Source: an uncultured Poribacteria bacterium
Lineage (GTDB): Bacteria; Poribacteria; WGA-4E; WGA-3G
DNA: 64,000 nt
Assembly (NCBI GenBank): GCA_951813565.1
Contig: OX638351.1
Span: 2,784,001 to 2,848,000 of the forward strand
Direction of reading: 5' to 3'
Shown: piece after piece, positions 1 through 64,000 of the stretch
How positions within the stretch are numbered: position 1 is the first letter of the stretch
Layout: each line of letters opens with the position of its first letter
Made by a program: the position numbers and the translations under genes
The notes under the pieces: model-generated
What the model was told of the DNA's origin: nothing
Databases searched by the model: none
The model's input: only the letters and a program-made list of their open reading frames with translations

Positions 1-193
1 CATTAAAATTGACTTTTTTTTCAAATTAAAGTATAATACATTCCAATATCTTCAAATTCCCAATATATGTTACGTAATGCACCTCACCCCTGTATTTATT
101 CAGACTAAAACTGAACTTGTCAGAGATAGACTTGCTCAAGAAAATAGAACATGGGCAGTCGTGCGAACATACATAATCTTTCTAAGGAAAAAG

Positions 194-438
194 ATGGCAA
201 CAATCGTAAAACACAATACAACAGGCAAAATTACTGCTTACTTGGTACAGGTTTTGGTGTTTTTCAGTCTTCAAAACCGAACGTCTTTTTGGGTAATTTA
301 CTGGCTGATGTAGACGAAGGACAATACGCAATGGTCTGTGTTTGTGATAGCACAGGAAAAATTTTCTGGATAGATGCAGATGATGTCACAGTTGTAAGCG
401 TTGATGGACAAAATGTCGGAGAACTACCGCTTACATAA
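194..438 (+). pseudogene. Small hypothetical protein split by a probable 1-nt deletion in an A-run (227-230)
   Basis: AAGGA RBS precedes ATG194 (MATIVKHNTTGK). One extra A would join it in frame to NYCLLGTGFGVFQSSKPN...VSVDGQ of ORF 151..438. Confidence 0.55.
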
Positions 439-514
439 CTGAATTTCAATTCTTGTCCGATAGGGCGGTTTTATCTCCGAACGATTTTACTCACGAAAGG
501 AAACTTTTATTCGA

Positions 515-1093
515 ATGGATTTACAGCAGATTAATATTAAGGTTTTTACAACCGAAGATAGCAAGGTCAACTACACCAACTTCATCAAGGTTTTCAACCG
601 CTGGATGGAGGAGGCTGATTCTGAAGATTATCTGAACTATGCTGACTATTCACACGTTGATGCGGGACCGGGTGTGCTATTGATTTTGAAGCAAGCCAAC
701 TATAGCATTGACAACGCCTATCATCAACCCGGATTTCTCTACAACAGAAAGCATGATGTGGAAGGTGATAACGCTGACAAGATTCGTCAAGCGCTCACTG
801 AAACGCTTTCTAAATGTGAACTACTTGAAGCATCAGAAGAATTGGAAAATGCTATCCATTTCAACGGTTCAGACATTCTATTTATGATAAACAACCGCCA
901 CATTGCACCGAATACAGCAGAAGCAGCAGAAATAATTCAAGCAGACCTTGAACCTGTTCTAAAACAGATGTACGGTGGTGATGATTTCACGATAGAACGC
1001 ACCTCTGAGGATGTCCGCGAACGTTTCGCAGTGCGAATCTCTGCGAATTCAGACAAACCGATTTCAGAACTCCTCTCTAATCTCGGAGGATAA
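515..1093 (+). CDS. Hypothetical protein, coupled to moeB
   Basis: 192-aa ORF; stop lies 1 nt before the moeB ATG. Confidence 0.75.
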   Translation: MDLQQINIKVFTTEDSKVNYTNFIKVFNRWMEEADSEDYLNYADYSHVDAGPGVLLILKQANYSIDNAYHQPGFLYNRKHDVEGDNADKIRQALTETLSKCELLEASEELENAIHFNGSDILFMINNRHIAPNTAEAAEIIQADLEPVLKQMYGGDDFTIERTSEDVRERFAVRISANSDKPISELLSNLGG

Positions 1094-1094
1094 G

Positions 1095-1901
1095 ATGTTT
1101 AACTTTACGAATGAACAGATTGAGCGGTATAGTCGCCACATTATCCTCAAAGAAGTTGGCGGGATAGGACAGACGAAGCTGCTTGAATCAAAAGTGCTGC
1201 TTATCGGGGCAGGCGGACTCGGTTCGCCTATCGGTGTTTATCTTGCCGCGGCAGGGGTTGGCACGCTTGGCATTATTGATGATGACGTGGTTGACCTCAG
1301 CAATTTGCAACGCCAAATCCTACACGGCACCAGTGATATTGGTATCCCGAAAACAAAATCCGCAGAAGCCACTATCGCAGAAATGAACCCAGATGTTAAG
1401 GTAATCCCTCACAACGAACGTATCAATTCAGAAAATGCTTTTGCGATATTGGAACAGTACGATTTGATTGTGGATGGGTGCGATAACTTTCCGACGCGCT
1501 ATCTTCTCAACGACGCGTGTGTCATGCTTGGCAAACCAACTGTGCACGGTAGTATTTTTCAATTTGAAGGACAAACAACCGTGCTTTATCCGGGTAAGGG
1601 CCCGTGCTACCGATGCATCTTTCCTGAACCGCCACCGCAGGGGATGGCACCGAGTTGCCAAGAAGCAGGCGTCTTCGGTGTGTTACCCGGTATTATCGGC
1701 ACAATTCAAGCTATTGAAGCGATTAAAGTTCTTTTAGACATTGGTGAGTCGTTGATCGGAACCCTCCTCCTTTTCAACGCGCTCACAATGGATTTCAAGC
1801 GACTGAAACTCCGTCAAGACGAAAACTGCCCAATGTGTGGTGAGAATCCTACCATTAAAGAACTTATTGACTATGAGGAATTTTGTGAAGTACGGTGGTA
1901 A
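1095..1901 (+). CDS. moeB: ThiF/MoeB family adenylyltransferase
   Basis: RYSRH, GAGGLG, DDDVVDLSNLQRQ, CYRC and C-terminal CPMC zinc motifs; start moved to ATG1095 behind GGAGG. Confidence 0.9.
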   Translation: MFNFTNEQIERYSRHIILKEVGGIGQTKLLESKVLLIGAGGLGSPIGVYLAAAGVGTLGIIDDDVVDLSNLQRQILHGTSDIGIPKTKSAEATIAEMNPDVKVIPHNERINSENAFAILEQYDLIVDGCDNFPTRYLLNDACVMLGKPTVHGSIFQFEGQTTVLYPGKGPCYRCIFPEPPPQGMAPSCQEAGVFGVLPGIIGTIQAIEAIKVLLDIGESLIGTLLLFNALTMDFKRLKLRQDENCPMCGENPTIKELIDYEEFCEVRW

Positions 1902-1942
1902 ATATTAATTTAGAATCTATTTAACTTCAGGGGACTAACGAA

Positions 1943-2110
1943 ATGACAACAGAGATTGCATTTGGTATGCTTCTTGGTGGAATTATTGGAATGCTGATTA
2001 ATATTACGATCATTTTAGGACAGATATCTAAAACGTTAAAGAGTAATGGCGAGAGTTTGTCAAAAATTGCGAAACACTTTGAGCAAACCGACGAGAAAGA
2101 TAAAGATTGA
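1943..2110 (+). CDS. Small membrane protein, 55 aa (MTTEIAFGMLLGGIIGMLINITIILGQISKTLKSNGESLSKIAKHFEQTDEKDKD)
   Basis: Translated by hand; hydrophobic N-terminus; paralogous to 2238..2378. Confidence 0.6.
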   Translation: MTTEIAFGMLLGGIIGMLINITIILGQISKTLKSNGESLSKIAKHFEQTDEKDKD

Positions 2111-2237
2111 TAAATAGAGATAGCCAATTATTACAATACGATGCTGCCTCTAATTGCCCTCATATTCTCCAAGAACCTGCCAGTTGAAATGTATTCAATT
2201 ATTCAATTAAAGGAAGATAAACCAATATCAAAAACTT

Positions 2238-2378
2238 ATGGATCTGGTTATTTTTGTCTCATCTATTATACTTTCGGCTATTCTCTTAATGATACGCGGA
2301 GAACTAAAGGATATTGCGGAAAGTCTATACAAGATAGCGAAACATCTTGAGCAAATTAATGAGAAAGATGATGGTTGA
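2238..2378 (+). CDS. Small membrane protein, 46 aa (MDLVIFVSSIILSAILLMIRGELKDIAESLYKIAKHLEQINEKDDG)
   Basis: Translated by hand; shares ESLxKIAKHxEQxxEKD with 1943..2110. Confidence 0.6.
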   Translation: MDLVIFVSSIILSAILLMIRGELKDIAESLYKIAKHLEQINEKDDG

Positions 2379-2411
2379 TGAACAAGTGCCGATAAGTGGT
2401 GTTCAGATATT

Positions 2412-2843
2412 TCAGATTTCACTATGATAAAGTTCTGTCATCCATTCGCCATCATGTGCAGGATTATAGATTAACCCCTTCTTCATGTCAAGGCAGAGGT
2501 CAAGGTCTTCTAACAGTATATGTCCAATGAGAACAGGTGTGCCTTCAGGGACGCCCAGGACGGTGGTGATTCCTTCACGTTCCAATATTGTAAATTGCAC
2601 GGGTGAATAGATCCATAACTCTGTAATACCGTTGACAGTTCGTACCTGCTCACTTCGAAATGGCGTTAATCCGAGTTGCTCAATAAGGGATGGCGGCAAA
2701 CCGAGACGTGTTGCTCCAGTATCAACGAGTGCATCTTCAATAGTAATTCGCCGCACTTCTTCAGGGGTCATATAGCCTGCTCTTGCTAAAGTGAGTTCAT
2801 CGTTATTTGCGAGTTCTATTTTTGCTGTATGTCTCATTTTCAA
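2412..2843 (-). CDS. Clan AA (retropepsin-like) aspartic protease
   Basis: ALVDTGA catalytic motif and LIGHILLEDLDL motif. Confidence 0.85.
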   Translation of the reverse strand: MKMRHTAKIELANNDELTLARAGYMTPEEVRRITIEDALVDTGATRLGLPPSLIEQLGLTPFRSEQVRTVNGITELWIYSPVQFTILEREGITTVLGVPEGTPVLIGHILLEDLDLCLDMKKGLIYNPAHDGEWMTELYHSEI

Positions 2844-3015
2844 TACACCTTGTTTTTTGATACTATTTTAACACCTTTTCCTAAGTGTTTCAAACAAAAG
2901 GCATCGGCACAATAGTCATCAGTAAGAATAACTTGTGGACGTTACGTCCCTTTTGCATCCCGAAAGCACTATGACTGCTATTTGCTAACGAAAAACCGAT
3001 TACCAAAAACGTATA

Positions 3016-3155
3016 ATACCAAATTCATTTGATTCATCGTCTTCACATACTGCTCCGCTGGAGCGGAAGACGGAAAACTCCACGTGGACTATAAACATAC
3101 CGCTCCGCTGGAGCGGAAGAGTGGAAAAACAAGACGAATTACGTTAATTTGGTAT
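3016..3155. repeat. MITE-like element with GCTCCGCTGGAGCGGA palindromes; inverted copy at 63543-63693
   Basis: Terminal inverted repeats ATACCAAATT/AATTTGGTAT; near-identical reverse-complement copy 60 kb away. Confidence 0.8.
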
Positions 3156-3165
3156 AAAATCTCTA

Positions 3166-3927
3166 TTATGCCAAAACTTCCCGCCGGATTGGTGAATCGA
3201 TAAACAACGAATCGCCACCATCAATCGTCAATTCCAATCCTGTAACCCATGCCGCTTCGTCCGAGCATAGCCACAGCGCAGCGAACGCCACATCAATCGG
3301 GTTGCCTAATCTCTCTAATTGTGTTGCAACAGGTGCGATTTCTCCTTCTGGCAATGGATCCCAGATAATCCCCGGACATAACGCATGGACACGGATGTTT
3401 TTATCGTATAATTCTTTGGCAAGGTTTTTTGCTGTCGCCACCATTCCTGCTTTTGCAGCAGCGTAAGCGGCGTTAGCATCTTGGCGGACTCTTGCACCAG
3501 CGGAAATAGTGATGATACATCCGCCGCCTCTTTTCTCTAAAATTGGCACGAGACTACGGACAGGGTTAAAGAGTGTTCGCAAGTTGTTTTGCAACGCACC
3601 ATCCCAATACTCAGGATCCATGGTGGTAATATCGTGTTCAGTTGAGAAAAATCCACCCGCAGCGTGAATAAAGCAATCAACACCACCAAATTCGGAAACT
3701 GCAGCATCAATAAGAACCTCCACTTGTGCAGCATCCGTCAAATCGGTTTGATGTGTTAGCACGTTTCCACCGTTCGCGCGGATACGTTCTGCTGTATCTT
3801 CCATCTTTTCTGTTGTGCGTGCGGCGAGAGTCACTTGCGCGCCTTCTTGTGCAAAAAGCAGCGCTGTTGCTCGACTCATGTTTGAGCCTGCACCACCGAT
3901 TAGGACAACTTTATCTTTCAATCGCAT
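3166..3927 (-). CDS. Short-chain dehydrogenase/reductase (SDR)
   Basis: GGAGSNM Rossmann-like motif, YAAAK catalytic motif, VTG..L.IDGG C-terminus; AAGGAG before ATG3927. Confidence 0.9.
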   Translation of the reverse strand: MRLKDKVVLIGGAGSNMSRATALLFAQEGAQVTLAARTTEKMEDTAERIRANGGNVLTHQTDLTDAAQVEVLIDAAVSEFGGVDCFIHAAGGFFSTEHDITTMDPEYWDGALQNNLRTLFNPVRSLVPILEKRGGGCIITISAGARVRQDANAAYAAAKAGMVATAKNLAKELYDKNIRVHALCPGIIWDPLPEGEIAPVATQLERLGNPIDVAFAALWLCSDEAAWVTGLELTIDGGDSLFIDSPIRREVLA

Positions 3928-4031
3928 TTTAATTCTCCTTTGCAATAATTTATGTTAAGAGCATACTTTCAAAACGCGCTTACATAGTATCGTCTTCCCT
4001 CATCACAATAGCCTATTACAGATATGCGTAA

Positions 4032-4301
4032 GTTGGGTTTCGCTTCGCTCTACCCATAGGCGTCAATTTAAGGATATATCCTCTTGTGGGAGGGGTTTTC
4101 AACCCCGATTTTCTGCTTGAATCTCGTTCAATCGGGCGGACAAGGTCTCCCTCCCACAATGTCTGAGTATTCTATCGGGCTTAGAAAGCCTTCCCACAAT
4201 GTCCGAGTATTCTATCGGGCTTAAAAAGCCCTCCCACAAGAAAAAATCCAGCATTTTTTTCTTAAGTTTACACCTATGGGTAGAGCGAAGCGAAACCCAA
4301 C
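4032..4301. repeat. Composite palindromic repeat element (REP/MITE-like)
   Basis: Long terminal inverted repeats GTTGGGTTTCGCTTCGCTCTACCCATAGG.../...CCTATGGGTAGAGCGAAGCGAAACCCAAC and an internal ~40-bp tandem duplication; related pieces near 35298, 51246-51575 and 62852-62940. Confidence 0.75.
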
Positions 4302-4362
4302 AATCCTGAAAATCCTATAACCTTGTAAATCATGGTTCAGACAATAAAAGCGTTTACCAGCA

Positions 4363-5700
4363 TTACACTTTTTCACTACAATAATCTATCGCATCCTTCA
4401 TGTGTTTTAACGCAGCATGAATCTGCGGGAGTTCCTCAAACCCATAAGAGATACGAAACTGCCGTTTACCGATGTCAATCATCTCCCCACTCGGATGGAC
4501 GCAGTGTTCACCGGGAATGTAAATCACTTTGGGATGCGGATTATGTGAAGGTCCATCTATGTCTTTCTGTCCTGTTGTTCGCGTCAAAAACTTGAAGAAA
4601 TCAGAGTTTGAATCGGTTGCGATGTTTGCAAGTGTCAGGTAATAATAGAACCCCGCACTCCCACCTCTGCATCCTTCAACATTATCGCCAAGCAATTCTA
4701 CTATCCACGTTTTGACCTGTTTTGCCTTCTCCCTATATCCGTTATTGACTTTCTCAATTTGTGCTTCAATACCGTTGTCAAGTAGATAACTTGCAATTTC
4801 CTGATTGATAAGCGGTGCGCTGAAACCGATGTCGCTTGTGCGTTGGATGATACTGTCAAGGAATGTTCCCTTTGGACCGATCAGGTAGCCGATACGCAAT
4901 CCAGGGGCAAGTATCTTTGATAGCGTGCCAATCTCATGTACAATACCGAGTTGATCGTAGCATAACGCAGACTCCAAAGGTTCAACGGTACTATCATGCA
5001 CAAGGTCGCGGTAGGCATTGTCAAAAAAGAGCGGGATTTTTCGTCCGATTTCGTACGAAAGTTCGGTTACAATCTCAACCAGTTCCCTTTTTTGACGATT
5101 AGAGAGGATAGTGCAACTTGGATTGTTAACCGTCACAACATAGAAAAACTGAATAGCCGCTTTTCCACTTCCCAACGCCTTTAATTTTGCCCTCAAAAGA
5201 TCGGTTTCAAGTCCGTGATTGTCCTCTGGTATAGCGATAACAGTGAAGCCTTTCCTTTCGAGATCGTTGCAATAGATATAATACATCGGATCGGCAGTGA
5301 AAACAATGCCAGCAGGGAGCAGATGCGTGATACTTTCCAACAGACTGGTCGCACCGTTTGCACCGATAACAATATCTTTTGTATTAAAGGTGTTTTTCGT
5401 TATGCCGCCGATTCGGTTGTGAATATGGAATTTTCTGATTGACTCAATCAGGTTTGGAGAGCCTTGTGCACCACCATAATTGAGAGAAGCACGGTATTTT
5501 TCAGGATTTGAGAGAACTGCTTCGCAAGCATTCTGAATTTCTTGACGTGGGATTGTGTTTTCGTTGACATATCCCACGCCGAGGTTAATATCGTATCCAT
5601 CCCGAAAACCGATAGCGAAATCGGTCATCATTCGGTTCACTGGAGATGGAATACTTGAGGCTTTTCCGTATTCAGAAAGCAAAATATCGCGAATTTTCAT
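4363..5700 (-). CDS. PLP-dependent aminotransferase class I/II
   Basis: NNPS, DNAY and GTLSKILAPGLRIGY PLP-lysine motif. Confidence 0.85.
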   Translation of the reverse strand: MKIRDILLSEYGKASSIPSPVNRMMTDFAIGFRDGYDINLGVGYVNENTIPRQEIQNACEAVLSNPEKYRASLNYGGAQGSPNLIESIRKFHIHNRIGGITKNTFNTKDIVIGANGATSLLESITHLLPAGIVFTADPMYYIYCNDLERKGFTVIAIPEDNHGLETDLLRAKLKALGSGKAAIQFFYVVTVNNPSCTILSNRQKRELVEIVTELSYEIGRKIPLFFDNAYRDLVHDSTVEPLESALCYDQLGIVHEIGTLSKILAPGLRIGYLIGPKGTFLDSIIQRTSDIGFSAPLINQEIASYLLDNGIEAQIEKVNNGYREKAKQVKTWIVELLGDNVEGCRGGSAGFYYYLTLANIATDSNSDFFKFLTRTTGQKDIDGPSHNPHPKVIYIPGEHCVHPSGEMIDIGKRQFRISYGFEELPQIHAALKHMKDAIDYCSEKV

Positions 5701-5723
5701 TTCTTGTCGTTGAAATCCGCCTT

Positions 5724-6632
5724 TTATAGTAAATCTTTGAGTGCAGATTCAAGCGTGCGGTACTGAAATTCGTATCCGCTTGCCTCCGTTTTTTCAGGGA
5801 GGACGTTCTGGCTCAGCACAACAAAGTCGGCAAACTCCCCCATCATTAACTTCAATACGAATGTGGGGACAGGGAAAATCGTCGGTCTTCGGAGAACCGT
5901 ACCGAGCGTTTTCGTAAACTCAATGTTTCTAACAGGGGTAGGTGCTGTCGCATTCAAGGCACCGCTAATGTTTTCATTTTCCAGAGCGTGCATCACAATG
6001 CCGACCACGTCATCAACGTGAATCCAAGACATCCACTGATTACCGCTTCCGAGTTTACCACCGACACCCATTTTAAAGGGCGGAAGCACCTGATCTAAAA
6101 GCCCACCCCCTATGCCAAGCACAAGTCCAATGCGAACGGAGACGACGCGTATGCCATACTCGCTCGCTTTATGCGCCTCCGCTTCCCATTCTTGGCAAAC
6201 TTCAGCGAGGAAATCGGTCCCCACAGGTGATTCCTCCGTCCAACTTTCGTCTCCGCTGCCGCCATAGAGACCGATTGCTGAAGCACAAACAAGCACATCA
6301 GGTTTGGTGTCGGCATCAGCAAAAGAGGCAACAAGATTCCGAGTAGAAAGGATACGACTGTCGCGTATCCTTTGTTTTTTCTCAGCGTTCCATCTGCCAG
6401 CTATTGATTCGCCTGCAAGGTGAATTATGGCTTGCACTTCGGATGTGGCTTCTGAAGGGAGTTGCTCCGTTTCAGGATTCCAAGCGTAGGTTTCTTGGAC
6501 AGATTGTAATTTAGTTTTGGCGCGTGCAGGGTCTCTTGACACCACATGCACTGCATAATCTTTTTTGTGGAGGGCATCACAGACTCGACTTCCGATGAAA
6601 CCTGTTCCACCTGTGACCAATACATTTTTCAT
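5724..6632 (-). CDS. TIGR01777/YfcH-like NAD-dependent epimerase family protein
   Basis: VLVTGGTGFIG, HLAGE, SAIGLYG, GSGNQWMSWIH. Confidence 0.9.
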   Translation of the reverse strand: MKNVLVTGGTGFIGSRVCDALHKKDYAVHVVSRDPARAKTKLQSVQETYAWNPETEQLPSEATSEVQAIIHLAGESIAGRWNAEKKQRIRDSRILSTRNLVASFADADTKPDVLVCASAIGLYGGSGDESWTEESPVGTDFLAEVCQEWEAEAHKASEYGIRVVSVRIGLVLGIGGGLLDQVLPPFKMGVGGKLGSGNQWMSWIHVDDVVGIVMHALENENISGALNATAPTPVRNIEFTKTLGTVLRRPTIFPVPTFVLKLMMGEFADFVVLSQNVLPEKTEASGYEFQYRTLESALKDLL

Positions 6633-6738
6633 GGTTTACCTCCATTTTTCGGACGGTAGGTGCGGTTTCCTAACCGCACCATAGGCGTCAATTAGCATAT
6701 CGGTTAAGTAATTTGTAGCACGAACTTTCAGTTGTATT

Positions 6739-7479
6739 TTATTTCGAAAGTTCAGTGATAATGTCTTCCAGCTGCCGATAGTCATCTATCACTGCATCGC
6801 TGAGTGTATCGTTTGTTTCTGTTTTATTGAATCCTGCGAATCGAATTGCTTTCATACCCGCATTTTTTGCACCAACAATGTCTGTCCGCACAATATCCCC
6901 AATATGCACCGCGTTTTCGGGTTTAGCGTTCAGCTGCTTCAAGGTAGAATAGAATTGCACGACTTCAGGCTTTGTGTGCTCCGTTTCATCGGAGAACGTA
7001 AATACCGAAAAGTATTGCAAAATTTCGTCACGTTCCATTAGTTGCCGTGCATAACTGCCCGGTGTCAACGCAGAATCTGAGATAATTCCCAGTGGATAAT
7101 CTTCACTGAGTCTTGCCAGCACCGGCTTAATATGCGATATAAGAATAGGTGGAGACGCTAAAAATGCATTACCAAGACACATAATCAGAGAAGCAATTTC
7201 TGTCTCGTCAAGCGTAAGTTCAAGCGTTTCGGCAAACTTCATCATACATGTTTGGACAGATACGCCTTTGTGTTGATGCCACCGAGACGTCGCCACCCCA
7301 TAAGCGTCATCCATTCCAATTTCTATATCAGACACCTTACAAGAATAACCTTGGTTAATCAAATACTTATGACAATTATCCACACGTATAGCCTGACGTT
7401 TCTGCCAGTTTTCAAGCGTATCCGCATAAAGCGTTTGCCAAAAATCGAATGTGATTGCGTTGAACATTGCTTCTCCCAT
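6739..7479 (-). CDS. HAD-superfamily hydrolase
   Basis: FDFWQTL motif I, KP motif III, HIGD...DIVGAKNAGM motif IV. Confidence 0.88.
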   Translation of the reverse strand: MGEAMFNAITFDFWQTLYADTLENWQKRQAIRVDNCHKYLINQGYSCKVSDIEIGMDDAYGVATSRWHQHKGVSVQTCMMKFAETLELTLDETEIASLIMCLGNAFLASPPILISHIKPVLARLSEDYPLGIISDSALTPGSYARQLMERDEILQYFSVFTFSDETEHTKPEVVQFYSTLKQLNAKPENAVHIGDIVRTDIVGAKNAGMKAIRFAGFNKTETNDTLSDAVIDDYRQLEDIITELSK

Positions 7480-7713
7480 CTTACTTAGATTTCTTTAAAT
7501 GACTATGTCTCTGATTTATTTTATCCTGCGTAATGTAAGATGTCAAGCATCAAATGCAGAATATAAGTTTACGCTATCGAATGTGATTAAAAAGAAAACG
7601 AAGAATATCAAAGAAAGTTGACTCATATAAGTTACTGCATAGATGGTTTTAGGTAATGTGGCTAAAATTTTCTTGTGGGAAGACTTGTAAGCCAAACGAG
7701 TCTACTTAAACTT

Positions 7714-7959
7714 ACGACTTGTGCCAGTTAAGTGAAAGTTTTGTTGTTTTTCACAATTGTTCATATTTTGGAATCAACGCCAAATACGCTTTTGGCATTT
7801 GGCAAGAGCGATCTCCGAATCGCGACACGTTTGCAGTCGGGAATCGGAGTTCCCTCCTACCTTGAGGACAGCAGCTATCGGAAAAGTTGCGGAATGCAAA
7901 CCCAAACAAGAGGAATATGTGAAATATAAATATACTAAATGTTAACTGGCACAACGCGT
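7714..7959. mobile_element. MITE with ACGACTTGTGCCAGTTAA-type TIRs and 7-bp TSD (TAAACTT)
   Basis: TIR pair visible; TAAACTT at 7707-7713 and 7960-7966; sister copy at 34387-34677. Confidence 0.75.
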
Positions 7960-8046
7960 TAAACTTACTTGAAAAATCATCTCAAATAGGATATAATATT
8001 AATATGCCGATATGTTTGAGATGTAATAAATTGCCCAGGGGGCGTT

Positions 8047-9525
8047 ATGGCGAGGTGGAATCGTAGCCTTACATCAACTTATCCGACTGGCGGGTTGATG
8101 CTCATCTATTTCGGTGTGGGTGTCTGCATATTGATATTAGTGTTTGCGTATTATACGCGCCAAATATCTCATTTGAATGCTGATATAGAGGCACAGATAG
8201 AAATCTTTGTGAACCTTGCCGCCGAATTGCCGAGTATTGAAGACCGTGCACTGCAAGCACGGCTGCTGAGAGTAATGCGGCAAGAACTTTATGCAGAGGG
8301 TCGATCTCGAAGGTTCTCTTTTATTATCACTGATGCCGATGGAAATGTAGAAATTTCGCAGGGAATTGACACTAAATTAGATGAGAAAGTCAACGAAAGT
8401 GACACTGTTTCGTTAACACAAGATGAGCAAGAATTGCTAACTTCAACATTGGAACGGATGAAAAGCAAGAATCAGCGGCGAAAAATTCCATTCCTTAAAG
8501 AAGATAGGCAGATTATGGGATATTTTTACTACGGGGATGCAAGTGAAATGGCACAACTTCCCTATGCAATTACTGATACCGAAAAGAGACCACAAAAATG
8601 GCAAATGTGGAAGGATGTCATCACCGCCGAGATTGCGACACCGGAGGAGAAAGAACGCGCAAAAATCTTCGTTCAAAATACACCAGCATTCGTTACACTT
8701 CAAACAGAACCCAATTGGCAAGAAGGTTACTTTTATTATGAAATAAAATCATTTTACGGGTTATTGATAACGCCTATTGTGCTGTCTATTATTTTACCGT
8801 TCTTCGCTTTTGGCTCTATTCTCATCTATCGGCGGATAAAATATTATGAACATGCGGCGATTTGGGGTGGATTAGCCAAAGAAACAGCACATCAACTTGG
8901 CACCCCTATCTCTGCTTTGTTAGCATGGACTGAGTTGTTAGATGAACGGAGTCAACAAACTGAAGATGAAGTACTTGCTGAGCTTTCAACAAACATGCAG
9001 AGTGACTTAGAACGGCTGCAGAAAACAACTACCCGATTCGGAATGATTGGCACGGAGCCAACGAAAACTGAGGTCAACCTTGAAGAAGTACTTGATGAGG
9101 TACTCACATATTTTGAGAAGCGATTACCTCAGATCAGTCGCAACATTGATATAAGTGTTACGCCTCATGATGTACCCGGAATTTCTGCGAATGCACATTT
9201 GTTACAGTGGGTTTTTGAAAACCTGATACGGAATTCGTTGGATGCCATGCATAAAGAGATTGGGCATATTGAAATTGAACCTCTTTATGATGACCGCCAA
9301 AAACATGTTGTAATCCGATATTCAGACAACGGCAGCGGTATTTCCAGCGAAAATCAACGTGCAATTTTTGAACCGGGTATGACAACGAAAACACATGGAT
9401 GGGGACTTGGATTGACAATTGTTCAACGAATTGTTAGGGAATATCATCACGGAAGTATCCGTTTAGTCGAAAGTAGTCCAGATGGGACAACTTTTGAAAT
9501 TCGCTTGCCGTGTAATACCTCTTAG
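8047..9525 (+). CDS. Membrane sensor histidine kinase
   Basis: Two TM segments, ETAHQLGTP H-box, ENLIRNSLDA N-box, DNGSG and GWGLGL G-boxes. Confidence 0.92.
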   Translation: MARWNRSLTSTYPTGGLMLIYFGVGVCILILVFAYYTRQISHLNADIEAQIEIFVNLAAELPSIEDRALQARLLRVMRQELYAEGRSRRFSFIITDADGNVEISQGIDTKLDEKVNESDTVSLTQDEQELLTSTLERMKSKNQRRKIPFLKEDRQIMGYFYYGDASEMAQLPYAITDTEKRPQKWQMWKDVITAEIATPEEKERAKIFVQNTPAFVTLQTEPNWQEGYFYYEIKSFYGLLITPIVLSIILPFFAFGSILIYRRIKYYEHAAIWGGLAKETAHQLGTPISALLAWTELLDERSQQTEDEVLAELSTNMQSDLERLQKTTTRFGMIGTEPTKTEVNLEEVLDEVLTYFEKRLPQISRNIDISVTPHDVPGISANAHLLQWVFENLIRNSLDAMHKEIGHIEIEPLYDDRQKHVVIRYSDNGSGISSENQRAIFEPGMTTKTHGWGLGLTIVQRIVREYHHGSIRLVESSPDGTTFEIRLPCNTS

Positions 9526-9549
9526 TTAGTAGGTTTCAAAGGAACAGAT

Positions 9550-11124
9550 ATGCCAAATAAATCGCACAAAATCCTGTGGATAGATGATGAAATTGAGGCA
9601 TTGTTGCCTCACAGACGTTTCCTTGAAACTCGCGGATATGATGTTGTCCCTGCGACAAATGGTGAAGATGGGATTGAACTCTTAAAGCAGAACAATACGC
9701 AATATAATGCTATCCTACTTGACCAAGTAATGCCTGGAAAAGATGGAATGGCAACCTTAGACGCAATTCGGACTATTAATGCGCAAGTACCTGTCATTCT
9801 TGTAACACAGTCCAGTGATGAAAAATTTGTTGACGTCGCCCTTGGAAAACAGGTGACGGACTTTTTAGTAAAGCCGATTGGTGTCGCACAGATTGCGTCT
9901 ACCCTCAAACGGGTACTTGAACAACAGCAGATAGTGGAAACCCAAATACCAGGGCGCTACACCAATGACTTTAATACGATTAATACACTGAAGGCATCAC
10001 AACCCAATTGGCAAGATTGGATTGATATTTACGTCAAATTACTGGAATGGGATCTGCTTTCCGATCGGTTGTCAGAACAAGGCTTAGAAGAGACGCACTT
10101 AGAGCAAAAAAAGGAGTGCAATGCCGAATTCTCTGATTTTGTGGAAGCAAATTATCCCGAATGGGTGAACGCGAGCCAAGACAGACCCACATTGTCAGTT
10201 GACGTATTAGACCAACATGTTATGCCATTACTTCAAGCAAAAACGCCTGTTTACTTTATTGTTGTAGACTGTTTTCGGCTCGACCATTGGATGGCGATAG
10301 AGCCACTGCTCTACCCTTATTTCTCGATTGATCGCAAGTATAATTTTTCGATTTTGCCAAGTGCGACAATGTACTCTCGGAACGCACTATTTAGCGGGTT
10401 ATTTCCGGCAGAATTGGCAAAAGACTATCCACAATATTGGCAAGAGAAATCAGATGATGGTAGCAGCACAAACCAATTCGAACGGCAATTGCTTGAAGAA
10501 TACTTAAAAAGAAACGGAATCAGGATCAAACCTGGAGTCCAATACTTCAAGATTTTTGATTTGCGCGGAGGAAGTGAATATAAAAAACGGGTTGCCGCCG
10601 CAACACGCGTCGGCTTATCTGCATTAGTTGTCAACTTCATTGACATATTGACGCATCAACGTTCACAATCGGAAGTTTTACAACAACTCGCGCCAGATGA
10701 AGCTGCTTTTCGAGCCGTAGCTCGCTCTTGGTTTGCACATTCGGCTCTGTTTGATATTCTGCGCCTTATAGCTGAACAAGGTGTCCACGTTGTGCTTACT
10801 ACTGACCACGGTTCAGAGTTTTGTAACCGAGCGACTCGTGCTTATGGCAATCGTGACACCAGCACAAGCCTCCGTTTTAAAATTGGGAACAATTTAGTTT
10901 GCGATGATAACCAAGCCGTGTACATTCCAAACCCGCAGGTATATCGGTTACCCGCCGAGAGCACGAGCAAGGATTATATTATCGCTAAAGACGACTATTA
11001 TTTCGTCTATCCAAACGAATTTTACAAATACAAGCGGCAGTTTCAGGGAGGGTTCCAGCATGGTGGTATTTCAATGGGAGAACTCATAACACCAGTGGTG
11101 ACTTTGACCCCGCGGAACGGATAG
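9550..11124 (+). CDS. PorX-like response regulator (REC + PglZ/alkaline-phosphatase-like domain)
   Basis: ILWIDDE...LLDQVMPG receiver domain; VVDCFRLD, ILPSAT.YSRNALFSG, TTDHG, FQHGGIS PglZ motifs. Confidence 0.88.
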   Translation: MPNKSHKILWIDDEIEALLPHRRFLETRGYDVVPATNGEDGIELLKQNNTQYNAILLDQVMPGKDGMATLDAIRTINAQVPVILVTQSSDEKFVDVALGKQVTDFLVKPIGVAQIASTLKRVLEQQQIVETQIPGRYTNDFNTINTLKASQPNWQDWIDIYVKLLEWDLLSDRLSEQGLEETHLEQKKECNAEFSDFVEANYPEWVNASQDRPTLSVDVLDQHVMPLLQAKTPVYFIVVDCFRLDHWMAIEPLLYPYFSIDRKYNFSILPSATMYSRNALFSGLFPAELAKDYPQYWQEKSDDGSSTNQFERQLLEEYLKRNGIRIKPGVQYFKIFDLRGGSEYKKRVAAATRVGLSALVVNFIDILTHQRSQSEVLQQLAPDEAAFRAVARSWFAHSALFDILRLIAEQGVHVVLTTDHGSEFCNRATRAYGNRDTSTSLRFKIGNNLVCDDNQAVYIPNPQVYRLPAESTSKDYIIAKDDYYFVYPNEFYKYKRQFQGGFQHGGISMGELITPVVTLTPRNG

Positions 11125-11380
11125 TCATTCGTCCACATTAAACCCGACCTGAACTGATTTTTTTTGGTAGTATAGAGATTATGGTAAATTATTTTACCTT
11201 TTTTCATAACACACAACGACACTCGTGCCTTGAGGGTTCAATATGTTTTATTAAACCCGTTTTTTCACTGAAATTGAGTCGTCGTACCATTCTTCTGCAG
11301 AACTGCCGCTTTTTGAGATGATTGAATTAACTACCGAGATGTCTTTTTACGAAAAGGCATGATAGGAGGAAACGCTAATA

Positions 11381-12931
11381 ATGGAGAAGGAGATACTTAT
11401 TTCTGATGATGAGTTTGAAACACGTTGTGCAGTTCTTGAAAAAGGAATATTAAATGAAATCCAAATTGAGCGAAAAGCGGTAAAACCTGTCTTAAATAAT
11501 CTATATAAAGGACGTGTTGAGAATGTGTTACCGGGTATGCAAGTGGCTTTTGTTGATATCGGATTAGAACGACATGCTTTCCTACACATTTCGGACCTGA
11601 AATATAACAATAGTACTGAGAACGGTACACCAGATGACGGGTTACCAATTTTAGATTTACAAGCAACACCATCAAAAAAACCACGTGGCGGCAGGGGATT
11701 CCCATATCTTATAACTGACCTCATTTCTAAGAATCAGGAACTTCTTGTGCAAGTCGGCAAGGAGCCGATTGGCAGTAAAGGTGCACGTGTTACAAGCAAC
11801 ATTACCCTTCCAGGACGTTATGTTGTCTATTTGCCGAATTCGTCCACGATTGGGGTTTCGAGACGGATTGAATCTGAAACTGAGCGTGACCGATTGCGTG
11901 ACTTAGCACAAAACTTGAAAGCTGACGTCGAGGGCGGTTTTATTATTCGGACAGCTGCTGAAGGTTTGAGCGAAGATGAATTTGCCGCAGAAATCCGAAA
12001 CTTGATCAATCAGTGGAAACAAGTACGCGAACGTGCCAAACGAAAAACCGCACCAAGTTTAGTTAGTAGAGACGTGAGTTTCACGAATCGGATTGTTCGC
12101 GATATGCTTACTAAAGATGTTAAACAGCTTCTAATTGATTCACAATCCGGTTATCAGGAAACAGTTGATTATGTCACATCTGTTATGCCGAACATGCTGG
12201 ATCGAATAACCCTTTACAATAAAGACACCGCCCTTTTTAAGGCTTATGGTGTAGAGGAAGAACTACATCGAGCACTGAGCGAAAAAATCTGGCTCAAGTG
12301 TGGTGGGCACATTATCATCCAGCAAACTGAAGCGATGGTCTCAATTGATGTCAACACGGGACAGTTTGTCGGTAAATCCGATCCGGATAACACAATTTTA
12401 AGTGCAAACCTTGATGCTGTTGATGAAGTGGTCCGACAAATTCAGTTGCGCGATTTAGGTGGTATTATCGTTGTTGACTTTATTGACATGGACGAACCTG
12501 CACATCGGAAACAGGTTTTCAAAATACTCCGGGAGGCACTGCGCAAAGATAAAGCACGCACGAATATCCTTCATTTTTCAGATTTAGGGTTGGTGGAAAT
12601 GACGCGCCAACGTACACGGCCGAGTTTATCTACTTTGCTCACAGAACAATGTCCTTACTGTGAAGGACACGGGACCATTTTGTCAATTGAAACTGTTGTG
12701 ATTGGATTGCTCCGAGCAATTAAGGCTGCATATCGCAAAACTCGGCAATCCAAATTACGGATTATCGCGAATGATCACATTGTTTCGCATCTCAACGCGC
12801 AGATGTCCGCCAAATTCCGTGAACTCAAACGAAACCTGAAACTTGAATTGACCCTTGAACCTGATGCAGACCTGCATCTTGAAGACTATCGAATCTTTGC
12901 TGCAAACGGTGAGGAACTGTTTTTAGATTGA
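11381..12931 (+). CDS. rng: Ribonuclease G (Rne/Rng family)
   Basis: YKGRVENVLPGMQVAFVDIG S1 domain, KEPIGSKGAR, IDVNTG, DFIDM, CPYCEG. Confidence 0.92.
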   Translation: MEKEILISDDEFETRCAVLEKGILNEIQIERKAVKPVLNNLYKGRVENVLPGMQVAFVDIGLERHAFLHISDLKYNNSTENGTPDDGLPILDLQATPSKKPRGGRGFPYLITDLISKNQELLVQVGKEPIGSKGARVTSNITLPGRYVVYLPNSSTIGVSRRIESETERDRLRDLAQNLKADVEGGFIIRTAAEGLSEDEFAAEIRNLINQWKQVRERAKRKTAPSLVSRDVSFTNRIVRDMLTKDVKQLLIDSQSGYQETVDYVTSVMPNMLDRITLYNKDTALFKAYGVEEELHRALSEKIWLKCGGHIIIQQTEAMVSIDVNTGQFVGKSDPDNTILSANLDAVDEVVRQIQLRDLGGIIVVDFIDMDEPAHRKQVFKILREALRKDKARTNILHFSDLGLVEMTRQRTRPSLSTLLTEQCPYCEGHGTILSIETVVIGLLRAIKAAYRKTRQSKLRIIANDHIVSHLNAQMSAKFRELKRNLKLELTLEPDADLHLEDYRIFAANGEELFLD

Positions 12932-13201
12932 TCTCGGAATAGCATAAATTCAACATAAAAAGTCCGAGTTAGTATTACATTTTATATTTATAAAGAAGAC
13001 TCATAATCCTTCAAAAAGACTTGACTTTTGATGTGAAATGTGGCATCATGTAATTATCCGAATTACAAACATGGGCGGATAGGTGCGTCCAAGGCTCTCG
13101 TTACACGTTCCCTATAACATGTCTGAATAGAGCATAAAATTAAAAGATAGAAAATTCCTTTGATTCTAATGGATTTCTACACCTAAAAGGAGTGAAAGTA
13201 A

Positions 13202-13564
13202 ATGTATGCAGTATTTGCAAGCGGCGGGAGACAGCACCGTGTTGAGGTAGGAAGCCTTATAGATGTAGAAAAGTTAGACAATGCTGTTGGTGAAACGGTG
13301 ACATTTCCTTCTGTCTTAGCGATTGCCAGTGAAGATGGTCAGCTGCAAACCGGCGCCCCTTATCTTGAAAACATGTCAGTTACGGGTGAGGTGGTTCAGC
13401 AAGGCCGTGCAAAAAAAATTGTCGTTTTTAAGTCTAAACGTAGAAAAGGTTACAAACGTAAGTTAGGTCACCGTCAATCATTTACCCGAATAAAAATTAC
13501 CGCGATTGGCGGGGAGGAAATTACCGCGATTGGCGGAGAGGAGATTGAATCTGATGGCACATAA
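13202..13564 (+). CDS. rplU: 50S ribosomal protein L21
   Basis: [14 protein letters not shown]...[17 protein letters not shown]. Confidence 0.97.
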
Positions 13565-13820
13565 AAAAGGTGGCGGAAGTACCCGCAATGGTCGTGACAG
13601 CATCGGGAAACGGCTTGGTACTAAAAGGTTTTCAGGAAACTATGTTACAGCAGGAAGTATCCTTGTCCGGCAGCGTGGAACTCATTTACATGCTGGTAAT
13701 AATGTCGGCGTTGGCAGGGACTATACACTCTTCTCGAAGATTGATGGTTATGTCTGGTTTGAGCGAAAAGACAAATACCGCCGTAAGGTGAGTGTTTACA
13801 CAGAACGTCCTGCGTATTAG
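13554..13820 (+). CDS. rpmA: 50S ribosomal protein L27
   Basis: [16 protein letters not shown]; true start at ATG13554. Confidence 0.97.
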
Positions 13821-13832
13821 AGCGCATTTCAG

Positions 13833-13861
13833 AAAGCCTCACCTTAGTGTGGGGCTTTTTT
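13833..13861 (+). terminator. Rho-independent terminator after rpmA
   Basis: AAAGCCTCAC-CTTAGT-GTGGGGCTTTTTT hairpin followed by a T tract. Confidence 0.75.
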
Positions 13862-14104
13862 GCTTATTGACCTATGTGTTGAGTTCTGTTAGATTGCCGA
13901 CACACTTATATCTTGATCTTACAATTATAGTGAAATCCATAATTATTTTATATTCTGTTCTTATGCGGATTTCAAACACACCATAAATGTCCGAGGCGCA
14001 ATGAATTGCGCTTGGTGAATGCGCGTCCGGCATTCACATTAAACGCCGCTAATCTTAAGAAAATGTCCAGGTATTTTTAGATTTTACTATAAGAGGAAAA
14101 TAGC

Positions 14105-14509
14105 GTGAAATGGATAACCTCGCTTCTGATGTTAGTTGTTGCATTGGGATGCGGTAGCAAGCAAATAGAACAATTGGGAATTGAAACTGTAGATAATGCG
14201 CGGGTAAGTATTGCTGCTGCGGAAAGCGTTGGTGCGCGCGATGTTGCCGTGAGTGAAATAACCTCAGCGGAGAAGATGCTAACCAGTGCCGAATCCTCTC
14301 TGCAATCAGGTGATGTGGAACGCTCGTATCGACTGGGATTGCGAGCATATCTTCACGCACGAATTGCAACAGAGAAGTCATTAGCGGTTCGGCAGGAAGC
14401 ACAAGTTAAAGAAGCACAGGCTGAATTAGAATTACGGCAACAGGCTACGGAAGAAGTTCTCAATAATCTTGAGAAACTCAAAGCAGAACTCGCTGCTCAG
14501 AAAAAATAA
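14105..14509 (+). CDS. DUF4398-like lipoprotein
   Basis: Lipobox LGC; Ala-rich helical segment; precedes an OmpA-domain gene. Confidence 0.65.
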   Translation: MKWITSLLMLVVALGCGSKQIEQLGIETVDNARVSIAAAESVGARDVAVSEITSAEKMLTSAESSLQSGDVERSYRLGLRAYLHARIATEKSLAVRQEAQVKEAQAELELRQQATEEVLNNLEKLKAELAAQKK

Positions 14510-14520
14510 AGGAAGTTCCG

Positions 14521-16161
14521 ATGCGGATTCATGGATGGCTACTACTCATAGGATGTCTCATCAGTTACGGATGCGCGTCTCTTGAAATTGATGGTGTTCT
14601 CCTTGAGACACAACTTCAAAATGGGCAGAAGGCAATTGCCAGTGCAGCTGAACTCAATGCTGAGCAGCTCGCAACCGATGAATACAGCCGAGCTGTTAAA
14701 CTCCTAAAATTTGCCAAACAGGCACAGGAACGCGAAGATATTGCTCAAAGCATGGAATTCGCATATCAGGCAGAACTTGTAGCACAAATCGCTTTGTATA
14801 AAGCAAAGCAGCAGCAAGCACGTGCACAACTCATTGCAATCCGGGAACAGATGTACCAAGAGGTGATAACAGAAAAAGAATATGAAATAGAAATAGCAAA
14901 AATACGCAATGAGATGAAGACGATGGAAATCGAACAAAAGTTAAAAGAGATTGAGGCAGGAAATGAACGTGCCGGTTCACTCACAACGGATCTTAGGGAA
15001 ACAAAAGAAGCACTTCGCCGTGCGGAAATTCGCGTGCCAATGTCCGGAACAAAAATCTTTGTGACCATTGCAAAACTCACTTATCCTGAAATTATAGAAA
15101 CACCAGAGTATGAACGTGTGCAATCAGCAATTGCGTTAGCGACATCACACTTGGAGCGAAAAGAATTCACTGAAGCAGAAAAAGTTGCAACAGACGCGCT
15201 GACACAAGCTAACAATCTTTATGAACTGGCAATTCAGAATCAGAAAATCCGTGCAGCGGCGGAAAATACTGCGCTTATTGCTATTGAACGCGCGCAGCTT
15301 AAGATTGCGCGCGCTGAATCTCTAAATGCAGCCACGCACGCCACACAACAATTCCAGCAATCACGTAACCAATTAGATAAGGCAAAAAAAGAGTTCCAAG
15401 AAAATCGTTATGGAGAAGCACGGCAAACTGCTGAAGGGGTTGAACAGATTGTTGACAAGGCGATTACTATCTCTGAAGTCGCTGAATATCGACGCCGGGC
15501 ACAAGAAGAAGTTACAGCAAAGATAAAAAAAGCAGAAGGGGCTGTAGCATCAGCGAAAGCAGCGATAGCAGAACAAGCCCAAACTAAAGTGCCGCAGTTT
15601 GCACCAGAACTGTATGAACTGGCTACTTCAGCACTCGCAACCGCCGAGTCAGCACTCGCTAAAAAGGAATACGCATCTGCGATTGACGCTGCACAGCAAA
15701 GTCATGATTACCTGCAACGCGCTATTGAAAAGACAAAACAGCAGAATTCGGCTCAAACGGCTCTGGTTAAAGCAGTCCAGCAAATTTCAAAGGCAACCGT
15801 TATAGAACTTGAAGAAGGAGTACTCATTAGAATCAGTGGCAACCTATTTGCCACCACAAGCACGCGTTTAAATGAGGCATTTTCTCCAACCTTTATGAAA
15901 CTCGCATCTATATTGCTACAAGATGAATTCAAAGACTATGCTGTCAAGATTGAGGGGCATAGCGATTCACTTGGAGATGCAAGAACGAATCAGGCACTAA
16001 GCGATAAAAGAGCAAATTCAATTAAAACATTCCTGATTAATAGCGGTAAAGTACCAGCAAAACAGTTAAACGCTGTTGGTTTAGGTGAATCCCAGCCAAT
16101 TGATAAAAATTCAGAAGAAAAAAATCGCAGAATTGACATTATTATCACTAAAACACCCTGA
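14521..16161 (+). CDS. Lipoprotein with repeated helical (DUF4398-like) units and C-terminal OmpA peptidoglycan-binding domain
   Basis: YGC lipobox; IEGHSDSLG...NQALSDKRA...NRRIDI OmpA motif. Confidence 0.85.
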   Translation: MRIHGWLLLIGCLISYGCASLEIDGVLLETQLQNGQKAIASAAELNAEQLATDEYSRAVKLLKFAKQAQEREDIAQSMEFAYQAELVAQIALYKAKQQQARAQLIAIREQMYQEVITEKEYEIEIAKIRNEMKTMEIEQKLKEIEAGNERAGSLTTDLRETKEALRRAEIRVPMSGTKIFVTIAKLTYPEIIETPEYERVQSAIALATSHLERKEFTEAEKVATDALTQANNLYELAIQNQKIRAAAENTALIAIERAQLKIARAESLNAATHATQQFQQSRNQLDKAKKEFQENRYGEARQTAEGVEQIVDKAITISEVAEYRRRAQEEVTAKIKKAEGAVASAKAAIAEQAQTKVPQFAPELYELATSALATAESALAKKEYASAIDAAQQSHDYLQRAIEKTKQQNSAQTALVKAVQQISKATVIELEEGVLIRISGNLFATTSTRLNEAFSPTFMKLASILLQDEFKDYAVKIEGHSDSLGDARTNQALSDKRANSIKTFLINSGKVPAKQLNAVGLGESQPIDKNSEEKNRRIDIIITKTP

Positions 16162-16214
16162 CCTTTAAGCACAAAATATACGCTATCCTGATAATTGTGT
16201 AGGTTATCAAAGTA

Positions 16215-16496
16215 TTGTCCAGTTTAAAAATTGATCCTTATGTTGTCAACCAGATAGCACACAGTCTGTTTGGTGATCGCTACATTATCATTTATGAGAA
16301 TACGATTCAGTTCCACAATCATTGTTACCACGTTCGTACTATTGAATCTGAGGAACATCCGTACAAAGGGTGCTACTATTTGCAGGACGCGAATACGGAC
16401 TTAGCGATGTGGGACGATGTAGCATTCGCGCCACCGGGGTACTACGGAGCAATTTTTGAACGTGAAACAGGCGAGATTATTGATTGCGAACCGTAA
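16215..16496 (+). CDS. Hypothetical protein
   Basis: 93-aa ORF with protein-like composition in an intergenic gap. Confidence 0.55.
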   Translation: MSSLKIDPYVVNQIAHSLFGDRYIIIYENTIQFHNHCYHVRTIESEEHPYKGCYYLQDANTDLAMWDDVAFAPPGYYGAIFERETGEIIDCEP

Positions 16497-16647
16497 CGGT
16501 GATATGTAGAATACCTTTTTGAAATTGTCAAACACAACCATAATTTTAATTTAAAGCGTCCTTATAATAGGAAATTACCGAACTAAACCCTTAAACTTTA
16601 TATTGGCAATTCTGCCGAAATCCAATATCTAAAAACGGAGAAAAGAC

Positions 16648-18189
16648 ATGAAGCGAGATGCTATTGTCGTTTTAGACTTTGGCTCGCAATATACGCAGTT
16701 AATTGCTCGGCGCATTCGGGAGCAGCGAGTCTACTGCGAAATTCAACCTTATACGTTACCGCTTAGCGACATTGAGAAGATGGCACCAAAAGGAATTATC
16801 CTTTCTGGTGGCCCCGCAAGCGTCTACGAGACAGATGCCCCGAAGATAGATGCAGCGCTTTTCACACTTGGAATCCCTGTCTTAGGTATCTGCTACGGCA
16901 TGCAACTTATCGCTTTTCTCTTAGAAGGCGGCAAAGTCCACCCCGCAACAGAACGGGAATATGGTAACGCACAACTCCAAGTCAAATCCACATCAGAACC
17001 CTTATTTGCGGATTTGCCATCGGAACTGTCTGCGTGGATGAGTCATGGGGATAGAATTGACGAACTCCCTGAGGGTTTCCACACAATTGCCCAAACCCCA
17101 AATTCACCTATCGCCGCCATGGTCAACTCGGACGGCACCTTGTACGGGTTACAATTTCACCCTGAAGTTGAGCATACACGAGATGCTGACAAAATCCTCC
17201 ACAACTTCGTCAGACAAGTCTGTGGATGTGAAGCAACTTGGACGATGGACACTTTTATTGCAGAAGCCATCGCACACATCCGATCAACAGTGAAGGACGA
17301 AAGGGTACTGTGTGCAGTTAGCGGCGGCATAGATTCAATGGTGCTTGCAACTCTCCTCCATGAGGCGATAGGCGATGCGTTAGTCCCTGTTTTTGTAGAT
17401 AACGGGCTGCTACGCCAAAATGAGGTAGAACAAGTTTTAGCTACTTGCAAAGCACTGGGAATAAAAATTGAGTTCGTGGATGCCGCAGAATCATTTTTGG
17501 ATGCGTTGGTAGGCATCATTAACCCAGAACAGAAACGAAAAGTTATCGGGGCGCAGTTCATTGAAACCTTCAGAGCAAAAGTGACGCAACTCGGGCCTTG
17601 TCGCTTTCTCGCACAAGGCACACTCTATCCAGATGTTATAGAGAGTGTTTCTACCAAAGGTCCTTCTGCCACGATAAAAACACATCACAATGTCGGTGGA
17701 CTCCCACCCGACATGCCGTTTGAACTCATTGAACCTTTCCGTGAACTTTTCAAAGACGAGGTGCGAGCGGTCGGGGCAGAACTAAACGTCCCATCCCACG
17801 TACTCGGTAGACATCCGTTTCCTGGACCAGGACTTGCTGTCCGGATTCTTGGCGAGGTAACACCAGAAAGGTTAGCAGTGTTACGGTTGGCCGATGCAAT
17901 TTTTATCAACGAAATCAAAGCAGCGGGATTGTACGATGAAATCTGGCAGGCGTTAGCAGTACTTTTACCTGTTAAGAGTGTCGGTGTGATGGGGGATGAG
18001 CGGACGTACGAAAACGCGGTTGCTCTACGTGCTGTCACCAGCAGTGATGCAATGACAGCCGATTGGGCAAGAATTCCAGACGATGTTTTAGCAAGAATTT
18101 CTACCCGAATTATCAATGAAGTACAGGGTATCAATCGTGTTGTCTACGACATTAGTTCAAAACCACCCAGCACGATTGAATGGGAATAA
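16648..18189 (+). CDS. guaA: GMP synthase (glutamine-hydrolysing)
   Basis: [50 protein letters not shown]. Confidence 0.97.
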
Positions 18190-18194
18190 TTCGG

Positions 18195-19052
18195 ATGAGA
18201 GTCCGAAACTATGCCGACGTCGTAAATCGCATCCTTGAGACTCTTAGGAAGTCTGAGCATCTTACAATCTGGCATCAAACGCATATTCCTTCCACTTCTA
18301 CAAGAATAAAAGGTTTACCATATCCATTATACTGTTTGCATTACACTGCTAAACAGAACAGTTCTTCTTTGATTTATGTATCTGCAGGTATCCACGGCGA
18401 TGAACCTGCCGGTGTTGAGTGCGCGATACGTCTTATTGAGCTACTCGCCGATGGTGAACAGCACAACTTTGGCACATTCCCATTAGACGCATACAACTGG
18501 CTCATCTCCCCTTGTGACAACCCTTACGGGTATGAACGAAACATCCGTGAAAATGCTGCGGGGCTTGACCTTAATCGGATGTTTGAAATCCCAAATCGAT
18601 GTCCAGAAACAACGTTCATCGCAGAATCACTGCAGCGTAAACGATGCGCGGACACGCAAAAACCTCTCAGTCAAAATACTATGGGAAGAAGGCAGGCGAT
18701 TGAACTCGCGCTGGATTTGCACGAAGATAGTGACAGCGATGGGTTTTACCTGTGGGAACGCCGCACCTCACAATGTTTTCCAATCGGCAATGCAGTTGTG
18801 AAAAACGTAGATGGGCTATGCGCGATCAATCGAGAACCTTTGATAGAAAATCATCGCAACGAAAATGGTGTAATCACATTACTCAATAAAGTTACGACTA
18901 AGGGATGGACACGCGGAAGGTATTTAGCCGAACAAGTAAATACGCGGTGTCTAATTCTTGAAACACCGACACAGTTAGACTGGGAAACACGAATCGCCGC
19001 ACACATGATAGCTGTCCAAACGGCTATCAAACATGCTTTGAAACCATTATAA
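18195..19052 (+). CDS. M14-family metallopeptidase / succinylglutamate desuccinylase-like protein
   Basis: AGIHGDEPAG, NPYG, DLNR, LDLHED, ETP. Confidence 0.85.
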   Translation: MRVRNYADVVNRILETLRKSEHLTIWHQTHIPSTSTRIKGLPYPLYCLHYTAKQNSSSLIYVSAGIHGDEPAGVECAIRLIELLADGEQHNFGTFPLDAYNWLISPCDNPYGYERNIRENAAGLDLNRMFEIPNRCPETTFIAESLQRKRCADTQKPLSQNTMGRRQAIELALDLHEDSDSDGFYLWERRTSQCFPIGNAVVKNVDGLCAINREPLIENHRNENGVITLLNKVTTKGWTRGRYLAEQVNTRCLILETPTQLDWETRIAAHMIAVQTAIKHALKPL

Positions 19053-19197
19053 TACCAATATTGATAAATAAAATGCCATTACGGAGGTTTTATGAGATTT
19101 TAAAACGCCTCTTATGTTGAATGTCCGAGGCGCAATGAATTGCGCGACTACAAACACTGCTCTCTCAATGGCACTTACAGGCGAGTGTTTACTTATT

Positions 19198-20373
19198 TCA
19201 ACTGTTCTGATAAACCGCAGCGGCTGCGCTAACGGCCGTCCCAGTATCAACTTCGTACCCGAATTCAATAAGGAGCGTTTCAATTGCGTTTAGAACAAGC
19301 AAGACATTCTGCTCGTTAGCAGCATCACCCATAAGTCCAATTCGCCACGCTTTACCGGCAAAGATTCCCAAGCCACCACCAATTTCAATACCGTAGTCTT
19401 GAATAAGACGTTTTCGTATAGCAGCATCATCAATTCCATCAGGAATAAGTAGTGTGGTTAGCATCGGCGCGCGATGATTTTCCGTTGCGGCAGGTTGTAA
19501 ACCGATAGCTTCAGCGCCAGCAATCAAAGCTTTAGCATTGCGTTCATGTCGTTGGTAGCGTGCTGATACGCCTTCCTCTATAACAACTCGAATTGCCTCG
19601 CGTAATGCATAAATCATGGACATAGATACGGTGTGGTGATATTTTCGTGTATCTCCCATCCAATATTCGGCAAGCAGTGTCACATCCAAATAGAAACTTT
19701 GAATCTTCGTTTTACGGCTCCGAATCACTTCTACTGCCCGCTCACTAAAACTGATTGGTGAAAGTCCGGGAGGACCAGCGAGACATTTCTGTGTACAACT
19801 GTAGGCGATGTCAATACCGCGTGCATCTAATTCTACAGGTTGTCCTCCGAGCGATGTAACGCAATCAGCAAGAAACAGTGCACCTTTTTGATGGGAAATG
19901 TCAATTATTTCTTCTAAAGGTTGTAGAATACCGGTAGACGTTTCGCCATGAACTACTGCCACGAGTTTTGGTATAACTTTGTCGCATGCTTCAGCAATCT
20001 GTTGCGGTTCAATAATATTGCCCCATTCAGCGTGGACAGGTGTAACTTGCGCACCGCACCGTTCTGCAATATCTGCTATCCTGCCTCCGAAATAGCCATT
20101 AATACCAACGATTACAGGATCCCCAGGTTCAATAATGTTTGCGAGTGCCATTTCCATTCCTGCAGTACCGGTGCCTGAGACAGGAAAAGTAAGATCATTT
20201 TGGGTGCCATAGACCTGACGTGTCAAGGCGACGGTATCATCCATAACATCAACAAAATCTGCGTCTAAATACCCAAGCATGGGGGTCGTCATTGCTTTGA
20301 GTACACGGGGGTTTGCGATACTGGGTCCTGGGCCAAGTAGGATGCGCGGGGGCACTCTCAATTCATCATGCAC
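19198..20373 (-). CDS. Alanine-glyoxylate / serine-pyruvate aminotransferase (class V PLP)
   Basis: LLGPGPS, VHGETSTG, DCVTSLGG, SCTQKCL. Confidence 0.92.
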   Translation of the reverse strand: MHDELRVPPRILLGPGPSIANPRVLKAMTTPMLGYLDADFVDVMDDTVALTRQVYGTQNDLTFPVSGTGTAGMEMALANIIEPGDPVIVGINGYFGGRIADIAERCGAQVTPVHAEWGNIIEPQQIAEACDKVIPKLVAVVHGETSTGILQPLEEIIDISHQKGALFLADCVTSLGGQPVELDARGIDIAYSCTQKCLAGPPGLSPISFSERAVEVIRSRKTKIQSFYLDVTLLAEYWMGDTRKYHHTVSMSMIYALREAIRVVIEEGVSARYQRHERNAKALIAGAEAIGLQPAATENHRAPMLTTLLIPDGIDDAAIRKRLIQDYGIEIGGGLGIFAGKAWRIGLMGDAANEQNVLLVLNAIETLLIEFGYEVDTGTAVSAAAAVYQNS

Positions 20374-20477
20374 TTTTTAGTAACTCCTCTAATTGTCCTT
20401 TATGATCTTGATAACTCTACCGCAAAGATATACAATTAATACGGTCTATAAAACTATAAAAGTAAAGTAGGAATTCT

Positions 20478-20798
20478 AACGTGAGTTTGACATATAGGTC
20501 AGAGAAATCCGACACAATAATATCGCGCTATCGCATATTTGATGACGGATATGTTCCGCACTCCAGCGGAGTGCTATGTCTATAGAAAACCAATATCCAA
20601 GTTCCTGCACTCCAGCGGAGTGCTATATGTAATAAAATTACGGACCGCTCCGCTGGAGCGGAAACGTCGGTTTTGATGGCTGCTATAGACATATTGCTCC
20701 GCTGGAGCAAATGCGGACGTTTTGGGTATTGCATTGGGTCTGTCTTTGGTTCATTTGAATCTACGTGATGAACCAATTTCTTATATCGAACTCACGTT
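20478..20798. mobile_element. MITE with AACGTGAGTTYGA TIRs and 9-bp TSD (AGGAATTCT), containing CTCCGCTGGAGC palindromes
   Basis: AGGAATTCT at 20469-20477 and 20799-20807 flanks the inverted termini. Confidence 0.8.
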
Positions 20799-20915
20799 AG
20801 GAATTCTACGTAAGGAGAAATTGTTTGTGAGCGGATAATCTCCCTGCGTATAAAATAGGATAGGGACAGGCATAGAACCTGTCCCTACGAATAAGGGTTT
20901 CACCCATCTAAGTTA

Positions 20916-23900
20916 TTAGTTACCTTCCTCAGGCGCTTGTTGTAGTGGCTGAATGTTGTTAGCTTGCATATAAGCTTTAATCTCATTAGCCTTAAGAATA
21001 CAATAGTTAATTGCATCCTGAACCTGAGGGTCAGGTGGGTTTATAACTGCGTATTTCTTAGGCAAGACTTGGAAGTAATACAATGCCTGTGCATAATAGT
21101 TTTCCTCTTTATTCGCGAGGATCGTATACGCTTCACCTAACTTACCGTAAGAAAGATCACCATACTTGGTAGTTGAATATGCTTTCGTGATTGCCCTAAA
21201 GAGCTCAATTGCTGCTTCAATGTCAGACTTTTTGGATGCTCTTTGGGCTCTACCAAGCGATGAGATAGCATACTTATATTCATTATGTGCAAGAAAACTT
21301 GCGGTCTCATTTAGAAAACCCTGCGCAGTGTTTTTGGACTCTGCGCTGAGACCGGGCGCAGCTAATGCACGTTCATAGTTTTCAATCGCTAATCGGAACA
21401 GTCGAATTTGCTCGGTTGCTTCAAGATCTGTATCCAACGCGGCATTATAGTGCTTATTACCGATGTTGATAAAAGCTTCACCCGCGAACTTACTATCCTT
21501 ATATTCTTTGACAAGTGTTTCGTTTGTTTCAAACAGTTTGTCAAGAAACGCTTTTTCAGCATCTGCATTGCCTGCGTCTTTCGCTGCTTCAGACAGATAT
21601 TGATAGCAAGTAGCAATAGCATATAAAGATTCAGGGGCTTTTTCATGCGATTTGTTAACCCGTCTGACCTTATCATATTCAGCAATTGCCTTTTTAAACT
21701 GTTCAGTTGTATAGTAAGCCTCGCCAGCTTGATACTGCCAAAGCGCAGCATCAGCAGCATTCGGGTAACGTTTAACCAAATCATTGAAAACCTTCACAGA
21801 GCTTTCAAAGTAAGCTACAGCTTGAGGAGACATCTCTTCATCAAGTCCTACCTGCATACGTCCCAGATCAAAGTTTGCAGAGGCTAAGTATGTCAATGCC
21901 GTTTCCACGTTTGCTGATAGGTCATCCGAAGCAGGAAATACGCCTGCATCCGCATATTTTATAAACTCTGTAAGCGGATCAATGGTAAGTAACAATTCCG
22001 CGCGTCGCCTGTTACCAACACCGAGAGAATAGTAAATCTGACCAGATTGGAAAAGTGAATTTTGCACATACGGAATGACCGTCTGTTTATTCGCCTTTTC
22101 TACGGGAGAAGCAAGTTTGCTGACTTCAAAGAAAGCAGCGGCAGCTAATCCACTTGTATCAAAGTATGGCTTAAGATCAAACCCTGGAGGGAGCTCCTCA
22201 GGATAGAGAGTGCGCGCTTTATCAGAATAGAGAAATCCGAGGTTATATTGCGCAGCGACTTTCTGCGAAACAGTTGCGGTCGAACTTGCCTTGAGGTCAT
22301 CAACCGAAGTAACGGCTTCTGCAATAGCCTCGTCTAAACGTCCCAATTTCACATAGAGTTCAGAACGGCGGAGGTTTGCGTCAGCAACCATAGAAGCAAC
22401 GCCAGTATTCTGTTCGTTACTATGGTTCGCAATCAAGTTTTGGAAAACTTCCAATGCTTTATCAAACTCGTTAAGTTTATCTTGATAAATCAAACCCATC
22501 CTATAATAGGATTGTGCCTTTACCACATCATCGGCTAACCCGATGGCGTTCTGATAGCTTGCTAATGCATCATCATACACCTTAAGGTGTTCGTCTTGTG
22601 CGTATGCCATTGCGAAATAGGAACGCCCACGTAGATCATCTTCTTCTGTATTCGCGATAATATACTGATACTCTTTGACAGCCGCGGCATAGTTCCCAAC
22701 GCTACTGTGTAATTCAGCGAGCCTTGAGTGTGCCTGCGAGATGAGATTCTTGCGCGCCTCGTCTTCAGTTTGACCTTCCAAGGCAGTAACCTGCATGAAT
22801 GCTTCAATTGCAGCTTTGGTGTCTTTCAAACCTAACTTTGCCAACCCGAGCGTATAGCCTGCGCTGATACGGTTGTCAACGTTATCCGTCATTTCAGCGA
22901 CCTTCTCCGCCGCGCTGGCAGCATTAGTATAGGCAAGTTGTGCTGCTTCGGCATCGTCTGCTTGCTGGGCTATCTGGTAGTAACAGACAGCAGCTTGATA
23001 TTGTGCGCTTGGCGCAATTTCGCTATTTGGGAACTTTTCTACGAACGAATTGTATGCAGCAAGCGCTTCCTGATAGCGTTCTTTACCATAGTAAGCATGC
23101 CCAATTTTGAGTTGTGATCGCATGCGGGCATCTTCAAGTGCTCCAGGATTATCAATAACTCGTTGTAGGCTTGCAACAAGACTGTCAACATCATCAGCGT
23201 TCGTATTTTCAAGAGCAACAGCTTTGATCAGATCAATACGTCCGAGGGTCTGGAGAACCACCTCTTCGCTGCTGTTAGCAAATTTTTCGCTGGCTGCATC
23301 CGCTGTCTGAACGATAAGTGACCACTTGGCTGTATCACCCCGTTTTTGCGCGGCATCTTGATAGAGAAGAACTAATCCGAAATATGCGTCAATGGCATTA
23401 GGAGTGTCCCCATATTCAGCAATAACCCGATTGAACGCTGCTTCAGATTTTTCTGCTAATTCGGGTTTCTCTGATGAAGCATTATAATAACAGAGACCGA
23501 TAAGGTAGAGTGCATCATCGGCATACTCACCTGTGGGATTGCTTTCAACAACAGCTTGGTATTGAACAGCAGCTTCTTCAAAACGTTCCTCTGCACGCAG
23601 TAGGTCCGCGAGCTTAATCTCCGCTAATGAAAGATTATTCTTATCTGTGAGTTTCGGCAATATTGAATCATAATAGGTGATAGCTTGGCTTTTTTCGCCC
23701 TGCTTCACATAGCTATCTGCAGTAAGCAGAAGTGAACGTTCATAGAAGTCACTGGTTTCAGGTATCATCGCGTAGCGTTGTCGTGCTACATCCCATGCGC
23801 CAAGCATTTCGTGTGAAAGTGCCTCATTCATGAGACATGCCTCAACCTGTGAAATACGGTCTGGAAAATCTTGATAGCGCCCTTCTTCAATACCCGGTTT

Positions 23901-25622
23901 GAAGGCTGCATCAGAAAACTCGTTGACAGCAGCTTCGTATGCCTTAACAGATTTTTGGAGATATTCCATATTGAAATCTGCTGAAGCATCACCTTCTTGA
24001 TAACCTTCAGGTTTAGCAGCTTCATAGTAGGAACGACCTTCAAAGAATTTTCCCATCAACTTGATAAGATGGAATTTAGGAAGTGGTCGATAATCCCATA
24101 ACTTTGCGTATTCTTCTGCGGCTTCAACGTATTGTTTAAATTCAGTGCGTTTCATGTTAGCGAAACTGAGTTGGACCTCTGCAGCAAGAATATCGTACTC
24201 GTTATCGTTACGATTTTTTTCAATAAACTCTTGGGCAACCTTTTCTAAATCTTCCTTACGATCTAAGTCATTCAATGTCCAGATTGCGCCATATATTGCA
24301 TGCGGCACAACAGGGTTCTCAGGAAAGTCGTCAACAGTTTTCTGGTACCATTCTAACGCGAGTTCAAGAGTTGCTGTTCCTTCTTGCATTTGGCCGGCAT
24401 CGCGCTGATTAGTACCCAGTTTATAATATGCTTCCCCGACTTGGAAAGAACAATAAGGTGTATAATTGAGTTCAGCAGCATCGGCTTGCATAGCGTTTTT
24501 TTCGTGTTCAATAACCAACTGATAGGAACTGGCTGCCTCATTCCAACTTTCCAATTGGAACTGGCTGTCGGCTATGCCAAGTTTTGCCTCATCAACGTAT
24601 GTGCTCTCCGGATATTCTTCAAGCAATTTCGTGTAAGAAAGGATAGCATTTTCATAGTCAGCTTGATCAAAATATGTTTGTCCAATGGCAGACTGTATTT
24701 CGGATTGGACGCCTCGGTCCGCTGTATTTTGGAGTGCCAACTCGTAGTTAACGCGTGCATTGTCATAGTCTTTCTGTGCAGCATAAATAGAGCCCTGGTC
24801 GAAGTATGCTGCGGTGACAAGCTGATCTTCCGGAAATTGTGTGATAAAGTTGGTATATCGGCTAATCGCTTCATCATGTCTGTTAAGCAGCTTCAAACAG
24901 AGACCAGCTTTATACATCGCCTCGGCATGTAGTTCGGGATGGTTTTTAAACTCTTCAGTCGCAAATTTATCAAATTCCGGATAAGCTTGTTCATAGTTGC
25001 TTTCATTAAGGAATGATTGAGCAATGTGAAGCTGGGCATCGTCCTTGAATTCGGAGTTAGGAAAACCAACAAGAATATTACTGAAGGCTGTTCGTGAGTC
25101 CTCATAATTTCCTAACTTATAGTTCAATTGACCAATTGCATACCACGCATTCTCCACTTGTAGGCTGTTGGGGAAGTTTTCAATCAACTGCATGAATTTT
25201 GCTTCAGCGAGTTCATACTGATCAGTTCTATACAGAATATGTCCCCAGAGAAATGTTAAGCCTTCTTGGTGTTTGGCTATAGTAGCGTTAGGTGAAACTT
25301 CTTCAATATGTTGAAGTGCTTTATCATAATTAGTATCATCACCAGTCTTTTCCGCGATTCGAGAATAAGCTATAGCAATCTGAAGGTTGGCGAGCGTAGT
25401 GAAATCTTTGTCAATCACTTCGGTTTTCACACCGCGTTTCGTTGCCTCTTCCAGCGCCTCTTCATACTTGGCAATCGCACCTTCATAATCCCCTTGATCA
25501 GATAATCCTTTAGCGGAATAATAAAGTTGCTCTACCTTTTTGGAACTCCCCATCATAAAAGGTGAGAGGAGTGCGACTATAAGGGCGAGACCGCCAATAA
25601 TGCCCAAAATTCTTGGATTCAT
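20916..25622 (-). CDS. Very large membrane-anchored/exported tetratricopeptide-repeat protein (1568 aa)
   Basis: N-terminal hydrophobic segment; dozens of BamD/CpoB-like TPR units (e.g. FPNS...AWYAIG, YPES...AKLGIA). Confidence 0.88.
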   Translation of the reverse strand: MNPRILGIIGGLALIVALLSPFMMGSSKKVEQLYYSAKGLSDQGDYEGAIAKYEEALEEATKRGVKTEVIDKDFTTLANLQIAIAYSRIAEKTGDDTNYDKALQHIEEVSPNATIAKHQEGLTFLWGHILYRTDQYELAEAKFMQLIENFPNSLQVENAWYAIGQLNYKLGNYEDSRTAFSNILVGFPNSEFKDDAQLHIAQSFLNESNYEQAYPEFDKFATEEFKNHPELHAEAMYKAGLCLKLLNRHDEAISRYTNFITQFPEDQLVTAAYFDQGSIYAAQKDYDNARVNYELALQNTADRGVQSEIQSAIGQTYFDQADYENAILSYTKLLEEYPESTYVDEAKLGIADSQFQLESWNEAASSYQLVIEHEKNAMQADAAELNYTPYCSFQVGEAYYKLGTNQRDAGQMQEGTATLELALEWYQKTVDDFPENPVVPHAIYGAIWTLNDLDRKEDLEKVAQEFIEKNRNDNEYDILAAEVQLSFANMKRTEFKQYVEAAEEYAKLWDYRPLPKFHLIKLMGKFFEGRSYYEAAKPEGYQEGDASADFNMEYLQKSVKAYEAAVNEFSDAAFKPGIEEGRYQDFPDRISQVEACLMNEALSHEMLGAWDVARQRYAMIPETSDFYERSLLLTADSYVKQGEKSQAITYYDSILPKLTDKNNLSLAEIKLADLLRAEERFEEAAVQYQAVVESNPTGEYADDALYLIGLCYYNASSEKPELAEKSEAAFNRVIAEYGDTPNAIDAYFGLVLLYQDAAQKRGDTAKWSLIVQTADAASEKFANSSEEVVLQTLGRIDLIKAVALENTNADDVDSLVASLQRVIDNPGALEDARMRSQLKIGHAYYGKERYQEALAAYNSFVEKFPNSEIAPSAQYQAAVCYYQIAQQADDAEAAQLAYTNAASAAEKVAEMTDNVDNRISAGYTLGLAKLGLKDTKAAIEAFMQVTALEGQTEDEARKNLISQAHSRLAELHSSVGNYAAAVKEYQYIIANTEEDDLRGRSYFAMAYAQDEHLKVYDDALASYQNAIGLADDVVKAQSYYRMGLIYQDKLNEFDKALEVFQNLIANHSNEQNTGVASMVADANLRRSELYVKLGRLDEAIAEAVTSVDDLKASSTATVSQKVAAQYNLGFLYSDKARTLYPEELPPGFDLKPYFDTSGLAAAAFFEVSKLASPVEKANKQTVIPYVQNSLFQSGQIYYSLGVGNRRRAELLLTIDPLTEFIKYADAGVFPASDDLSANVETALTYLASANFDLGRMQVGLDEEMSPQAVAYFESSVKVFNDLVKRYPNAADAALWQYQAGEAYYTTEQFKKAIAEYDKVRRVNKSHEKAPESLYAIATCYQYLSEAAKDAGNADAEKAFLDKLFETNETLVKEYKDSKFAGEAFINIGNKHYNAALDTDLEATEQIRLFRLAIENYERALAAPGLSAESKNTAQGFLNETASFLAHNEYKYAISSLGRAQRASKKSDIEAAIELFRAITKAYSTTKYGDLSYGKLGEAYTILANKEENYYAQALYYFQVLPKKYAVINPPDPQVQDAINYCILKANEIKAYMQANNIQPLQQAPEEGN

Positions 25623-25805
25623 TACATTCTCCTTTGGATATGAATAAAAGAAAACAAGGGGGAACTCAAAAATCTTCCGCCCCGTTGATTTGTCAAAATA
25701 TGGGCGGAATATGGCAACCGCCCTGTCTTTTTATGGATCCGCCTTGATAAGCACATCAAGGCAATACTATGAGGTATCAAAATGCCTCGTCTATTTGAAA
25801 TTCGG

Positions 25806-26729
25806 TTACAATTTACTTAGATCGTAGAGTTCTGGTGTCGTAAGTATTTCTGAAGACACATCCATCAATTTGTCAGCAAACCGAGATGAGCTACGCTGCT
25901 TTCGTTGATATTTCTCTAAGAAGGGGGCAACTTGGATATCCAATGGAAGCGTCGCAAATTCATCAATTTGCAGCGGTGATTTCCTGCTTAAGATGTCAGG
26001 TTGTGCATAAACAAGCAGTTCGGTATCAGCAGCATCACTCGGAACAGAACGATCATTGTCAACATGCATAACAATAATATGCCCTTCGGTTTCAGTCGTT
26101 AAAGGTTCGGTCAATTTCCAATAGGCTACTTTTTCTGTATCTGCTACGAGGGTTGGTGAACCAACTTCACCGGGAGTCTTCCGCTTTGTATTACGATCAT
26201 TGTAGATATCAGGCCTTAACACTGATTTTTCGTTGACATTAGCAAACTCTCCAGATATTACCGGTTCAGTTACTTGTTGTGGATATACCTTAGGCGGTGA
26301 CGAAACTTCCTGTTTTAGCAGGTGTGTTGCCACAAATCCTGTTACTATTAATATTAAAAGCGCTCCTAACGGTAACGCATTCATCCTGGCGAAACTATAT
26401 CGACCAAAACTTTGACGAAGTTGCGTCAGTAAAGACCAAGTAAACTGTCCTAACGAAGTTTTTAAACGTTGGTTTAGCGAGGTAGGACCTTTATTTTCTA
26501 TGCAACGGTGCAATTCCACCTCAAATTGGTGATAATAACTATCAGGAGCCTCAGGTTCAACATAGAAATCAACAACAAGATCACGTGTCTTTTTGAGGGC
26601 CCTGGCTTCTTGTTGACACACTATACAAAACTGGAGATGTGTTTCAACCTTCGCTTTGTCGTGTGCTGAAAGCGTATCATCTATGTAGTCTGATATAAAA
26701 CGTTGTATCGCGTTACACTTCAATTTCAT
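25806..26729 (-). CDS. Zinc-finger (zf-HC2) transmembrane anti-sigma factor
   Basis: HLQFCIVC (HxxxCxxC) and one TM helix; directly downstream of an ECF sigma gene; start codon uncertain (ORF open to 26783). Confidence 0.8.
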   Translation of the reverse strand: MKLKCNAIQRFISDYIDDTLSAHDKAKVETHLQFCIVCQQEARALKKTRDLVVDFYVEPEAPDSYYHQFEVELHRCIENKGPTSLNQRLKTSLGQFTWSLLTQLRQSFGRYSFARMNALPLGALLILIVTGFVATHLLKQEVSSPPKVYPQQVTEPVISGEFANVNEKSVLRPDIYNDRNTKRKTPGEVGSPTLVADTEKVAYWKLTEPLTTETEGHIIVMHVDNDRSVPSDAADTELLVYAQPDILSRKSPLQIDEFATLPLDIQVAPFLEKYQRKQRSSSRFADKLMDVSSEILTTPELYDLSKL

Positions 26730-26834
26730 AACTTTTCCGGTTTCCGCGTTTTTTCGCTGTATATTTGGAAACTGCTCCCACAAGAATTATCTAACACTTT
26801 TTAATCTTAACGACAACAGTGGAAAAAAAACTCG

Positions 26835-27422
26835 CTAAAAATCAGCGTTCGCATCAACATACGGCTTTAACAACGTTCTAAGTTGTTTTCGGGCGTAGTG
26901 TAAACGTGAACGAACTGTCCCTTCGGAACAATTTAGGATTGACGCTATCTCTGGATGTGTTAACCCTTCCAATTCATGGAGAACAACTACAATCCGATGT
27001 TTAAGTGAAAGACTGTTGACCGCCTTTGTTACCCAGTGCCGTAATTCTGCCTGCTCAGCTTGAATTTGTGGATCATTCGCCATCTCCACTTTTTGCCGGA
27101 CGCGTGGATGAAATTCGGATTCTTCCGTAGTCTCAAGCGGAGATTCACGACGCCGTTTGCGCCGTTTGACGAAGTTAAGTGCCTCATTGACAGCTATTCG
27201 ATACACCCATGTTTCAAAAGCTGCTTCCTGCCGAAAAGTGTGAATTGACTGATACACCTTAATAAAGGTCTCCTGCATAACATCGTTAGCGTCCTCGTAG
27301 TTTCTGGTAATCTGCATTGCGAGGCGGTGCACCATCCGTTTATATTTTTCAACTAACGGTGCTAACGCTGTTTCATCTCCTTCACGGAGATGGTCAATGA
27401 GTAAGGCTTCAGTCCTTTCCAC
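26835..27422 (-). CDS. ECF RNA polymerase sigma factor
   Basis: DVMQETF, FETWVYRIAVN, EIASILNCSEGTVRSRLHYAR. Confidence 0.93.
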   Translation of the reverse strand: MERTEALLIDHLREGDETALAPLVEKYKRMVHRLAMQITRNYEDANDVMQETFIKVYQSIHTFRQEAAFETWVYRIAVNEALNFVKRRKRRRESPLETTEESEFHPRVRQKVEMANDPQIQAEQAELRHWVTKAVNSLSLKHRIVVVLHELEGLTHPEIASILNCSEGTVRSRLHYARKQLRTLLKPYVDANADF

Positions 27423-27619
27423 GAAAAATTCTCCTTCGGCTTCTATTATATTTAGACAACGCTATTTTAAAAACCGTTCATTTTTTTCAGACATTATAGC
27501 ATAAATTATAAAATTATGTTTAAAAAAAGTCTCTCATATATTAAACCTACAGCTTTAAATCCATAAAAAAGGACAGCGTATCAAAGACACGCTGTCCGGT
27601 AAGTGAAATAGTCGAAAAT

Positions 27620-28267
27620 TTACTCTTTAGCTTTCGTAACAAAAGTGATACTGACTTCAGCTTCGTTACCGGCACCGTCTTTGACTGTACCAGCGATCTC
27701 ATACTCGGTCTCGTTGCTGAGTTCTTGGCCGGCATTTCCTTGTAGCATGATTTTATTACCATCAGCTGATGATGTCCAACCGACATCGTCATCGCCGTCC
27801 ATTAACATGAGGTCGCCTGTGACAGGTTCGCTGAAGGTAACCTCTATACCATCGTCAAACACATTCGCAGGGTCAACACCTTCAGCACCGTTCTCAGGGC
27901 TGCTGCTTGTGACTTCGGGTGCAGTTTCGTCTGCTGCAACTATGGTATAGTTAAGTGTATGGCTGCCGTCACCGTTTGTCCATTCAATTGTTAGGGCAAG
28001 TGCACCGGGAGTGAAAGGACCTGTGATGTTACGCGACTTACCAGACCCTGCGACTGTACCAGCACTGACTGTTACGTCACCCGGGTTGTTGTCAAATGTG
28101 ACCGAGATACTACCGTTTGCAGCGAGCTCACTGCCGTCTGCGGGCGTAGCACTTTGAAACGCTGCAGCTTCAGGTTCAGGTTCTTCATCGTCTCCACCGC
28201 AACCAACCATGTAAACGGCGAGCAATACTGCGATGACTATTGCCAAGGTTCTAAAAAAAAGTTTCAT
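27620..28267 (-). CDS. Lipoprotein with bacterial Ig-like (Big_5-type) domains
   Basis: VGC lipobox; DETAPEVTSSSP..GA..V, I.VTFSEPV, VKDGAGN. Confidence 0.8.
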   Translation of the reverse strand: MKLFFRTLAIVIAVLLAVYMVGCGGDDEEPEPEAAAFQSATPADGSELAANGSISVTFDNNPGDVTVSAGTVAGSGKSRNITGPFTPGALALTIEWTNGDGSHTLNYTIVAADETAPEVTSSSPENGAEGVDPANVFDDGIEVTFSEPVTGDLMLMDGDDDVGWTSSADGNKIMLQGNAGQELSNETEYEIAGTVKDGAGNEAEVSITFVTKAKE

Positions 28268-28768
28268 GAGTAGGTAACTCCTTAATTAAGGTTTATCAGA
28301 ATGTAAGGTACCCGAAAATCGGGCACAAATTAAAAACTTCATATATAGATGGGGTTCCCGTGTCGTTATTTGTTAGTTCCGACGGAAATACCGGAAACTT
28401 ACCATCATGTCCATATTTAGTCAAGTAATTTTCAGACTATTTCGTTTGCCTTCCTCCGTGAAGTTCAGAGGATAGACGATGCTTTGAGAATAGGACTTTC
28501 TGCGGAACTGTAACCTTATTAACACCATTGGATAGGTAATTTTCAGTTCCGAAAGCCAACGCCCAAACTCTATACCTTTAAGTTTAGCAAAATTTGCAAA
28601 ATCTGTAAAGGTAAAAATCGATTTTCGCCAACTATTATACAAAATTCTGCTTATTTTGTAAAGCGAAAATTAAAATTTTTAATAAATTTTCTATAGATTA
28701 TCATAAATTAATACATTTTTCAAGTAAAATAACACATATTCGTTAAATTTTCTGAAATTTGAAAATAT

Positions 28769-29746
28769 TTAACTTTCTTGATGTTCAAACAGTCCCATCT
28801 GTTCAATTGAAGTTCCGATAATATGATTCTGAAGCCGTTCAGGATGCATTAATATATCAATAACGTTATCAAGTTGATCTGGTAAGAAAGACAAAGCGCC
28901 GGTTCTAATAAGTTGACGTGTTCCCTCGCTATGTTGATTATGTGAATCCCACTGACATGCAAAAAGAGGACGGTCTTGTAGCTGAGCGTATCTTGCAGTG
29001 TGCATTGCCCCTCCCTCTTTAGAGGTTTCAACTACCACCGTAGCTTTAGAAAGTCCGCTGATAATTCGATTGCGTAAAACCAGATTGGCAGGCGTTGGCG
29101 AGGTTGGAAACGGGTGTTCTGAAAAAATACATCCGGTTTCATAAATTTTCATAGCAAGATCGCGGTTTTCAGGCGGGTAGATAGATGATAGATCCGTAGA
29201 TATAACCCCAATAGTTGTTCCGTTTACGCCTAACGCTCCGTAATGTGCATTCGTGTCTATACCGTTGGCAAGTCCACTTACTATGGTAAAACCAGCTTCA
29301 ACTAAGCGGATCGAGAGTTCAAGTGTTACATTAATACCTTCCGCCGTGGGACGTTTGCTCCCTACAATTGCAACGCACTGTTCGTCCACTTCAGATAATT
29401 TGCCGACTTTGCAAAGTACCGTTGGTGCGTCTGGCACTGAATTTAGAAGTGTTGGATATTCAACATCTTCCGGAAAAAGCACCTTTATACCTTGGTTACC
29501 TAATTCATCCAATTTTTGGCGTAATTCGGTAAACTTATTACGTACCGTAAGGATCCGTGATGCTAAGATCGGGTTGAAGTTTGGCAACTGTGCTATCTCA
29601 ACCAGTTCCGCATCAAAAATACGTTCTACACTACCGAAACGCGTTAACAAGCGTTTGAGCCGAACTGCTCCAATTCCTTCAATCGAAGCAAGTGCAAACA
29701 AATATTCCCGATGTCTCTTTTCATCTGTTTCGGTTGAATGCGACAT
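28769..29746 (-). CDS. dprA: DNA-processing protein DprA
   Basis: VAIVGSK, IVSGLANGIDT.AH, RNRIISGLS, VVE...GGAMHTA. Confidence 0.93.
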   Translation of the reverse strand: MSHSTETDEKRHREYLFALASIEGIGAVRLKRLLTRFGSVERIFDAELVEIAQLPNFNPILASRILTVRNKFTELRQKLDELGNQGIKVLFPEDVEYPTLLNSVPDAPTVLCKVGKLSEVDEQCVAIVGSKRPTAEGINVTLELSIRLVEAGFTIVSGLANGIDTNAHYGALGVNGTTIGVISTDLSSIYPPENRDLAMKIYETGCIFSEHPFPTSPTPANLVLRNRIISGLSKATVVVETSKEGGAMHTARYAQLQDRPLFACQWDSHNQHSEGTRQLIRTGALSFLPDQLDNVIDILMHPERLQNHIIGTSIEQMGLFEHQES

Positions 29747-30374
29747 ACCGTCAGCAAATTCTCCAATAATGTTAATTTTAAAGAAATGGTATTACAAAAT
29801 TGAAATTCCAATATCTGAGAATCTAAATCTCTTTCTACAGTTAACCTAAGTGGTTCACTCGCTAAACATTTATTACATAACCTAAGTTGCTACGGACAAG
29901 ATTTCAAGCTTGTAGACATTGCTTTTTACTGAAAAACAAGGATTTCCAGCTAATTCTTATGCTTTCTTTTCTAAATCGGGGTTAGAAACCCCTCCTACAA
30001 GAGCATTCGCGATATAGGTAGCAACTTGGGTTATATTAATGTAACACATATTGACAAATTTTACAAATGTAAAATGTTGTACATCAGAACCATTTAATTT
30101 TCAGTTTTGAATACAGAAGTGTCAAACAACACTTCAAAGGGTGTTAAAAAGAGGCGCAATGAATTGCGCGACTACAAACACACATACTTTTTAAGATGAT
30201 GCGACTACAAACGGATTGCTACTAATTTAATTTGAACTAAAATCGGCTCTACAAAGTCCTCCTACAAGAAAAGCGACCTGGTTAATGCCAAATATTTACA
30301 CACCAAGAAATCAGTTGACACTTTTGTACTATTTAAGGTATCCTATAAAGATAAGATTAAATCAGGAGACAAAG

Positions 30375-31157
30375 ATGGCAAATCAACCTATAAATATTCT
30401 TGAAGTGCGCGAGTTGAGTCGACACTATGGCGGTGTCATAGCATTGTCGAAAGTTACATTGCAGGTGCGTGCTGGGCAAATTTCCAGTTTGATAGGTCCT
30501 AACGGTGCCGGAAAAACAACACTGTTTAATTGTGCTACCGGATTAGATAAACCTACGCTGGGAAAAGTCAATTTTTTAGGGAAACAAATTACGGGCTTAC
30601 GTCCAGATGAGGTTACTGGACTTGGTGTTGCAAGGACGTTTCAGAATATCAGGCTTTTCACAGAGTTAACGGTCCTGGATAACGTCAAAATCGGTAGACA
30701 CCCGCGCACTTCCAGTACATTTATAGGGGCAGTATTTCGAACTAAGAGACAACAACGAGAAGAGAGGGAAATTAAAGAATACGCCGAGGAGATGCTAAAA
30801 TTTGTCGGATTAGCGGACGTTAGCAACCAAACAGCGGGAAATCTATCCTACGGAGATCAACGACGTATTGAGATCGCCAGAGCTATGGCAACAAAACCTT
30901 TACTTCTTCTCCTTGATGAACCTGCCGCAGGCATGAACCCGCAAGAAACACGAGAACTTATTTCTTTGATCTATACTATCCGCGAACGAGGAATCTCTGT
31001 CCTGCTGATTGAACATGATATGAAAGTGGTGATGCAGATTTCTGATTGGGTAACTGTGTTGGACCATGGCGAGAAAATTAGTGAGGGGCAACCCACAGAC
31101 GTGCAAAACGATGAACGCGTTATCGCAGCATACTTAGGAACATCTGACGATGCTTGA
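30375..31157 (+). CDS. livG: Branched-chain amino acid ABC transporter ATPase
   Basis: GPNGAGKTT, RTFQNIRLF, LSYGDQRRIEIARA, DEPAAG; start at ATG30375 behind AGGAG. Confidence 0.9.
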   Translation: MANQPINILEVRELSRHYGGVIALSKVTLQVRAGQISSLIGPNGAGKTTLFNCATGLDKPTLGKVNFLGKQITGLRPDEVTGLGVARTFQNIRLFTELTVLDNVKIGRHPRTSSTFIGAVFRTKRQQREEREIKEYAEEMLKFVGLADVSNQTAGNLSYGDQRRIEIARAMATKPLLLLLDEPAAGMNPQETRELISLIYTIRERGISVLLIEHDMKVVMQISDWVTVLDHGEKISEGQPTDVQNDERVIAAYLGTSDDA

Positions 31158-31854
31158 ACTTAGAGGCATTCACACTTATTATGGAAATATCCGTGCGGTG
31201 CGCGGCATTTCAATTGAAGTCAACGCTGGCGAAAAGGTTTGTATAATCGGTGCAAACGGTGCTGGCAAATCTACTACATTGATGACTATTTCTGGCGTTC
31301 ACACACCAGTAGAAGGAACCGTATATTTTGAAGATGAGGATATCACATCTACTTCTGCGGAGCAGCGTGTTACATTCGGGATTTCGCAAGTGCCTGAAGG
31401 ACGTCTGATTTTTCCGGATATGACTGTGCTGGAAAATCTTGAACTTGGTGCCTACATACGAAACGATACCGCAGGGATTAGATCCGATCTTAACAAAATC
31501 TTTGATTATTTCCCTGTGCTTGCGGAGAGGCGGAGACAGCGAGGCGGCAGCCTGAGCGGTGGTGAACAACAGATGTTAGCAATTGGTCGTTCTCTGATGT
31601 CAAATCCAAGGCTCCTGCTTCTTGACGAACCTTCTTTAGGACTTGCACCGCTTATTGTCAAACAGATTTTTGAAATTATTCAGCAAATTAATGAAGAGGG
31701 TACGACAATTCTATTGGTTGAACAGAATGCACAACTTGCTTTGAATGTAACAAACAGAGGGTATGTGATGGAGACAAGTGAGATTACAATTGAAGGGCCC
31801 TCCGCGGATCTTTTGGCAGACGAACGGGTCCGGCAAGCCTATCTCGGAGAATAA
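31150..31854 (+). CDS. livF: Branched-chain amino acid ABC transporter ATPase
   Basis: GANGAGKST, VPEGR, LSGGEQQMLAIGR, DEPSLGLAP. Confidence 0.92.
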   Translation: MLELRGIHTYYGNIRAVRGISIEVNAGEKVCIIGANGAGKSTTLMTISGVHTPVEGTVYFEDEDITSTSAEQRVTFGISQVPEGRLIFPDMTVLENLELGAYIRNDTAGIRSDLNKIFDYFPVLAERRRQRGGSLSGGEQQMLAIGRSLMSNPRLLLLDEPSLGLAPLIVKQIFEIIQQINEEGTTILLVEQNAQLALNVTNRGYVMETSEITIEGPSADLLADERVRQAYLGE

Positions 31855-31860
31855 TTGTAG

Positions 31861-32709
31861 ATGTATCCTACCTTAATTGATTTTGGGACAATTTTTTCTA
31901 TTCCCATCGGCATTCATAGCTACGGCGTTATGTTAGCCACTGCCTTCATTACATGTAGCATAATTATACAACGCGAATTAGATAGGAGAGGTTTTCAAGG
32001 GGATATAGCGATAACAATTGTCGCTGCGGGTGCTATTGGCGGGATTATCGGCGCGAAAATCTACTTTATTTTTCTTGATGGTAGAATACAGTTAGACGAA
32101 ATTTTTTCTCCAACCGGCTTAGTCTGGTATGGCGGACTAATCGGTGGTAGTACGGCGGCCAGTTGGGTTATCCACCGTTCGTCTAATCCGTTTTTACCGA
32201 CTGTTGACGTCCTCGGACCACTCCTACTGCTTGGGTACGGTATTGGTCGTATCGGATGTTTGCTTGCTGGTGACGGTGACTACGGTCCGCCCTCTGACGT
32301 GCCGTGGGCAATGGCATTCCCAAATGGCACCGTTCCAACAAATGACCTTGTCCACCCTACCCCTATCTATGAAACCCTTATTTCTTTTACGTTCTTCGGT
32401 ATCCTCTGGTCACAACGGCAAAAATTTTACTCAATACCAGGAGTGCTTTTTGGTGCGAGTCTTGTTATGCTTGCCGTGGAGAGATTTACCGTAGAATTTT
32501 GGCGGTTGACGCCGCGTGTGTTTCCAGCAACATCGTCTTTGTCGTGGTTGACATCACCGCAGGTCGTTAGTATAATTCTATTCTGTTTTGGAATCTTTTT
32601 TATGATATGGATGTCTAAGCGACCAAAAGTGGAGATGGGTGTTGAAACCGCAACTTCGGAACCTGTAAATGAAACACCACGTCCGCAAAAACGGAGACGG
32701 CGGCGGTAA
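31861..32709 (+). CDS. lgt: Prolipoprotein diacylglyceryl transferase
   Basis: HSYG, GLVWYGG, IGRIGC..GD..G, HPTPIYE, RF.VEF.R. Confidence 0.9.
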   Translation: MYPTLIDFGTIFSIPIGIHSYGVMLATAFITCSIIIQRELDRRGFQGDIAITIVAAGAIGGIIGAKIYFIFLDGRIQLDEIFSPTGLVWYGGLIGGSTAASWVIHRSSNPFLPTVDVLGPLLLLGYGIGRIGCLLAGDGDYGPPSDVPWAMAFPNGTVPTNDLVHPTPIYETLISFTFFGILWSQRQKFYSIPGVLFGASLVMLAVERFTVEFWRLTPRVFPATSSLSWLTSPQVVSIILFCFGIFFMIWMSKRPKVEMGVETATSEPVNETPRPQKRRRRR

Positions 32710-32756
32710 TTCTATTTGTAGGAATATTTGAATCACGTTTTCAGTCTTACTCGTTC

Positions 32757-34019
32757 CTACTCACGCACCTGACCATCCCCATAAATAATATATTTATAAC
32801 TCGTCAATCCTTCAAGTCCCATTGGACCGCGAGAATGAAGTTTCTGCGTGCTAATCCCAACCTCTGCACCCAACCCAAATTCATAACCATCGGTGAAAAC
32901 GGTGCTGGCATTGACGTAAACTGCAGCGGAATCTACCTCTTTAAGAAATCGTTCCGCAGCGGTGTAACTTTCTGTGATGATCGCATCTGAATGATGTGAG
33001 CCATACGTCTCAATATGGTCAATAGCCGTATCCATGCTATCAACGACCCGAACCGATAAGATGTAATCAAGGTATTCTGTGCGCCAATCTTCTTCGGTTG
33101 CGGGTTTCGCAGCAGGATATATCTGACCGGTGTGTTCGCATCCTCGGATTTCAACCTCAGCATCTCGCAACTTGTCACAGATAATAGGTAGATATTTTTC
33201 AGCGACTGCCTCGTGAACCAATAAGGTCTCCACAGCATTGCAGACCCCGACTTTATATCCCACTTTTGCGTTCATGCAAAGTTTTGTTGCCATCTCAAGG
33301 TTAGCGGCTTCGTCAACATAGATATGACAGATACCGTCGGCATGTCCAAGCACAGGGATATCGGATTCCCGCATCAAAAATTGGACGAATTCGTTACTAC
33401 CGCGCGGAATAACAAGGTCAATGTATTCTGGGAGACGGATAAGTTCATAGACCGCTTGTCTGTCGGTGGTGTCAACAAACTGGATCGCATCTGGCACACC
33501 TTCTGCAGCAGCGGTGTCGCTGAGGATACGAGCGAGTATAGTATTGGAATGGATTGCTTCGGAACCGCCTCGCAAAATAACGCCATTGCCGGATTTGATG
33601 CAAAGTGCAGATACCTCAACAGTTACGTCAGGGCGCGACTCATACACGACACCAACGACACCGATAGGCACACGCACTGTACCGATTTTGAGTCCGTTGG
33701 GGCGTTCACCCATACTTATAACTTCTCCGATAGGATCTGGCAAGGCAGCGACTTGTCGAAGGTTGTCCGCCATCCGCTCAATTTTTTGGTCATCAATTAG
33801 GAGACGTTGCATGAGTGGCGCAGCAAGCTCTGTTTTTTTGCCGTTTTCAAGGTCAAAACGGTTTACTTCCTGAATATCGTCCTTTGATTTAAGAATATTT
33901 TCAGCCATCGCTAAAAGCGCGTTGTTTCGAATATCTGCAGAACTACGCGACAAAACGCGCATCGCTGCTTTCGCCTTTTTGGCTTTTGATTGGATCATGT
34001 GCTGAATGTTTTTGTCCAT
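32757..34019 (-). CDS. proA: Gamma-glutamyl phosphate reductase
   Basis: VPIGVVGVVYESRP, VCNAVETLL, NAST.FTDG.EFGLGAEVGISTQKLHSRGPMGL. Confidence 0.96.
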   Translation of the reverse strand: MDKNIQHMIQSKAKKAKAAMRVLSRSSADIRNNALLAMAENILKSKDDIQEVNRFDLENGKKTELAAPLMQRLLIDDQKIERMADNLRQVAALPDPIGEVISMGERPNGLKIGTVRVPIGVVGVVYESRPDVTVEVSALCIKSGNGVILRGGSEAIHSNTILARILSDTAAAEGVPDAIQFVDTTDRQAVYELIRLPEYIDLVIPRGSNEFVQFLMRESDIPVLGHADGICHIYVDEAANLEMATKLCMNAKVGYKVGVCNAVETLLVHEAVAEKYLPIICDKLRDAEVEIRGCEHTGQIYPAAKPATEEDWRTEYLDYILSVRVVDSMDTAIDHIETYGSHHSDAIITESYTAAERFLKEVDSAAVYVNASTVFTDGYEFGLGAEVGISTQKLHSRGPMGLEGLTSYKYIIYGDGQVRE

Positions 34020-34052
34020 GTTATTCCTTTTGTCTATTGACAACGCTATATA

Positions 34053-34262
34053 TTATGACTGTGCCTTAGCTACATGTTTATCAATCAGTTCAAGGACAGC
34101 AGGCACCAATTCCGTAGGAATCGCCATTAACGTGCTGGATTCATTCTGCAACGCAGTTTCAGCTTCAGCGACAGCTTCATCTTCTGTCTGCTGATCGTAA
34201 TAAGCAATGACATCTCGTAAGCTTTTTTCATTCCAACCGGGTGGGAATTTATTATGTTTCAT
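34053..34262 (-). CDS. Small conserved hypothetical protein
   Basis: 69 aa, FPPGWNE...YYDQQTEDEAVAE; lies in the pro operon orientation. Confidence 0.65.
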   Translation of the reverse strand: MKHNKFPPGWNEKSLRDVIAYYDQQTEDEAVAEAETALQNESSTLMAIPTELVPAVLELIDKHVAKAQS

Positions 34263-34386
34263 CTATCTGGATGTTGGCAAACGTATGTTCATTATGCTTT
34301 AATTTCAAGATAATTATATCATATATCAAGTCCAAATCGCAAGTGGTGTGTAAAGTTTTTGTACTAACTTCCCATTAACTATTGTA

Positions 34387-34677
34387 ACGACTTGTGCCAG
34401 TTAACATTTTGTTTTGTTGGTTTTCACATATATTTGCATTTGTGCTATAAACATATCGTCCCTACCAAATCAACGCCAAATGCGCCAAATCAACGGTATG
34501 AATGCCTTTTGGCATTCCCCGTATGGCATTTGGCGGGACTAAAGAGTGCTCGTCCAATCATTTTCTATAAACATATCGTCCCTACGGGACTGAAGAACAT
34601 ATAAATATATGATAATGACTTACAAACATTTCTTTTGTGAAATAAAGTTCTACAAATGGTTATTTAGCACAACTCGT
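34387..34677. mobile_element. MITE (same TIR family as 7714-7959) with 7-bp TSD TATTGTA
   Basis: ACGACTTGTGCCAGTTAA...GCACAACTCGT; TATTGTA at 34380-34386 and 34678-34684. Confidence 0.75.
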
Positions 34678-34699
34678 TATTGTAGTGTAGTGGTATCTG

Positions 34700-35330
34700 C
34701 GCCCAAAGGCGTCAATTTAAGGAATTTTACCTAATATTTTGTGTATATGTAGCCCCGGAGGGGCGGAATGTGTATAGAACAGTCGGAACCCATTCACAAA
34801 GCCCCGGAGGGGCGAAAGGTGTAATTATATGAGGGGTGTGCATAAATATTTGGCACATCAACACAGACAGGGACAGACACCATGTGCCGCTTGATTTATA
34901 GAAATGCGTTTGTAGTCGCGCAATTCATTGCCAAATCAACGCAGCATGCGCCAAATCAAGAAATCAACGGTATGAATCATGGCGAATGCCATACGCGCAT
35001 TCGTCTTTAGTCATTCACCGGGTATGAATGCCTTATGGCATTCCCCGTGTGGCATGCTGCGCCTCTTTGAACTTGTGGACGGAAACCCACGGCGTGTGCG
35101 GACTACCTTTAAGCGCATATTTAACATCGGAATTATTTATGCACACCCCTCAATTATATGGGGTTGCAATACACCTTTCGCCCCTCTGGGGCTAAATGAG
35201 GTGTTTGATACCATTTCCTATACACATTCCGCACCGCTGGTGCTTGCTGCCTGCTAATCAACACCTTTTGCTTATAGCCACACTAAATTGAAAGTTATGG
35301 GTTTCGCTCCGCTCTACCTAACGGACGATA
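34700..35330. repeat. Cluster of nested REP/MITE-like palindromes
   Basis: AGCCCCGGAGGGGCG direct and inverted copies, GTAGTCGCGCAATTCATTGC unit, GGCGTCAATTTAAG end motif. Confidence 0.65.
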
Positions 35331-35432
35331 CTATTATGAAGCATTAACGTGTGTCATAAAATGCGTCAGAAATAGAAAACTAAATAACCCTGGACACACT
35401 TGCTCTATAATTGTAAATCTCAAAGGTGTGCA

Positions 35433-36629
35433 TCAACCAAGCAATACGAGGTTATCCCGATGTATAATTTCATCGTAATCGTGATAACCGAGAATTTTTT
35501 CTATATCCTGCGTCTGCTTTCCAGCGAGTTTTGAAGTTTCTGTGGAGTTATAATTTATCAAGCCACGAGCGAATTCCACTCCATTTTCGGTGAAACACGA
35601 GACCGTATCACTGTAATTAAAATGTCCTTCGACGCGCCGAATACCTGCAGGCAATAAACTTTTTCCACCTTGCACAAGTGCGTCTCGTGCGCCATTGTCT
35701 ACAACAAGGTAACCTTTGGGTGGACGTGAATAGGCGATCCAGCGTTTACGTCCAGAGATACGAGTATTGGGAAGGAAAAGTGTGCCGAGCAGTTCGCCTT
35801 TAAGGAGGCGCGTAACTATAAGAGGCTCTCGACCATACGCGATAACTACCATTTCCCCAGAAGCAGTAACAATTTCGGAGGCTCGCAACTTGGTAATCAT
35901 GCCGCCAGTACCGCTGGTTGTGCCAGCTTGCCCCGCGGCTTTCCACATTTCCTCCGAAATAACGTTGACGGTGTGGATTAATTCCGAATCTGGATTTTGT
36001 CTCGGATCTTCTGTGAAAAAACCGTGCTGATCGGAGAGAATAACGAGGAGATCGGCTTGGACAAGGTTTGTTACGTAGGCTGAAAGTGTATCGTTATCGC
36101 CTACCTTAATTTCGTCTACAGCGACACTGTCGTTTTCATTAATAATAGGAATGGCATCAAGTTGAAGCAGCGCATGCAAAGCGTCATTCATACGGGTGTA
36201 ACGTTTCCTGTCGGAGAAATCATCCTGTGTGAGCAAATGCGTGCTGCACACTTGTTGATAGTGGCGGAAACGTTCTTCGTAAGCAGCCATCAATCGAATC
36301 TGTCCGACAGCAGCAGATGCTTGCAACTCGGGTAACGTCTGCGGTTTTGTGCTAAGACCGAGATAGGGCCACCCTGCCGCAATCGCTCCCGACGTGACCA
36401 AGATAACTTCAACTCCATTTTGTTTAACAGTCGCTAAATCGTGAACAAGACCATCAAGGGCAGATTCATTGATGCGCAGGTTGTCTGAAATGGTGCTACT
36501 ACCAACTTTTACGACAATGCGTTGGACATTAGATAAACATTCACGATCTCTAACCTGCTTATGTTGATCCATACCGTTGATTTGTCGGTGCGACTGTGTC
36601 TGAGTGAAAATCTCACCAGATTTTTCCAT
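35433..36629 (-). CDS. proB: Glutamate 5-kinase with PUA domain
   Basis: VVKVGSS, VTSGAIAAG, PIINEND, GDNDTLSA, GTGGMITKL, IHRDNLV. Confidence 0.96.
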   Translation of the reverse strand: MEKSGEIFTQTQSHRQINGMDQHKQVRDRECLSNVQRIVVKVGSSTISDNLRINESALDGLVHDLATVKQNGVEVILVTSGAIAAGWPYLGLSTKPQTLPELQASAAVGQIRLMAAYEERFRHYQQVCSTHLLTQDDFSDRKRYTRMNDALHALLQLDAIPIINENDSVAVDEIKVGDNDTLSAYVTNLVQADLLVILSDQHGFFTEDPRQNPDSELIHTVNVISEEMWKAAGQAGTTSGTGGMITKLRASEIVTASGEMVVIAYGREPLIVTRLLKGELLGTLFLPNTRISGRKRWIAYSRPPKGYLVVDNGARDALVQGGKSLLPAGIRRVEGHFNYSDTVSCFTENGVEFARGLINYNSTETSKLAGKQTQDIEKILGYHDYDEIIHRDNLVLLG

Positions 36630-36640
36630 TCTGTGTCACT

Positions 36641-37933
36641 TTATCTAATCATTTTCGGACTATAGGTAAATTCGAATTCATCAATCTGAATTGTATCCCC
36701 TTCTTTGACGTCAGAACGAGTAAGAGCGTTTATTACGCCCATCTTTTTTAGTTTCCGAAACAGCAGCATCAACGCTTGTTCGTTTTCCATATCGGTCATA
36801 ACAACGGCACGTCTCGGTTCATCACCAGTGACGACAAATCCGTTTTCAGTTTTATGGAGTTCAAACCGTGCACGCGGTTCAGGCGGAAGTTCAGGTTCAA
36901 AAGTAATCGTTGTTTCAGCTTGTTCTCGTGCCTTTGCTTCAAGATATTGTAAGGAACGGTATGCCTGTTGCATCAAAGCGTTTACGCCCTCACCTGTAAT
37001 GGCAGAGATAGGAAAAACTTTTCGCTTACCGAAATATTCTTGTACGCGTGCTAAGTTTGCCTCTGCTTCTGGTGTATCAATTTTATTTAATGCAATGAGT
37101 TGGGGAAGATCGGTCAACATTGGATTGTAATGTCCGAGTTCAAGATTTAGCTGCTCATAGTCCTTAATCGGGTCCCGACCGTCTGTGGCACTGAGGTCAA
37201 TCACATGAATCAGCATTTTGGTGCGTTCAATGTGTCGTAAAAATTGGTGTCCTAATCCTGCACCCTTATGTGCACCTTCTATCAGTCCGGGGATATCCGC
37301 AAGCACAAAATTCTGCTCTTGATTAATGCGGACAACACCGAGGTTTGGGCTAAGGGTTGTAAATGGATAGGAGGCGATTTTTGGCGTAGCAGCAGAGGTT
37401 CGGGCTAACAGCGTGGATTTACCAGCATTCGGATAACCGACTAACCCAACATCGGCGATGAGTTTGACTTCAAGGCTTATCTCACGTTCTTGCCCAGGTT
37501 CACCTTTTTCAGCCACGCGTGGGACCTGAAAAGTGCTGCTTTTAAAGCGAGAATTGCCTTTACCACCGATGCCGCCGCGTGCTGCTACAACAGTTTGGTC
37601 AGCTTCCGTCAGGTCTGCAAGCATCTCACCAGTGTCAAAATCTTTGATGATGGTGCCGACAGGAACTTTAATAATACGATCAGCGCCATCAGCACCGGAC
37701 CGCTGCTTACCTGCACCGTGTGCACCGCTTTCGGCGACCTGACGAGGGTTATGGCGTAGATCAATTAGGGTGCTCATCCCAAGGGTAGCAACAAGGATGA
37801 TGTTTCCGCCGTTTCCACCATCACCACCATCGGGACCGCCGCGTGGCACATATTTCTCACGGCGAAAACTGATACACCCGTTGCCACCATTGCCTGCTTT
37901 GACTTGAATTCTTGCTGTGTCCATCTCTGTCAT
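36641..37933 (-). CDS. obgE: GTPase ObgE/CgtA
   Basis: AGNGGNGCISFRREKYVPRGGPDGGDGG, GYPNAGKSTL, DIPGLIEGA, NKID; true start may be ATG37924 because ATG37933 falls inside the predicted IS end. Confidence 0.96.
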   Translation of the reverse strand: MTEMDTARIQVKAGNGGNGCISFRREKYVPRGGPDGGDGGNGGNIILVATLGMSTLIDLRHNPRQVAESGAHGAGKQRSGADGADRIIKVPVGTIIKDFDTGEMLADLTEADQTVVAARGGIGGKGNSRFKSSTFQVPRVAEKGEPGQEREISLEVKLIADVGLVGYPNAGKSTLLARTSAATPKIASYPFTTLSPNLGVVRINQEQNFVLADIPGLIEGAHKGAGLGHQFLRHIERTKMLIHVIDLSATDGRDPIKDYEQLNLELGHYNPMLTDLPQLIALNKIDTPEAEANLARVQEYFGKRKVFPISAITGEGVNALMQQAYRSLQYLEAKAREQAETTITFEPELPPEPRARFELHKTENGFVVTGDEPRRAVVMTDMENEQALMLLFRKLKKMGVINALTRSDVKEGDTIQIDEFEFTYSPKMIR

Positions 37934-38060
37934 AGGTACCCACTACCTAAAGGTAGGGGCTTGTGCTTCCTTGCGACTGCGGTTTTCTCAGAGAGTTGAC
38001 CGTCTTATTGTCGCTCCACTTTAGGCAGCCAAGCCTGCCTGTTTGATATTGATAGCAGCA
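37929..38060 (-). ncRNA. Putative TnpB omega/reRNA scaffold at the element right end
   Basis: Position 3' of tnpB including the right-end hairpin; boundaries inferred from family knowledge. Confidence 0.5.
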
Positions 38061-39133
38061 TTGATGTCTCTGTCGTGGTGTGAACCACATTCGGGACATG
38101 TCCACTGTCTATCTGCGAGAGAGAGTTCTTTGTTATGGTATCCACAATCACTACAAGGTTTTGTTGTTGCTATCCATTGAGAGATTTGCACAAGTTTTTT
38201 GCCGTGCTTCGCACACTTCTGTTCCAATATCTGAAGAAACTGGTAGAAAGAATGGTCAGAAACTTTACGTCCCCATAATCGTTTCATACCGTCAAGGTTC
38301 AGCGTTTCCAAAATGAGTGTGTCAAACTCTACACAAAGTTTTGAGGCAAGTTTCCATTGCCAATCTTCTCTTTGTCGGGCAACTTTTCTGTGTTGCCTTG
38401 CTAAAGCACGGCACGCACGATAATAGTTGTTAGAACCTTTGACTTTACGACTGAGTGCTTTGTTGAGAGATCGCAACGTGTTGAGTGATTGTTTGAAAAA
38501 CTGCGGAGATTGTCCCTTGTTGCCTTCGTCGCTTGTGAGGAACGTTTTGTTTCCGTAATCAAATCCTGCGCTCTTACCCGTCTTGGGTTTGGGTTCGGAA
38601 TCCTCAACATTCTCGCACGAAAAGCATATCCAATAGTCACCGCACCTGTCACGTTTGATCGTGATCGTCTTGATGACACCTTTGATTTCACGGTGTTTGT
38701 GAAAGGAAAACCATGTATCTATACAGTTGATTTTGATACGGTTATCTTCAAGTTTGTAGCCCGCTTGTGTGAAGGTCATGGAGTTGTATTTGTGTCTCGG
38801 TTTGATTTTCGGTCTACCCACTTTACGCGTTGTTTTGCCCGCTTTTCGGTCTTCGATATTCTCAAAGAAAGCGTCTTGAGATTTACCATAACGTAGGACA
38901 ACGTCTTGAACAACTTGACTCGGCAAGTCCGCCCAGTGTGGTTTAGTTGTTTTTTTGAGTTTCGCAACATGTGCCTTCAGACGATACGCAGACAAATTTT
39001 TGCCGAACATGCGATAATACCTACGTGCCAAACGCATGATATGTAGATGGATTTCCCACATATCATCAAGCATATTGCCGAGTTTGATTGTGTTAGATTG
39101 GTGTTGAAGTTTGAACTTGTGAGATTTTCTCAT
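38021..39133 (-). CDS. tnpB: RNA-guided endonuclease TnpB
   Basis: RuvC-I GFDYG, RuvC-II LETL, zinc finger CSDCG...CPECG, RuvC-III RDINAAINI. Confidence 0.93.
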   Translation of the reverse strand: MRKSHKFKLQHQSNTIKLGNMLDDMWEIHLHIMRLARRYYRMFGKNLSAYRLKAHVAKLKKTTKPHWADLPSQVVQDVVLRYGKSQDAFFENIEDRKAGKTTRKVGRPKIKPRHKYNSMTFTQAGYKLEDNRIKINCIDTWFSFHKHREIKGVIKTITIKRDRCGDYWICFSCENVEDSEPKPKTGKSAGFDYGNKTFLTSDEGNKGQSPQFFKQSLNTLRSLNKALSRKVKGSNNYYRACRALARQHRKVARQREDWQWKLASKLCVEFDTLILETLNLDGMKRLWGRKVSDHSFYQFLQILEQKCAKHGKKLVQISQWIATTKPCSDCGYHNKELSLADRQWTCPECGSHHDRDINAAINIKQAGLAA

Positions 39134-39230
39134 TGTCCACTTTGACCTTCAATATAGTCTTTTATCACTTCAAGAGTTACACTGTAGTATGATATATTAT
39201 ACCACATTGTGATTAGATTGAAAAGTATAT

Positions 39231-40320
39231 CAGGACTTACGCAGTCTTGAAGATTATTGAAGGATTTGAGAGTTGATGTCGTAAATAATCGTCCAATAAG
39301 CTATCTTTAAGCTCATAAATTGTTCTACCAACTGCACGGGCAGTGCGTGTCAAACAGACCCATACTTGAAAACAACACGCAATATGATTTCTTTGCGCAC
39401 GCAACTTGCGACATTGACATTTACCAATACCAGTGACTTGTTTGATCTCACGATGAAATTGCTCAATCTTCCAACGCACTTTACATTCTTGGATTGTGGC
39501 ATCCGCATCTGATTGAGATAAATCGTTTGTAGCGATATATACCTTGTGTCCGTTAGAGGACGCTATCCGGAACAACTTCACTTGATGTCCATTTGGAAAC
39601 TTATTGATGTGCACGCGTTTTCCTTGTCGTATTTCTGTTTGGGTCCAACATAAATCTTGGACTTGTTGGTGTTGTTCAACACCATCCGTATCATTGACAA
39701 GACGATTACGCTTGAGAGGCACATAGTAAATCTTGGAAAGTTTTTCAATCGCTTTGATGACTTTCATTGACGCATACCAAGCATCCATGAGCACAGTCCG
39801 AAACGGGAGTTGTTTTTTCAAGTAGACATTGTGCAACATTTCCAGTAAATGGTCTATTTTGGTTTTACCATCATGATCTTTGTCAAAAATACGATAATCA
39901 ATGATCCAATATTCTTGCGTCTTTGGATTGACATAAAGACACGTGACAATACCGATGCCTACAACGACTTTTTTGTCGCTACCACTCCATTGAGAACGAA
40001 GGGCTTCAATCTCTTTGGCATGGAGTTTAGGAAGCACAAAATCATCAAAAACTATGTATCCTTCATCATCATACTCAATGTCATCCTTTACGGATTGCCA
40101 GAGTTCGCTTGAAGAAATGTTTTCATTTCTCAAGAAACGATTGAGTTGATCGTGGCTCCATTTTTCTGTCTGAGCAGCAAAGTAGGTTTGTGTCCAATTC
40201 GTGAAACTTGCTATCAAAAACTGACAATAATCGGAAAATAGGTTTTCCTTCTTTTGAGAGTGGGAAAATGTAATCATAATAGAATAGTATACACCATTTT
40301 ATAAAAATGCGTAAGTCCTG
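39231..40320 (-). mobile_element. IS701-like insertion sequence, 1090 bp
   Basis: 13-bp TIR CAGGACTTACGCA/TGCGTAAGTCCTG; 7-bp TSD AGTATAT at 39224-39230 and 40321-40327. Confidence 0.88.
39237..40277 (-). CDS. DDE transposase (IS701-like)
   Basis: IVFDD, IDYRIF..DGKTK, VLMDAWYA, RWKIEQFHREIKQ. Confidence 0.9.
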   Translation of the reverse strand: MITFSHSQKKENLFSDYCQFLIASFTNWTQTYFAAQTEKWSHDQLNRFLRNENISSSELWQSVKDDIEYDDEGYIVFDDFVLPKLHAKEIEALRSQWSGSDKKVVVGIGIVTCLYVNPKTQEYWIIDYRIFDKDHDGKTKIDHLLEMLHNVYLKKQLPFRTVLMDAWYASMKVIKAIEKLSKIYYVPLKRNRLVNDTDGVEQHQQVQDLCWTQTEIRQGKRVHINKFPNGHQVKLFRIASSNGHKVYIATNDLSQSDADATIQECKVRWKIEQFHREIKQVTGIGKCQCRKLRAQRNHIACCFQVWVCLTRTARAVGRTIYELKDSLLDDYLRHQLSNPSIIFKTA

Positions 40321-40405
40321 AGTATATTTTAAATCAAAACTTTCGCCGTCTACATCCCCTACCTAAAGGCAGGGGGTTTGACGGGGAGTGCTAAACGATA
40401 AAGTT

Positions 40406-40520
40406 ATACCAATTCTATAAATGAATTTCCCTTTCGAATTAGAATGTCCGAGGCGCAATAAATTGCGCGACTACGAACCAGCTATTTCTTAAAAGGTATG
40501 TTATTTTATAGAAATGGTAT
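40406..40520. repeat. Short MITE-like element containing the GAGGCGCAATNAATTGCGCGACTAC REP unit
   Basis: ATACCAATTCTATAAA/TTTATAGAAATGGTAT inverted termini; core unit also near 13986, 19121, 30151 and 34912 (reverse). Confidence 0.65.
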
Positions 40521-40571
40521 TAGGATTGTAAGGAAACTCAGAGACCTTGCATTATAAATTGGTCCGTATGA

Positions 40572-41414
40572 TCAAGGGGTATAATCTGATAGGTTAATAT
40601 CACTTTTAAGGGTGAATGTTGCGGAACGATTGGTATGCGGTGGATTCCATGTTATAGTAACCAGTACTTCTGGTAGAATCGTTCGAATGACGAGCCTAAC
40701 GCCGGATCCGCGTTCGCCTCCAGTGACCTGTGCAAACTCTGTTGCTTCACCACCATCTACGGTAATAGTGAACCCGTATCCCTCAAGCGAATTTGGTAAC
40801 CCACGCGGTCCACTATAGTCATCCGGGTAGTATATCCACACTATCCATTCGTCTCCGCGCAAGTTATTCGAGGGATTGCTAAAAACGTAATGTGAAACAA
40901 TATTATTGGGCGGACTATCGTCATTAGGCGGAGTGCCACCAGTGGGTGGTGTGCCATCATTAGGCGGAGTGCCATTCGTAGGAGGATTTCCGCTTGTGGG
41001 CGGGTTCCCATTCGTGGGTGGATTGCCACCGGATGGAGTGTCAACAATAGGTACTGGACCACCGTCTTTTGGTGGTAAATCGCTTATTATATCAGTATTA
41101 TCCCTTATTTTTTCTGCTTGCAATATAGTTCTGCCTTCGTAGGAGAAAACGTACCTGATACGTGATGGATAAATATGGACTATAGGTGAGGTACTATCTT
41201 TTCCTTTTGGATAAAGTGTTAGGCAAATTGAATCGTACCCACTCTGAAGGCATAGCGTTTCCCCATCAGGTGAAACAAGATATTTATCTATGTCTGCAGG
41301 TGTTAGCATTGAATCTGTAGAACCAATATAAGGCATATCAGAACATCCGGTTACGCAGGCAAGTATAATTATAGTATACGTTAGTTTTAGCAGTAAAGAT
41401 TTGATTTTCTGCAT
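40572..41414 (-). CDS. Hypothetical lipoprotein with Pro/Gly-rich hexapeptide repeats
   Basis: TGC lipobox; about seven (G/N/D)G(N/T)PP(T/N) repeats; paralog of the adjacent gene. Confidence 0.75.
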   Translation of the reverse strand: MQKIKSLLLKLTYTIIILACVTGCSDMPYIGSTDSMLTPADIDKYLVSPDGETLCLQSGYDSICLTLYPKGKDSTSPIVHIYPSRIRYVFSYEGRTILQAEKIRDNTDIISDLPPKDGGPVPIVDTPSGGNPPTNGNPPTSGNPPTNGTPPNDGTPPTGGTPPNDDSPPNNIVSHYVFSNPSNNLRGDEWIVWIYYPDDYSGPRGLPNSLEGYGFTITVDGGEATEFAQVTGGERGSGVRLVIRTILPEVLVTITWNPPHTNRSATFTLKSDINLSDYTP

Positions 41415-41434
41415 GATACCACTCCTTGTAGGAT

Positions 41435-42253
41435 CTACGGTAAAAGTTCCAATTGGAAAATACTTCTGTCCTGATCAGCTGCCACATCATCAGCGTTGAC
41501 ATAGAACTTTGCTGTATAACCGGAGATTAATCCGTCCACATGAATTGTCATCTCGGAATTCTCCGTGTCAACAGAGAATTGAACGCCACGGGTGCCATCA
41601 GCTCCGTTGATTTGTGTGAAGTTTTCCACTTCAAGTTCTTCCCATGAATTAATTCTTAACTTCATTCCTTCTGCGATTCTGATGTCAAGTCCGCTGGTTT
41701 GAGGTGTTCTGCCACGATTTGCTTCTGGGAATGACGCTGGATAGTATATTTGGAGAGTCCAACCTTTGTTAATGTTGTTAGCATTACCTGTATTTGGTGT
41801 AAAACTATCTGGGGGCAGCTGAACTCTTTCGGAATCTACCAACCCTTGTACAATTTCCGTGGTGTCCATTGCCTTTTCTGCCAGCAAAATTGGAAGATCT
41901 TCAAAATAGAAGATGTAGGCTACGCTTGCTGGATGAACGTGAACATAGGCCGCACCATCCCCCTGAATGTCAGCCTCGACTTGTGTATATTTTAGACAAA
42001 TCGTATCAAATCCATCTTGTAAGCAGATTTTATCTTCACCTGTTGAACTGAGATACCTGTCTACATTATCCACAGTAAGTATTGGGCCAGTGTAAGGCGT
42101 CTCGGAACATCCGATTACGGTGAAAAATAAGATAAGAAACGGAGTGAGAAATTTCAAAAATTTGAGATCTTTAAGCCTTATCAGCGTATCAGCAAATGTT
42201 TTAGCACCGTGCTGGCAAGACGTTTCTTGGATTCCTAATTTGATTTTTGACAT
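41435..42253 (-). CDS. Hypothetical lipoprotein (paralog of 40572..41414)
   Basis: IGCSETPY...ICLQDGFDTICL aligns with GCSDMPY...LCLQSGYDSICL. Confidence 0.75.
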   Translation of the reverse strand: MSKIKLGIQETSCQHGAKTFADTLIRLKDLKFLKFLTPFLILFFTVIGCSETPYTGPILTVDNVDRYLSSTGEDKICLQDGFDTICLKYTQVEADIQGDGAAYVHVHPASVAYIFYFEDLPILLAEKAMDTTEIVQGLVDSERVQLPPDSFTPNTGNANNINKGWTLQIYYPASFPEANRGRTPQTSGLDIRIAEGMKLRINSWEELEVENFTQINGADGTRGVQFSVDTENSEMTIHVDGLISGYTAKFYVNADDVAADQDRSIFQLELLP

Positions 42254-42429
42254 GATGGTTTCTCCTTTTGTTTGAGTCTACGTCTGTTTGGAAAATAGAC
42301 GCGTATATTTATTATCACACTTCTAACTGACATATTTCTTTATATTGTAAGGACTTACTATAAGTGTGTCCAAATCAGTAACAGGAAACGTTCTCAAAAT
42401 TTCAATTCGTTCAAAGAGAATAAATTCAA

Positions 42430-42624
42430 TTATTCTGATTTTTCTTTACCCTTTGGCGTCAAATTACGTCCACATGAAGGGCAACTTGATACATACTGGT
42501 ACATTGCTAAGCCACAATCAGGACAGACGCGTTTTGTCTGTAAGTGCGTCACTATCCGAGAAACCAAAATTATACCTAAAAGTAGGAGGATAAGAAACGC
42601 TACCTCCCATAGACCGATCTGCAT
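42430..42624 (-). CDS. Small membrane protein with zinc ribbon
   Basis: N-terminal TM segment followed by CPDCG...CPSCG. Confidence 0.65.
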   Translation of the reverse strand: MQIGLWEVAFLILLLLGIILVSRIVTHLQTKRVCPDCGLAMYQYVSSCPSCGRNLTPKGKEKSE

Positions 42625-42677
42625 TTTTCTTAGATTCCGTTAAGTAGTGGCGACAAAACACTGAGGCTACAGAATGG

Positions 42678-43523
42678 TCAATTATTCTTCACTAAACCGC
42701 GTAGTGTTTTTAGATTTTTTCCATGCATTGTGTTCATATTCGGCGTTTCTATGATGAGTGGCATTTCTGCAAAGCGTGGATCGTTAAGGATATGAGCAAA
42801 TGCTGTTGCGCCGATATTTCCTTCGCCGATATGTTCATGTCTATCTACGCGGCTCTGATACTCCGATTTCGCGTCGTTAATATGAAATGCCTTTAGTCGT
42901 TCCAAACCGATAATTTCGTCAAATTTATTAAATGTGCTATCACAATCACCTTCAGTTCGTATATCATAACCAGCGGCAAAAACGTGACATGTATCAAGGC
43001 AGACCCCAAAACGTTCAGGGTATTTTGACATACCGATCACATCCCGTAAATGCTCAAAACAGTAACCGAGGTTTGTGCCTTGCCCAGCTGTTGTTTCAAG
43101 CAGGACCATGACATCTGGTGCTTCTGTTGTTTCAAATAGCAAATCAAAACTATCACTTAACATCTTCAACCCGAACTCTTCTCCCTCACCGAGATGTGCG
43201 CCAAGATGTGTAACGATATGGTGAATTCCAGTCTTATGTGAAAGCGCCATCATCCGTTTAAACTGGTCGCGTGATTTTTTTAACACATCTTGTTTTGGAG
43301 AAGCAAGATTGCTAAGGTGAATATCGTGAACAATCACGTTCCGAATAGGAGAGTCTTCCCACGCTGTACAAAATTTCTCAATGACATCAGCAGTAGGTGG
43401 CTTTGACTCCCAGCGGTTTGGGTTAGCGAGAAAAATTTGGATTGCATCACATTGCAGGTCGTCACCATTTTTGATAGAATTATGTATTCCACCAGAAGTG
43501 GAAACATGCGCACCGAGGACCAT
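42678..43523 (-). CDS. nfo: Endonuclease IV
   Basis: LGAHVSTSGG, LETTAGQG, CLDTCH.FAAGYD, HINDAK, DRHEHIG. Confidence 0.95.
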   Translation of the reverse strand: MVLGAHVSTSGGIHNSIKNGDDLQCDAIQIFLANPNRWESKPPTADVIEKFCTAWEDSPIRNVIVHDIHLSNLASPKQDVLKKSRDQFKRMMALSHKTGIHHIVTHLGAHLGEGEEFGLKMLSDSFDLLFETTEAPDVMVLLETTAGQGTNLGYCFEHLRDVIGMSKYPERFGVCLDTCHVFAAGYDIRTEGDCDSTFNKFDEIIGLERLKAFHINDAKSEYQSRVDRHEHIGEGNIGATAFAHILNDPRFAEMPLIIETPNMNTMHGKNLKTLRGLVKNN

Positions 43524-43669
43524 ATTTTTTATTGCAAGTTTCGGGAACTTGATTCTCCTTACTTTATGACTATGAAATTACAAACCACATCGCGTAACAT
43601 GCTTATTTCAGTAAAATTTAGATAATTCCACTATTGCATAAACTATATTTCTCAGAAAAAGTTACAAAA

Positions 43670-43724
43670 ATTACAACACTTCTATATTCAAGTCACTATT
43701 TCTTGAATATAGAAGTGTTGTAAT
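43670..43724. terminator. Perfect 23-bp inverted repeat downstream of the dehydrogenase gene
   Basis: ATTACAACACTTCTATATTCAAG-tcactattt-CTTGAATATAGAAGTGTTGTAAT. Confidence 0.55.
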
Positions 43725-43738
43725 ATATGGCTTCTATT

Positions 43739-44755
43739 TTAGGGATGTAACGCTGTTTTAACACCGCGTTGCGCGATAGCGTTATCAAAAGCTTCTAAAC
43801 CTTGTGAAATGGAAAACTGATCGGTTAGCAAAGGTTTGAAATTGATTGCTTCTTGTAGTAGGAGCTGGCGGGATTCTTGAAGGCTTGCTCGGGAAAATGC
43901 CCACGAAGCCATCAGTTTGTGTCCGGTATAGTGAAATTCTTCTAAGTTTATGCGAAGTTCCTCACCTTCCGGCGCAAGACCGAAAAAGTTGATACAACCG
44001 CCTTTGCGTATAACCTGAAAAGCGAGGTTAATCACTGACGTTTTATTTGTCGTAGCGGAGATGACGGTATCAACACCGCCGTGGGTGATTTCATGGAGAT
44101 GTGCAACATTGTCAGGAGAAATATCAAAAGCGGCATCGGCCCCGACAGTTTCTGCGACAGATCTGCGGTAGGGTAGAGGGTCCAGAACGTAGGTTGCTAA
44201 ACCTGCTCGTTTCGTCAATTGGGTGAACATCAACCCGATGGGACCAGCACCGAGGATGGCAACAGTGTTTTGGAAAATGGTTTCTTGCATCGCATTTAGG
44301 CAGCAGCCTAACGGTTCAAGGAAAAGTAGTTCTTCTGGTGGGATGGTGTCTGGCACTCGGATGAGTTTGCCCGTGTCTATGCCGTGTTTCGGCATCCGCA
44401 TGTATTCGGCGTAGCCGCCATCAATGTCGTGTCCGATACCTTCAATCGTATCGCAGTATTTGTCTTTGTCATTTCGGCAATGCACACAACTCCCGCACGA
44501 AAGCATCGGATTTACGGTGACCCGTTCGCCGACTTTTACTTCCGGATGCCGACTCTCAACGATTACACCTGCGAGTTCATGTCCCATCACAACAGGTGGT
44601 GAATAGTCTGATATATCGCCACGGAGCGCAGCAAGGTCAGATGCGCAGATACCGCACAACTCCATCTTGATAAGCACATCCCCGGCATTGAGTGTGGGAA
44701 TTGGTTTGTCTTGTATGCGTAACTGCTGAACTTTTTCAAAAACGATTGCTTTCAT
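43739..44755 (-). CDS. Zinc-dependent (MDR) alcohol/sugar dehydrogenase
   Basis: CGICASD, GHELAG, CGSCVHC...C, GAGPIG; start MKAIVF at ATG44755, 7 nt after the iscB stop. Confidence 0.92.
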   Translation of the reverse strand: MKAIVFEKVQQLRIQDKPIPTLNAGDVLIKMELCGICASDLAALRGDISDYSPPVVMGHELAGVIVESRHPEVKVGERVTVNPMLSCGSCVHCRNDKDKYCDTIEGIGHDIDGGYAEYMRMPKHGIDTGKLIRVPDTIPPEELLFLEPLGCCLNAMQETIFQNTVAILGAGPIGLMFTQLTKRAGLATYVLDPLPYRRSVAETVGADAAFDISPDNVAHLHEITHGGVDTVISATTNKTSVINLAFQVIRKGGCINFFGLAPEGEELRINLEEFHYTGHKLMASWAFSRASLQESRQLLLQEAINFKPLLTDQFSISQGLEAFDNAIAQRGVKTALHP

Positions 44756-44762
44756 ATACGTT

Positions 44763-46319
44763 CTACGCAACCAATGGGCAGTTTACGATGCTATAACTAT
44801 ATCCATCGCGCTTTTGAATTCTTCGGATTTCGGTAATATTTCCAGATTTTCTCGAATCTTTCTCTTCAGGTGCAAAGTATTCTACGCGAAGTTTACGAGG
44901 TTTGCCTACTGCGGTTTTATCAAAACAGTTGATTATCCCTTTCCATTTCCGATCTCGCTTTGTTATCTCAACGTAGTCAAACTTCGCAAAGCCATTTACA
45001 TGCGAAACCTTAGTTGATGGTTTGATGAAACCGGGTGCTTTCATGTCAAATATCTTGCCTACATTGTCGCGTCTACCATATCCTTTAGCTTCAATGATAG
45101 CAACTTGCAGCGACTTAGCTCGTTTCGGAACAATCGCAACAGACGCAGCATCATAATAATGCGTTTTCGGCAATCTGGCAAGATTCCGATGATGTGCTGT
45201 TTTTCCACCAGTGCCACTTATTATTGGGAGCCCTGTTGTTTTGAGTGTCTCAAACAGTTTCCACCGAATAGTGTTGATTGCTGCAGCATCAGAAAGACCC
45301 TTTTCAGATTTTCGGGCTGCTGCTTGGACCTTCTTTGCAAAATCAGTACCAAGCTTTTCTTCCAACTCGGCTCCGTGCAGTTTACCTTTCTTTTCGTTGC
45401 AGTCTTTACATGCCATCGTCAAGTTGCTCGGACGGTTATCTTCACGAACGGCTTTAGGTGCGATGTGTTCTACTTCTAAATGACGTTTGCCTTTTCCACA
45501 ATAAGCGCATTTTCTGCCAGTCAGTTCTAAAAGATATTCGCGTATCTCACGTCCCCATAAAGTTCCTTGTTGATATTCAATGCCATGTATACCAGGATTT
45601 TCCATCAACTGCATATCAAATTTCACCGTCTCAATTGCCAATTGTGTAATCGGGTAAATCTTACATAACCGTCGGGTCCAGGTCTCTAAATTGAAAACAC
45701 GGGACATCAAACTCGGTGCCACCCAACCATTATCGGCGACCCGTTGATGCACAACGCGAATGCGTCGCCAGCGTTTCTTTTGACGCTTGTTCGTTTTGGT
45801 GTCAGGTAAACGCTCCCAACGATACCGCTCGTCTAAAAACATCGCTTTTGACACGCGATTCAAGTCATTTTGAGATTTACTGGAATCCATTCCCTCTGGC
45901 ACTGAAGCACGTTCATATCTCCATCCGTTTTCTGTAAGAATTGGCACTTGACGTTTCCGATTTGCCCACCGAGCAGGACGATACCGTAGATTACGAGTTC
46001 TACGTCCTCTACGAAAGCCCGAACGTTTTTGAAGATTTCTTTTGATTTGCTGCCCACGGTGATGTAATTCCGCAGCATAGACTATATCCCCAGATTCAGA
46101 CACAATGGCGATTCCACTGATGCGTGATCCCGGGTCCCAACTCAACGTATACGGTTTTGTGACAATTTCCGATTCTGGAACTGCTTTCTTAAGAATAATC
46201 GTAAACGGGTATTTTCGCCATATTGCTGCTTCACCGCGTTTCAGTAGACGACGTGCTACAGCAGGATGACAAGGTTCTAAAGGGTTTTTGTCTGTATCAA
46301 TAACTGCTACTTTTGACAT
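44763..46319 (-). CDS. iscB: CRISPR-associated IscB (OMEGA RNA-guided RuvC+HNH nuclease) with REC-position insertion
   Basis: PLMP-like N-terminus (NPLEPCHPAVARRLLK...PFTI), RuvC-I WDPG (D62), bridge helix RRGRRTRNLRYR, RuvC-II IETVKFD (E230), CAYC...EH(285)I...NL..AC..CN HNH, RuvC-III THYYDA. Confidence 0.93.
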   Translation of the reverse strand: MSKVAVIDTDKNPLEPCHPAVARRLLKRGEAAIWRKYPFTIILKKAVPESEIVTKPYTLSWDPGSRISGIAIVSESGDIVYAAELHHRGQQIKRNLQKRSGFRRGRRTRNLRYRPARWANRKRQVPILTENGWRYERASVPEGMDSSKSQNDLNRVSKAMFLDERYRWERLPDTKTNKRQKKRWRRIRVVHQRVADNGWVAPSLMSRVFNLETWTRRLCKIYPITQLAIETVKFDMQLMENPGIHGIEYQQGTLWGREIREYLLELTGRKCAYCGKGKRHLEVEHIAPKAVREDNRPSNLTMACKDCNEKKGKLHGAELEEKLGTDFAKKVQAAARKSEKGLSDAAAINTIRWKLFETLKTTGLPIISGTGGKTAHHRNLARLPKTHYYDAASVAIVPKRAKSLQVAIIEAKGYGRRDNVGKIFDMKAPGFIKPSTKVSHVNGFAKFDYVEITKRDRKWKGIINCFDKTAVGKPRKLRVEYFAPEEKDSRKSGNITEIRRIQKRDGYSYSIVNCPLVA

Positions 46320-46329
46320 TTTTTATCCG

Positions 46330-46580
46330 TGGATGTTGAGATACCCGAAAGCACCTCAACATCCAAAGCTCGCCTTGCGGCGGTAATGTGAGCCTCGTCA
46401 ATGTTATTTCTGCTTTATAACAGGGTTGACAGCGTATTGTAAAGCTGTTTACATTGCCCCGACAGCGCTCCCGGCTGGCTCATGTACCTGGAGGTGTCTA
46501 TATCAGAAATAACGGATTTAATGTTTCCAACCCATAAAGGCTTGACTAGATACCACTTGGGCATGTTTTTTGTTGCAATT
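46330..46580 (-). ncRNA. omegaRNA/HEARO-like scaffold with a 5' tracrRNA-like anti-repeat
   Basis: Minus strand has anti-repeat TTGCAACAAAAAACATGCCCAAGTGGTATC, then HEARO-like motifs (CCGTTATTTCTG...GACACC...TAAACAG...CAGAAATAACATTGACGAGG...CATTACCGCCGCAAGGCG) and a terminal UUCG-capped hairpin. Confidence 0.82.
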
Positions 46581-46673
46581 TTTGCCGTCAACCTCCCAGC
46601 AAAAATGCAAGATTGGAGGTCGACTGCAAACTCTTAAGACTGACGCTTGACGCAGCTTGACTTTAAGTATAGG

Positions 46674-48445
46674 GTTGCAACTCAAACATGCCCAAGCGAT
46701 AACTGCTATCTTCAGCAAGTATCTGACCTTCCTTTTGGGCAAGTTGCAACTCAAACATGCCCAAGCGATAACCTTCAAACGTGTGCGAAAGGCGTTCAGC
46801 ATCTTTTTCGTTGCAACTCAAACATGCCCAAGCGATAACTCTGGTCTGCTGCTTCGTTTATAATGTCCTCAATAGCGTTGCAACTCAAACATGCCCAAGC
46901 GATAACTTATTTAAACGCATATCAAAAATGATAGCACTAAAAGTTGCAACTCAAACATGCCCAAGCGATAACTTGTTCAGCGGATATATCATCACTGGAT
47001 TTGACGCGTTGCAACTCAAACATGCCCAAGCGATAACACTATTCTATGAGACATTTGAGATAAAGCAAAAATTGTTGCAACTCAAACATGCCCAAGCGAT
47101 AACGTTTACCCCTCCGTTTTGCCTCACCAGTGACATCTACCGGTTGCAACTCAAACATGCCCAAGCGATAACTATGTGATGCCGCAATCTCCCAAGATGT
47201 TGGACTTAAGTTGCAACTCAAACATGCCCAAGCGATAACTTTCGATCCTGAAATACCATATGCTTGGGAGCGTGAGTTGCAACTCAAACATGCCCAAGCG
47301 ATAACGCGCGGACCGGCTTTGGTGCGTTCCGCTAATCCGTGATGTTGCAACTCAAACATGCCCAAGCGATAACTTCGGCACATACAACCCTGTAGCACCA
47401 CCTGTCTCGCGTTGCAACTCAAACATGCCCAAGCGATAACACAGAAGGCTTAGACGATTACATGAAACTCAAAAGTCGGTTGCAACTCAAACATGCCCAA
47501 GCGATAACCGAGAAGTAACGTGTGTTATCATTTTCATCTTTCCAGTTGCAACTCAAACATGCCCAAGCGATAACATGTAAAACACCCTTGACTGTCTCAG
47601 GCGTAACCAAGTTGCAACTCAAACATGCCCAAGCGATAACGAAGTACCAAGACCACGCTGCGCAAGATTGCCAGCAAAACGTTGCAACTCAAACATGCCC
47701 AAGCGATAACTTCGGCTGGGGTGATGAAGTATATCTTCAAGGAGTTAGTTGCAACTCAAACATGCCCAAGCGATAACATGGGCAATCGCAGTATCATCAA
47801 AACACTTGAGTTTGTTGCAACTCAAACATGCCCAAGCGATAACTCAGCTGTCCTTTTTCGTTTGCGATGTTGATGCCAAGTTGCAACTCAAACATGCCCA
47901 AGCGATAACGAAAATCGGGGATATAGTCGTAGCGCAAACAGAAGCGTTGCAACTCAAACATGCCCAAGCGATAACTGAGATTCTTTCTTGGGCAAATGAT
48001 GATAAAAATTCGGTTGCAACTCAAACATGCCCAAGCGATAACTCTACGGAGTCTGCACCTATAAATTGTGCGTAACGGTTGCAACTCAAACATGCCCAAG
48101 CGATAACAAAGATCGTCACCACAGGATTTAACAGCAAGGTCAAGGTTGCAACTCAAACATGCCCAAGCGATAACGTATTGGATTGCTCACGGGATTGTCC
48201 GATGCAACGCAGGTTGCAACTCAAACATGCCCAAGCGATAACCACCTCTGCTTTCACTGTAATTATTTTCTGTTTGGTGCGTTGCAACTCAAACATGCCC
48301 AAGCGATAACTCAAAACTTCGTTTAGCGACTTCTTTACTTCAACGCTATGTTGCAACTCAAACATGCCCAAGCGATAACCTATGAAAGCCATCGTTTTGA
48401 AAAAATCCATCAAGTTGCAACGCCAGCACGCTTAAGTGATATAAC
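46674..48445 (-). CRISPR. CRISPR array: 26 identical 30-bp repeats + 1 degenerate repeat, 26 spacers of 34-40 bp
   Basis: Repeat (+) GTTGCAACTCAAACATGCCCAAGCGATAAC from 46674 to 48379; degenerate copy GTTGCAACGCCAGCACGCTTAAGTGATATAAC at 48414-48445; minus orientation inferred from G-U pairing with the anti-repeat. Confidence 0.98.
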
Positions 48446-48449
48446 ATAC

Positions 48450-49478
48450 TTACTCAAACTCATAAGGCACTGTTTCGGACTGATGTGTCTTTGAGGATTT
48501 TTCTGCCAAATCCATGATGGCAATGACACGGCGAGCGGACTCAGGTGTCACGAGCAATGGGGTGCCATCGTTCAAATGCGCAACTATATTTTCATAGTAT
48601 CTGGGTCCGGGTCTTCCGTGATGACCTACTTTCTGTTCCTTCGGATGCCCTTCAACTTCGGATAAAACATGATATTGTCCGCCTTCAGAAACAATAGATC
48701 CGTGTGAACCGAGCATTTTCCATTTCGGTCCGCCGACCTTCGCGATGTTAGACATCTGGATGTTTGCTGACGCACCATCCGCAACAAATTCCCCTTCTGC
48801 AAATCGAATAATAGCTTGCACGTGGTCTTCGTTGGTAATGTCTTTCCAAACAAGGTTCGGCTGAAAGAAGCCGGTGACGTTAATCATGGGTGCTTCAAGA
48901 ATGTTAAGCAGCCAGTCAAGGAAGTGTGCGCCCCAGTCATAGAATTGTCCGCCAGAAATGGCTTTGACGCTGCGCCACCAATTCGGGTTCGGTCTGCCGT
49001 AGCCGCCACCCCACATCTCGGCACTATAGACTTTTCCGATGACACCAGACTGAACAAGTTCGCGGAGCGTCCAGAAGTCTGCGTCCCAACGGCGGTTGTG
49101 GTGAACTGATAGCATCACATCATTTTCTTTTGCAGCGGTAATCATTTCCGTTGCTTCTGCAATTGTGACGCACATCGGTTTTTCAACGACAACGTGTTTA
49201 CCTGCATTGTGGGCTGCCACAGTCGGATCGCAGTGTAGACTGTGCGGCAGGACGTTCGCGACGAGATCAACATCTTCGTCTGCTACGAGGTCTTCAACGG
49301 AGTTGTAAGTTCGGACGTCGGGAAAATCCTGTTTGGCTGCCTTTGTCCGCTCTGGATCAATGTCGCACACTGCAACGCATGTGATGCCTTCTGTGCCTTG
49401 CATCATATTTGCGTGTGCTTTACCCATATTAAATGCTGCCCCATAACCGAGAACAGCACCTTTAATAATATCTGCCAT
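48450..49478 (-). CDS. Gfo/Idh/MocA family oxidoreductase
   Basis: AVLGYG, GKHVVVEKPM, HHNRRWD, GG.FYDWGAHFLD. Confidence 0.92.
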   Translation of the reverse strand: MADIIKGAVLGYGAAFNMGKAHANMMQGTEGITCVAVCDIDPERTKAAKQDFPDVRTYNSVEDLVADEDVDLVANVLPHSLHCDPTVAAHNAGKHVVVEKPMCVTIAEATEMITAAKENDVMLSVHHNRRWDADFWTLRELVQSGVIGKVYSAEMWGGGYGRPNPNWWRSVKAISGGQFYDWGAHFLDWLLNILEAPMINVTGFFQPNLVWKDITNEDHVQAIIRFAEGEFVADGASANIQMSNIAKVGGPKWKMLGSHGSIVSEGGQYHVLSEVEGHPKEQKVGHHGRPGPRYYENIVAHLNDGTPLLVTPESARRVIAIMDLAEKSSKTHQSETVPYEFE

Positions 49479-50286
49479 TATATGTTTGGCTCCTTCTGTG
49501 CGTGGGGTGTTACCCCGATTTCAAATTTTATGAATATCTTATTATAGCATAGATGCGGGGGTGTGTCAAAAATTAAATTGAACAAGGCAGAGGCATTCAA
49601 TTTTCGTCTAATTATCCGTTTTAGTTGAAAAGTTGGGACCTAAAAATCGTTCCGAGATGCACGAATTGATTGTATTTTTCTTCTCATTTTATTGGAATCA
49701 TCTCCTTAAAAAGTTACCATACGGTAACTTTTTTCATACCGTGGTAACTTTTTGAAATTCTCTATAAACTCAGTATATGTAAGGGTTTATAGACATTTTA
49801 TTTAAATTTTATATTTTTCATCTGCGTTGATGAACACAGGTTTCCTTTTGCTGGAGATATTTTATTTTCCTAAGTTTTGCGTTGTCGTCTTGGCATTAGA
49901 GAGTTACTTTCGATTTTCGGTGTGTTTGGGGATCGGTTTTCTCTTTTCATACTGATATTATACCAAGTTCTATGGGGTGATCAGAAGTTTTCGTGGTGTT
50001 AAGAACAATAGATATCCAATAGATTCACAATAAGTTTGCAGGAAAAGTTGGGGTTGATACGTTCTTTTTGCATCTTGGATGAGTGTGTTTTTTGTTGTCA
50101 GCATGGCGGTTGACGCGATTTTTTGCAGTTTTTGTAAAGGAAGAAATTATTGGAGAATTGAATGGCTTTGTGGAAAAGGTCTTAAAATTGACAAACGCTT
50201 AGAGATAGTCTAAACTATTACCACTTTTTAACACGCTTTTACCATAAAGACATATCTTCGGATTAAGTAGTAGATAGGAGGCAACG

Positions 50287-51135
50287 ATGGTAAGTGTCGA
50301 ACGTCCATCAGAAATCGGGACACCTCGCTGGAACGGTGCACAGCAACGTCAACTCCGTTTTGCACTTAATTCCACTGAAGTTGACGAATATCGCGACAAA
50401 GGATTCCTTATCCTTCGCGATGTATTTCTACCTGAAGAGATTGAGATTTATCGCCAAGAGGCAGAGCAGCTTGTTGATCGCGCGTTTTCGTTGAGTCGCG
50501 AATTTCAGCTTGAGCCGAAATATAACCTTCGCTTTGAGATGTTGGGAGATGGTCGTCCATGGAAAATTGACCCGTTTGTAAGTATCTCGCCGCTATTTTC
50601 TGCGCTTGTCCATGACAGACGAATTTTGGATCGGTTGGCATCTCTGTATGGTGGTTACGAAGCGGTGTTGTTCAAAGATAAACTCATCATCAAACCACCA
50701 GATAGCCACGGTAACGGATGTCATCAAGATTACAATTGGTGGCAAGGATTCCCAGAAAGTTTGCTTACGGTTTCAGTTGCGCTTGATGCAAGTACGCGAG
50801 AGAACGGCTGCACAGAACTGTGGACGGGGCATCATCAAGGATTTTTGCATGAACAAGGTTCGCTTGATAAAGGCTCAATTGACCCAGAACAACTCGCGAA
50901 CGAGGAACACGTCTACGTAGACTTAGCGCCAGGGGATATAGCGATCTTTACCTGTTTTACGCCACATGCGGCGGCATCTAATAAATCGAACAGCGCACGA
51001 CGAATGTTATTTCTAAGCTACAACGACAGTCGAGATGGTGAACACTACACCGCGCATTATGAACACTTTCGTTGGTACCGAACGCGCCCGGATCGTATGC
51101 AAGAAGCAGAACGGGCGAAGTATTACTTTCTTTAA
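50287..51135 (+). CDS. Phytanoyl-CoA dioxygenase (PhyH) family protein
   Basis: HQD facial-triad motif, VALD.ST.ENGC, PH...N.S...RR. Confidence 0.9.
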   Translation: MVSVERPSEIGTPRWNGAQQRQLRFALNSTEVDEYRDKGFLILRDVFLPEEIEIYRQEAEQLVDRAFSLSREFQLEPKYNLRFEMLGDGRPWKIDPFVSISPLFSALVHDRRILDRLASLYGGYEAVLFKDKLIIKPPDSHGNGCHQDYNWWQGFPESLLTVSVALDASTRENGCTELWTGHHQGFLHEQGSLDKGSIDPEQLANEEHVYVDLAPGDIAIFTCFTPHAAASNKSNSARRMLFLSYNDSRDGEHYTAHYEHFRWYRTRPDRMQEAERAKYYFL

Positions 51136-51665
51136 CGTCAATTTTAGAGGGTTAATTTGTTTTTTCTGGAAGTTGGATTGTATTTCTGAATCGCGGATTT
51201 ACGCGGATTACACAGATTTGTTAGGTTGCGCTATGCTCAAACCACAGGTGTCAATTTAAGAAAACATGACCGCCTATTCCGACACGGTAGGAGCGGTTTC
51301 TAACCGCTCCGTATTTATCCCAAAGACTCTTGTGGGAGGCGTTTTCAACGCCGATATATCGCGCGGACAAAGCGCTCCCACAAAGATGTCCTGCCGATTA
51401 GTGACTACTAACTCATGCAAGCCCGATGCGGTGAATCAACGCCAAATACGACAAGTGCCATACGCGTGCTTGGCGTTGATTTGGCGTTTGGTATTTGGCG
51501 TTGATTCACCGCATCTACCGAGGGTGAAAATCCACTAAATTGACGCCTATGGGTAGAGCGTAGCGAAACCCAACCTACACACTTACAAAGAAAAGGTCGG
51601 GCACAGAGACCCCGCCCTACAAATAGTATAGAAAACGGGTTTTAAAAGCCAGTTATTTCGTCCTA

Positions 51666-52436
51666 CTACTTCGCTTTGAGTTGTCCCCAAGTAACAGCAA
51701 TTTTACCAAATGCTTCCACAGCTGTTGGGTTACTTTCCATCACTGATGCGATTTCGGCTTCGCTCAATGCCCGGTCATACACCCGCACTTCATCTATCTT
51801 GCCTTTGAAAAGATATTCATGGTTGGCGCGTTCATTTGCGCCTGCACCTATAAGGAGTTCCTGACTAGGATTGACGTTAGGCACAGAGGCTATTTCTCCT
51901 ACCAATTCACCGTTTACGTAGAGTTTCTGTGTGCCATCAGCATAGACACCAGCAAGATGATCCCATTCATCAAGATTCACAGCGGGTCCTTGAACAGATT
52001 TCCATCCACCATCACCTGTCCAAAACTGCCATGTATTGCCGGGTTCGCAATAAAAGATATACCCACTGGTAGGAGGTTCATTACGAGAAGAAACAACAGC
52101 ACGATGCCCTGTCCCTCCAGTTTCTACATTTGCCCAAGCACACACGGTGAAGGCTTCTGGATTAAGGTCCGCATGGTAGGGAACGTTTACCTCATCCCCA
52201 GCTTGATCAAATTCAAGTGCGCCACCAAAGTATCCATCCTTAGTCCATTGCGGGTCCCCTATCAATGCCCCATCGTGTCCATTGCCACTTGAGTCGCTTG
52301 CAGTGTCGCTAGATTCTTCATCAAATGCCCAGTATGCTACCAACCCATCAGTAACTGCATGTGCTAATATCGGCAGTGCCAAGAGACCAACAAAAAATAT
52401 TGTTCCAAATATCAAAGTAATAGATTTCATTTTCAA
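51666..52436 (-). CDS. Secreted LamG/ConA-like domain protein with C-terminal TWGxLK motif
   Basis: Signal peptide, LVAYWAFDE, WDHLAGVY, FKGKIDEVRVYDRALS, AVEAFGKIAVTWGQLKAK. Confidence 0.88.
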   Translation of the reverse strand: MKMKSITLIFGTIFFVGLLALPILAHAVTDGLVAYWAFDEESSDTASDSSGNGHDGALIGDPQWTKDGYFGGALEFDQAGDEVNVPYHADLNPEAFTVCAWANVETGGTGHRAVVSSRNEPPTSGYIFYCEPGNTWQFWTGDGGWKSVQGPAVNLDEWDHLAGVYADGTQKLYVNGELVGEIASVPNVNPSQELLIGAGANERANHEYLFKGKIDEVRVYDRALSEAEIASVMESNPTAVEAFGKIAVTWGQLKAK

Positions 52437-52484
52437 TTCCTTTTGTTATTTTAGTTTTATAGTTGTAGAGGGATTATTGAATAA

Positions 52485-53892
52485 CGCAATAAGTAGTTTT
52501 GGACTTTCAAAAAGCCCTTAAGCGTTATGGAAATTTATACTTAATAGGGTATGAGAATTCGGAAAAGCACTAAACGGCGAAGACTAATTTCTAACTCTAA
52601 TCTGCGAGAACTTCTGCCCCTCCACCTCACATCGGTATAAAAGTTGAGCGCGCTTGATAGATACTTTGCAACGGCAGACAATTCTTCTAATCGTTTTGCC
52701 GTTGTGATATGAGTGTGGTCCAGCTTGTCAAGACCTTATTCTCTAAGTTCTTCTGCCATCGTTGAGTGAGTCTTCATCTCATACTCTCATTGACAAACTT
52801 ATCAAAAATGCTCTCAATGTTCCTATAGTTGTATTTATAGCACGCCTCTGCGACATATAGGGGCGTGTATTCAGTCCAATAGTGGTGATGACTTCCATAC
52901 CAAGCACGTTTGAGAAGTGACCAGAAGCCTTCAATCGTATTGGTATGGACATCACCGTCAACAAATTGTTCTTGATGATCAATGATATGGTGCTTCATCT
53001 CTTTACCGAGTGTGAGATAAGCCTTATACTCATCAGTCATCAACTGCGATTTATCTACTTTAACAACTTCGCGAATAAAATTTAAGATAGTCCGTCCCGT
53101 CAAATCTTTTGCGAGTCTTGCCACAACTTTCCCACCGCGTTCAATCGCTCCGATGATAGCATCTTTATCAGTGCCACGCCCACGCTTAGCAGGATCCCTG
53201 TCCTCTTTTTTGTTCGCTTTGCGAGGTTTACCCCCGACATAAGTTTCGTCAGCCTCTATGATACCTTGTAAGAGGATATTATCTTTAGCCATTTCAGCAC
53301 GGATGCATGTTCCCATACGCCACGCAGTCTTTTGATTCAAGTCCAAATCTCTTGCCAACTGATGACTTGAAAGACTCTTTTTAGCATTCGTCATCAACGA
53401 GATAGCCAAAAACCACTTCTGAAGTGCTATCTTTGTCCCGTGAAACACCGTGCCACAAGTAACCTTGAAAGTAGCAGTGCAATCGTGGCATTGCCAGCGC
53501 CCGATGCGTCCCAATTCCGTTTCTGTTCGTCTTGCAACGTTTGGGCAATCACAATGTGGACACTTCGGTTTACCCTTCCACCGAATACTCTCTAAATGTT
53601 CAATACAACTCTCTTGATCAGGGAATCGTTCCATCACTTTCAACAAATCCATCAGAAAACTCCTTTTTAGGAGTTGCTTTTTCTGACAGGTTTCTGATAC
53701 AATAATTAGATAAGACAGAATGCCAGAAAAGCAACTCGCTTTTTTGTGTTCAATTAGGGGGTTAGCAGCCCTCTAATTTCTTATCTAAATTGTATCATAT
53801 TTTCACAATTAAAACAAGCGAAAAATGTAGTCTACACAAGGATTTAGAGCGATTTTTAAAATTTTGTTGAAAGTCCAAAACTACTTATTGCG
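52485..53892 (-). mobile_element. IS1595-family insertion sequence, 1408 bp
   Basis: Perfect 26-bp TIR CGCAATAAGTAGTTTTGGACTTTCAA; 8-bp TSD TTGAATAA at 52477-52484 and 53893-53900. Confidence 0.92.
52774..53652 (-). CDS. IS1595-family transposase
   Basis: N-terminal zinc ribbon CPHC...CHDC, EADETYVGG, TDEY, HTNTIEGFWSLLKR. Confidence 0.93.
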   Translation of the reverse strand: MDLLKVMERFPDQESCIEHLESIRWKGKPKCPHCDCPNVARRTETELGRIGRWQCHDCTATFKVTCGTVFHGTKIALQKWFLAISLMTNAKKSLSSHQLARDLDLNQKTAWRMGTCIRAEMAKDNILLQGIIEADETYVGGKPRKANKKEDRDPAKRGRGTDKDAIIGAIERGGKVVARLAKDLTGRTILNFIREVVKVDKSQLMTDEYKAYLTLGKEMKHHIIDHQEQFVDGDVHTNTIEGFWSLLKRAWYGSHHHYWTEYTPLYVAEACYKYNYRNIESIFDKFVNESMR

Positions 53893-53995
53893 TTGAATAA
53901 TGTTACTGCAAAGAGCGTACAGACCCCTCAAACTGTTTCTCATTGCGATGATTATAGCTCTAAAATTAAGAGCGTTTTGCTATATTCCAATATCG

Positions 53996-54769
53996 TTACT
54001 TTGCCTTGAGTTTTCCCCAAGTGACAGCGATTTTGCCCGATGCTTCTACTGCTAACGAATCACTTTCCATCACCGCAGCGATTTCCTTCTCGTCCAGCAC
54101 GCGGTTATAGAGCCGCACTTCGTCAATTATACCCTTGAAAAGATATTCGTGATTGGCGCGCTCATTTGCCCCTGCACCGATGAGGAACTCCTGTTGTGAA
54201 TTGAAGTTAGGGTTGGAATCCCTTTCTCCTACAAGTTTCCCGTTCACGTAAAATTTCTGTTTACCATCAGCAAAGGTGCCAGCAAGATGATCCCATTTAC
54301 CAAGATTCACTGCTGGCCCTTGAACGGAAACCCACGGTGTCGCTCCATCACCTGTCCAAAATTGCCATGTATGATCAGTGGGTTCTGCGTAAAAGATATA
54401 CCCACTCGTAGGAGGTTCATCACGAGAAGAAACAACGGCCCGATGCCCTGCGCTTCCCGGTTCCACGTTTGCCCAAGCACACACGGTGAAGGCTTCTGGA
54501 TTGAGATCCTCATGAAAGGGAACGTTTACCTCATCTCCCACTTGATCAAATTCAAGGCCGCCATCGAAGTATCCATCCTTAGTCCATTGTGGGTCTCCCA
54601 TCAACTTCCCATCATGTCCGTTTCCAGATGAGTCGCTTGCAGTATCACCTTTCGTTTCATTGAAATCCCAGTACGCAACAATACCTTCCTCAACAGCTTG
54701 CACTAATATCGGAAGCATTAAGAATCCTGCAAATAGCAGGAGCGTAAATACAAATTTGATTTTTTTCAT
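53996..54769 (-). CDS. Secreted LamG/ConA-like domain protein (close paralog of 51666..52436)
   Basis: Same architecture; ends AVEASGKIAVTWGKLKAK. Confidence 0.88.
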   Translation of the reverse strand: MKKIKFVFTLLLFAGFLMLPILVQAVEEGIVAYWDFNETKGDTASDSSGNGHDGKLMGDPQWTKDGYFDGGLEFDQVGDEVNVPFHEDLNPEAFTVCAWANVEPGSAGHRAVVSSRDEPPTSGYIFYAEPTDHTWQFWTGDGATPWVSVQGPAVNLGKWDHLAGTFADGKQKFYVNGKLVGERDSNPNFNSQQEFLIGAGANERANHEYLFKGIIDEVRLYNRVLDEKEIAAVMESDSLAVEASGKIAVTWGKLKAK

Positions 54770-54978
54770 TTTCTTTCCCTTTAGTTGATGTTAAATTTGC
54801 GCTTAAAAGTAGCAGACACCCACAAATATCGCACGAGCATTTAGTGTTGATCTGACACTTTGTAAGCATACTGTCTATAATTGATCTTACCCATAATTGA
54901 CGGTAGTATACCAAATATTATAAAAAGAGTCAAAAAATAGAATATGTAATAGAGGTAATTATGGGAGGGAAGGAGTTT

Positions 54979-56424
54979 TTATACCAAATGCCGCTGGCGT
55001 ATGTCATCCCAGGGACCTGTAATAGCAATTGTGATGCCTGGGTTCTGGATATTGACAAAGAGTGTTGTGCCATCAGGTGAGAACGTTGCACCTGCTAACT
55101 CAGAGGTATTACTGGCGTTTCGGGCAAATTGATAGGTGTGTCCTTCAGGTGTAACGCCGACTATAAACTGATCTTTTGCACCGTCTTCACAGATAATGAG
55201 GTCACCCCACGGTGCGATGGTCAGGTTATCGGCATTTTCAAGAAGTTTACTGTCATTTGGTTCAATAAAAAGTTCCAGGGTGCCAGGGTCTTTATCTTCC
55301 CTGCTTGTGCCTTCATAAGGACTTGGGGTATATCGCCAGATTTGTCCTTTTTGCGCTATCCCCCCATTTGTGCATGCAATATAAAACGCATCTCCACTAA
55401 ACCATATCCCCTCACCACGGGCAAACTTCGCTGCGTTTTTACCTTCAACGCCTTGCATGCGAAGGTCATCTTTGGGCGCTTCCACGTTTTCTACATCTAC
55501 CCATTCAACAGCCATTTTCTGTGAGACAAGGACAGGATCATACGTCCACGGCGCAATCTTTTGTAAACGGTTTTTCCAGTTTCGGGTATCAGCGGCCTTC
55601 ATGTTTCTAATTTTTAATGCTTGTAAGCGACCACCTTTGACAAGTTTACCGGGTTCTTCAGGAATGAAGCGATAGAATAATCCGTCATTTCTATCTTCGG
55701 TTTCGTAGACAATACCGGTGCGTGAGTCCACAGCAACTGCTTCATGATTGAAACGTCCCATCGCTTTTAGAGGGATAGCTTCAGCTAATCCTGGCGTAGT
55801 AGAAATGGGCACTTCGAAATTGTAACCGTGATCCTGTTCAAACGCATTTTCAGCTTTTTGCACCGTTTCCTCACAGGTTATCCATGTGTTCCATGGTGTT
55901 GTTCCACCAGCACAATTGCGGATCGTTCCAGCTAAACTCAAGAAATGGCTTTCAAGTGTAGCGGTACGGGTATCATAGACAAGCGTTGTCGTTGCCCCAA
56001 GACTGGGAACTTTCTTATAACCTAAATCGTAAAATTTGTCAGTGTCAACCAGATTGAGCTTTTCGTTGTTCCATCCAAAGGGTCCGACAATTTTGTCAGT
56101 AGCGTTCAATTCGTGATTGCGGATAAGGATTGTTTTTCCATCAGCCCCAGGGAATGCAGCCATTCCATCGTGCTTGCCCGGTACCCAAAGACCATCATCC
56201 ATCTTCTCACCTGTCCGAGAAAATGCATGTGCTACAAATCCTTCAGGTAAGTCAAGGAGCTGGTTTTGGGTTGGTTTAAAAATATAGGGCGGCTTAGGTT
56301 TGAGTCCTGGCACGTATTTTTTCAGTTTACGACTCACACCTGAAAACCCGAAACCGACTGCCGCAGATGCAGCAGCTACTGCACCATAGCTGAGGAACTG
56401 CCGTCGAGATAAATTGAATTTCAC
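54979..56424 (-). CDS. phoX: PhoX-family alkaline phosphatase, Tat-exported
   Basis: SRRQFL Tat motif, RNHE, NCAGG.TPW.TW.TCEE, GRFNHEA, DNL, ICED, ELAG..FSPDG.TLFVNIQ.PG. Confidence 0.88.
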   Translation of the reverse strand: MKFNLSRRQFLSYGAVAAASAAVGFGFSGVSRKLKKYVPGLKPKPPYIFKPTQNQLLDLPEGFVAHAFSRTGEKMDDGLWVPGKHDGMAAFPGADGKTILIRNHELNATDKIVGPFGWNNEKLNLVDTDKFYDLGYKKVPSLGATTTLVYDTRTATLESHFLSLAGTIRNCAGGTTPWNTWITCEETVQKAENAFEQDHGYNFEVPISTTPGLAEAIPLKAMGRFNHEAVAVDSRTGIVYETEDRNDGLFYRFIPEEPGKLVKGGRLQALKIRNMKAADTRNWKNRLQKIAPWTYDPVLVSQKMAVEWVDVENVEAPKDDLRMQGVEGKNAAKFARGEGIWFSGDAFYIACTNGGIAQKGQIWRYTPSPYEGTSREDKDPGTLELFIEPNDSKLLENADNLTIAPWGDLIICEDGAKDQFIVGVTPEGHTYQFARNASNTSELAGATFSPDGTTLFVNIQNPGITIAITGPWDDIRQRHLV

Positions 56425-56756
56425 CGTTTCCTTTCTCCTGTCCTAAATTTACGTAGAACAACTAAAAATCGCAACATTATGGATGTTGTTTTAAGGATAG
56501 TCTTAAATTGTTACATTTGTTTTGAGATTTCTGTAAGTTTTATTGACAACTTTTTCAATTCTCATTGTATTTCCTGCATTTCATTTTGCCCATAAGGAAA
56601 GGATTAATTTTGACACAGTATGCCATTTTGTGTTAAAATTCCACAACGAACATAAAGTATAACATAGTTTCAGGAAATGTGCATTAATTCTGCACAATTT
56701 TAAAAGTAGCAAGCACGTGAGTATACTATCAAATAAAACGTAAGGAGAACCGTGTA

Positions 56757-59309
56757 ATGGAGACCTACAGTTATGCCCCTGAAGAAATAGAGCCGTATTG
56801 GCAAGCGGCATGGCGAGAAAAGGAAGCATTCAAAATACCCAACGATATTGAGACATTAAAAAAGAAACCGAAATTTTATGTGCTTGGAATGTTTCCATAT
56901 ACTTCAGGAGCAGGACTCCACATGGGGCACACAAAAAACTACGTCCCCACCGATGTACTCGCAAATTTCAAGCGAATGCAAGGCTATCACGTAATGCACC
57001 CGATGGGATGGGATGCGTTCGGACTTCCGACTGAACGGACTGCAGTCCGAGAAAATGAACATCCAGCACATATTACAAAACGGAATACCGAAACTTTTCA
57101 ACAGCAGATTCAACGTATCGGTCTTTCCTACGATTGGGCTCGCAAAATTGACACCTCCCTTCCCGAATACTACAGATGGACACAATGGATTTTTCTGCGC
57201 CTCTATGAAAAAGACTTGGCGTATCTCGCTGATGTCCCCGTTAACTGGTGTCCCGCATTAGGCACTGTCCTTTCTAACGAAGAGGTAAAGGACGGTAAAT
57301 ATGTTGAAACCGATGACCCGGTTGAACGCCGCCTGATGCACCAGTGGATGCTAAAAATTACCGCCTATGCAGAACGTCTATTGGAAGATTTGGACCTATT
57401 GGATTGGCCTGACGGTCTCAAAGAGATGCAGCGGCATTGGATAGGTAAATCCGAAGGCGCAGAAATCACTTTTGGGATCAAAGACCGTGATTCTACGTTT
57501 ACCGTTTTCACTACACGTCCTGATACGCCCTTCGGCGCAACCTACTGCGTGCTTGCCCCTGAACACCCGCTTGTCGCTCAGATAACACACCCCGATGCTG
57601 TTTCTGCTGTTTACAATTATGTGCAGGAAGCAGCCAACAAATCTGACCTCCAACGCACAGACCTTGCCACAGAAAAAACCGGTGTTTTCACGGGTGCTTA
57701 CGCTATCAATCCGTGTAACAATCAACCTATCCCAATTTGGGTAGCAGATTATGTTCTGATGACTTACGGCACAGGCGCTATCATGGCTGTTCCAGGACAT
57801 GATGAACGCGACCATGAATTCGCCACGACTTTCGGTATTCCTATTGTTGAAGTTATCAGTGGTGGTGAAAAACCAATTGAGGAAGAAGCATTTGAAGGTG
57901 ATGGCGTGTGTGTTAACTCCGATTTTCTGAACGGTTTGCAGGTTCACGATGCAAAAGAGAAGATGATTGCATGGCTTGAAAGTGAAAAAAAAGGCAAGCG
58001 TCAGATTCAGTATCGTCTGCGGGATTGGCTTTTCTCTCGGCAAAGGTATTGGGGTGAACCCTTTCCACTTGCACATCTTGATGACGGTACAATTGTTCAA
58101 CTTCCTGATGACCATTTGCCTATAGAACTGCCACCGATTGATGCCTATAAACCGACAGAGGATGGTAAACCCCCGCTTGCTCGTGCCGATGAGGCGTGGT
58201 TGAAGGTTCAACTGCCTGACGGTCGAATTGCGACGCGAGAGACAAACATTATGCCACAGTGGGCAGGTTCCTGTTGGTATTATCTCCGCTTTTTGGATGC
58301 ACACAATACAGATGCGCCTTTTGACACTGCGCTTGAACGTTATTGGATGCCAGTTGATCTATATATGGGTGGGGCAGAACATGCTGTACTACATCTACTT
58401 TATGCGCGTTTTTGGCACAAGGTGCTTTACGATTGCGGATTGGTCTCTACTAAAGAACCGTTCCAGGGACTTCTCAACCAAGGAACTATTCTGGCGGAAT
58501 CTTTCCAAGACGATGCTGGTAAATACTATTACCCAAACGAAGTTGAGAGGGGCAACGAAAAAGCAACAGCAAAAACTTCTGGTAAACCGCTCCATGTGCA
58601 ACTGGAAAAGATGTCTAAATCTCGCTTTAACGTCATAAATCCGAACGATGTTATTGACAAATATGGAGCGGATGCGCTTCGACTCTATCTGCTATTTATC
58701 GGTCCGGTCACAGCAAGCACGCCGTGGCAGGACGCTGGCGTAGAGGGGGTGTATCGATTCCTTCAACGTGTCTGGCGGCTTGTTGTTGATGAACAGAGCG
58801 GTGAACTTAATGAAAAGTTGACTGATGCTGCTGGCACAACGGAGTCTGAACTTTGGCGGGAACTCCACAAAACTATCAAGCAGGTGACAGAGGACACAGA
58901 GTCAATTGACAAGATGAACACAGCGATTAGCCAAATGATGATTTTTGTCAATACTGCAACGCAGCTCAAATCACTACCGATAGAGACGGTGAAGGTATTC
59001 CTCCATCTATTGGCACCTTATGCACCGCACATTTCGCAGGAGTTGTGGCATCGCCTCGGTGAAACAGGATTCATTGCTCATGCCGCGTGGCCGAAATGTG
59101 ATGAAACAGTGCTTGAAAGTGCCACGATCACCATTATCGCACAAGTAAATGGAAAACTTCGAAACCGTCTACAACTTCCCACAGATGCTACTGACAAAGA
59201 GATTGAGGAAGCCGCACTAGCAGATGAAAGAGTTCAGCGGTTTATTGAAGGAAAACCGATTCGGAAGGTGATTGTCGTGCCGAATCGCCTGATTAATATC
59301 GTTGTTTAG
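56757..59309 (+). CDS. leuS: Leucine--tRNA ligase
   Basis: MFPYTSGAGLHMGH (HIGH motif), FTTRPDT editing domain, KMSKS. Confidence 0.97.
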   Translation: METYSYAPEEIEPYWQAAWREKEAFKIPNDIETLKKKPKFYVLGMFPYTSGAGLHMGHTKNYVPTDVLANFKRMQGYHVMHPMGWDAFGLPTERTAVRENEHPAHITKRNTETFQQQIQRIGLSYDWARKIDTSLPEYYRWTQWIFLRLYEKDLAYLADVPVNWCPALGTVLSNEEVKDGKYVETDDPVERRLMHQWMLKITAYAERLLEDLDLLDWPDGLKEMQRHWIGKSEGAEITFGIKDRDSTFTVFTTRPDTPFGATYCVLAPEHPLVAQITHPDAVSAVYNYVQEAANKSDLQRTDLATEKTGVFTGAYAINPCNNQPIPIWVADYVLMTYGTGAIMAVPGHDERDHEFATTFGIPIVEVISGGEKPIEEEAFEGDGVCVNSDFLNGLQVHDAKEKMIAWLESEKKGKRQIQYRLRDWLFSRQRYWGEPFPLAHLDDGTIVQLPDDHLPIELPPIDAYKPTEDGKPPLARADEAWLKVQLPDGRIATRETNIMPQWAGSCWYYLRFLDAHNTDAPFDTALERYWMPVDLYMGGAEHAVLHLLYARFWHKVLYDCGLVSTKEPFQGLLNQGTILAESFQDDAGKYYYPNEVERGNEKATAKTSGKPLHVQLEKMSKSRFNVINPNDVIDKYGADALRLYLLFIGPVTASTPWQDAGVEGVYRFLQRVWRLVVDEQSGELNEKLTDAAGTTESELWRELHKTIKQVTEDTESIDKMNTAISQMMIFVNTATQLKSLPIETVKVFLHLLAPYAPHISQELWHRLGETGFIAHAAWPKCDETVLESATITIIAQVNGKLRNRLQLPTDATDKEIEEAALADERVQRFIEGKPIRKVIVVPNRLINIVV

Positions 59310-59942
59310 ATATCATTTCTGAACACTAATTTGTTGGATGAGGTTCCCGTACTCAGTTCATAGATTGTCTAACAAATATGGACATTGAATCCGCAAGCTT
59401 TTGCTTGGGGATTCAATGCCCCACAGGTTTTAATTGACAGAAGGGATGCTGGCTGGATGAATATCGGTCAGAGACTTCCCGTTATAAGTTGAGGTTGCGT
59501 TGTCAGTCAGTCTGAGTCGAAAGATTCGGATTGATTTTTTCTTTGTGTTGCTGTATACTATTAAAATCTTTGGAGATGCAATAAAATCATCTTAGATGAT
59601 GATACTAATAATTTGATTGGACTGACTAAAGAGATGTTGAAAGTTGCTAATAATTTTCTTGAAAAGATAGACAATACTTATTTGAAGGCAATAGGTATAA
59701 AACGCAATGCTAAGGCAGAAGCAGAAGCAAAAGGATATACTGCCATCGCGGGATGTGGAACAATAACATTTTCAGGACAAACGCAAATTGAGCAAAAAAA
59801 GAAGATATTAGACTTAAAACGGTTCTCCGCTATTTTGGTATTTTAACCTTCTAAATCCCAACCCTTCTTTATCCTCTTATCAAGGGCAGGGAGACTTTTG
59901 AACCTATTGCGTCTGTCCTACATTTTTTAAAAGAAGAACACC

Positions 59943-60065
59943 ATGCCATATTTTGATTATACCTACGAAGCCATCGTCGCTCGCGGTGAGGAAATTTATC
60001 AACAGTTTCGGGACGAACTTGAATCTCAGTACAAAGGACAGTTTTTTGTGGTTGACATTAAATAA
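59943..60065 (+). pseudogene. Short, probably truncated hypothetical protein (MPYFDYTYEAIVARGEEIYQQFRDELESQYKGQFFVVDIK)
   Basis: Translated by hand; resembles the N-terminus of small proteins that usually precede clan AA proteases (recollection, not searched). Confidence 0.4.
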
Positions 60066-60079
60066 AAATAGGTGAAATA

Positions 60080-61105
60080 ATGCGTATCAAATGTATAATT
60101 AGTGTATTCATATTAGTTTTTATGGTAGGCGGGGTTGTGTTTGCAGAGGATGATGCGGGAAAACTGGTCTTTGCCATTCGTGAGCCGTTACTGAATGAAG
60201 ACGGTTTCCGAATCACAACACGGACACTGGAGAGAGGGCGAGATGTAACAAATTGGTGGGAATTCCATCAGTATAACATCTGTACGATGAATCCGGATGG
60301 CACAGATTTCCGCCGACTCACCGATGATGCGGTTTCGCGTAACCCGCGCTTGTCACCAGATGGGGAGCGAATTGCTTACATATCCGGGGTGGACCGGGCA
60401 AAATCGCTATATGTGATGCATGCAGATGGCACCGAGAAAAAGCAGCTGATCAAGAGAGAGTATGACATTCACGATTTCTGGTGGTCTCCTTTAAGCCACG
60501 CTATTCTGGTTGTGGTAGAGATTGACCGTGCGAAAGATCGACTGGAAAATTGGGAAGTAACGGTTGATGGAAAAATAAAGCGGTGGCGGACCCTGCAGTG
60601 GGCAAGAGGATGGCTATATTGGGATGCGAAAGGCGAAAGGGTTAAAGAACCGAATAGAAAATTGCTTGAAGTGTTACCAAAGGGAACAAGATGGCCCGAG
60701 TGGTCGCCTGACCGTAAATGGATAGCATTTAAGACCGATGGTTTCCTTGCGCTTGCAGAACCGGATGTCGTCAGTAAGGGTAGAACATGGTTTCTGCAAC
60801 GCGACGAGCCGCCGTGTGGAAGCATTGAAGAGTGGTCACCAGATGGCAAACAGGTTTTGTTTTATACATCAGGCGAGGTCTGTGTTGCCACTGTAGAGAA
60901 GGGGCGATTTAAAAGCTACCTCAATCTGAGTCTTTACCCAGGACGTGACGCGACATGGAGCCCAGACGGTAGCCAAATTGCATTTATTGGTGGCGATTCG
61001 GATGGGCGACGCACCAGCGAAATCTTCATCTTAGATGTTGAAACTGGCAAAATGCAACAAATTACCTCAACTACTTACGATTACTTTGATCTACATTGGC
61101 GGTAA
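60080..61105 (+). CDS. Exported TolB-like beta-propeller (PD40 repeats)
   Basis: Signal peptide; repeated WSPDG/LSPDG motifs. Confidence 0.85.
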   Translation: MRIKCIISVFILVFMVGGVVFAEDDAGKLVFAIREPLLNEDGFRITTRTLERGRDVTNWWEFHQYNICTMNPDGTDFRRLTDDAVSRNPRLSPDGERIAYISGVDRAKSLYVMHADGTEKKQLIKREYDIHDFWWSPLSHAILVVVEIDRAKDRLENWEVTVDGKIKRWRTLQWARGWLYWDAKGERVKEPNRKLLEVLPKGTRWPEWSPDRKWIAFKTDGFLALAEPDVVSKGRTWFLQRDEPPCGSIEEWSPDGKQVLFYTSGEVCVATVEKGRFKSYLNLSLYPGRDATWSPDGSQIAFIGGDSDGRRTSEIFILDVETGKMQQITSTTYDYFDLHWR

Positions 61106-61143
61106 AGCAAACCGTTAACTATAGGTAGCAACTTATATTATTT

Positions 61144-62841
61144 ATGACAAATTCAACACTTATTAAAAATGAAGAACTCGTTAACGGAAGTATTTCGATT
61201 ATTCCATTAGGAGGTTTAGGTGAATTCGGACTCAACATGATGGTATACGAAACCGAAAATGACATCATTGTCATTGATACCGGTTTTATGTTGCCGAATT
61301 CCGATATGCCGGGGGTTGATCTGATATTTCCGGATATTCACTACCTCGTTGAACGCAAAGAAAAGGTGCGCGGGATACTTTTAACACATGGTCACGAGGA
61401 TCATATCGGTGCGTTGGCGTATGTGCTGCAACAGTTAGATGCGCCAGTTTACGGCACGCAACTGACGCTTTCCATCGCAAGCGGTCGGTTGAAAGAATAC
61501 GGTGTATTGGGTAAAGCGGATTTGAACGCCATCGTGCCTGGGGATAACGTAAACTTAGGTGATTTTTCTGCAGAGTTTATTCACGTCACACACAGCATTC
61601 CGGATGCGGTTGCAATCGCTCTGCGAACGCCTGTTGGTGTTATTGTTCATACTGGAGATTTCAAATTTGACGCGACACCCGTTGATGGCAAGTTAACTGA
61701 TATTCAAACTTTAGCGCGGCTCGGTGCTGAAGGGGTTCTCTTACTGCTCTCTGACAGCACGAACGTCAACTGGCCAGGGCAGACCCTTTCCGAACGTAGT
61801 ATCTATGATGCAATAGACAATATCTTTCAGAAAACGGAACAGAGACTATTCCTTTGCACTTTTTCTTCAAGCATACACCGTCTACAACAATTTATTGATT
61901 TAGCGATGAAACATCGCAGACTCGTTGCTGTTACGGGACGTTCCCTCACCAACAATGTTCGCATTGCCACAGAACTTGGTCACCTAAAGATTAACCCCGA
62001 CTATCTAATTGATGCTCGCGATGCTGCCATGTTCAAACCGCATGAGGTTGTTATCTTAAGCACTGGCAGCCAAGGCGAACCACGTTCAGCAATGGCATTG
62101 ATGGCGCTTGACAACCACCCTTTTTTGAAGGTAGAACCGAACGATACAGTCGTAATTTCTGCTCGTATTATTCCTGGGAACGAAAAATCTATTGGAAATG
62201 TTGTAAACCATCTATTGAGACGCGGTGCAAACATCTTCCATGAACGCAACGCGAATGTTCATGTTTCCGGGCACGGTTCAAGTGAAGACCTAAAACTAAT
62301 GATCAATCTCTTGCAACCCAAGTTTTTCGTCCCGATACACGGTGAATATCAGAACCTGGTCCGACATGCCGAACTTGCTGAGTCTGTAGGCATTCCGAGT
62401 AGCAACATAAATGTGGCTGAAGATGGTGAACTGATTTGTCTCACGCCTGAGTCGTGCAAAGTGTTTGAGCGGCAAGGACGTTCTGGACGTGTTTTGGTAG
62501 ATGGGAAACCGGAAATTGAACTTGAGGATATTGTTTTGCGCGACCGCATTCAGCTTTCACAAGATGGCATGGTTATTCCCATCATTGTCCTGCATAGTGA
62601 TGGCGGTGCAATTGCGACTGAACCCGAAATAATTTCTCGTGGTTTTGTTTATATGGATGAATCTGAAGATCTTTTCACTGAAGCGAAAGAAATTACGCGG
62701 AAAGTCATTGAAAATTTGAGTGACGAACAGAAGCACGAGATGGAAATAGTCCAAGATGAGATACGAAGCGCACTACGTAGATTTTTCGCGAAGCAGATGC
62801 AGCGGAGTCCGTTAGTTCTTCCTGTTGTGATGCGGGTGTAG
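61144..62841 (+). CDS. rnj: Ribonuclease J
   Basis: PLGGLGEFGLNM, THGHEDHIG, HTGDFKFD, GSQGEP, HVSGH, PIHGEY. Confidence 0.95.
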   Translation: MTNSTLIKNEELVNGSISIIPLGGLGEFGLNMMVYETENDIIVIDTGFMLPNSDMPGVDLIFPDIHYLVERKEKVRGILLTHGHEDHIGALAYVLQQLDAPVYGTQLTLSIASGRLKEYGVLGKADLNAIVPGDNVNLGDFSAEFIHVTHSIPDAVAIALRTPVGVIVHTGDFKFDATPVDGKLTDIQTLARLGAEGVLLLLSDSTNVNWPGQTLSERSIYDAIDNIFQKTEQRLFLCTFSSSIHRLQQFIDLAMKHRRLVAVTGRSLTNNVRIATELGHLKINPDYLIDARDAAMFKPHEVVILSTGSQGEPRSAMALMALDNHPFLKVEPNDTVVISARIIPGNEKSIGNVVNHLLRRGANIFHERNANVHVSGHGSSEDLKLMINLLQPKFFVPIHGEYQNLVRHAELAESVGIPSSNINVAEDGELICLTPESCKVFERQGRSGRVLVDGKPEIELEDIVLRDRIQLSQDGMVIPIIVLHSDGGAIATEPEIISRGFVYMDESEDLFTEAKEITRKVIENLSDEQKHEMEIVQDEIRSALRRFFAKQMQRSPLVLPVVMRV

Positions 62842-62968
62842 AACCTACCGTGGGTGTCAATTTTAAAGAAAAATATTCTTGTGGGAGGGCTTTGAAAGCC
62901 CGATTTTGATTTATCGGGGTTGAAAACCCCTCCCACAAGAATATTTACCGAAGGTATGAATTATAACC

Positions 62969-63502
62969 TTAGCCCCACAAAAGCACAGAATGATCTTCAC
63001 TACCGCTGGCAATAGAGCTGTCATCAGGTGAATACGCTACGCTTCTGACAGAACCGATGTGTCCCTTGAGTGTGGCTTTTGGCTCCTCTGTGGCAACGTC
63101 CCATAGTATCCCAATGTTGTCCGCACCGCCACTCGCGAGCGTGCTGCCATCAGGTGAATATGCTAACGCCCTAACATAGTCCCTATGTTCTTTAAGTGTT
63201 GCTTTCGGAACCCCCGTAACACTATCCCATAGCCATATCTCTTCATAACTCCCGGTCGCCACTGTTTCGCCATCCGGGGAATACGCTACGCTCCAAACAT
63301 ATTCTGTATGTCCTGCAAGGAGGCTAACTTCTTCACCACTATGTGCATCGTATATCCATGTCCCGATATCACCTGCTACAGCAAGTCGAGTGCCATCTGG
63401 AGAAAACGCGACATTGCCTATGATACTACTTTTGCCAAGTCTAAGTTTTGCACCTTCAGGTAATTCTGATTGTGATGTGCCTTGTTCGTTATTTGTGTTC
63501 AT
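62969..63502 (-). CDS. WD40-repeat protein (short, about 4 blades; possibly truncated)
   Basis: LPEGAKLRLGK, repeated GH...V.SVAYSPDG..ASG..D...LW. Confidence 0.8.
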   Translation of the reverse strand: MNTNNEQGTSQSELPEGAKLRLGKSSIIGNVAFSPDGTRLAVAGDIGTWIYDAHSGEEVSLLAGHTEYVWSVAYSPDGETVATGSYEEIWLWDSVTGVPKATLKEHRDYVRALAYSPDGSTLASGGADNIGILWDVATEEPKATLKGHIGSVRSVAYSPDDSSIASGSEDHSVLLWG

Positions 63503-63542
63503 TTAGCATTTTTTCCTTATTCAAAGTTCTGGATAGAGTATA

Positions 63543-63693
63543 ATACCAAATTAACGGAATTCGTCTTGTTTTTCCAGTGTTTTTTCTACTCTTCCGCTCC
63601 AGCGGAGCGGTATGTTTATAGTAACGTGGAGTTTTCTGTCTTCCGCTCCAGCGGAGCGGTATGTAAAGACGATGAATCAAATGAATCTGGTAT
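63543..63693. repeat. MITE-like element, inverted copy of 3016-3155
   Basis: Reverse-complement similarity across the element, including two CCGCTCCAGCGGAGC palindromes. Confidence 0.8.
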
Positions 63694-64000
63694 AACACAG
63701 ATAAATGAATTAAGCAATAGCCTGAAACGTCTTGATTTAGATGTAAATATTCGCTAATTTCTGAATCGCGAATTGGACGGGTTACACAGATTACGCGGAT
63801 TTTGGGAAAGCCATCTGTTAAATCAATGTTGATATATTAGGGTTAAATATCCTTAGGGTGTGTAAAGTTTTTTGCATGAACAATTAGAAGCAAAATCAAG
63901 GATACCCAAGCCGTGATTGACAATGCCACTGAACGCAAAAATGCCATTCTTACAAGTATCTATAAAGGTAGATGTGGTTTCCTAACCGCACCTACCCCTT

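Follow-up and report, generated by a model that had tools for sequence, protein, structure and literature searches.

The 64,000-nt window, the whole stretch of DNA analysed here from an uncultured Poribacteria bacterium, contains an IscB nuclease gene with a CRISPR array whose oldest spacer matches the start of adh, the gene that borders the module at its insertion junction. Judged from sequence comparison, there is an even chance that this spacer is a homing or retention guide that would cut alleles lacking the module and spare those that carry it.

Organization of the IscB Module

In this Poribacteria-family genome (G000), a CRISPR-associated IscB module lies between gfo and adh. The features of the locus are as follows.

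43739..44755, minus strand: adh, a Zn-dependent alcohol dehydrogenase-family gene (Pfam ADH_N and ADH_zinc_N)
44723..44757, plus strand: protospacer-like site, adh −2 to +33
44757..48450, minus strand: whole module, 3694 bp (joint 44756->48451 in runs X4, X8 and X9)
44758..44763, plus strand: 3' (TAM-side) flank of the filled allele, ACGTTC, module-derived
44763..46319, minus strand: IscB, 518 aa (NCBIfam guided_IscB, 356.6 bits against a cut-off of 175; Pfam RRXRR and HNH)
46320..46549, minus strand: putative omegaRNA-like scaffold, conserved in 10 aligned loci
46550..46579, minus strand: anti-repeat
46584..46627, plus strand: type I-B-like leader palindrome, antiparallel to the IscB transcript
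46674..48379, minus strand: CRISPR array body, 26 identical 30-nt repeats with spacers of 35-40 nt
46907..46942, minus strand: phage-matching spacer, 36/36 to a phage-like contig
48380..48413, minus strand: oldest (leader-distal) spacer, matching the adh start
48414..48445, minus strand: variant distal repeat
48450..49478, minus strand: gfo, a Gfo/Idh/MocA oxidoreductase gene
49541..49569, minus strand: predicted sigma70-type promoter, a perfect consensus match

Residues D62, E230, H285, N299, N308, H387 and D390 of this IscB are invariant in 13 homologues. We assign them to the RuvC and HNH catalytic positions by general motif knowledge, and both motifs appear intact. The module encodes only iscB and carries no cas1/cas2, Tn7-like transposase or tnpA in cis; outside it, the genome has 10 Y1_Tnp matches. 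Close homologues of the protein (86-90%) have at least five different C-terminal tails, suggesting that they occupy other insertion sites, a point against the homing reading set out below. A metagenome scan returned only distant IscBs, the best segments being 33-54% identical, and a viral scan with P0003 found no close homologue; a viral scan with the IscB alignment gave 33 loci, of which only L373 belongs to the clade of the window IscB.

The stretch upstream of iscB is presumably an omegaRNA-like scaffold, a label based on its position and general resemblance; Rfam gave no match in the window at the gathering threshold. The repeat:anti-repeat duplex is predicted at −38.3 kcal/mol on the minus strand versus −31.8 on the plus strand (values given with no null). 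The consensus promoter probably drives gfo, the array, iscB and adh, and a consensus scan found no promoter at the array's own 5' end.

The leader palindrome lies 46 nt from the first repeat, a spacing kept in 11 of 13 IscB arrays, and the only other blastn match to the leader region in the genome is a type I-B leader (E 1.6e-6). A type I-B-like leader sits antiparallel within the IscB RNA. In one genome the same spacer occurs in an I-B array and an IscB array, in inverted orientation.

The protospacer of the phage-matching spacer was found in contig G148:C3 and in the IMG/VR record L250, followed on the guide strand by TGC or TGG. An A/T-G TAM can be proposed from this one protospacer in two variants together with two I-B matches. 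No additional protospacer of the window array was found in phage records, nor any for the arrays of L139, L141, L140 and L146 with 2-4 candidates scored per genome; an I-B array search returned other arrays and no targets, and an IMG/VR scan for the repeat motif gave six stretches with no array within 220 bases around each match.

The Terminal Spacer Matches the Start of adh

The first-pass annotation reported that the terminal spacer shares 28 of 35 alignment columns with minus-strand positions 44757-44723, one 1-nt gap included. This match is present, and the gap falls in a T run. Against the filled allele, the guide has mismatches at 44757 (guide position 1) and 44747 (position 11), the only two within its 3' 19 nt; the remaining differences are the 1-nt gap and four TAM-distal changes. 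The expectation that an orthologous allele would fit was also borne out: a search of related genomes matched the adh start in 27 of 111 other family genomes (E 6e-7 to 4e-3); 28-32 of the 34 nt agree, in most cases a closer fit than the spacer has to its own allele. In G012, G023 and G052 the adh alleles match the guide at 16/16 positions and are flanked by AG, a flank shared by 10 of the 15 closest relatives. Over its 3' 19 nt the guide is identical to the adh of three congeners.

Chance similarity, or a spacer directed against an adh paralogue on a phage or plasmid, is very improbable and largely refuted. The sequence is A/T-rich, sponge phages are poorly sampled, and within G000 the adh start, although the best non-self match, is weak taken alone (E 0.013). 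Against the two 500-bp flanks of the module, however, the terminal spacer has a local score of 21, far above the best of 1841 control spacers (16) and of 20,000 shuffles (15). The adh start, moreover, recurs as a match across those 27 genomes, and 50,697 phage and 72,556 plasmid records gave nothing better than E~1; IMG/VR contained no exact 27-mer of the spacer.

Codon 9 of the spacer reads ATC, whereas all six rows of the G000 adh clade have GTY, so the spacer appears to derive from another lineage and yet marks its own insertion site. It has decayed by a 1-nt deletion and one private substitution, both outside the guide's 3' 19 nt, a placement with a chance of about 1 in 5. The adjoining variant repeat is, as first described, the sole non-identical copy among 27 repeats. 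By eye it resembles the single repeat of the related loci L147 and L150 and may be of an older repeat type. It is on the 5' side of the terminal spacer, and the repeat that follows the guide at its 3' end has the normal form.

Filled and Empty Alleles Coexist in One Species

That the module is an insertion was confirmed by empty alleles in the same species, where filled and empty forms are both present. In the filled allele the module has taken the place of 79 nt that conspecific empty alleles carry between gfo and adh. The site is empty in 29 of 29 same-genus loci fetched (intergenic length 76-516 bp), and 39 of 39 other genomes of the genus gave no IscB match. The junction with adh falls at 44756/44757, so the guide 3' end lies 1 nt away, in keeping with the initial claim that it abuts the junction. 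The adh ATG is at 44755, where orthologue alignments begin, and on the other side 4 nt separate the gfo stop codon from the variant repeat. The idea that ATGAA at the adh start is a TnpA-type TAM was rejected, the empty site not being scarless.

In the mixed run X4, a contig common to both alleles ends at 44746, and the filled and the empty contig each begin at 44717 (656 = 537+79+40). This geometry implies that the two alleles have different bases at 44747, and the joint implies the same for 44757. Runs X8 and X9 have two differences apiece that go unlisted; judging by the end cut-off that the table seems to apply, they lie within 44726-44756 (binomial p 0.004 and 0.009, values that depend on how the filter is interpreted). 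The two X4 alleles have depths of about 20 and 18, so no sweep has occurred in that sample. No contig of X4 covers the terminal spacer, and a gap of this kind proves nothing.

The TAM flanks initially proposed were ACGTTC for the filled and ACTTAC for the empty allele. The first stands; the second, reconstructed as a direct gfo-adh fusion, is unsupported because conspecific empties carry 79 other bases. Across sites, the flank reads TG at the phage protospacer, AG at the adh of relatives and AC at the filled allele, which does not fit the proposed TAM. Mismatches at positions 1-14 abolish OgeuIscB cleavage in the excerpted account of that enzyme (PMC9640706). With mismatches at positions 1 and 11 and a different flank, the filled allele looks immune, in line with its suggested sparing.

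A guide of this kind could instead regulate. IscB might bind the mismatched filled allele without cutting it, as scaRNA, CreR or TldR guides do, or antisense spacer RNA from the shared transcript might dampen adh translation. Repression of adh by the spacer is possible, less likely than homing, and as an explanation of the locus we consider it unlikely. The start codon lies within the target, the guide:mRNA duplex is predicted at −32.8 kcal/mol (no null), one predicted operon holds both spacer and target, and a Neisseria scaRNA binds a 5' UTR in the excerpted report (PMC13431127). Weighing against regulation are the apparently intact nuclease motifs, the absence of the module from relatives and the divergence of the filled allele from the empties, which runs away from the guide. 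The filled allele also seems to have lost the proposed TAM, and the TAM is a feature that IscB binding peaks have in common (10.1101/2023.03.14.532601).

A Model for Homing or Retention

In the homing model the module is a Cas1-less CRISPR-IscB immune cassette. Its minus-strand transcript would yield spacer-repeat RNAs that pair with the anti-repeat and omega scaffold. The host type I-B Cas1-Cas2-Cas4 would insert spacers at the antiparallel leader, and because adaptation acts there, a 5' I-B PAM (N-C-A/T-like) would become a 3' A/T-G TAM. The oldest spacer would guide IscB to cleave empty alleles at the adh start, the filled allele being shielded by its two seed mismatches and lost TAM. Repair from the filled copy could then spread the cassette to empty alleles or prevent its loss, much as a homing endonuclease spreads and without a transposase. 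If the TAM were strictly TG, the AG flanks of relatives would stay uncut.

A past accident accounts for many of the same observations. The first spacer ever acquired may have come from the neighbouring adh, in self or congener DNA, and have no present role. Self-cleavage may then have selected an intergenic deletion up to the protospacer with seed substitutions, or made the break where the module landed once, and the spacer would still be there for no other reason than that arrays seldom lose trailer spacers. Such a history is an equally good explanation of why 79 bp were replaced, why the junction falls at the end of the protospacer and why the seed differs, and spacer decay and the coexistence of alleles in X4 favour it. 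It nevertheless fits poorly with a spacer that resembles alleles of other lineages and not those of the G000 clade, which implies either a spacer-site linkage kept across a change of host or a very old spacer. It also sits uneasily with a guide still perfect over 19 nt in three congeners; if the empties had a usable TAM, even this history would give a working drive. We regard the accident as plausible, though less likely than homing.

Other IscB sites bear on both readings. The spacer had been called a privileged homing spacer, expected in homologous arrays, and this was not supported: none of eight other array-bearing IscB sites has an equivalent, no distal spacer there matching its own flanks (0/8), which again favours an accident. 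Orthologous sites, fetched for five of the eight, gave no distal-spacer match, and the module was not found at the gfo-adh site in a second species. Comparing the distal spacers of L139 and of L142/L143 with five genomes each gave no convincing match to the host; a score of 16 for L139 was rejected as an A/T-rich chance match, and a match for L142 as a REP insert. The site-targeting spacer looks like a single-lineage acquisition and not a family strategy.

Comparison with Known Systems

Intron and intein homing endonucleases insert so as to disrupt their own recognition site, spread via break repair and leave flanking ORFs intact. Under the homing model the window module would share these features. 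It differs in using an RNA guide, in lying between genes and in its coupling to an anti-phage array.

Among RNA-guided systems, IS200/IS605 IscB and TnpB cut the empty site and are repaired from the filled copy, which is spared (Meers et al., 10.1101/2023.03.14.532601), and the homing model shares all three steps. In those elements the flank itself supplies the guide, and excision leaves no scar. In the module the guide would be an acquired array spacer between repeats, 3.6 kb from its target and on the opposite strand; tnpA is absent in cis, and the replacement of 79 bp leaves no scarless donor joint.

CAST homing spacers (Petassi et al., 10.1101/2020.07.02.184150; PMC11300857), in the passages drawn on, are terminal mismatched spacers beside a diverged repeat that target a chromosomal gene at the insertion site, in elements whose adaptation depends on another CRISPR system. 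The window likewise has a mismatched, leader-distal spacer that adjoins a diverged repeat and matches the insertion site, and its module, too, would rely on a different CRISPR system to gain spacers. Unlike CAST, it has no Tn7 machinery and apparently intact nuclease motifs, and unlike atypical CAST guides it has a normal 3' repeat and a site spacer that is not conserved across the element family. The scaRNA, CreR and TldR guides share a partial self-match near a gene start; the window differs in its intact nuclease motifs, full-length array spacer match and probable absence of the TAM from the resident allele.

DelIscB is another close parallel. In the excerpts of its description (PMC12660989), this CRISPR-associated IscB also has an upstream ncRNA with spacers, repeats and an anti-repeat and lacks cas1/cas2; the window IscB has the same RuvC and HNH domains and upstream array with repeat/anti-repeat ncRNA that define the group. 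It differs in its 26 spacers, an I-B leader in the repeat/anti-repeat loop and a proposed A/T-G TAM versus NAC. Those excerpts make no mention of a host-site spacer or of array growth.

Taken as a whole, the locus may represent a transposase-free, CRISPR-spacer-guided homing element that borrows host I-B adaptation via an inverted leader inside its guide RNA, its first-acquired spacer cutting and converting cassette-free alleles, also across congeneric species. We advance this fuller proposal tentatively, putting it somewhat short of even.

Implications

It has been proposed that CRISPR-associated IscBs stand midway between the selfish IS200/605 nucleases and the immunity provided by Cas9. In this locus, one array appears to combine anti-phage spacers with one directed at the unoccupied insertion site. 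The clade has about 60 compact IscB clusters, possibly with a short TAM. The locus makes two ideas testable: that a nascent class 2-like system may retain a selfish homing function, and that a Cas1-less IscB array may grow via an inverted I-B leader that would turn a 5' PAM into a 3' TAM.

The terminal spacer and its target

The leader-distal, terminal spacer of the CRISPR-IscB array matches bases −2 to +33 of adh (44757-44723, minus strand) at 28 of 35 columns, confirming the similarity reported by the first-pass annotation. Against the 1 kb flank it scores 21, compared with 16 for the best of 1841 control spacers and 15 for the best of 20,000 shuffles; chance similarity is very improbable and fits less well than a homing guide or an autoimmunity scar, the two readings weighed below. 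Related genomes give the same picture: 27 of 111 other family genomes match at E <= 0.01, every one at the adh start, with 28-32 of 34 nt identical. A better phage or plasmid source was sought, and neither collection gave a match better than E~1, nor IMG/VR an exact 27-mer. A guide lying over a gene start could also regulate adh, the annotation's alternative, but this is improbable and likewise fits less well than homing or scar.

In an adh tree of 40 sequences, built with the protospacer excluded, codon 9 is GTY in the six-row clade of the window's genome, G000 (support 96/94). The spacer instead carries ATC, the codon of most sequences in the sister clade and in genus g13. The variant repeat is of an older type, similar to the only repeat present at the related loci L147 and L150. 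The spacer is therefore old or foreign, yet it marks this site.

Module anatomy

The minus-strand order is promoter, gfo, variant repeat, 26 spacers with 26 identical repeats, conserved non-coding region, iscB and adh, which begins 7 nt past the iscB stop codon. The repeats are 30 nt, and the single variant lies on the gfo side.

49569-49541, minus strand: promoter, consensus match, upstream of gfo
46584-46627: inverted I-B leader palindrome inside the IscB ncRNA (same entry: G000:C1 ~1201379-1201442, L146, L372)

The IscB protein scores above the NCBIfam IscB cut-off and, aligned with its homologues (13 sequences), retains the residues of both the RuvC and the HNH motif, with roles assigned from the known motifs. 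In computed duplexes, the anti-repeat pairs more strongly with the minus-strand than with the plus-strand repeat. A homologue 73% identical is found in L047 (Candidatus Poribacteria), whose array is identical to that of family member G152, which suggests that the window comes from that group. By sequence, the locus qualifies as a CRISPR-associated IscB of the kind described for DelIscB (PMC12660989). A TnpB/IS605-type ORF, a DDE transposase and an IS1595-family transposase lie near the module (38021-40277 and 52774-53652).

Array polarity and the TAM

G000 carries a CRISPR cluster of types I-B and III-A that encodes Cas1b and Cas4; the Csm2 of its III-A part is fused to a cold-shock domain (L190:12244-12894). 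Its I-B repeats are 30 nt, with a spacer-length range similar to that of the IscB array. Of 30 fetched I-B loci, 12 have the I-B leader palindrome ahead of the first repeat, at a distance of 75-89 nt. At the IscB locus it recurs in opposite sense, placed between anti-repeat and array; its distance from the repeat is 46 nt in 11 of 13 IscB arrays. The I-B and IscB arrays of G109 have a 37-nt spacer in common, reverse-complemented and with one mismatch. This inversion and this reversed sharing make the iscB-proximal end the probable entry point for new spacers, and the adh spacer accordingly the oldest.

Two I-B spacer matches, with 1 and 6 mismatches, have a 5' TCA. One window IscB spacer matches a phage-like contig at 36/36, and its 3' flank, TGC or TGG, is the inverse of N-C-A. 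The IscB TAM may thus, very tentatively, be the inverse of the I-B PAM (TG/AG); AG would be admitted by the CCA or CCT that C. difficile type I-B uses (PMC4556805). The flank adjoining the adh target is AG in 10 of the 15 closest relatives and AC in the filled allele.

Other IscB loci

Of 175 other genomes in the phylum, 19 have an IscB homologue at E <= 1e-30. Twenty regions were fetched; in 12 of them, representing 8 independent sites, an array precedes iscB. At none of these 8 do distal spacers match their own flanks, and 5 of the 8, for which orthologous sites were retrieved, gave no match there either (for L146, the downstream gene alone was covered). On present data, the site-targeting spacer is therefore lineage-specific. 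Close homologues have divergent C-terminal tails, which suggests different insertion sites. By eye, several other IscB arrays have promoter-like sequence at the distal repeat, absent in G000.

Several loci show other arrangements. One- or two-repeat IscB loci (L147, L150 and L149 in G112 and G100; single-repeat L373), in which the repeat directly abuts other sequence, are possibly a pre-array stage. In L147/L373 the repeat sits just 3' of a start codon, flanked by two similar ~80-bp copies; L373 is a virus-classified record. Solo or near-solo IscB-type repeats (L194:4516-4545 in G043, L193 ~9062 in G129, L195 ~8645-8675 in G022, and L359 in G055) are suggested to be relics or stand-alone repeat units; blastn near those in L194, L193 and L195 found no other module part. 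The repeat of the IscB locus L151 (G113:C159) is different and 37 nt long; spacer 4 there has a 27/28 match to the end region of an element 1.9 kb upstream that looks TnpB-like by eye. L148 (G079) has a 37-nt repeat array (~12404-13175) downstream of an IscB with ordinary upstream RNA. G150 and G173 share a diverged distal spacer at the same site (L142 spacer 2, L143 spacer 1), for which no host target was found; L142 spacer 1 includes a REP-like repeat abundant in G000. The L047 distal spacer (6780-6815) is antisense to a ribosome-binding site and ATG of some gene; searches of 5 genomes and of the family found no target for it.

Filled and empty alleles

Among 39 same-genus genomes, 36 had an adh match and 29 loci were fetched; all 29 have the gfo end directly upstream (intergenic 76-516 bp). 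None of the 39 matches the window IscB at E <= 1e-20. Conspecific alleles were read from 4 of 16 listed sequencing runs: X1 holds the filled allele, X4 both alleles together, and X4, X8 and X9 a joint from 44756 to 48451 with 79 other letters between. The module thus replaces intergenic DNA almost exactly, from gfo stop to adh start, so the empty-allele TAM first reconstructed by direct gfo-adh fusion is wrong. The G023 operon (L014) suggests recombination: its DNA identity to G000 is 92% in gfo but only 75% in adh.

The shared contig of X4 runs as far as 44746, and the filled contig begins at 44717, as must the empty contig, because its 656 nt equal 537+79+40. Since two contigs with a common 30-nt overlap must diverge at the next base, assembly-graph logic implies an empty/filled difference at 44747; the joint position implies a second at 44757. 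These two are the only filled-allele mismatches within the guide's 3' 19 nt, and three congeners match its 3' 16 nt perfectly. X8 and X9 also carry two unlisted differences apiece, which seem to lie within the final 31 nt (p 0.004 for X8 and 0.009 for X9, dependent on how the table's filter is read); one could be a new guide mismatch. As mismatches at positions 1-14 abolish OgeuIscB cleavage (PMC9640706), the filled allele is probably immune to the terminal guide.

A scar of autoimmunity with no present activity predicts identical junction and seed changes, and is the main rival, with a substantial though minority share of the probability. It differs from a homing guide chiefly in whether empty alleles hold a usable TAM. 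The annotation's homing interpretation is partly supported: the spacer-to-site match holds, the direct-fusion TAM does not, given the 79 bp in empties, and none of the 8 other sites has such a spacer. The spacer is placed like a CAST homing spacer (10.1101/2020.07.02.184150; PMC11300857) and the proposed mode of action resembles IS200/605 donor-joint targeting (10.1101/2023.03.14.532601); the locus belongs to neither class. Among the papers listed in literature searches, no title or abstract opening reports a site-targeting spacer or inverted I-B leader in a CRISPR-IscB locus.

The likeliest reading, with about an even chance of being right, is that the terminal spacer acts as a homing or retention guide. 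It would direct cutting of the empty allele and spare the filled one, and the cut allele would be repaired from the filled copy.

Follow-up and report, generated by a model that had tools for sequence, protein, structure and literature searches.

How does a nuclease gene with its own CRISPR array, and with no transposase gene, come to lie between two host genes? This question is raised by contig OX638351.1 of an uncultured, sponge-associated Poribacteria bacterium (assembly GCA_951813565.1), from which we analysed a window of 64,000 nt (positions 2,784,001 to 2,848,000, forward strand). The module and its surroundings are laid out as follows, in window coordinates.

44757..48450, minus strand: the whole module, in place of 79 bp of host intergenic DNA and with no duplication (joint 44756 to 48451 with 79 letters, runs X4, X8 and X9)
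43739..44755, minus strand: host Zn-dependent dehydrogenase gene, 338 aa, the downstream flank (Pfam ADH_N and ADH_zinc_N)
48450..49478, minus strand: host Gfo/Idh/MocA oxidoreductase gene, 342 aa, the upstream flank (Pfam)
44763..46319, minus strand: iscB, 518 aa, with RRXRR/PLMP, split RuvC and HNH; D62, E230, H285, N299, N308, H387 and D390 present
46320..46578, minus strand: omegaRNA/tracrRNA-like scaffold (Rfam HEARO match at 46624-46383; fold z -2.6 for 46320-46600)
46549..46578, minus strand: anti-repeat, pairing with the minus-strand repeat (duplex -38.3 kcal/mol, the best of 12 tracr regions)
46579..46673, plus strand: type I-B-like CRISPR leader, a 78% match to the I-B leader of this genome
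46674..48379, minus strand: CRISPR array of 26 identical 30-nt repeats with spacers of 35-40 nt, strand taken from protospacer flanks

Inspection of the open reading frames showed iscB to be the only long one in the module, and a whole-genome search returned one iscB copy and one array with this repeat. The product has the PLMP/RRXRR amino-terminus, the split RuvC with inserted HNH and the length (about 400-600 aa) of its class, its domains were assigned with Pfam, and it scores 356.6 bits against NCBIfam guided_IscB, where the cut-off is 175. The catalytic residues are invariant across 15 aligned sequences, and from these we predict RNA-guided DNA cleavage. The nearest solved sequence is TbaIscB (E 4e-35), with type II-D-like Cas9 chains at E 4e-11 or weaker; a type II-D Cas9, of about 700 aa with a REC insertion, was excluded by the 518-aa length and the closer match to IscB chains. 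The HEARO match upstream of iscB reaches 56 bits (E 7.6e-10), under the gathering score of 83. The array lies upstream of iscB with a repeat complementary to the anti-repeat, and by duplex energy the cognate repeat:anti-repeat pair ranks top in only 4 of 12 modules. Within the module sequence we found no cas1, no tnpA, no insertion sequence ends and none of the Tn7-like transposase genes or ends of CRISPR-associated transposons. Judged on its sequence, with intact catalytic residues, 26 spacers and an anti-repeat/omegaRNA, the module is a CRISPR-associated IscB. Repeated associations of IscB with arrays have been noted (PMC10691335), and DelIscB from Delaware Bay, as reported in PMC12660989, has the same upstream array and repeat/anti-repeat noncoding RNA and lacks cas1/cas2.

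The same layout was observed at eleven other Poribacteria loci, in stages that begin with one repeat and a leader (L177, L178) and reach 28 repeats. The closest homologs of the IscB (P0002-P0007, 72-90% identical) are known from their protein sequences alone; their C-terminal tails differ, which hints at distinct insertion sites. Scans of metagenome and genome contigs returned distant IscBs and one close locus, L133. The IscB tree was built with FastTree, and its supports are local only. A promoter scan of the module, which left out the trailer end, gave nothing decisive.

The initial annotation had proposed that the module was inserted cleanly between ATAC direct repeats, with GTT...AAC ends on which an integrase might act. 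The letters are as it described: both ATAC copies are present, GTT follows the left one and AAC precedes the right one, the iscB stop codon (44763-44765) lies 3 nt from position 44760, and a degenerate repeat (48414-48445) forms the right end.

44756..44759, plus strand: left ATAC copy, host sequence at 44756 only
48446..48449, plus strand: right ATAC copy, missing from the empty allele

The clean insertion did not survive comparison with other DNA. In near-identical strains, found in three of four sequencing runs (X4, X8 and X9), an empty allele carries 79 other bases in place of 44757-48450. A 5508-nt record from X8 differs at 6 positions in the 2257 nt to the left and at 5 in the 1166 nt to the right, and the filled and empty alleles of the species agree up to 44756. 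Since the empty joint runs from 44756 to 48451, only one base of the left ATAC, and no base of the right copy, is host sequence. Deleting 44760-48449 does give TAAGTATATG, the predicted empty site, but this string occurs in 0 of 29 relatives and differs from the empty allele of the same species. These relatives (L004-L032, G000 left out) are the 29 best of 58 matching genomes. The flanking genes are native neighbours, as had been expected; they are adjacent in all 29 of these best-matching relatives, with gaps of 75-515 bp and none of 4 bp, and most of the gaps hold a small hairpin.

Because the empty site differs from TAAGTATATG, both the duplication and the integrase readings are unsupported. 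An element with a target-site duplication was ruled out, as the empty site lacks the single-copy ATAC pattern. That the 4-bp match could be chance was a sound caution: when two points were drawn at random, a shared 4-mer lay no more than a few bases from them in 34% of 20,000 trials, so no mechanism is required to explain the match. Homologous modules differ in their iscB tails and array-side ends, and the GTT...AAC triplets are not common to them. Since the empty allele lacks the right ATAC, it is extremely improbable that an integrase used the GTT...AAC ends and made a 4-bp ATAC duplication, although the 4-mers and end triplets are there to be seen.

The filled left junction is spanned in X2 and X4, and X4 holds both alleles. 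In X2 the contig depth over the module and its near flanks is roughly double that over the outer flanks; this is a contig depth and not a copy number, and could mean a tract shared by two lineages. Coverage of the bins 47840-48373 is slight or nil in X4, which proves nothing.

The array offers a different route to the junction. The following spacers and targets are needed here.

46907..46942, minus strand: spacer 4, 36/36 to phage DNA, followed by TGC in G148:C3 and by TGG in IMG/VR locus L400
47306..47343, minus strand: spacer 10, its 3' 19 nt matching a TIR-domain gene of G102, with TGG next
48380..48413, minus strand: spacer 26, the oldest, with a match at the left junction to the beginning of the neighbouring dehydrogenase gene
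48414..48445, minus strand: degenerate terminal repeat at the trailer end, from alignment to the repeat
44724..44757, plus strand: remnant protospacer of spacer 26, followed by ACG (module DNA) and not NGG

Across the clade 16 of 149 spacers hit phage-like loci in the 674 kb searched. Among the 11 best protospacers, which have 3 mismatches or fewer, NGG follows 9 and NAG follows 2, and the opposite side shows no consensus. These matches predict that the spacers serve as 5' guides with a 3' NGG target-adjacent motif. The evidence for NGG stems mostly from IscBs that share 51-53% identity with the one in the window; the window's own array gives one full phage match, with TGG in one target and TGC in another. 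We infer that guides are read on the minus strand and that new spacers enter at the 46674 end. Phage defence is the likely main job of the modules across the clade. One spacer end common to G150 and G173 occurred only in their arrays among five genomes, with a loose phage match, and the repeat of the module was not found in IMG/VR, where we looked for modules carried by phages. The contig of one module carries Rep3, ParA and integrase genes and is a possible candidate carrier.

Spacer 26 stands apart. Its 3' 19 nt have 2 mismatches to the junction, the other 25 spacers having 7-10, and a match this close was reached by 1 of 4000 shuffled arrays. Among the 29 best-matching relatives it matches 19/19 in three, with AGG next in two of these, and NGG follows the protospacer in 13 of the 29 empty loci, where the filled allele has ACG. 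Against its own genome the spacer reads GCC for GCA and ATC for GTT. These variants are present in other species, so the spacer was likely taken from the allele of another lineage. Yet the module sits at the target of spacer 26. Judged against the alleles of other species, that target would lie at the edge of the element and be destroyed when the site is filled. In the same-species empty allele a mismatch remains at 11 nt from the motif position, a region in which HEARO nucleases are reported to tolerate few mismatches (PMC9755519). Effective IscB guides are about 13-16 nt (PMC13180657), so the distal indel of spacer 26 falls outside the checked region. A view of the spacers as records of earlier insertion sites was rejected, since no spacer but 26 matches the host genome strongly.

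We prefer homing, because one spacer aims at the junction. The array would be read toward iscB, each repeat pairing with the anti-repeat to give spacer-first guides; with spacer 26 as its guide, IscB would cut empty copies of the site at the start codon of the dehydrogenase gene, and repair templated by a filled copy would then insert or preserve the module. Cuts by Cas9 and IscB fall about 3 nt from the motif, which would place this one within 2 nt of the left junction. Break-triggered reinstallation has been shown for TnpB/IscB elements (10.1101/2023.03.14.532601). Homing by recombination had already been raised in the initial annotation and is the best reading, but for a reason that had been overlooked there, the junction spacer at 48380-48413. 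We put the chance that the module homes by cut-and-repair, guided by its oldest spacer, at about even. It looks like a by-product at one locus, and several observations count against it: the evidence comes from a single locus, neither side of the module has a donor-type flank, an intact close iscB is present in 0 of 39 other species of the genus, and the empty allele persists in three of four runs, in X4 together with the filled one. Capture by end joining was rejected, with no Ku match in the host genome (95% complete).

The same observations also fit a scar of autoimmunity. Here a defence module arrived in some other way and took its first spacer from the neighbouring chromosome; the survivors deleted the NGG-bearing 79 bp together with any element end, and the spacer is now inert, the allele moving by ordinary recombination alone. 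The persisting empty allele and the seed mismatch to the allele of this species would be expected, and in type I-B adaptation spacers come from parts of the genome that have free ends (PMC8406132). In the 11 other arrays, no spacer matched the flanks of its own module. No site-matching spacer was found against the empty-site loci of the G150 group, G152 and G090, the relatives of G102 and G106 being too distant. At G090, too, a short intergenic hairpin gave way to a module, one that has no such spacer, so replacement needs none. Against the scar, spacer 26 fits the alleles of other species better than the adjacent one, the filled and empty alleles agree to 44756, and host DNA is lost on both sides, as far as the last base of the upstream stop codon. 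We consider this account as a whole, from the arrival of the module to the inert spacer, rather unlikely. It is highly improbable that spacer 26 is regulatory, with IscB binding the dehydrogenase start uncut to tune its expression. The target does span the start codon with an imperfect match and the spacer adjoins the degenerate repeat, but in the filled allele no NGG follows the target, the catalytic residues are intact and the other loci lack such a spacer.

Could a transposase have placed the ancestor of the module? TTCAT is the motif of the IscB of ISGst5 (10.1101/2023.03.14.532601), and the left junction has the geometry of that element, TTCAT and then the element. TnpA might have inserted an ancestral IscB element 3' of TTCAT, with the hairpins and the 79 bp lost later; the genome has 10 Y1 transposase matches. 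We find this very unlikely. The absence of end hairpins and tnpA, remarked on from the outset, was borne out: the module ends fold only to -3 to -5 kcal/mol, whereas the IS605 copies of this genome have GC-rich end hairpins and sit after TTAG or TTAA. TTCAT is merely the reverse of the start codon plus AA, insertion by TnpA deletes nothing (10.1101/2023.03.14.532601), the motif of the clade is NGG and not ATGAA, iscB is single-copy in the genome, and the flanks seen of homologous modules lack TTCAT. Neither subterminal hairpins at both ends nor a scarless empty site was found, 79 bp being replaced. A flank-derived guide finds no support either, as the empty allele lacks both the last stop-codon base and the four bases that precede the terminal repeat. 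Unlike ISGst5, with which it shares the nuclease family, the HEARO scaffold and, in the proposed homing, the logic of a cut in the empty allele followed by recombination, the module would take its guide from a CRISPR spacer and not from its flank, with the target on the opposite strand.

If the module lacks cas1, where do its spacers come from? In the fold, the leader forms a loop within the repeat:anti-repeat stem, the first stem of the RNA. Its inverted-repeat motif (46584-46624) ends 49 bp before repeat 1, a distance kept in 10 of 12 modules, compared with 89-92 bp in all but one of 16 type I-B leaders, the exception having 79. The motif thus lies about 42 bp nearer the repeat than in the host I-B leaders, a shift of about four helical turns that leaves the motifs in phase with the first repeat. 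A cas1b match above the cut-off is present in this genome and in 7 of 10 other module-bearing genomes (8 of 11), including every one with at least 13 repeats; the three without an intact match all have short arrays. Given the I-B leader motif within the RNA stem, host type I-B Cas1-Cas2-Cas4 likely supplies the new spacers in trans, adding them at the leader end. A type I-B system adapting from CCN has been reported (PMC8406132), and because the array is read in the opposite sense to a type I array, CCN as a 5' acquisition motif would become a 3' NGG for IscB. Only 3 of 318 host I-B spacers gave a hit, 1 of them within 7 mismatches, too few for an I-B motif.

These features set the module apart from known systems. 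Relative to DelIscB, to which we liken it by layout, the clade has a predicted NGG in place of NAC, up to 28 repeats and phage matches, and the module has the I-B leader within the RNA stem and a site-aimed spacer. Type II-D Cas9 loci (PMC10734277, PMC9755519) also combine a small effector, an array and a tracrRNA, usually without adaptation genes, and one phage spacer is described, but the effector here has 518 aa and scores as IscB. CRISPR-associated transposons likewise carry, at the distal end of the array, a spacer directed at their site (PMC11300857), whereas the module has no Tns, a predicted active nuclease and no duplication. In both cases an atypical repeat adjoins the spacer. Homing endonuclease genes sit at their own cut site, and the filled allele is immune. 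The module resembles them in its position and in the predicted immunity of its filled allele, but it is RNA-guided and intergenic, with no intron or intein. In the titles and abstract openings that we searched there was no I-B leader in an IscB RNA and no site-directed spacer in a CRISPR-associated IscB array, and no paper joining IscB with Poribacteria was found; a 2021 Science supplement may already list the clade.

IscB motifs are usually long, and for this reason an IscB of 518 aa with NGG as its predicted motif merits attention as a compact editor. One question in the origins of Cas9 is how a nuclease of transposons came by an array able to learn. For Cas12, a review gives duplication of an omegaRNA segment or insertion beside an array as routes (PMC10691335). 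Our results suggest a third route to an array-equipped nuclease, a borrowed leader with borrowed adaptation genes, which also predicts the motif of the nuclease. We tentatively propose, at somewhat less than even odds, that this Poribacteria clade of IscBs is a living intermediate between transposon IscB and CRISPR-Cas9, with a promoter-less I-B leader in the first stem of its omegaRNA, host Cas1-2-4 acting in trans, CCN turned into NGG and, at the present locus, mobility regained as transposase-free homing by an acquired spacer. If spacer 26 does drive homing, an adaptive spacer would turn a defence cassette into a selfish element that needs no transposase.

The module lies in the window between two genes on the minus strand, and consists of the following features:

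43739-44755, minus strand: Zn-dehydrogenase gene, one flank of the module
44763-46319, minus strand: iscB, 518 aa, within the module
between iscB and the array: noncoding gap of 354 nt, matching the HEARO (omegaRNA) family at a score below the gathering score
beyond the gap: CRISPR array of 26 identical 30-nt repeats and 26 spacers of 34-40 nt, then a degenerate terminal repeat
48450-49478, minus strand: Gfo/Idh/MocA gene, the other flank

The protein scores above the NCBIfam cut-off for IscB, and this predicted nuclease retains the full set of RuvC and HNH catalytic residues. The window lies within one 5.43-Mb contig, where a contig-wide search found a single iscB and a single array of the module's repeat; sponge metagenomes are among the runs containing window DNA. 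IscBs are reported to have been joined by arrays several times (PMC10691335, PMC10734277, PMC11610941), and the module belongs to this described kind, the CRISPR-associated IscBs. One of them, DelIscB, is described as carrying an array together with repeat and anti-repeat, and its motif as NAC (PMC12660989), in contrast to the NGG predicted here. An IS200/605 element and a CAST were considered and rejected as the identity of the module, as was a II-D Cas9 for its nuclease. Nearby, an IS605-family tnpB copy (window 38021-39133, 39237-40277), one of more than 20 family copies in the genome, has its left end displaced by a DDE transposase gene, and a 28-bp inverted repeat (93%) lies shortly after the dehydrogenase stop codon (43665-43729).

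Among 176 genomes of the phylum, iscB was matched with an E-value of 1e-40 or lower in 19 besides the window's own. Arrays of related 30-nt repeats lie upstream of iscB in 11 of 20 fetched loci, with 4-28 repeats and at several unrelated sites; three loci have only one or two repeats and a similar upstream RNA, five are without such an array and one more is on a contig too short. The window's IscB falls in a 71-row tree group (local support 99) whose eight context-known members all have arrays. Loci L177, L178 (G112:C178) and L181 (G099) combine iscB with one or two repeats and a leader-like RNA, possibly early or reduced stages, and L177 has two similar sequences on its flanks. The four-repeat module of L179 (G112:C202) adjoins a convergent 341-aa RRXRR protein, on a contig that also has Rep3, ParA and tyrosine integrase genes. 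Solo copies of the module's repeat, with one mismatch, occur at the same site in two genera (L226:4516-4545 in G035; L232:8062-8091 in G129), where the stretches fetched gave no iscB match; they are probably a remnant within horizontally exchanged DNA. In one genus, G022 has a short piece of the iscB 3' end lying 2.4 kb away from a solo repeat oriented as in the module (L227:5142-5195, 7645-7673), and G012 has another solo repeat (L228:7174-7203); both read as decayed modules. The C-terminal tails of homologs P0128, P0129, P0131 and P0137 look as if the reading frame had run on into REP-like sequence, in which case the module would directly abut such repeats; one spacer of the L172 array contains a 52-nt REP-like repeat present at many chromosomal sites, and one of L174 a 317-nt insertion. 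IscB homologs at L180:11404-12175 and L182 (oriented coordinates) sit beside unrelated 37-nt-repeat arrays, one downstream of the gene.

The initial annotation had proposed a clean insertion between ATAC direct repeats, with GTT...AAC ends and a 4-bp empty junction. The ATAC copies and the terminal triplets are present in the sequence. The predicted empty site is absent, the two genes being adjacent with a gap of 75-515 bp in all 29 relative loci examined, and the ATAC duplication is a chance match, as a 4-mer is common to the few-base surroundings of two random points in 34% of cases. The ends do lack hairpins, as had been noted, in contrast to the IS605 copies of the same genome, which sit after TTAG or TTAA. 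Insertion by TnpA at TTCAT would have the right geometry, but the element ends are missing and we consider it improbable. We compared four of the 12 sequencing runs containing part of the window. In contigs from X4, X8 and X9, 79 other bases stand in place of the module between 44756 and 48451, and the X8 record differs from the window flanks at only 6 of 2257 and 5 of 1166 positions, so the empty-allele contigs are from the same species. The filled left junction is spanned by contigs in X2 and X4 with zero differences. The module therefore occupies 44757-48450, replaces 79 bp and is polymorphic between filled and empty alleles. In G023 (L188), identity to window 44701-44756 and 48447-48900 is 94-96% at the 3' end of the oxidoreductase gene and 91% in the opening 56 bp of the dehydrogenase gene, falling to 71-81% deeper in, which suggests an older recombination tract around the module site.

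No cas1 lies within the module. Positions 46583-46644 share 78% similarity with the leader of the genome's other 30-nt-repeat array, which adjoins cas2, cas1b and cas4. A common inverted-repeat motif ends 49 bp ahead of repeat 1 in 10 of the 12 modules; an eleventh has it at 67 bp, and no copy was found in the twelfth. For 15 of the 16 type I-B leaders the distance is 89-92 bp, and the additional stretch in I-B leaders contains promoter-like sequence. In the predicted RNA fold the repeat:anti-repeat stem closes off the leader as a loop. Leader inverted repeats are reported to bind Cas2 in type I-F (10.1101/2023.05.26.542337), and by analogy may do so in I-B. A cas1b scores above cut-off in eight of 11 module-bearing genomes, including every one with at least 13 repeats; cas1b is absent from G150 and G160, and G173 has a fragment of it. 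The host's type I-B CRISPR (G000:C1:1198128-1215000) is accompanied by a type III-A module whose Csm2 bears a cold-shock domain, and a second cas1 has a reverse transcriptase gene and a long array as neighbours (G000:C1:3989000-3996451).

Comparing 149 clade spacers (one REP-containing spacer excluded) with 674 kb of phage-like loci gave matches for 16, 14 of them with at most seven mismatches. For the 11 with at most three, the next bases on the iscB strand are NGG in nine and NAG in two, with no consensus on the opposite side. Spacer 4 of the window has a perfect phage match, with TGG as the next bases in an IMG/VR contig and TGC in G148. Together, the phage matches and the one-sided NGG appear to fix the guide strand and show that phages are recorded in the clade arrays. 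A 5' CCN acquisition motif is reported for one I-B system (PMC8406132); since the guides are read toward the leader, it would appear as 3' NGG. Host I-B spacers matched these loci in three of 318 cases, only one usable for the motif. Spacer 10 (47306-47343) matches, with its 3' 19 nt and the TGG after them, a CAP12/Pycsar TIR-domain gene a short way upstream of the CRISPR-IscB array of another genome (G102, L170).

Spacer 26 (48380-48413), which adjoins the degenerate repeat, corresponds in reverse complement to the start of the dehydrogenase gene. It is probably the oldest spacer of the array, because the leader is at the iscB end and the degenerate repeats at the far end. Its 3' 19 nt (minus strand) match the junction with two mismatches, against 7-10 for the remaining 25 spacers, and an equal match was reached by one of 4000 shuffled arrays. 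The spacer departs from its own genome where other species have its letters; among the 29 relatives' loci the match is 19/19 in three, NGG follows the site in 13, and both occur in two. In the filled allele the target is followed by ACG, which comes from the module. A nuclease cut 3 nt from the motif would land at most 2 nt from the left junction. Aligning the spacer leaves a single-base gap some 20 nt from its 3' end, outside the 13-16 nt of guide that IscBs reportedly check (PMC13180657).

In the reading that we rank first, IscB carrying spacer 26 would cut the empty allele at the dehydrogenase start codon, and repair from a filled copy would put the module in place. The same logic has been shown for TnpB/IscB elements, from which the module differs by its acquired guide (10.1101/2023.03.14.532601; 10.1101/2025.02.20.638934). 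We find the case for such homing evenly balanced, and the defence and borrowed-leader parts of our reading firmer and quite probable. Against homing, the evidence is one locus, with the motif seen in other species' alleles; the same-species empty allele, which persists, is mismatched 11 nt from the motif position; and no donor flank is visible at the module. Spacers of the other 11 arrays match neither the flanks of their own module nor the empty sites fetched, the G090 module likewise replaced a short intergenic hairpin without a site-matching spacer, and the module is in none of 39 other species of the genus. The main rival, which we think rather unlikely, is a self-spacer acquired by accident, after which the motif was deleted.

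Our literature search turned up no work on IscBs from Poribacteria, and among the papers listed none on a I-B leader inside the RNA of an IscB or on a site-directed spacer in an IscB-linked array; the clade may already have been described in the 2021 founding work on CRISPR-associated IscBs. What is new here is a CRISPR-associated IscB whose leader was probably borrowed from a type I-B system, whose motif is predicted to be NGG and which has a spacer apparently aimed at its own empty site.

Follow-up and report, generated by a model that had tools for sequence, protein, structure and literature searches.

The IscB nuclease encoded in the window, the 64,000-nucleotide stretch of DNA that was analysed, carries a 77-residue insert between its bridge helix and RuvC-II, at the site where Cas9 holds its REC lobe, and sequence comparison together with structure prediction indicates a lineage-specific module that would be convergent with this lobe and not ancestral to it. 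The insert was confined to a single IscB clade and extends a hairpin already present in short-linker sisters by a core under purifying selection. Its history differs from that of the flanking domains, and it appears to have been traded between relatives like a cassette.

A CRISPR-associated IscB locus

The iscB gene (44763..46319, minus strand) codes for a protein of 518 aa comprising PLMP, RuvC-I, bridge helix, insert, RuvC-II, HNH, RuvC-III and a C-terminal region. This ORF scored 356.6 bits against NCBIfam NF040563 (cut-off 175) and matched the Pfam families RRXRR, in two stretches, and HNH; a structure model of the protein returned IscBs as its top fold matches. Residues D62, E230, H285, H387 and D390 were conserved among 119 aligned proteins, and the PLMP domain was present, with PLEP at positions 13-16. 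Judged by its PLMP domain, split RuvC with bridge helix, HNH and upstream omegaRNA, the protein is an IscB, whose nearest named relative is a Ca. Poribacteria protein with 73% identity. RNA-guided DNA cleavage is predicted by analogy with relatives that have a reported TAM.

On the minus strand the order was array, omegaRNA and then iscB, which puts both the array and the RNA upstream of the gene. The HEARO-like omegaRNA scaffold (46383..46624, minus strand) matched Rfam RF02033 over model positions 1-211 with E 9e-10 and 56 bits, short of the gathering score (83), and was conserved across 13 aligned loci. The CRISPR array (46674..48379, minus strand) consisted of 26 identical 30-nt repeats with spacers of 35-40 nt and had a degenerate repeat beyond it, near 48414. 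An anti-repeat, recognised by its inverted match to the array repeats, lay in the 5′ region of the omegaRNA (46548..46580, minus strand), and the repeat:anti-repeat pairing formed a long stem in the predicted fold (z −5.06). No adaptation genes adjoined iscB, and the two cas1 matches of the genome were more than 1 Mb away, beside two other arrays. Its array, the anti-repeat linked to the omegaRNA and the lack of neighbouring adaptation genes make the locus, on sequence, that of a CRISPR-associated IscB.

A search of the array spacers against their own genome gave just four short matches of 16-20 nt. The outermost spacer (48380-48413) resembled the start of the gene 3′ of iscB (44732-44770) through a 25-nt inverted match at 88%, and might possibly act as a homing guide. 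The iscB stop overlapped the annotated start region of this next gene downstream, and a near-perfect inverted repeat of 28 nt with a 9-nt loop was found just past the gene, at 43665-43729. Near the locus the window also contains putative mobile elements, assigned to families by their motifs: a TnpB-like ORF (38021-39133), an IS701-like transposase (39237-40277) and an IS1595-like transposase at 52483-53894, between 31-nt inverted repeats.

Size, parts and authenticity of the insert

The initial annotation had placed a basic insertion of about 70 residues at 45732-45950, and this segment does translate, on the minus strand, to residues 124-196 of the 518-aa ORF; the full linker between RWANR (117-121) and WVAPSL (199-204) measures 77 aa. 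The accompanying claim that canonical IscBs have a short FNNR-LTP spacing was borne out by 74 of 90 parsed loci with 5-6 aa, from a survey of 108 loci that were picked by likeness to the window protein and are not a random IscB sample; 15 of the 18 unparsed loci looked canonical by eye. The net gain was 72 aa over canonical IscBs and 54 aa over the 23-aa sister forms. Because contigs from four of four runs (two studies, one run being maybe the source sample) cross the insert with no listed difference inside it, the insert is not an assembly artefact.

The features in and around the insert all lie on the minus strand. The Arg-rich bridge-helix region (residues 88-116; 45972..46058), defined by sequence and by a model helix at 89-103, is followed by the FNNR-type motif RWANR (residues 117-121; 45957..45971), the left anchor of the insert, whose R117 and R121 were invariant in the 119 aligned proteins. 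The linker begins with an older beta-hairpin (residues 122-137; 45909..45956) that contains the invariant W133 and is common to the 23-38-aa sister linkers. An acidic variable loop of low conservation (residues 138-150; 45870..45908; pLDDT below 50 at 140-146) leads to the conserved core (residues 151-171; 45807..45869), a predicted short helix and strand delimited by pLDDT of 78-79, conservation and pN/pS. The hairpin tip (residues 172-182; 45774..45806), with a model helix at 175-179, is where the 68-150-aa linkers mainly differ and appears to be a secondary-insertion site in relatives. The return strand R-W-x-R and a basic tail (residues 183-198; 45726..45773), drawn from conservation and the model strand at 184-188, close the insert before the LTP-type motif WVAPSL (residues 199-204; 45708..45725), the right anchor and start of the RuvC-II helix, with W199, P202 and S203 invariant.

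The description of the insert as basic fits its second half only (residues 153-198, with 15 K/R versus 5 D/E), whereas residues 138-152 are acidic; K/R content was 26% in the whole linker versus 19.5% in the remainder of the protein. The NGW triplets that had been pointed out near both ends turned out to be a coincidence: their codons differ, and N131 was kept in only 27% of the 67 long inserts. The first NGW is the turn of the hairpin shared with the short sisters, and the second is simply the G-W that the LTP motif normally contains. A target-site duplication was rejected as the source of the two triplets, given the differing codons and the first motif being the old hairpin turn.

A conserved core within a nested series

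Among 120 listed homologues, parsing gave 67 whose linkers span 68-150 aa; in 39 of them the linker was exactly 77 aa long, and the remaining homologues mostly had linkers of 23 or 31 aa. All clade linkers, short and long, shared the same start, a hairpin of the form R-x-x-P-x-L-x-x-x-x-W-x-Y. The long forms added a core, N-x-x-x-RVS-x-A-x-x-x-D-x-RY-x-W-x-R, and the return strand R-W-x-R, separated by a tip that ranged from a few residues (P0058) up to dozens. R123, W133, N151, D163, R165, Y166, W184 and R186 were invariant in 67 of 67 long inserts, and R183 was kept in 99% of them. In ten pairs drawn from five 77-aa genes, core pN was 0.06-0.21 versus a mostly saturated pS of 0.41-1.0, and because pN is far below pS these codons place the insert core under purifying selection.

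An AlphaFold2 model of the window IscB, built on 119 sequences, showed strands at 124-129 and 132-137 (pLDDT about 60) followed by a disordered acidic loop, and then a helix at 158-161, strands at 166-170 and 184-188 and a helix at 175-179 (pLDDT 78-86). The insert is thus predicted to be mostly beta, consisting of two beta-hairpins and a short helix, the second hairpin having a tolerant tip. Confidence was low past residue 103, at the end of the bridge helix, and at both insert ends (pLDDT 44-61), so the model does not fix the orientation of the insert. An isolated 134-aa form gave the same predicted fold with two additional long tip helices at low confidence. Unrelated tip modules were found on one shared core (L111-L115, P0066, P0073, P0080): two-helix tips in 131-134-aa forms, Tyr/Lys-rich tips in 130-150-aa forms and short basic tips in 97-105-aa forms, none of which matches Pfam. 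Across the aligned linkers the build-up is nested, from 5-6 to 23-38, 68-77 and 88-150 aa.

Distribution and ancestry of the insert clade

A profile of the insert only, made from seven loci, retrieved five proteins from 1.84 billion representatives: four were IscBs of this clade, whole or fragmentary, and the fifth was an artefact of tandem repeats. The initial annotation had reckoned with the segment proving common in non-CRISPR IscBs; it was not found outside the clade. The insert is confined to this one IscB clade, which is probably poribacterial. A word-index search with the insert as query yielded 6 of 20 candidates, all already known. Since the clade was matched in 23 of 176 genomes of the phylum and in 0 of the 39 other genomes of the window's genus, its patchy distribution suggests a mobile module. 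Two genomes had multiple copies (L116-L118 in G145; L127-L128 in G151), with differing repeat variants and differing linkers, one contig bearing both a 77-aa and a 35-aa form.

In a quick, midpoint-rooted tree of 51 rows that left out the linker and held no Cas9 or TbaIscB rows, 23 of 23 sampled members with 23-150-aa linkers formed one branch (SH-aLRT 98) among canonical IscBs. A larger tree (187 rows and 340 columns; six rows skipped, one duplicate omitted) had the 35- and 31-aa forms branching first, followed by the 23-aa forms and then the long forms. In the linker-free tree, L126 (G061) fell outside the clade, on a long branch. This IscB comes from the same phylum and has three short repeats upstream, and its REC-site insert, 53 aa long, Cys-rich and zinc-finger-like, is unrelated.

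Searches for a source of the insert gave no Pfam match over the cut-off in three isolated inserts or inside the insert of five full proteins, and a best ESM Atlas score of 0.87, below the 0.9 line. A fold search with the low-confidence 134-aa model (pLDDT 57.6) returned generic helical hairpins with Z of at most 5.6. The best PDB match of the insert profile was ribosomal bL28 (E 0.52, 45 gapless columns). This protein was rejected as a donor: profile-profile comparison of the 67 inserts with 20 bL28s of the same phylum gave 1% probability over four columns, and 9 of 100 shuffles scored equally high. No Cas9-sized member was found among 69 candidates above 907 aa in a weak search, and the profile search detected no clade member above 590 aa.

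CRISPR linkage and insert length

All nine long-insert loci for which upstream DNA exists, among them that of the window, had an array of 4-28 repeats upstream, and a tenth, L129, ends at the gene; arrays of three or more repeats were seen in 0 of 54 canonical loci having at least 800 nt upstream. The clade repeat was also present in six of eight short-linker sisters, in three as arrays of at least three repeats and in three as one or two copies, and was absent from L120 and L130. Because these short-linker sisters already bear the clade repeat, CRISPR linkage is dated by sequence comparison before the long core; the linkage counts cover kin and represent one or a few events, not independent ones. 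The omegaRNA 5′ region of L120 and L130 contained other short tandem repeats instead of the clade CRISPR repeat, and L120 had an additional array of 37-nt repeats 745 nt upstream.

Spacers measured 34-41 nt in nearly all arrays regardless of linker length, and the idea that longer spacers go with longer inserts was dropped for want of a trend. Replacement of RNA by protein was likewise discarded, omegaRNA length showing no trend with insert size: the RNA 5′ part spans 156-193 nt among 77-aa forms, and 134-aa forms have window-like RNA. Because both lengths are trendless, the genomes give no sign of a longer guide or of protein-for-RNA replacement.

Apparent exchange of insert alleles between relatives

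Linker class was scattered across the flank tree. P0001 was 79-94% identical to the 133-aa forms P0006, P0007 and P0008 in each non-insert region and 38-61% identical in the shared insert parts, and its insert core was 78-88% identical to that of 77-aa proteins whose flanks are more distant. In the quartet P0001,P0006 / P0026,P0024, flank sites divided 38:0 for the flank pairing and insert sites 0:11, the pairing switching between residues 115-141 and 194-231. Two further quartets gave 64:3 in the flanks with 1:9 in the insert and 44:0 with 0:10, and a fourth, comparing 23-aa with long forms on less reliably aligned columns, gave 24:2 with 0:10. All quartets were selected after tree inspection, and the swapped alleles are metagenomic proteins. 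In AU tests on 25 long forms selected from the 67, the flank and insert partitions each rejected the other's tree (p 1.6e-76 and 5.6e-7).

The alignments show that the insert has a history different from that of its flanks and suggest that relatives trade it as a cassette. Homologous recombination would exchange the alleles, with putative crossovers inside the two conserved anchors, bridge-helix/FNNR on one side and RuvC-II on the other. Two genomes (G145, G151) hold two or three clade copies and so offer the opportunity for exchange. Chimeric assembly of metagenomic alleles may produce such a pattern, but the pattern was seen on several separate contigs. No alternative insert alleles co-occurred in the contigs of the four public runs, and among the public runs listed as containing the sequence none was of RNA. 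The HNH and C-terminal regions also look shuffled. In P0024, P0031 and P0073 the HNH and C-terminal TAM-binding regions look exchanged, and the C-terminal region of P0024 is 83% identical to that of the window protein versus 54-63% for P0024's own sisters.

Proposed function and alternative explanations

By a modest preference, and arguing from position, residue type and published grafts, we read the core as a backbone-binding module beside the bridge helix that would steady the mid-to-distal duplex and the adjacent scaffold, aiding R-loop stability and proof-reading and not being required for cutting. The face of invariant Arg, Trp and Tyr residues would bind the phosphate backbone next to the bridge helix, the likeliest partners being the mid-to-TAM-distal guide:target heteroduplex and the neighbouring central stem of the omegaRNA. 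Such binding would stabilise and proof-read the R-loop, and cutting would remain possible without the module. At the level of the clade the long insert is dispensable for cutting, since a member with a 23-aa linker has an NGG TAM like that of a member with a 132-aa linker. Contact with the repeat:anti-repeat duplex, which the initial annotation had offered as one possible role, is disfavoured, since the short sisters share this duplex and RNA architecture does not track insert type. Its other suggestion, that the insert could touch a longer heteroduplex, is plausible.

A rather less probable reading is that the insert mainly binds or stabilises the RNA scaffold, through the central stem, the nexus pseudoknot or the repeat:anti-repeat duplex, and not the distal heteroduplex. 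The invariant R, W and Y residues would suit RNA stacking and repeat-containing RNA accompanies all nine long-insert loci with upstream DNA, but the short sisters run the same repeat:anti-repeat design without the core, and the RNA 5′ part varies from 156 to 193 nt among 77-aa forms while 134-aa forms remain window-like. Free exchange of the insert would also better suit a partner bound independently of sequence, and the OgeuIscB counterpart of the repeat:anti-repeat duplex, its guide adaptor hairpin, is bound by the BH and WED (PMC9640706). An explanation that we consider unlikely sees the insert as a surface driven to vary by phage inhibitors or protein partners, with the core as a pedestal and the tip variable. 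It would accommodate the several unrelated tip types, helical and beta-rich, the exchange of alleles, and 133-aa inserts that are 50-75% identical in shared parts versus 78-92% for their flanks. Against it, no inhibitor is known, the core is under purifying selection, Lys/Arg-rich tips suit nucleic acid, and the shuffling of HNH and C-terminal regions too indicates that recombination is general in the clade.

Neutral accretion at a tolerant loop is very improbable. Short forms are active, unrelated inserts occur at the same site in other IscBs, and the acidic loop and tip vary freely, as accretion would predict; what speaks against it are the residues invariant over 67 sequences, a core pN far below pS and the confident predicted fold of residues 151-190, although this constraint may be for folding alone. 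The least probable of these readings, and one largely refuted, treats the insert as a genuine homologue of the Cas9 REC lobe on the line from IscB to Cas9, either an early stage of this lobe or what is left of it. The shared site, the CRISPR linkage and a size overlapping the small type II-D Cas9 RECs of the published graft list are what it would explain. However, the RECs of TbaIscB, CzcbIscB and II-D open with a Cys-pair zinc finger, whereas the inserts here have no Cys (61 of 67) or one (6 of 67); alignments with TbaIscB, YnpsCas9 and the Cas9d profile skip the insert; the zinc-finger-insert IscB L126 lies outside the clade on its long branch; and the weak search of proteins above 907 aa gave no match.

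Significance

Beyond the backbone-binding proposal, the clade could represent a second, ongoing trajectory from IscB towards a Cas9-like nuclease, a broader view that we put forward tentatively and regard as possible but not probable. After capturing a CRISPR repeat, the clade would have built its own non-Cas9 recognition module as a series of 23-150 residues, with alleles recombined at the anchors used for REC grafting and longer alleles reading a longer guide:target duplex. If true, nature would have supplied a matched series whose flanks are about 90% identical, in which the reasons for the gain of a REC lobe by RNA-guided nucleases could be tested; in the case of Cas9 these have so far been argued from distant snapshots and artificial grafts. 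The series includes near-isogenic natural pairs with inserts of 77 versus 133 aa and flanks 85-94% identical, and a second type of pair, 23 versus 143 aa, that is 94-98% identical from RuvC-II to RuvC-III, on the C-terminal side. Such pairs would allow direct measurement of how guide length and mismatch tolerance respond to a module at the REC site. IscB editors could also draw on the inserts as compact modules without a zinc finger, and the tested members of this scaffold use NGG. This kind of insert is itself known. In the literature we found no account of the family's fold, of its stepwise growth once CRISPR had been captured or of alleles being exchanged in nature, and other IscB papers may discuss the clade.

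Comparison with Cas9 REC lobes and known IscB systems

REC-like inserts of IscB have already been published, and this family is in the published graft list. The definition used there (Kannan et al. 2025; PMC13180657), a stretch longer than 20 aa that separates the bridge helix from RuvC-II and has FNNR and LTP flanks, fits the window insert by its sequence, with 77 aa between RWANR and WVAPSL. The initial annotation was therefore right about an insertion at the REC site of Cas9: the FNNR/LTP flanks are as in PMC13180657, and family members stand in its REC list. Two inserts of this family, of 77 and 132 aa, stand in the REC graft list of that study together with sister linkers of 23, 35 and 38 aa, and its main text does not name these family proteins (PMC13180657). 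The study predicted contact of REC-like inserts with the TAM-distal duplex and found that, of 55 active grafts, 43 cut less when the target had distal mismatches (PMC13180657). An NGG TAM is reported for PbaIscB-3 (132-aa linker) and PbaIscB-4 (23-aa linker), and the ortholog table gives no TAM for PbaIscB-4 protein with RNA minus the repeat (PMC13180657). PbaIscB-3 and PbaIscB-4 were tried in human cells and are absent from the indel tables of the source, and none of the ten grafts listed in its human-cell sheet ED4E comes from this insert family (PMC13180657).

The further suggestion of a nascent REC lobe, if taken to mean a precursor of that of Cas9, was not supported: the insert has no Cys, zinc finger or triple-helix bundle, and the clade lies among canonical IscBs. 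Across the long inserts, 61 of 67 had no Cys and 6 of 67 had one, the window insert having none. Its predicted structure comprises four strands and two helices of 4-5 residues, and no triple-helical REC bundle. Comparisons with TbaIscB, YnpsCas9 and the Cas9d profile left the insert unaligned. The RECs of TbaIscB, CzcbIscB and type II-D Cas9 occupy the same site and likewise grew by nested additions, but they consist of a Cys-based zinc finger followed by a helical bundle, and the window insert is without either. Because both zinc finger and helical bundle were looked for and neither was found, the insert is placed outside the Cas9 REC family; its likeness to a small REC is one of position, and perhaps of function. 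The window IscB also retains PLMP and the omegaRNA core, and given the PLMP loss reported for Cas9 (PMC13622844) it is not a type II-D Cas9 on this criterion.

Among other IscBs, the REC linker of OgeuIscB/OrufIscB is likewise a small beta-hairpin by the bridge helix, contacting RNA and duplex, but the OgeuIscB hairpin precedes the FNNR motif whereas the window insert follows it, and the two have no sequence match (PMC9640706). In the window protein the bridge helix leads directly into RWANR, and a hairpin of the OgeuIscB type between them is absent. A review describes IscB as having joined CRISPR several separate times (PMC10734277). DelIscB (CasIscB), which cuts with a 16-nt guide, resembles the window locus in its array, its anti-repeat in the omegaRNA and the absence of an adjacent cas1, but differs in its 19-aa linker without the hairpin-core module and in its NAC TAM (PMC12660989). 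PbaIscB-3 shares with the window protein its core motif, the FNNR-LTP insertion site and an RNA that contains the CRISPR repeat (PMC13180657).

Follow-up and report, generated by a model that had tools for sequence, protein, structure and literature searches.

An IscB cassette in Poribacteria with an omegaRNA that is probably kept updatable by a captured host type I-B leader

The window analyzed here, a stretch of 64,000 nucleotides from an uncultured Poribacteria bacterium, contains a non-autonomous IscB cassette whose omegaRNA, as judged from sequence, has probably been made an updatable guide through a captured leader of the host type I-B CRISPR system. Repeat, leader, anti-repeat, and scaffold follow one another without interruption on the same strand. 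The initial annotation had reported a long array beside IscB, an anti-repeat together with an omegaRNA scaffold, and no cas1 in the window, and all of this was confirmed: the array comprises a 30-nt repeat in 26 exact copies and a diverged 27th copy, with spacers of 34–40 nt, the anti-repeat pairs with the repeat, a HEARO match lies upstream of iscB, and the two cas1 genes of the genome are located ~1.6 Mb and ~1.2 Mb away. The features of the locus are as follows.

43739..44755, minus strand: host zinc dehydrogenase gene, downstream of the cassette
44724..44756, plus strand: target of the oldest spacer (28/33 with one gap); the right junction of the cassette is at 44756
44763..46319, minus strand: iscB, 518 aa, PLEP as its PLMP-type start, RuvC residues D62/E230/H387/D390 and HNH residue H285
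45729..45956, minus strand: clade-specific insertion of ~72 residues at the REC position (residues ~122–197), predicted as beta-hairpins with low to medium confidence
46320..46548, minus strand: HEARO-type omegaRNA scaffold and 3' hairpin, from the Rfam RF02033 match and the fold
46549..46579, minus strand: anti-repeat, from pairing with the 30-nt repeat
46580..46673, no strand assigned: apparent captured type I-B leader minus its promoter (94 nt), from pattern and alignment comparison
46583–46628: 46-nt palindrome inside this leader, 45 nt from the last repeat
46674..48379, minus strand: array of 26 identical repeats of 30 nt that enclose 25 spacers; putative growth end at 46674
46704..46742, minus strand: leader-proximal spacer, presumably the newest one and the in-cis guide
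46907..46942, minus strand: fourth spacer, 36/36 phage match
48380..48413, minus strand: oldest spacer; its match is the beginning of the dehydrogenase gene downstream, where the cassette has its right junction
48414..48445, minus strand: diverged terminal (27th) repeat, resembling the repeat of the sister elements L150/L151
48450..49478, minus strand: host oxidoreductase gene, upstream; the left junction of the cassette is at 48451
49541..49569, minus strand: 12/12 sigma-70 promoter of the host operon, by consensus match only

The protein scores 356.6 bits with the NCBIfam model guided_IscB (NF040563, cut-off 175) and is encoded by a single-copy gene. The five catalytic residues D62, E230, H285, H387, and D390 were found exactly where the initial annotation had placed them within the 518 aa, and each is invariant or at least 90% conserved across 92 homologues. 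Its further proposal of an IscB-to-Cas9 intermediate found no support, on indirect grounds. The protein falls short of the Cas9d model (20.9 bits, cut-off 375), the insertion is predicted to form beta-hairpins (pLDDT 45–88) and not a helical REC bundle, and in a FastTree tree with midpoint root, which was built without TbaIscB and Cas9-lineage sequences, it falls into a Poribacteria clade adjoining the ordinary HEARO IscBs. One could still regard it as a surviving member of the lineage from which Cas9 arose, given that the insertion, which spans 23–150 aa within the clade (linker of 77 aa here versus 5 in ordinary IscBs), sits at the REC position, that an NGR TAM is predicted, and that the best PDB sequence match is TbaIscB (124.5 bits), which is termed the founding member of the Cas9 lineage in the available text of PMC13180657. 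However, ordinary IscBs reach much higher scores (up to ~318 bits), a fold search lists IscB structures first and ahead of every Cas9, and independent IscB–CRISPR associations are on record in the accessible part of PMC10734277, so that together with the Cas9d score and the predicted beta-strands this origin is very improbable. The protein is best read as an ordinary-lineage IscB that captured a CRISPR array in parallel, and not as a Cas9 ancestor. Around 60 compact homologues with natural REC-position insertions share >50% identity with it; the longer homologues of 908–2590 aa come down to a single fusion with weak evidence.

A 94-nt leader that had been overlooked in the earlier reading separates the last repeat from the anti-repeat. 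A pattern of its 46-nt palindrome occurs in two places in the genome, namely in the I-B leader and in this omegaRNA. Across 176 genomes the pattern yielded 26 matches, 19 beside an I-B-type repeat (15 of them with cas2 within the retrieved flank), seven in iscB loci, and none elsewhere, whereby it was derived from the two linked sequences and matches in both classes are partly by design. With offsets corrected by hand, the distance from palindrome to repeat amounts to 86–88 nt in 16 of 18 I-B arrays, 77 nt in the other two, and 45 nt in all seven iscB loci, spacings that differ by one and by four helical turns. No indel occurs within the first 74 leader nucleotides in 10 of 10 aligned loci, although their sequence varies. 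The segment deleted in the cassette is the promoter-bearing part of the I-B leader, as read by eye. Palindrome and alignment place an I-B leader at the putative growth end of the array; the host I-B repeat and the leader promoter are absent from it, since the repeat differs and the promoter segment is deleted. There is also a resemblance between the palindrome and the 5' stem of HEARO RNA.

The host Cas1 is of type I-B (456.7 bits, cut-off 304.1), and the host I-B array, with spacers of 34–41 nt and a repeat length of 30, agrees with the IscB array. In the carrier genome G106, one 37-nt spacer is common to the iscB and the I-B arrays (36/37, identical ends, same orientation to the leader); this is the only shared one among 140 IscB-array spacers compared with 1742 sampled I-B spacers. 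An I-B cas1 is present in 8 of 11 carrier genomes versus 74 of 176 overall, and all arrays with at least nine repeats fall in these eight carriers. In the carriers G150, G160, and G173, whose arrays are short, no I-B cas1 was found, and G150 yielded no cas1 of any kind. In keeping with an old far end, 9 of the 11 loci in which this end is visible have a distal repeat that deviates from the consensus of the array; read-depth holes within the array in the sequencing runs were left out of this polarity argument. From the elements seen in the sequence we infer that the host Cas1b–Cas2–Cas4, encoded 1.6 Mb away, very probably reads the embedded leader as DNA and inserts spacers at the IscB-proximal repeat. 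The initial annotation had named a repeat from a distant class 1 system as the finding that would speak against its own reading. This holds by half, and in an unexpected way: the leader and the lengths of repeat and spacers are the ones of the host I-B system, yet the array is tied to IscB. The same three features would be expected of an orphan host I-B/III-A array with a chance IscB insertion in its leader, the crRNAs of which serve Cascade or Csm. Against this stand a repeat that is unlike all of the host I-B repeats seen and is confined to this locus within the genome, the deleted leader promoter, an anti-repeat that co-varies with the repeat, and a layout kept in 12 loci, which leaves the orphan array hardly credible.

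Transcription would, with much the same high confidence as spacer insertion, run from the old far end of the array toward iscB and hence opposite to a type I array. Near-consensus promoters on the iscB strand were found by eye right before the distal repeat in 4 of 12 loci. At this locus, the window contains no distal promoter of the array's own, and the sigma-70 promoter of the host operon (49541..49569) is likely to drive the cassette, judging by its sequence; a terminator-like site inside the upstream gene is at chance level. An internal promoter spanning the last repeat was considered in addition and dropped, as it occurred at chance level (9/12) and was not conserved.

The anti-repeat (46549–46579) pairs with the repeat at −38.3 kcal/mol, and the fold from the last repeat to the start codon has a z of −6.8, whereby none of 100 shuffles was equally stable. 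Rfam HEARO (RF02033) matches at 46383–46624 with 56 bits (E 1.1e-10), which is short of its gathering score (83) owing to the replaced 5' part of the RNA; at gathering thresholds, Rfam gave zero matches across the window. The repeat/anti-repeat duplex shows two-sided changes at 9 of 40 pairs (1 of 500 shuffles as high) and many G-U pairs, which work on the iscB strand only; the own repeat pairs best with the own anti-repeat in 4 of 12 loci only. The compensatory changes and the 12 loci place the adjacency of array and IscB beyond chance, as had been supposed. As predicted by the fold, the last repeat and the anti-repeat would rather likely pair in cis with the leader looped out, which would make the newest spacer the default guide; older spacers would need long-range pairing or RNase III-independent processing. 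Long arrays under a distal promoter are a poor fit with use of the newest spacer alone.

The dual RNA (crRNA plus tracr-like RNA) that had been proposed for this locus finds little backing: the contiguous single-strand layout folds as a single guide, as in DelIscB, and two Pfam models detected no RNase III in five of five genomes (this one and four relatives), nor did a third model in this genome, whereby the models matched 8–9 of 14 controls. The missing RNase III weakens a Cas9-style dual-RNA reading, and a processed dual-RNA form at this locus is possible. It would combine borrowed adaptation with a transcript that is cut into crRNAs plus a tracr-like RNA, and each spacer would then guide IscB; the likeliest enzyme without RNase III would be the host Cas6, which would cut 8 nt from the repeat 3' end and release the lower anti-repeat for pairing with any crRNA tail. 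Promoters at the distal end imply that the whole array is transcribed, arrays reach 27–28 repeats, the duplex has an internal loop immediately 5' of the last eight repeat bases, Cas6 is present in the host genome, and the relative L152 carries a separately promoted anti-repeat plus scaffold (a tracr-like RNA) with the array downstream. Yet there is one scaffold per transcript against 26 spacers, none of the three models found RNase III, DelIscB functions as a single RNA according to the available description (PMC12660989), and the repeat is about equally like the host I-B repeat in both orientations, for which reason Cas6 recognition is unsupported; no inversion of the I-B repeat relative to the leader was called. 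Such processing is therefore considered unlikely, and the single guide formed in cis is preferred.

The flanking genes are joined without the cassette in 29 of 29 relatives retrieved, and the joint from 44756 to 48451, the empty allele, occurs beside the filled allele in two of four sequencing runs. That the oldest spacer matches the right junction had likewise escaped the earlier reading. This spacer ends 1–2 nt from the junction, NGR comes after its site in 20 of 29 empty alleles, and element sequence takes the place of the predicted TAM in the filled allele. The match has an E of 0.005 genome-wide (next best spacer, 0.007), mismatches to the site of this host fall within the 3' 16 nt, and the spacer itself is uncovered in the two runs that show the empty allele. 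With the oldest spacer directed at the empty insertion site, we lean toward a cassette that, at this one locus, arrived or is kept by cutting the empty allele. The cassette contains no tnpA, and 10 Y1 transposase matches lie elsewhere in the genome. A mainly selfish homing or retention element would go further, with the anti-empty-site guide as the key one and the long array as a by-product of the leader, filled by the host integrase. The junction match with its lost TAM, the coexistence of both alleles, the single-repeat members of this clade, and the cleavage of empty sites by OMEGA nucleases (available parts of PMC13565253 and PMC10734277) agree with it. However, no convincing flank-matching spacer was found in the 11 other loci, the element is single copy, repeat/anti-repeat pairing and distal promoters are conserved, and, going by piece lengths, ~79 nt of host DNA appear to have been replaced, unlike a clean TnpA insertion. 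A mainly selfish role is accordingly rated as quite improbable.

This conserved CRISPR-associated IscB carries memory that matches phage: spacer 4 matches a Poribacteria-associated phage over 36 of 36 positions. Its 3' flank reads TGG in two phage versions and TGC, which is not NGR, in three; 22 of 250 nearby positions vary between the two full versions, which leaves escape via TGC unsupported. In IscB reading orientation, the I-B protospacers located carry 3' TGA, TGA, TGG, and AGG (4/4), in agreement with a YCN PAM (PMC8406132, as far as its text was available). By backward reading of the spacers, the 5' YCN PAM of I-B would quite probably become a 3' NGR TAM, judging from these few targets, and the guide–IscB complex would then cut phage DNA. 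Spacers 1 and 2 as exact patterns gave no match in IMG/VR, no target was located for the leader-proximal spacer (46704..46742), the array had no match among INPHARED phages, and the arrays of L143, L144, and L142 gave no protospacer in 112 family genomes. Two IMG/VR matches of a degenerate repeat, single copies within unrelated sequence, were judged to be chance, and two extra spacer matches missed by the ungapped scan turned out to be solo repeats.

A CRISPR-associated IscB with a repeat–linker–anti-repeat RNA is already known from DelIscB, the CRISPR-associated IscB of Altae-Tran et al. 2021, described in PMC12660989. As in the accessible description of DelIscB, the upstream ncRNA here carries repeat, linker, anti-repeat, and a scaffold of HEARO type on a single strand, with the guide 5' of the repeat, the array is contiguous with the omegaRNA, and the anti-repeat pairs with the repeat. 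By that description, DelIscB has 457 aa, no long insertion, a repeat of ~36 nt, and the TAM NAC, in contrast to the 518 aa, 30-nt repeat, 27-repeat array, and predicted NGR TAM found here; the linker at this locus is traced to a type I-B leader. What seems new is this 94-nt linker within the RNA, which from its sequence looks like a promoter-less copy of the host leader. With the host type I-B system itself (locus L004), the cassette shares the leader palindrome, the leader–repeat junction bases, repeat and spacer lengths, and presumably the PAM, but has a private repeat, a deleted leader promoter, a probably opposite reading direction, and a different effector. Ordinary IscB/HEARO OMEGA systems (Ktedonobacter IscB, OgeuIscB) have the same domain order, catalytic residues, HEARO scaffold, and probable empty-site cutting, whereas their guide comes from the upstream flank instead of a growing array. 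A repeat/anti-repeat duplex, a 5' guide, a 3' motif, and RuvC plus HNH are common to type II CRISPR-Cas9 including II-D; unlike there, the REC lobe and own cas1/cas2 are lacking, RNase III was not found, the anti-repeat is contiguous with the array, and adaptation is apparently class 1. TranC, the TnpB–CRISPR intermediates, likewise couple a transposon nuclease independently to CRISPR, with RNA splitting as the key step that the relative L152 seems to display, but the nuclease there is TnpB, and the text available of PMC13565253 does not mention a captured class 1 leader.

The same layout occurs at 12 loci in 11 Poribacteria genomes, and no upstream array of at least three repeats was seen in 78 out-of-clade loci, many of which have <1 kb upstream. 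The sister elements L150 and L151 represent a single-repeat form, this locus an apparently growing in-cis array, and L152 seemingly a split tracr-plus-array. It is conceivable, though we hold this only tentatively, that the clade has been turning Cas9-like independently by parasitizing class 1 adaptation, with PAM-to-TAM inversion, RNase III-free maturation, and a surviving series from L150/L151 through this locus and L154 to L152, L154 being a second capture from a 37-nt-repeat system.

Searches for IscB together with Poribacteria found no description in the literature, whereby the supplements of the founding study from 2021, which lay outside the search, may list the clade; IscB with a leader, type I-B, or in-trans acquisition returned general reviews only among the non-subscription papers covered. 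The array, apparently written by the separate type I machinery of the host, suggests a route to adaptive immunity without own genes for it, and for CRISPR-associated IscBs without cas1/cas2 the clade offers a concrete, testable answer to how spacers are gained. A short TAM has been linked to activity in human cells (PMC13180657, in its accessible portion), and the clade provides compact homologues, a predicted short NGR TAM, and possibly a self-updating guide for recording. As a natural series that starts with flank-guided omegaRNA and ends with crRNA and a tracr-like RNA, it would replay in parallel the step that the origin of Cas9 required.

The locus in the window is a genuine CRISPR-associated IscB, a kind of system that is already known. 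All parts named in the initial annotation were recovered, namely iscB, a HEARO-type scaffold at the iscB locus, an anti-repeat, and a repeat array, which consists of 26 exact and one diverged 30-nt repeats:

44763-46319, minus strand: iscB
46549-46579, at the same locus as iscB: anti-repeat

The host genome is a single 5.43-Mb contig with one iscB copy, and the 30-nt repeat of the IscB array occurs there at one site only. Two cas1 loci are present, both distant from iscB. The first (L004, G000:C1:1196000-1215000) is of type I-B plus III-A with a 30-nt repeat, whereby the effectors of both types have one array and one adaptation module in common; in the second (L005), cas1 is paired with a reverse transcriptase and the repeat is 37 nt long. 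The window also contains ORFs at 38021-39133, 39237-40277, and 52774-53652, which putatively encode a TnpB, a DDE transposase, and an IS1595-type transposase, respectively, as well as an inverted repeat of 28 nt (93% complementary, 43665-43729) directly past a dehydrogenase gene. Spacer 2 (46773-46809) has 17 of 18 nt in common with a sequence that is identical at six genome sites (E 0.41 each), possibly a multi-copy element, possibly a chance match.

The 94-nt linker between the last repeat and the anti-repeat is, judged by its sequence, a leader. It aligns with the host I-B leader, with near-identity at the junction bases and over the 46 nt of a palindrome; about 42 nt, which carry the I-B promoter, are absent. 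The palindrome pattern, which was derived from the very two classes that its matches link (I-B leader and iscB RNA), matched 26 times in 22 of the 176 genomes (19 matches beside I-B-type repeats, seven in iscB loci); the reversed pattern, used as a control, gave no match in these genomes. The distance from palindrome to repeat is 86-88, 77, or 45 nt, in steps of whole helical turns, and is free of indels across 10 aligned iscB loci. Phased leader motifs that guide Cas1-Cas2 are established in other subtypes (PMC13748974), and by analogy the phased palindrome may guide Cas1-Cas2 at the IscB locus. The palindrome is also similar to the HEARO 5' stem.

As to which machinery writes the IscB array, it agrees with the host I-B array in repeat and spacer lengths. 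In genome G106 one spacer, with identical ends and orientation, is common to the IscB and I-B arrays, which is a single case among 140 IscB-array spacers compared to 1742 I-B spacers. Of the 11 carrier genomes, 8 yielded an I-B cas1, compared with 74 of the 176 genomes overall, kin not being independent, and the three carriers without it have arrays of 4-8 repeats with scattered mismatches. With the proximal repeat, which is also the majority form, as reference, the distal repeat has diverged in 9 of 11 loci.

Regarding transcription, inspection of the iscB strand by eye showed a near-consensus promoter immediately preceding the distal repeat in four loci, and the window cassette is embedded in a host operon, downstream of a promoter with a 12/12 consensus match. 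The last repeat, leader, and anti-repeat are predicted to fold into one long stem with the leader looped out, the same layout as in the DelIscB ncRNA (PMC12660989). Since there is one scaffold per transcript, the newest spacer would be the default guide of IscB. The main rival is that the array transcript is processed by Cas6 or another nuclease; Cas6 is present in the host, and a search with Pfam models detected no RNase III in any of five Poribacteria genomes (G000, G152, G102, G106, and G081), which may be a phylum trait.

Spacer 4 is identical at 36 of 36 positions to a site in two related contigs. One (G148:C3, L217-L221) is 80 kb long, carries terminase and major head genes, has a duplicated end, and is matched by spacers from both the IscB and the I-B arrays of several Poribacteria; the other (L222/L253), from IMG/VR, is near-identical to it. 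Two versions of the target, from the IMG/VR contig and sequencing run X7, are followed on the 3' side by TGG, and three, from the genome contig and runs X1 and X3, by TGC. This difference does not show phage escape, because the phage versions bearing the target differ by 9% nearby. Four I-B protospacers read in IscB orientation are flanked by TGA, TGA, TGG, and AGG, the reverse of the type I-B PAM YCN (PMC8406132). The predicted TAM of the window IscB is NGR.

In all 29 fetched relatives (30 loci out of 38 matches, one being the window itself), 70-517 nt separate the two flanking genes, and the cassette is absent. Runs X4 and X7, which belong to one study, contain the joint from 44756 to 48451 alongside the filled allele, and it was not seen in X1 and X3. 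From the piece lengths we infer that the cassette replaced about 79 host bases. The oldest spacer could be directed against the cassette's own empty site: it matches 44724-44756 (28/33, one gap), with NGR directly beyond the match in 20 of 29 empty alleles and none in the filled allele, and a Cas9-like cut would presumably fall about 2 nt from the junction. However, the genome-wide score of the match is weak, a mismatch falls within the 3' 16 nt, none of the 11 other loci has a junction-matching spacer, and the junction position may in any case be held in place by selection on the start codon. The spacer matches other species better (94% over 33 nt).

Twenty regions were fetched around the best phylum matches. 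Eleven show array, leader, anti-repeat, and iscB laid out as in the window, three (L150, L151, and L153) have the same unit with one or two repeats, two (L152 and L154) are variants with 37-nt repeats, three lie outside the clade and are without arrays, and one is cut off. Including the window, there are 12 array loci in 11 genomes; the 39 other genomes of the genus contained no close homologue. A FastTree of 122 rows, midpoint-rooted and built without Cas9-lineage sequences, places the clade proteins in one group (41 rows, SH 100) beside ordinary IscBs. The linker at the REC position, modelled as beta-hairpins, has 77 aa in the window IscB, 23-150 aa across the clade, and 5 in ordinary IscBs, and fold search ranked IscB first, then Cas9d, then other Cas9. 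Across loci, the repeat/anti-repeat duplex has pairs changed on both sides and is rich in G-U pairs, with counts that are lowered by three misaligned rows (inserted hairpin) and set against a control inflated by kinship; a locus's own repeat and anti-repeat are the best pairing in only 4 of 12 loci. Many-copy relatives of 340-375 aa, IsrB-like by size, occur in G003 (up to 24 matches), G020, G032, G033, G050, and other genomes (L008-L017) and match query residues 4-136 only.

Clade member L152 (G081:C1 ~2895600-2898250) encodes an intact 459-aa IscB, with a consensus promoter directly before the anti-repeat and scaffold upstream of iscB and an array of eleven 37-nt repeats downstream, which ends in a different 37-nt repeat. 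The array repeat pairs with the anti-repeat at -30.4 kcal/mol versus a best value of -25.1 in 300 shuffles. By its sequence, L152 is a natural two-RNA layout. Clade member L154 (G113:C159 ~28600-29900) has upstream two sets of 37-nt repeats that differ from each other. By eye, its repeat and anti-repeat enclose a leader fragment of the adjacent outer 37-nt array, which looks like a second case of leader capture. Solo or paired IscB-array repeats also occur in Poribacteria (L194:1505-1534, L195:1505-1534, L338, L341, and L266, ~position 1500) with no leader or iscB nearby, probably as remnants or solitary repeat units. L270 (G102:C1 ~581600-581720) is a truncated copy with the repeat end, leader start, and anti-repeat, without palindrome or iscB.

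The literature covered, which did not extend to Altae-Tran et al. (2021) and its supplements, where the clade or spacer sources might be treated, yielded no description of an omegaRNA that embeds a class 1 leader. What looks new here is the type I-B leader that the cassette has apparently borrowed, a probable reversed reading of the array, and the series of states across the clade.

Follow-up and report, generated by a model that had tools for sequence, protein, structure and literature searches.

A CRISPR-associated IscB locus of Poribacteria with a type I-B-like leader in the loop between its repeat and anti-repeat

The window, a stretch of 64,000 nucleotides from an uncultured Poribacteria bacterium, contains a CRISPR-associated IscB locus in which the last repeat of the array and an anti-repeat at the edge of the omegaRNA core enclose a loop that resembles the leader of the host's type I-B array. 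We propose, with a probability of about 0.65 and on the basis of sequence comparisons and predicted folds, that repeat and anti-repeat form the guide-adaptor duplex of the omegaRNA, that the type I-B leader in the loop directs the insertion of spacers in trans, and that the array would be read in the direction opposite to that of a type I-B array, without RNase III. The elements of the locus are as follows.

44763..46319, minus strand: iscB, 518 aa, with a PLMP-type N-terminus and intact RuvC I-III and HNH motifs
46320..46548, minus strand: omegaRNA core, with nexus/central stems and 3' hairpins (HEARO match, fold, conservation in relatives)
46549..46579, minus strand: anti-repeat, 31 nt, predicted 3' arm of the guide-adaptor duplex (co-folding, covariation)
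46580..46673, no strand assigned: 94-nt loop, a promoter-less type I-B-like leader piece (78% over 64 nt, E 1.6e-6)
46587..46624, no strand assigned: leader inverted-repeat motif, 38 bp, starting 50 nt from the proximal repeat
46674..48379, minus strand: CRISPR array with 26 identical 30-nt repeats and 35-40-nt spacers, predicted to be read toward iscB and to grow at 46674
48414..48445, minus strand: degenerate terminal repeat, at the trailer end

The product of iscB scores as an IscB (356.6 bits against the NCBIfam guided_IscB model, for a cut-off of 175). With 518 aa and a short insertion after the bridge helix (window positions 45732-45950), it is not an effector of Cas9 size with a REC lobe. 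Across the clade this insertion ranges from about 15 to about 170 aa (L056-L060). The gene is present as a single copy in the genome, Y1 transposases being found elsewhere in it, and the catalytic motifs are intact in all 16 array-linked relatives. The close relatives belong to Candidatus Poribacteria, where the protein search was positive in 14 of 151 genomes of the phylum, and the 15 loci that share the layout form one branch together with L065 (FastTree support 1.0; 16 of 41 proteins, midpoint root). The order repeat, loop, anti-repeat and core is common to these 15 loci, with 4-28 repeats in eleven of them and 1-4 in the other four; the locus counts exclude L016, which is redundant, and the 15-locus alignment excludes L065, which has a different repeat and no leader. 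A crude array finder flagged none of the 77 homolog loci outside Poribacteria, L097 with two copies being doubtful; this negative result is weak, since the finder also missed the short arrays of L061-L064.

Several neighbouring observations concern the same branch and its genomes. In G142, L065 combines a same-branch IscB with another repeat, a short hairpin to the anti-repeat and no leader motif, and it adjoins a second array with another 37-nt repeat. Two CRISPR-IscB loci with differing repeats, L159 and L160, are located about 22 kb apart on one contig of G164, and in L160 the leader stem is extended and the RNA core strongly diverged. In G000, a type I-B locus at C1:1.20-1.22 Mb has a type III-A module embedded in it, and a second locus, at C1:3.99-4.01 Mb, combines a 54-repeat array with a cas1 of its own. 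Elsewhere in the window, judging by eye, we take 38021-39133 and 39237-40277 to be a TnpB-like and a transposase-like ORF, and 52483-53894 to be a transposase between 31-nt inverted repeats.

The initial annotation had described a pairing of about 26 of 30 nt between the repeat and the minus strand beside it, with an 18-bp lower stem including two G-U wobbles, a small internal loop and a 7-bp upper stem. Co-folding reproduces this structure: at -38.2 kcal/mol, the minus-strand repeat and anti-repeat form a lower stem of 18 bp over repeat positions 3-20, in which 5 and 7 are G·U pairs, then a 2x3 internal loop, and an upper stem of 7 bp over positions 23-29. This gives 25 bp, or 26 when the terminal G1-C pair is counted. 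The plus/plus pairing reaches -31.7 kcal/mol and that of the plus-strand repeat with the minus-strand anti-repeat -9.3 kcal/mol, while 19,995 random genomic 31-mers gave a mean of -11.8 (sd 3.4) and a best value of -27.2 kcal/mol. The longest exact run in the duplex is 13 nt, and five such runs occur genome-wide; what makes the pairing significant is the duplex as a whole, together with its position and covariation.

Concerning the position, the Infernal search with the HEARO model suggested by the initial annotation gave a match to RF02033 on the minus strand at 46383-46624 (56 bits, E 1.1e-10), but under the gathering score of 83, and an Rfam scan at the gathering threshold returned no match. 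The fold z-score of 46330-46720 is -6.8. Aligned to HEARO, the anti-repeat has its 3' end at the position of the 3' arm of the first helix, directly before the core, and at this same position the plain omegaRNAs of the relatives L068-L070, L001 and L009 form a closed hairpin. This guide-adaptor hairpin is described as the counterpart of the repeat:anti-repeat duplex of Cas9 in the accessible part of Kato 2022 (PMC9640706). The anti-repeat had been placed at the 5' end of the omegaRNA; it is better described as the 3' arm of the guide-adaptor duplex, and would only putatively be the 5' end of a real RNA.

Over the 15 loci, 88.9% of the structure cells were paired against 82.7% after shuffling, none of 500 shuffles being as high, and controls with slid alignments gave 28-46%. 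Changes on both sides were observed in 7 of the 13 lower-stem pairs, and positions 3-7 of the lower stem were paired in 74 of 75 cells, with compensatory changes. Cognate arms paired at 4.9 of 5 positions and non-cognate arms at 3.4 of 5, a difference found in 8 of 40,320 permutations of loci that are kin and not independent. These covariation figures are not probabilities, because the structure was taken from one member and the loci are related. The proposal that the guide-adaptor hairpin has split into repeat and anti-repeat agrees with both the covariation and the HEARO position, and the two elements are likely the two arms of this hairpin. The repeat pattern was found in 10 of 176 genomes of the phylum, each time in an array adjoining iscB, and was not found in the viral contigs searched.

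The repeat and the anti-repeat also vary in other ways. In L054, L055, L066 and L159, a two-hairpin insertion of about 55 nt splits the anti-repeat distally and leads to a multi-way junction in the duplex. The middle part of the terminal repeat at 48414-48445 is closer to the repeat of L062, a one-repeat locus, than to the current repeat, which suggests a turnover of repeats from the leader end. Near-perfect single copies of the window repeat are present in L162 (~8061), L163 (~4515) and L141 (~1502), with no iscB in the stretches fetched; they are possibly ectopic integrations or remnants.

In all 11 loci compared, binding of the minus-strand repeat (-18.7 to -34.6 kcal/mol) was stronger than that of the other strand (-5.4 to -12.0 kcal/mol). 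The wobbles, said to work for minus-strand RNAs only, point the same way when the loci are taken together, with 28 G·U against 6 A·C pairs on the iscB strand, but they discriminate weakly in the window locus alone, where the difference is 6.5 kcal/mol. Since the omegaRNA must lie on the iscB strand and can be bound by the minus-strand repeat alone, the RNA of the array is likely of the iscB (minus) strand. Sigma70-like sites of at least 9/12 directed toward iscB are found at the far end of the array in 6 of 11 loci (two at 11/12 and four at 9/12, the background for at least 10/12 being 3.5%). The far end of the window array has no such site; the array comes after the stop codon of a gene on the minus strand that has a 12/12 site upstream, from which read-through into the array is likely.

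49541..49569, minus strand: sigma70-like site, 12/12, upstream of the preceding gene, putative source of read-through

The loop that separates the last repeat from the anti-repeat matches the leader of the genome's 48-repeat type I-B array, which adjoins cas2, cas1b, cas4, cas3, cas5b, cas7 and cas6. Genome-wide, the 38-bp motif has two matches only, in the IscB loop and in this I-B leader, and it is absent from the array next to the second cas1. In L066 the motif is of the variant type found in the I-B leaders of that genome and its family. The motif also folds as an RNA hairpin. A sigma70-like site of 12/12 is present in the I-B leader and none in the IscB loop. The distance from the repeat to the start of the motif is 50 nt in 13 of the 15 IscB loci, against 79-93 nt in I-B leaders, a difference with which the motif may or may not still recruit Cas1-Cas2. 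In L061-L064, with one to four repeats, the leader is already in the loop. Degenerate repeats, where present, are at the far end of the array, which indicates that the array grows at the omegaRNA end. The array is thus likely to have two orientations, being read toward iscB while its leader and its growing end are iscB-proximal. The initial annotation, which considered the orientation fixed by the anti-repeat, was likely right about the minus-strand reading and missed the opposite direction of growth.

The spacers themselves also resemble those of the type I-B arrays. Their length is 36.7±1.5 nt (n=143) in IscB arrays and 36.6±1.5 nt (n=687) in I-B arrays (KS p=0.54), whereas the comparison of IscB spacers with the third array gives p=0.004. 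In G032, one IscB-array spacer is also an I-B spacer (36/37, same ends, same strand relative to the leader), and a second I-B spacer overlaps the shared one on the same strand; this is the only shared spacer among about 145 IscB spacers compared with 687 I-B spacers, so that the I-B-like polarity of IscB arrays is deduced from one shared spacer and one overlap. A cas1b of the Hmari/Tneap type (TIGR03641) was over the cut-off in 7 of 10 hosts, and cas1b, cas2, cas4 and cas6 are present in the window's genome, with cas1 matches more than 1 Mb from the iscB locus. The remaining 3 of 10 hosts, with arrays of 4-9 repeats, have a partial, another or no cas1. Taken together, the leader motif, the degeneracy at the far end, the spacer lengths and the shared spacer suggest that the host Cas1b-Cas2-Cas4 likely adds the spacers.

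Under this proposal, the host adaptation complex would read the loop as a leader and duplicate the adjacent 30 bp, which correspond to the 5' arm of the hairpin. Because it is this arm that gets duplicated, each new spacer would be placed directly 5' of a repeat-loop-anti-repeat-core unit and give a natural single guide. The guides would then work from one transcript by pairing in cis, and older spacers could be released by generic trimming or by the host Cas6. A preference of the anti-repeat for the newest, nearest repeat was considered and finds no thermodynamic support, since in the equilibrium fold of a transcript with four repeats the anti-repeat pairs with the farthest one; any repeat may therefore pair in cis.

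The same features could have another origin, in which an IscB element took over an existing class 1 array together with its leader, the arrays being static or growing by recombination, the anti-repeat being an inverted copy of the repeat and the leader motif a relic kept as an RNA structure. The class 1-like repeat ends and spacer lengths, the persistence of arrays in hosts without cas1b and the folding of the motif as an RNA hairpin are all in agreement with such a capture, and the insertion of a transposon near an existing array is published for TnpB, according to the part of PMC10691335 consulted. However, this repeat family occurs only beside iscB, the loci have up to 26-28 repeats of which the proximal ones are identical, most loci have no spacers in common, one spacer is shared with an I-B array whose repeat is different, and the distance of the motif is fixed in 13 of 15 loci; we consequently regard a capture as unlikely. 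That the array would instead serve the type I-B Cascade in the leader sense, iscB being a bystander, is hardly credible: the leader motif and the sense of the PAM are common to type I-B, but the IscB leaders have no I-B promoter, the anti-repeat covaries with the repeat, and in the relatives already published IscB works in the opposite sense, as far as the accessible text of PMC13180657 describes them. Trans insertion by the host's type I-B adaptation proteins is the reading that we retain for the origin of the spacers.

The maturation of the guides raises a second set of alternatives. The duplex had been claimed as a possible RNase III substrate, and the genomic data do not support this. No RNase III domain was found in the window's genome, a single contig that is 95% complete. 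The TIGR02191 cut-off was passed by 12 of 176 genomes of the phylum, each of them one of the 17 that do not belong to the host's order, and by none of the 159 genomes of this order, which gave at most weak matches, of 38.5 bits or less, to the C-terminal portion of the model; among control genomes, 8 of 14 passed. From these searches, RNase III appears to have been lost from the whole order, and a step depending on it is unlikely because the gene was found neither in the host nor, over the cut-off, in its order. Many genomes retain a short protein that weakly matches the C-terminal part of the RNase III model. A two-RNA system as in Cas9, with RNase III cutting the repeat:anti-repeat duplex into mature crRNAs, could draw on the crRNA:tracrRNA-like geometry, on the equation of the guide-adaptor hairpin with the crRNA:tracrRNA duplex in the accessible part of Kato 2022 (PMC9640706), and on a weak 9/12 promoter-like site over the last repeat and the loop, which could give a separate tracr-like RNA. 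Such a system is nevertheless very improbable in hosts whose order has no genome over the cut-off against 12 of 17 outside it, and the anti-repeat is itself split by the two-hairpin insertion in four loci. Maturation by the host Cas6 is also on the unlikely side, although less markedly. Cas6 cuts the repeat 8 nt from its 3' end; crRNAs made in this way would dock via the lower stem, while the 8-nt handle would close the leader loop via the upper stem. This scheme is compatible with acquisition in trans and differs in the processing only. A cas6 is present in the genome, the repeats terminate with GTTGCAAC or GTTGAAAC, as in class 1 handles, and in 5 of 15 loci, including the window, the internal loop is at repeat positions 20/21-22 and the upper stem at 23-30. 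In the other 10 loci, however, the internal loop is elsewhere or absent, the repeat is identical to the I-B repeat at only 13 of 30 positions (hand count), and it forms no clear hairpin (-1.7 kcal/mol).

If spacers are taken up in the I-B sense and read in the other, the flanking motif should change sides. The 5' flank of I-B protospacers was deduced five times, from one phage match and four spacer overlaps, as TCA, TCA, CCA, TCT and CCG, after removal of matches to insertion-sequence ends with 5-7 mismatches; these flanks are in line with the YCN/CCN PAM given for C. difficile type I-B in the accessible part of PMC8406132. Since the spacer is read from the opposite strand, a 5' YCN/CCN PAM at acquisition would become a 3' NGR/NGG TAM. 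A TAM of NGG has been measured for PbaIscB-3 and PbaIscB-4, which are members of the clade distinct from the window protein, according to the available part of PMC13180657. Many acquired spacers could be unusable, because 3 of the 5 I-B flanks are TCN and would give NGA instead of NGG.

One spacer of the window array has a true phage protospacer.

46907..46942, minus strand: spacer 4, identical over 36/36 nt to two related phage contigs

Its 3' flank in the guide sense is TGG in one phage and TGC in the other, TGC being also found in run X1, and its 5' flank in the leader sense is CCA and GCA, respectively, so that one of the two phage alleles carries a non-matching GCA flank. An escape of the phage by PAM mutation was considered for this CCA/GCA difference and set aside as suggestive at most, the difference corresponding to a Gly/Ala change between phages that are 7-10% diverged. 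The phage contig of about 67 kb in G089:C3 (L161, L164-L167) encodes a terminase, a major head protein and a 4113-aa ORF, and is targeted by an IscB spacer as well as by one of type I-B. No protospacers were found among annotated phages or in the own genome, none for two spacers in viral contigs, none in 20 further contig pieces, and none for the arrays of L055 and L159 in 176 genomes. Spacer 10 of the window has a 19-nt exact match at about 1834-1852 of L055, in a gene downstream of iscB in another host; this gene is presumably phage-like.

The far end of the array concerns the insertion of the element itself.

48380..48413, minus strand: oldest spacer, running antisense to the beginning of the gene directly downstream of iscB, that is, to the insertion junction
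44722..44757, plus strand: the genome's own copy of the sequence targeted by the oldest spacer, mismatched and with an ACG (non-NGG) flank

In genomes of the same genus, the gene downstream of iscB adjoins the upstream gene, and a contig of run X4 gives the empty allele, in which 44756 is joined to 48451, the cassette replacing about 79 nt of intergenic DNA. Among eight relatives with an empty site, one has a perfect 16-nt seed flanked by AGG (CCT in the leader sense), one has AGG with two mismatches and six have no NGG; in this small sample the flanks are consistent with an NGG requirement. An oldest spacer directed at the junction of its own insertion is homing-like. Targeting of the junction as a trait of the family was rejected, as it is seen in 1 of 11 loci only.

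Several steps of this proposal bear on wider questions. For the origin of Cas9, it is an open question how a transposon omegaRNA gained a growing array, a tracrRNA-like anti-repeat and a 3' motif that suits the acquired spacers; equally open is the supply of spacers to effectors without cas1 and cas2, which the locus addresses. The clade provides a testable mechanism, in which a borrowed I-B leader lies in the guide hairpin and the reverse reading mirrors the PAM into the TAM, and it offers a natural series from 1 to 28 repeats as well as a repeat:anti-repeat system in hosts without detected RNase III. Tentatively, and with odds that we place well below even, IscB may have become adaptive in one step, when a fragment of a host type I-B leader was caught in the loop, the array being then built backwards by the host Cas1-Cas2-Cas4 and an NGG TAM selected as the mirror of CCN, without RNase III or cas genes of its own; the loci with one to four repeats would be early stages. 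If this were true, other CasIscBs may owe their 3'-G-rich TAMs to the same route, and Cas9 its repeat, tracrRNA and NGG PAM. Among the CasIscB TAMs listed in the available part of PMC13180657, 6 of 11 have G at position 3.

With its array directly upstream of the omegaRNA and a repeat:anti-repeat duplex in place of the guide-adaptor hairpin, the locus is a CasIscB. The anti-repeat and its crRNA:tracrRNA-like reading, the geometry of which holds here, are already known for CRISPR-associated IscB, since the scaffolds of Kannan 2025 and Zhang 2025 have the same arrangement, and in the parts of the literature consulted arrays are reported to have joined IscB several times and may derive from the omegaRNA (PMC8730458, PMC9755519, PMC10734277, PMC10734217, PMC10691335, PMC11610941). 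What appears to be new is the borrowed I-B leader in the omegaRNA loop, which likely feeds the array. The literature searched, which included little of the subscription literature, contains in its accessible text no statement of a type I leader in a hairpin loop feeding arrays, nor of a TAM mirroring a type I PAM, which Altae-Tran et al. 2021 may already treat.

The closest known systems are PbaIscB-3 and -4 of Candidatus Poribacteria (Kannan 2025, PMC13180657), which, in the accessible part of that paper, have the same repeat family, motif-bearing loop, anti-repeat, core and orientation, with the clade motifs of the protein recognised by eye and a TAM of NGG in vitro. These relatives are presented there as tool candidates, and the accessible text does not mention the I-B leader, the source of the spacers, the mirroring of the PAM or the absence of RNase III; the window protein is not among the three rows that match the N-terminal motif. 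PbaIscB-2, the same protein as one NGG-TAM relative, is given in the same part of PMC13180657 with a scaffold that begins at the anti-repeat end and with no TAM listed. In DelIscB and CasIscB-1 to -3 (Zhang 2025, PMC12660989, accessible part), repeat and anti-repeat are likewise connected by a loop, of about 100 nt, for which GAAA can be substituted, and the DelIscB RNA is compared to crRNA:tracrRNA with its processing left open; DelIscB differs by belonging to another IscB branch, with another repeat, a TAM of NAC and 457 aa, and its loop is not tied to a leader in that text. IscB-1 of Ktedonobacter racemifer (Altae-Tran et al. 2021), as described in the part of PMC11610941 consulted, is like the window locus in having an array and an ncRNA upstream, with one expressed region of 329 bp and a 3' TAM, but this TAM is ATAAA and the locus is short, whereas the window has 26 repeats and spacers of I-B length.

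Type II Cas9 systems, including II-D, share with the window locus the order spacer, repeat:anti-repeat and nexus, a 3' motif and the RuvC and HNH domains. The window system differs from them by its full omegaRNA core, a host in which no RNase III was found, the cas1 matches more than 1 Mb away, the 30-nt repeats with variable spacers of 35-40 nt and an anti-repeat contiguous with the array. The type I-B arrays of the same hosts resemble it by the leader inverted repeat, the 30-nt repeat, the spacer lengths and one common spacer; in contrast to them, the leader promoter is missing from the IscB array, the motif is nearer to the repeat, the predicted reading is opposite and the effector is class 2-like.
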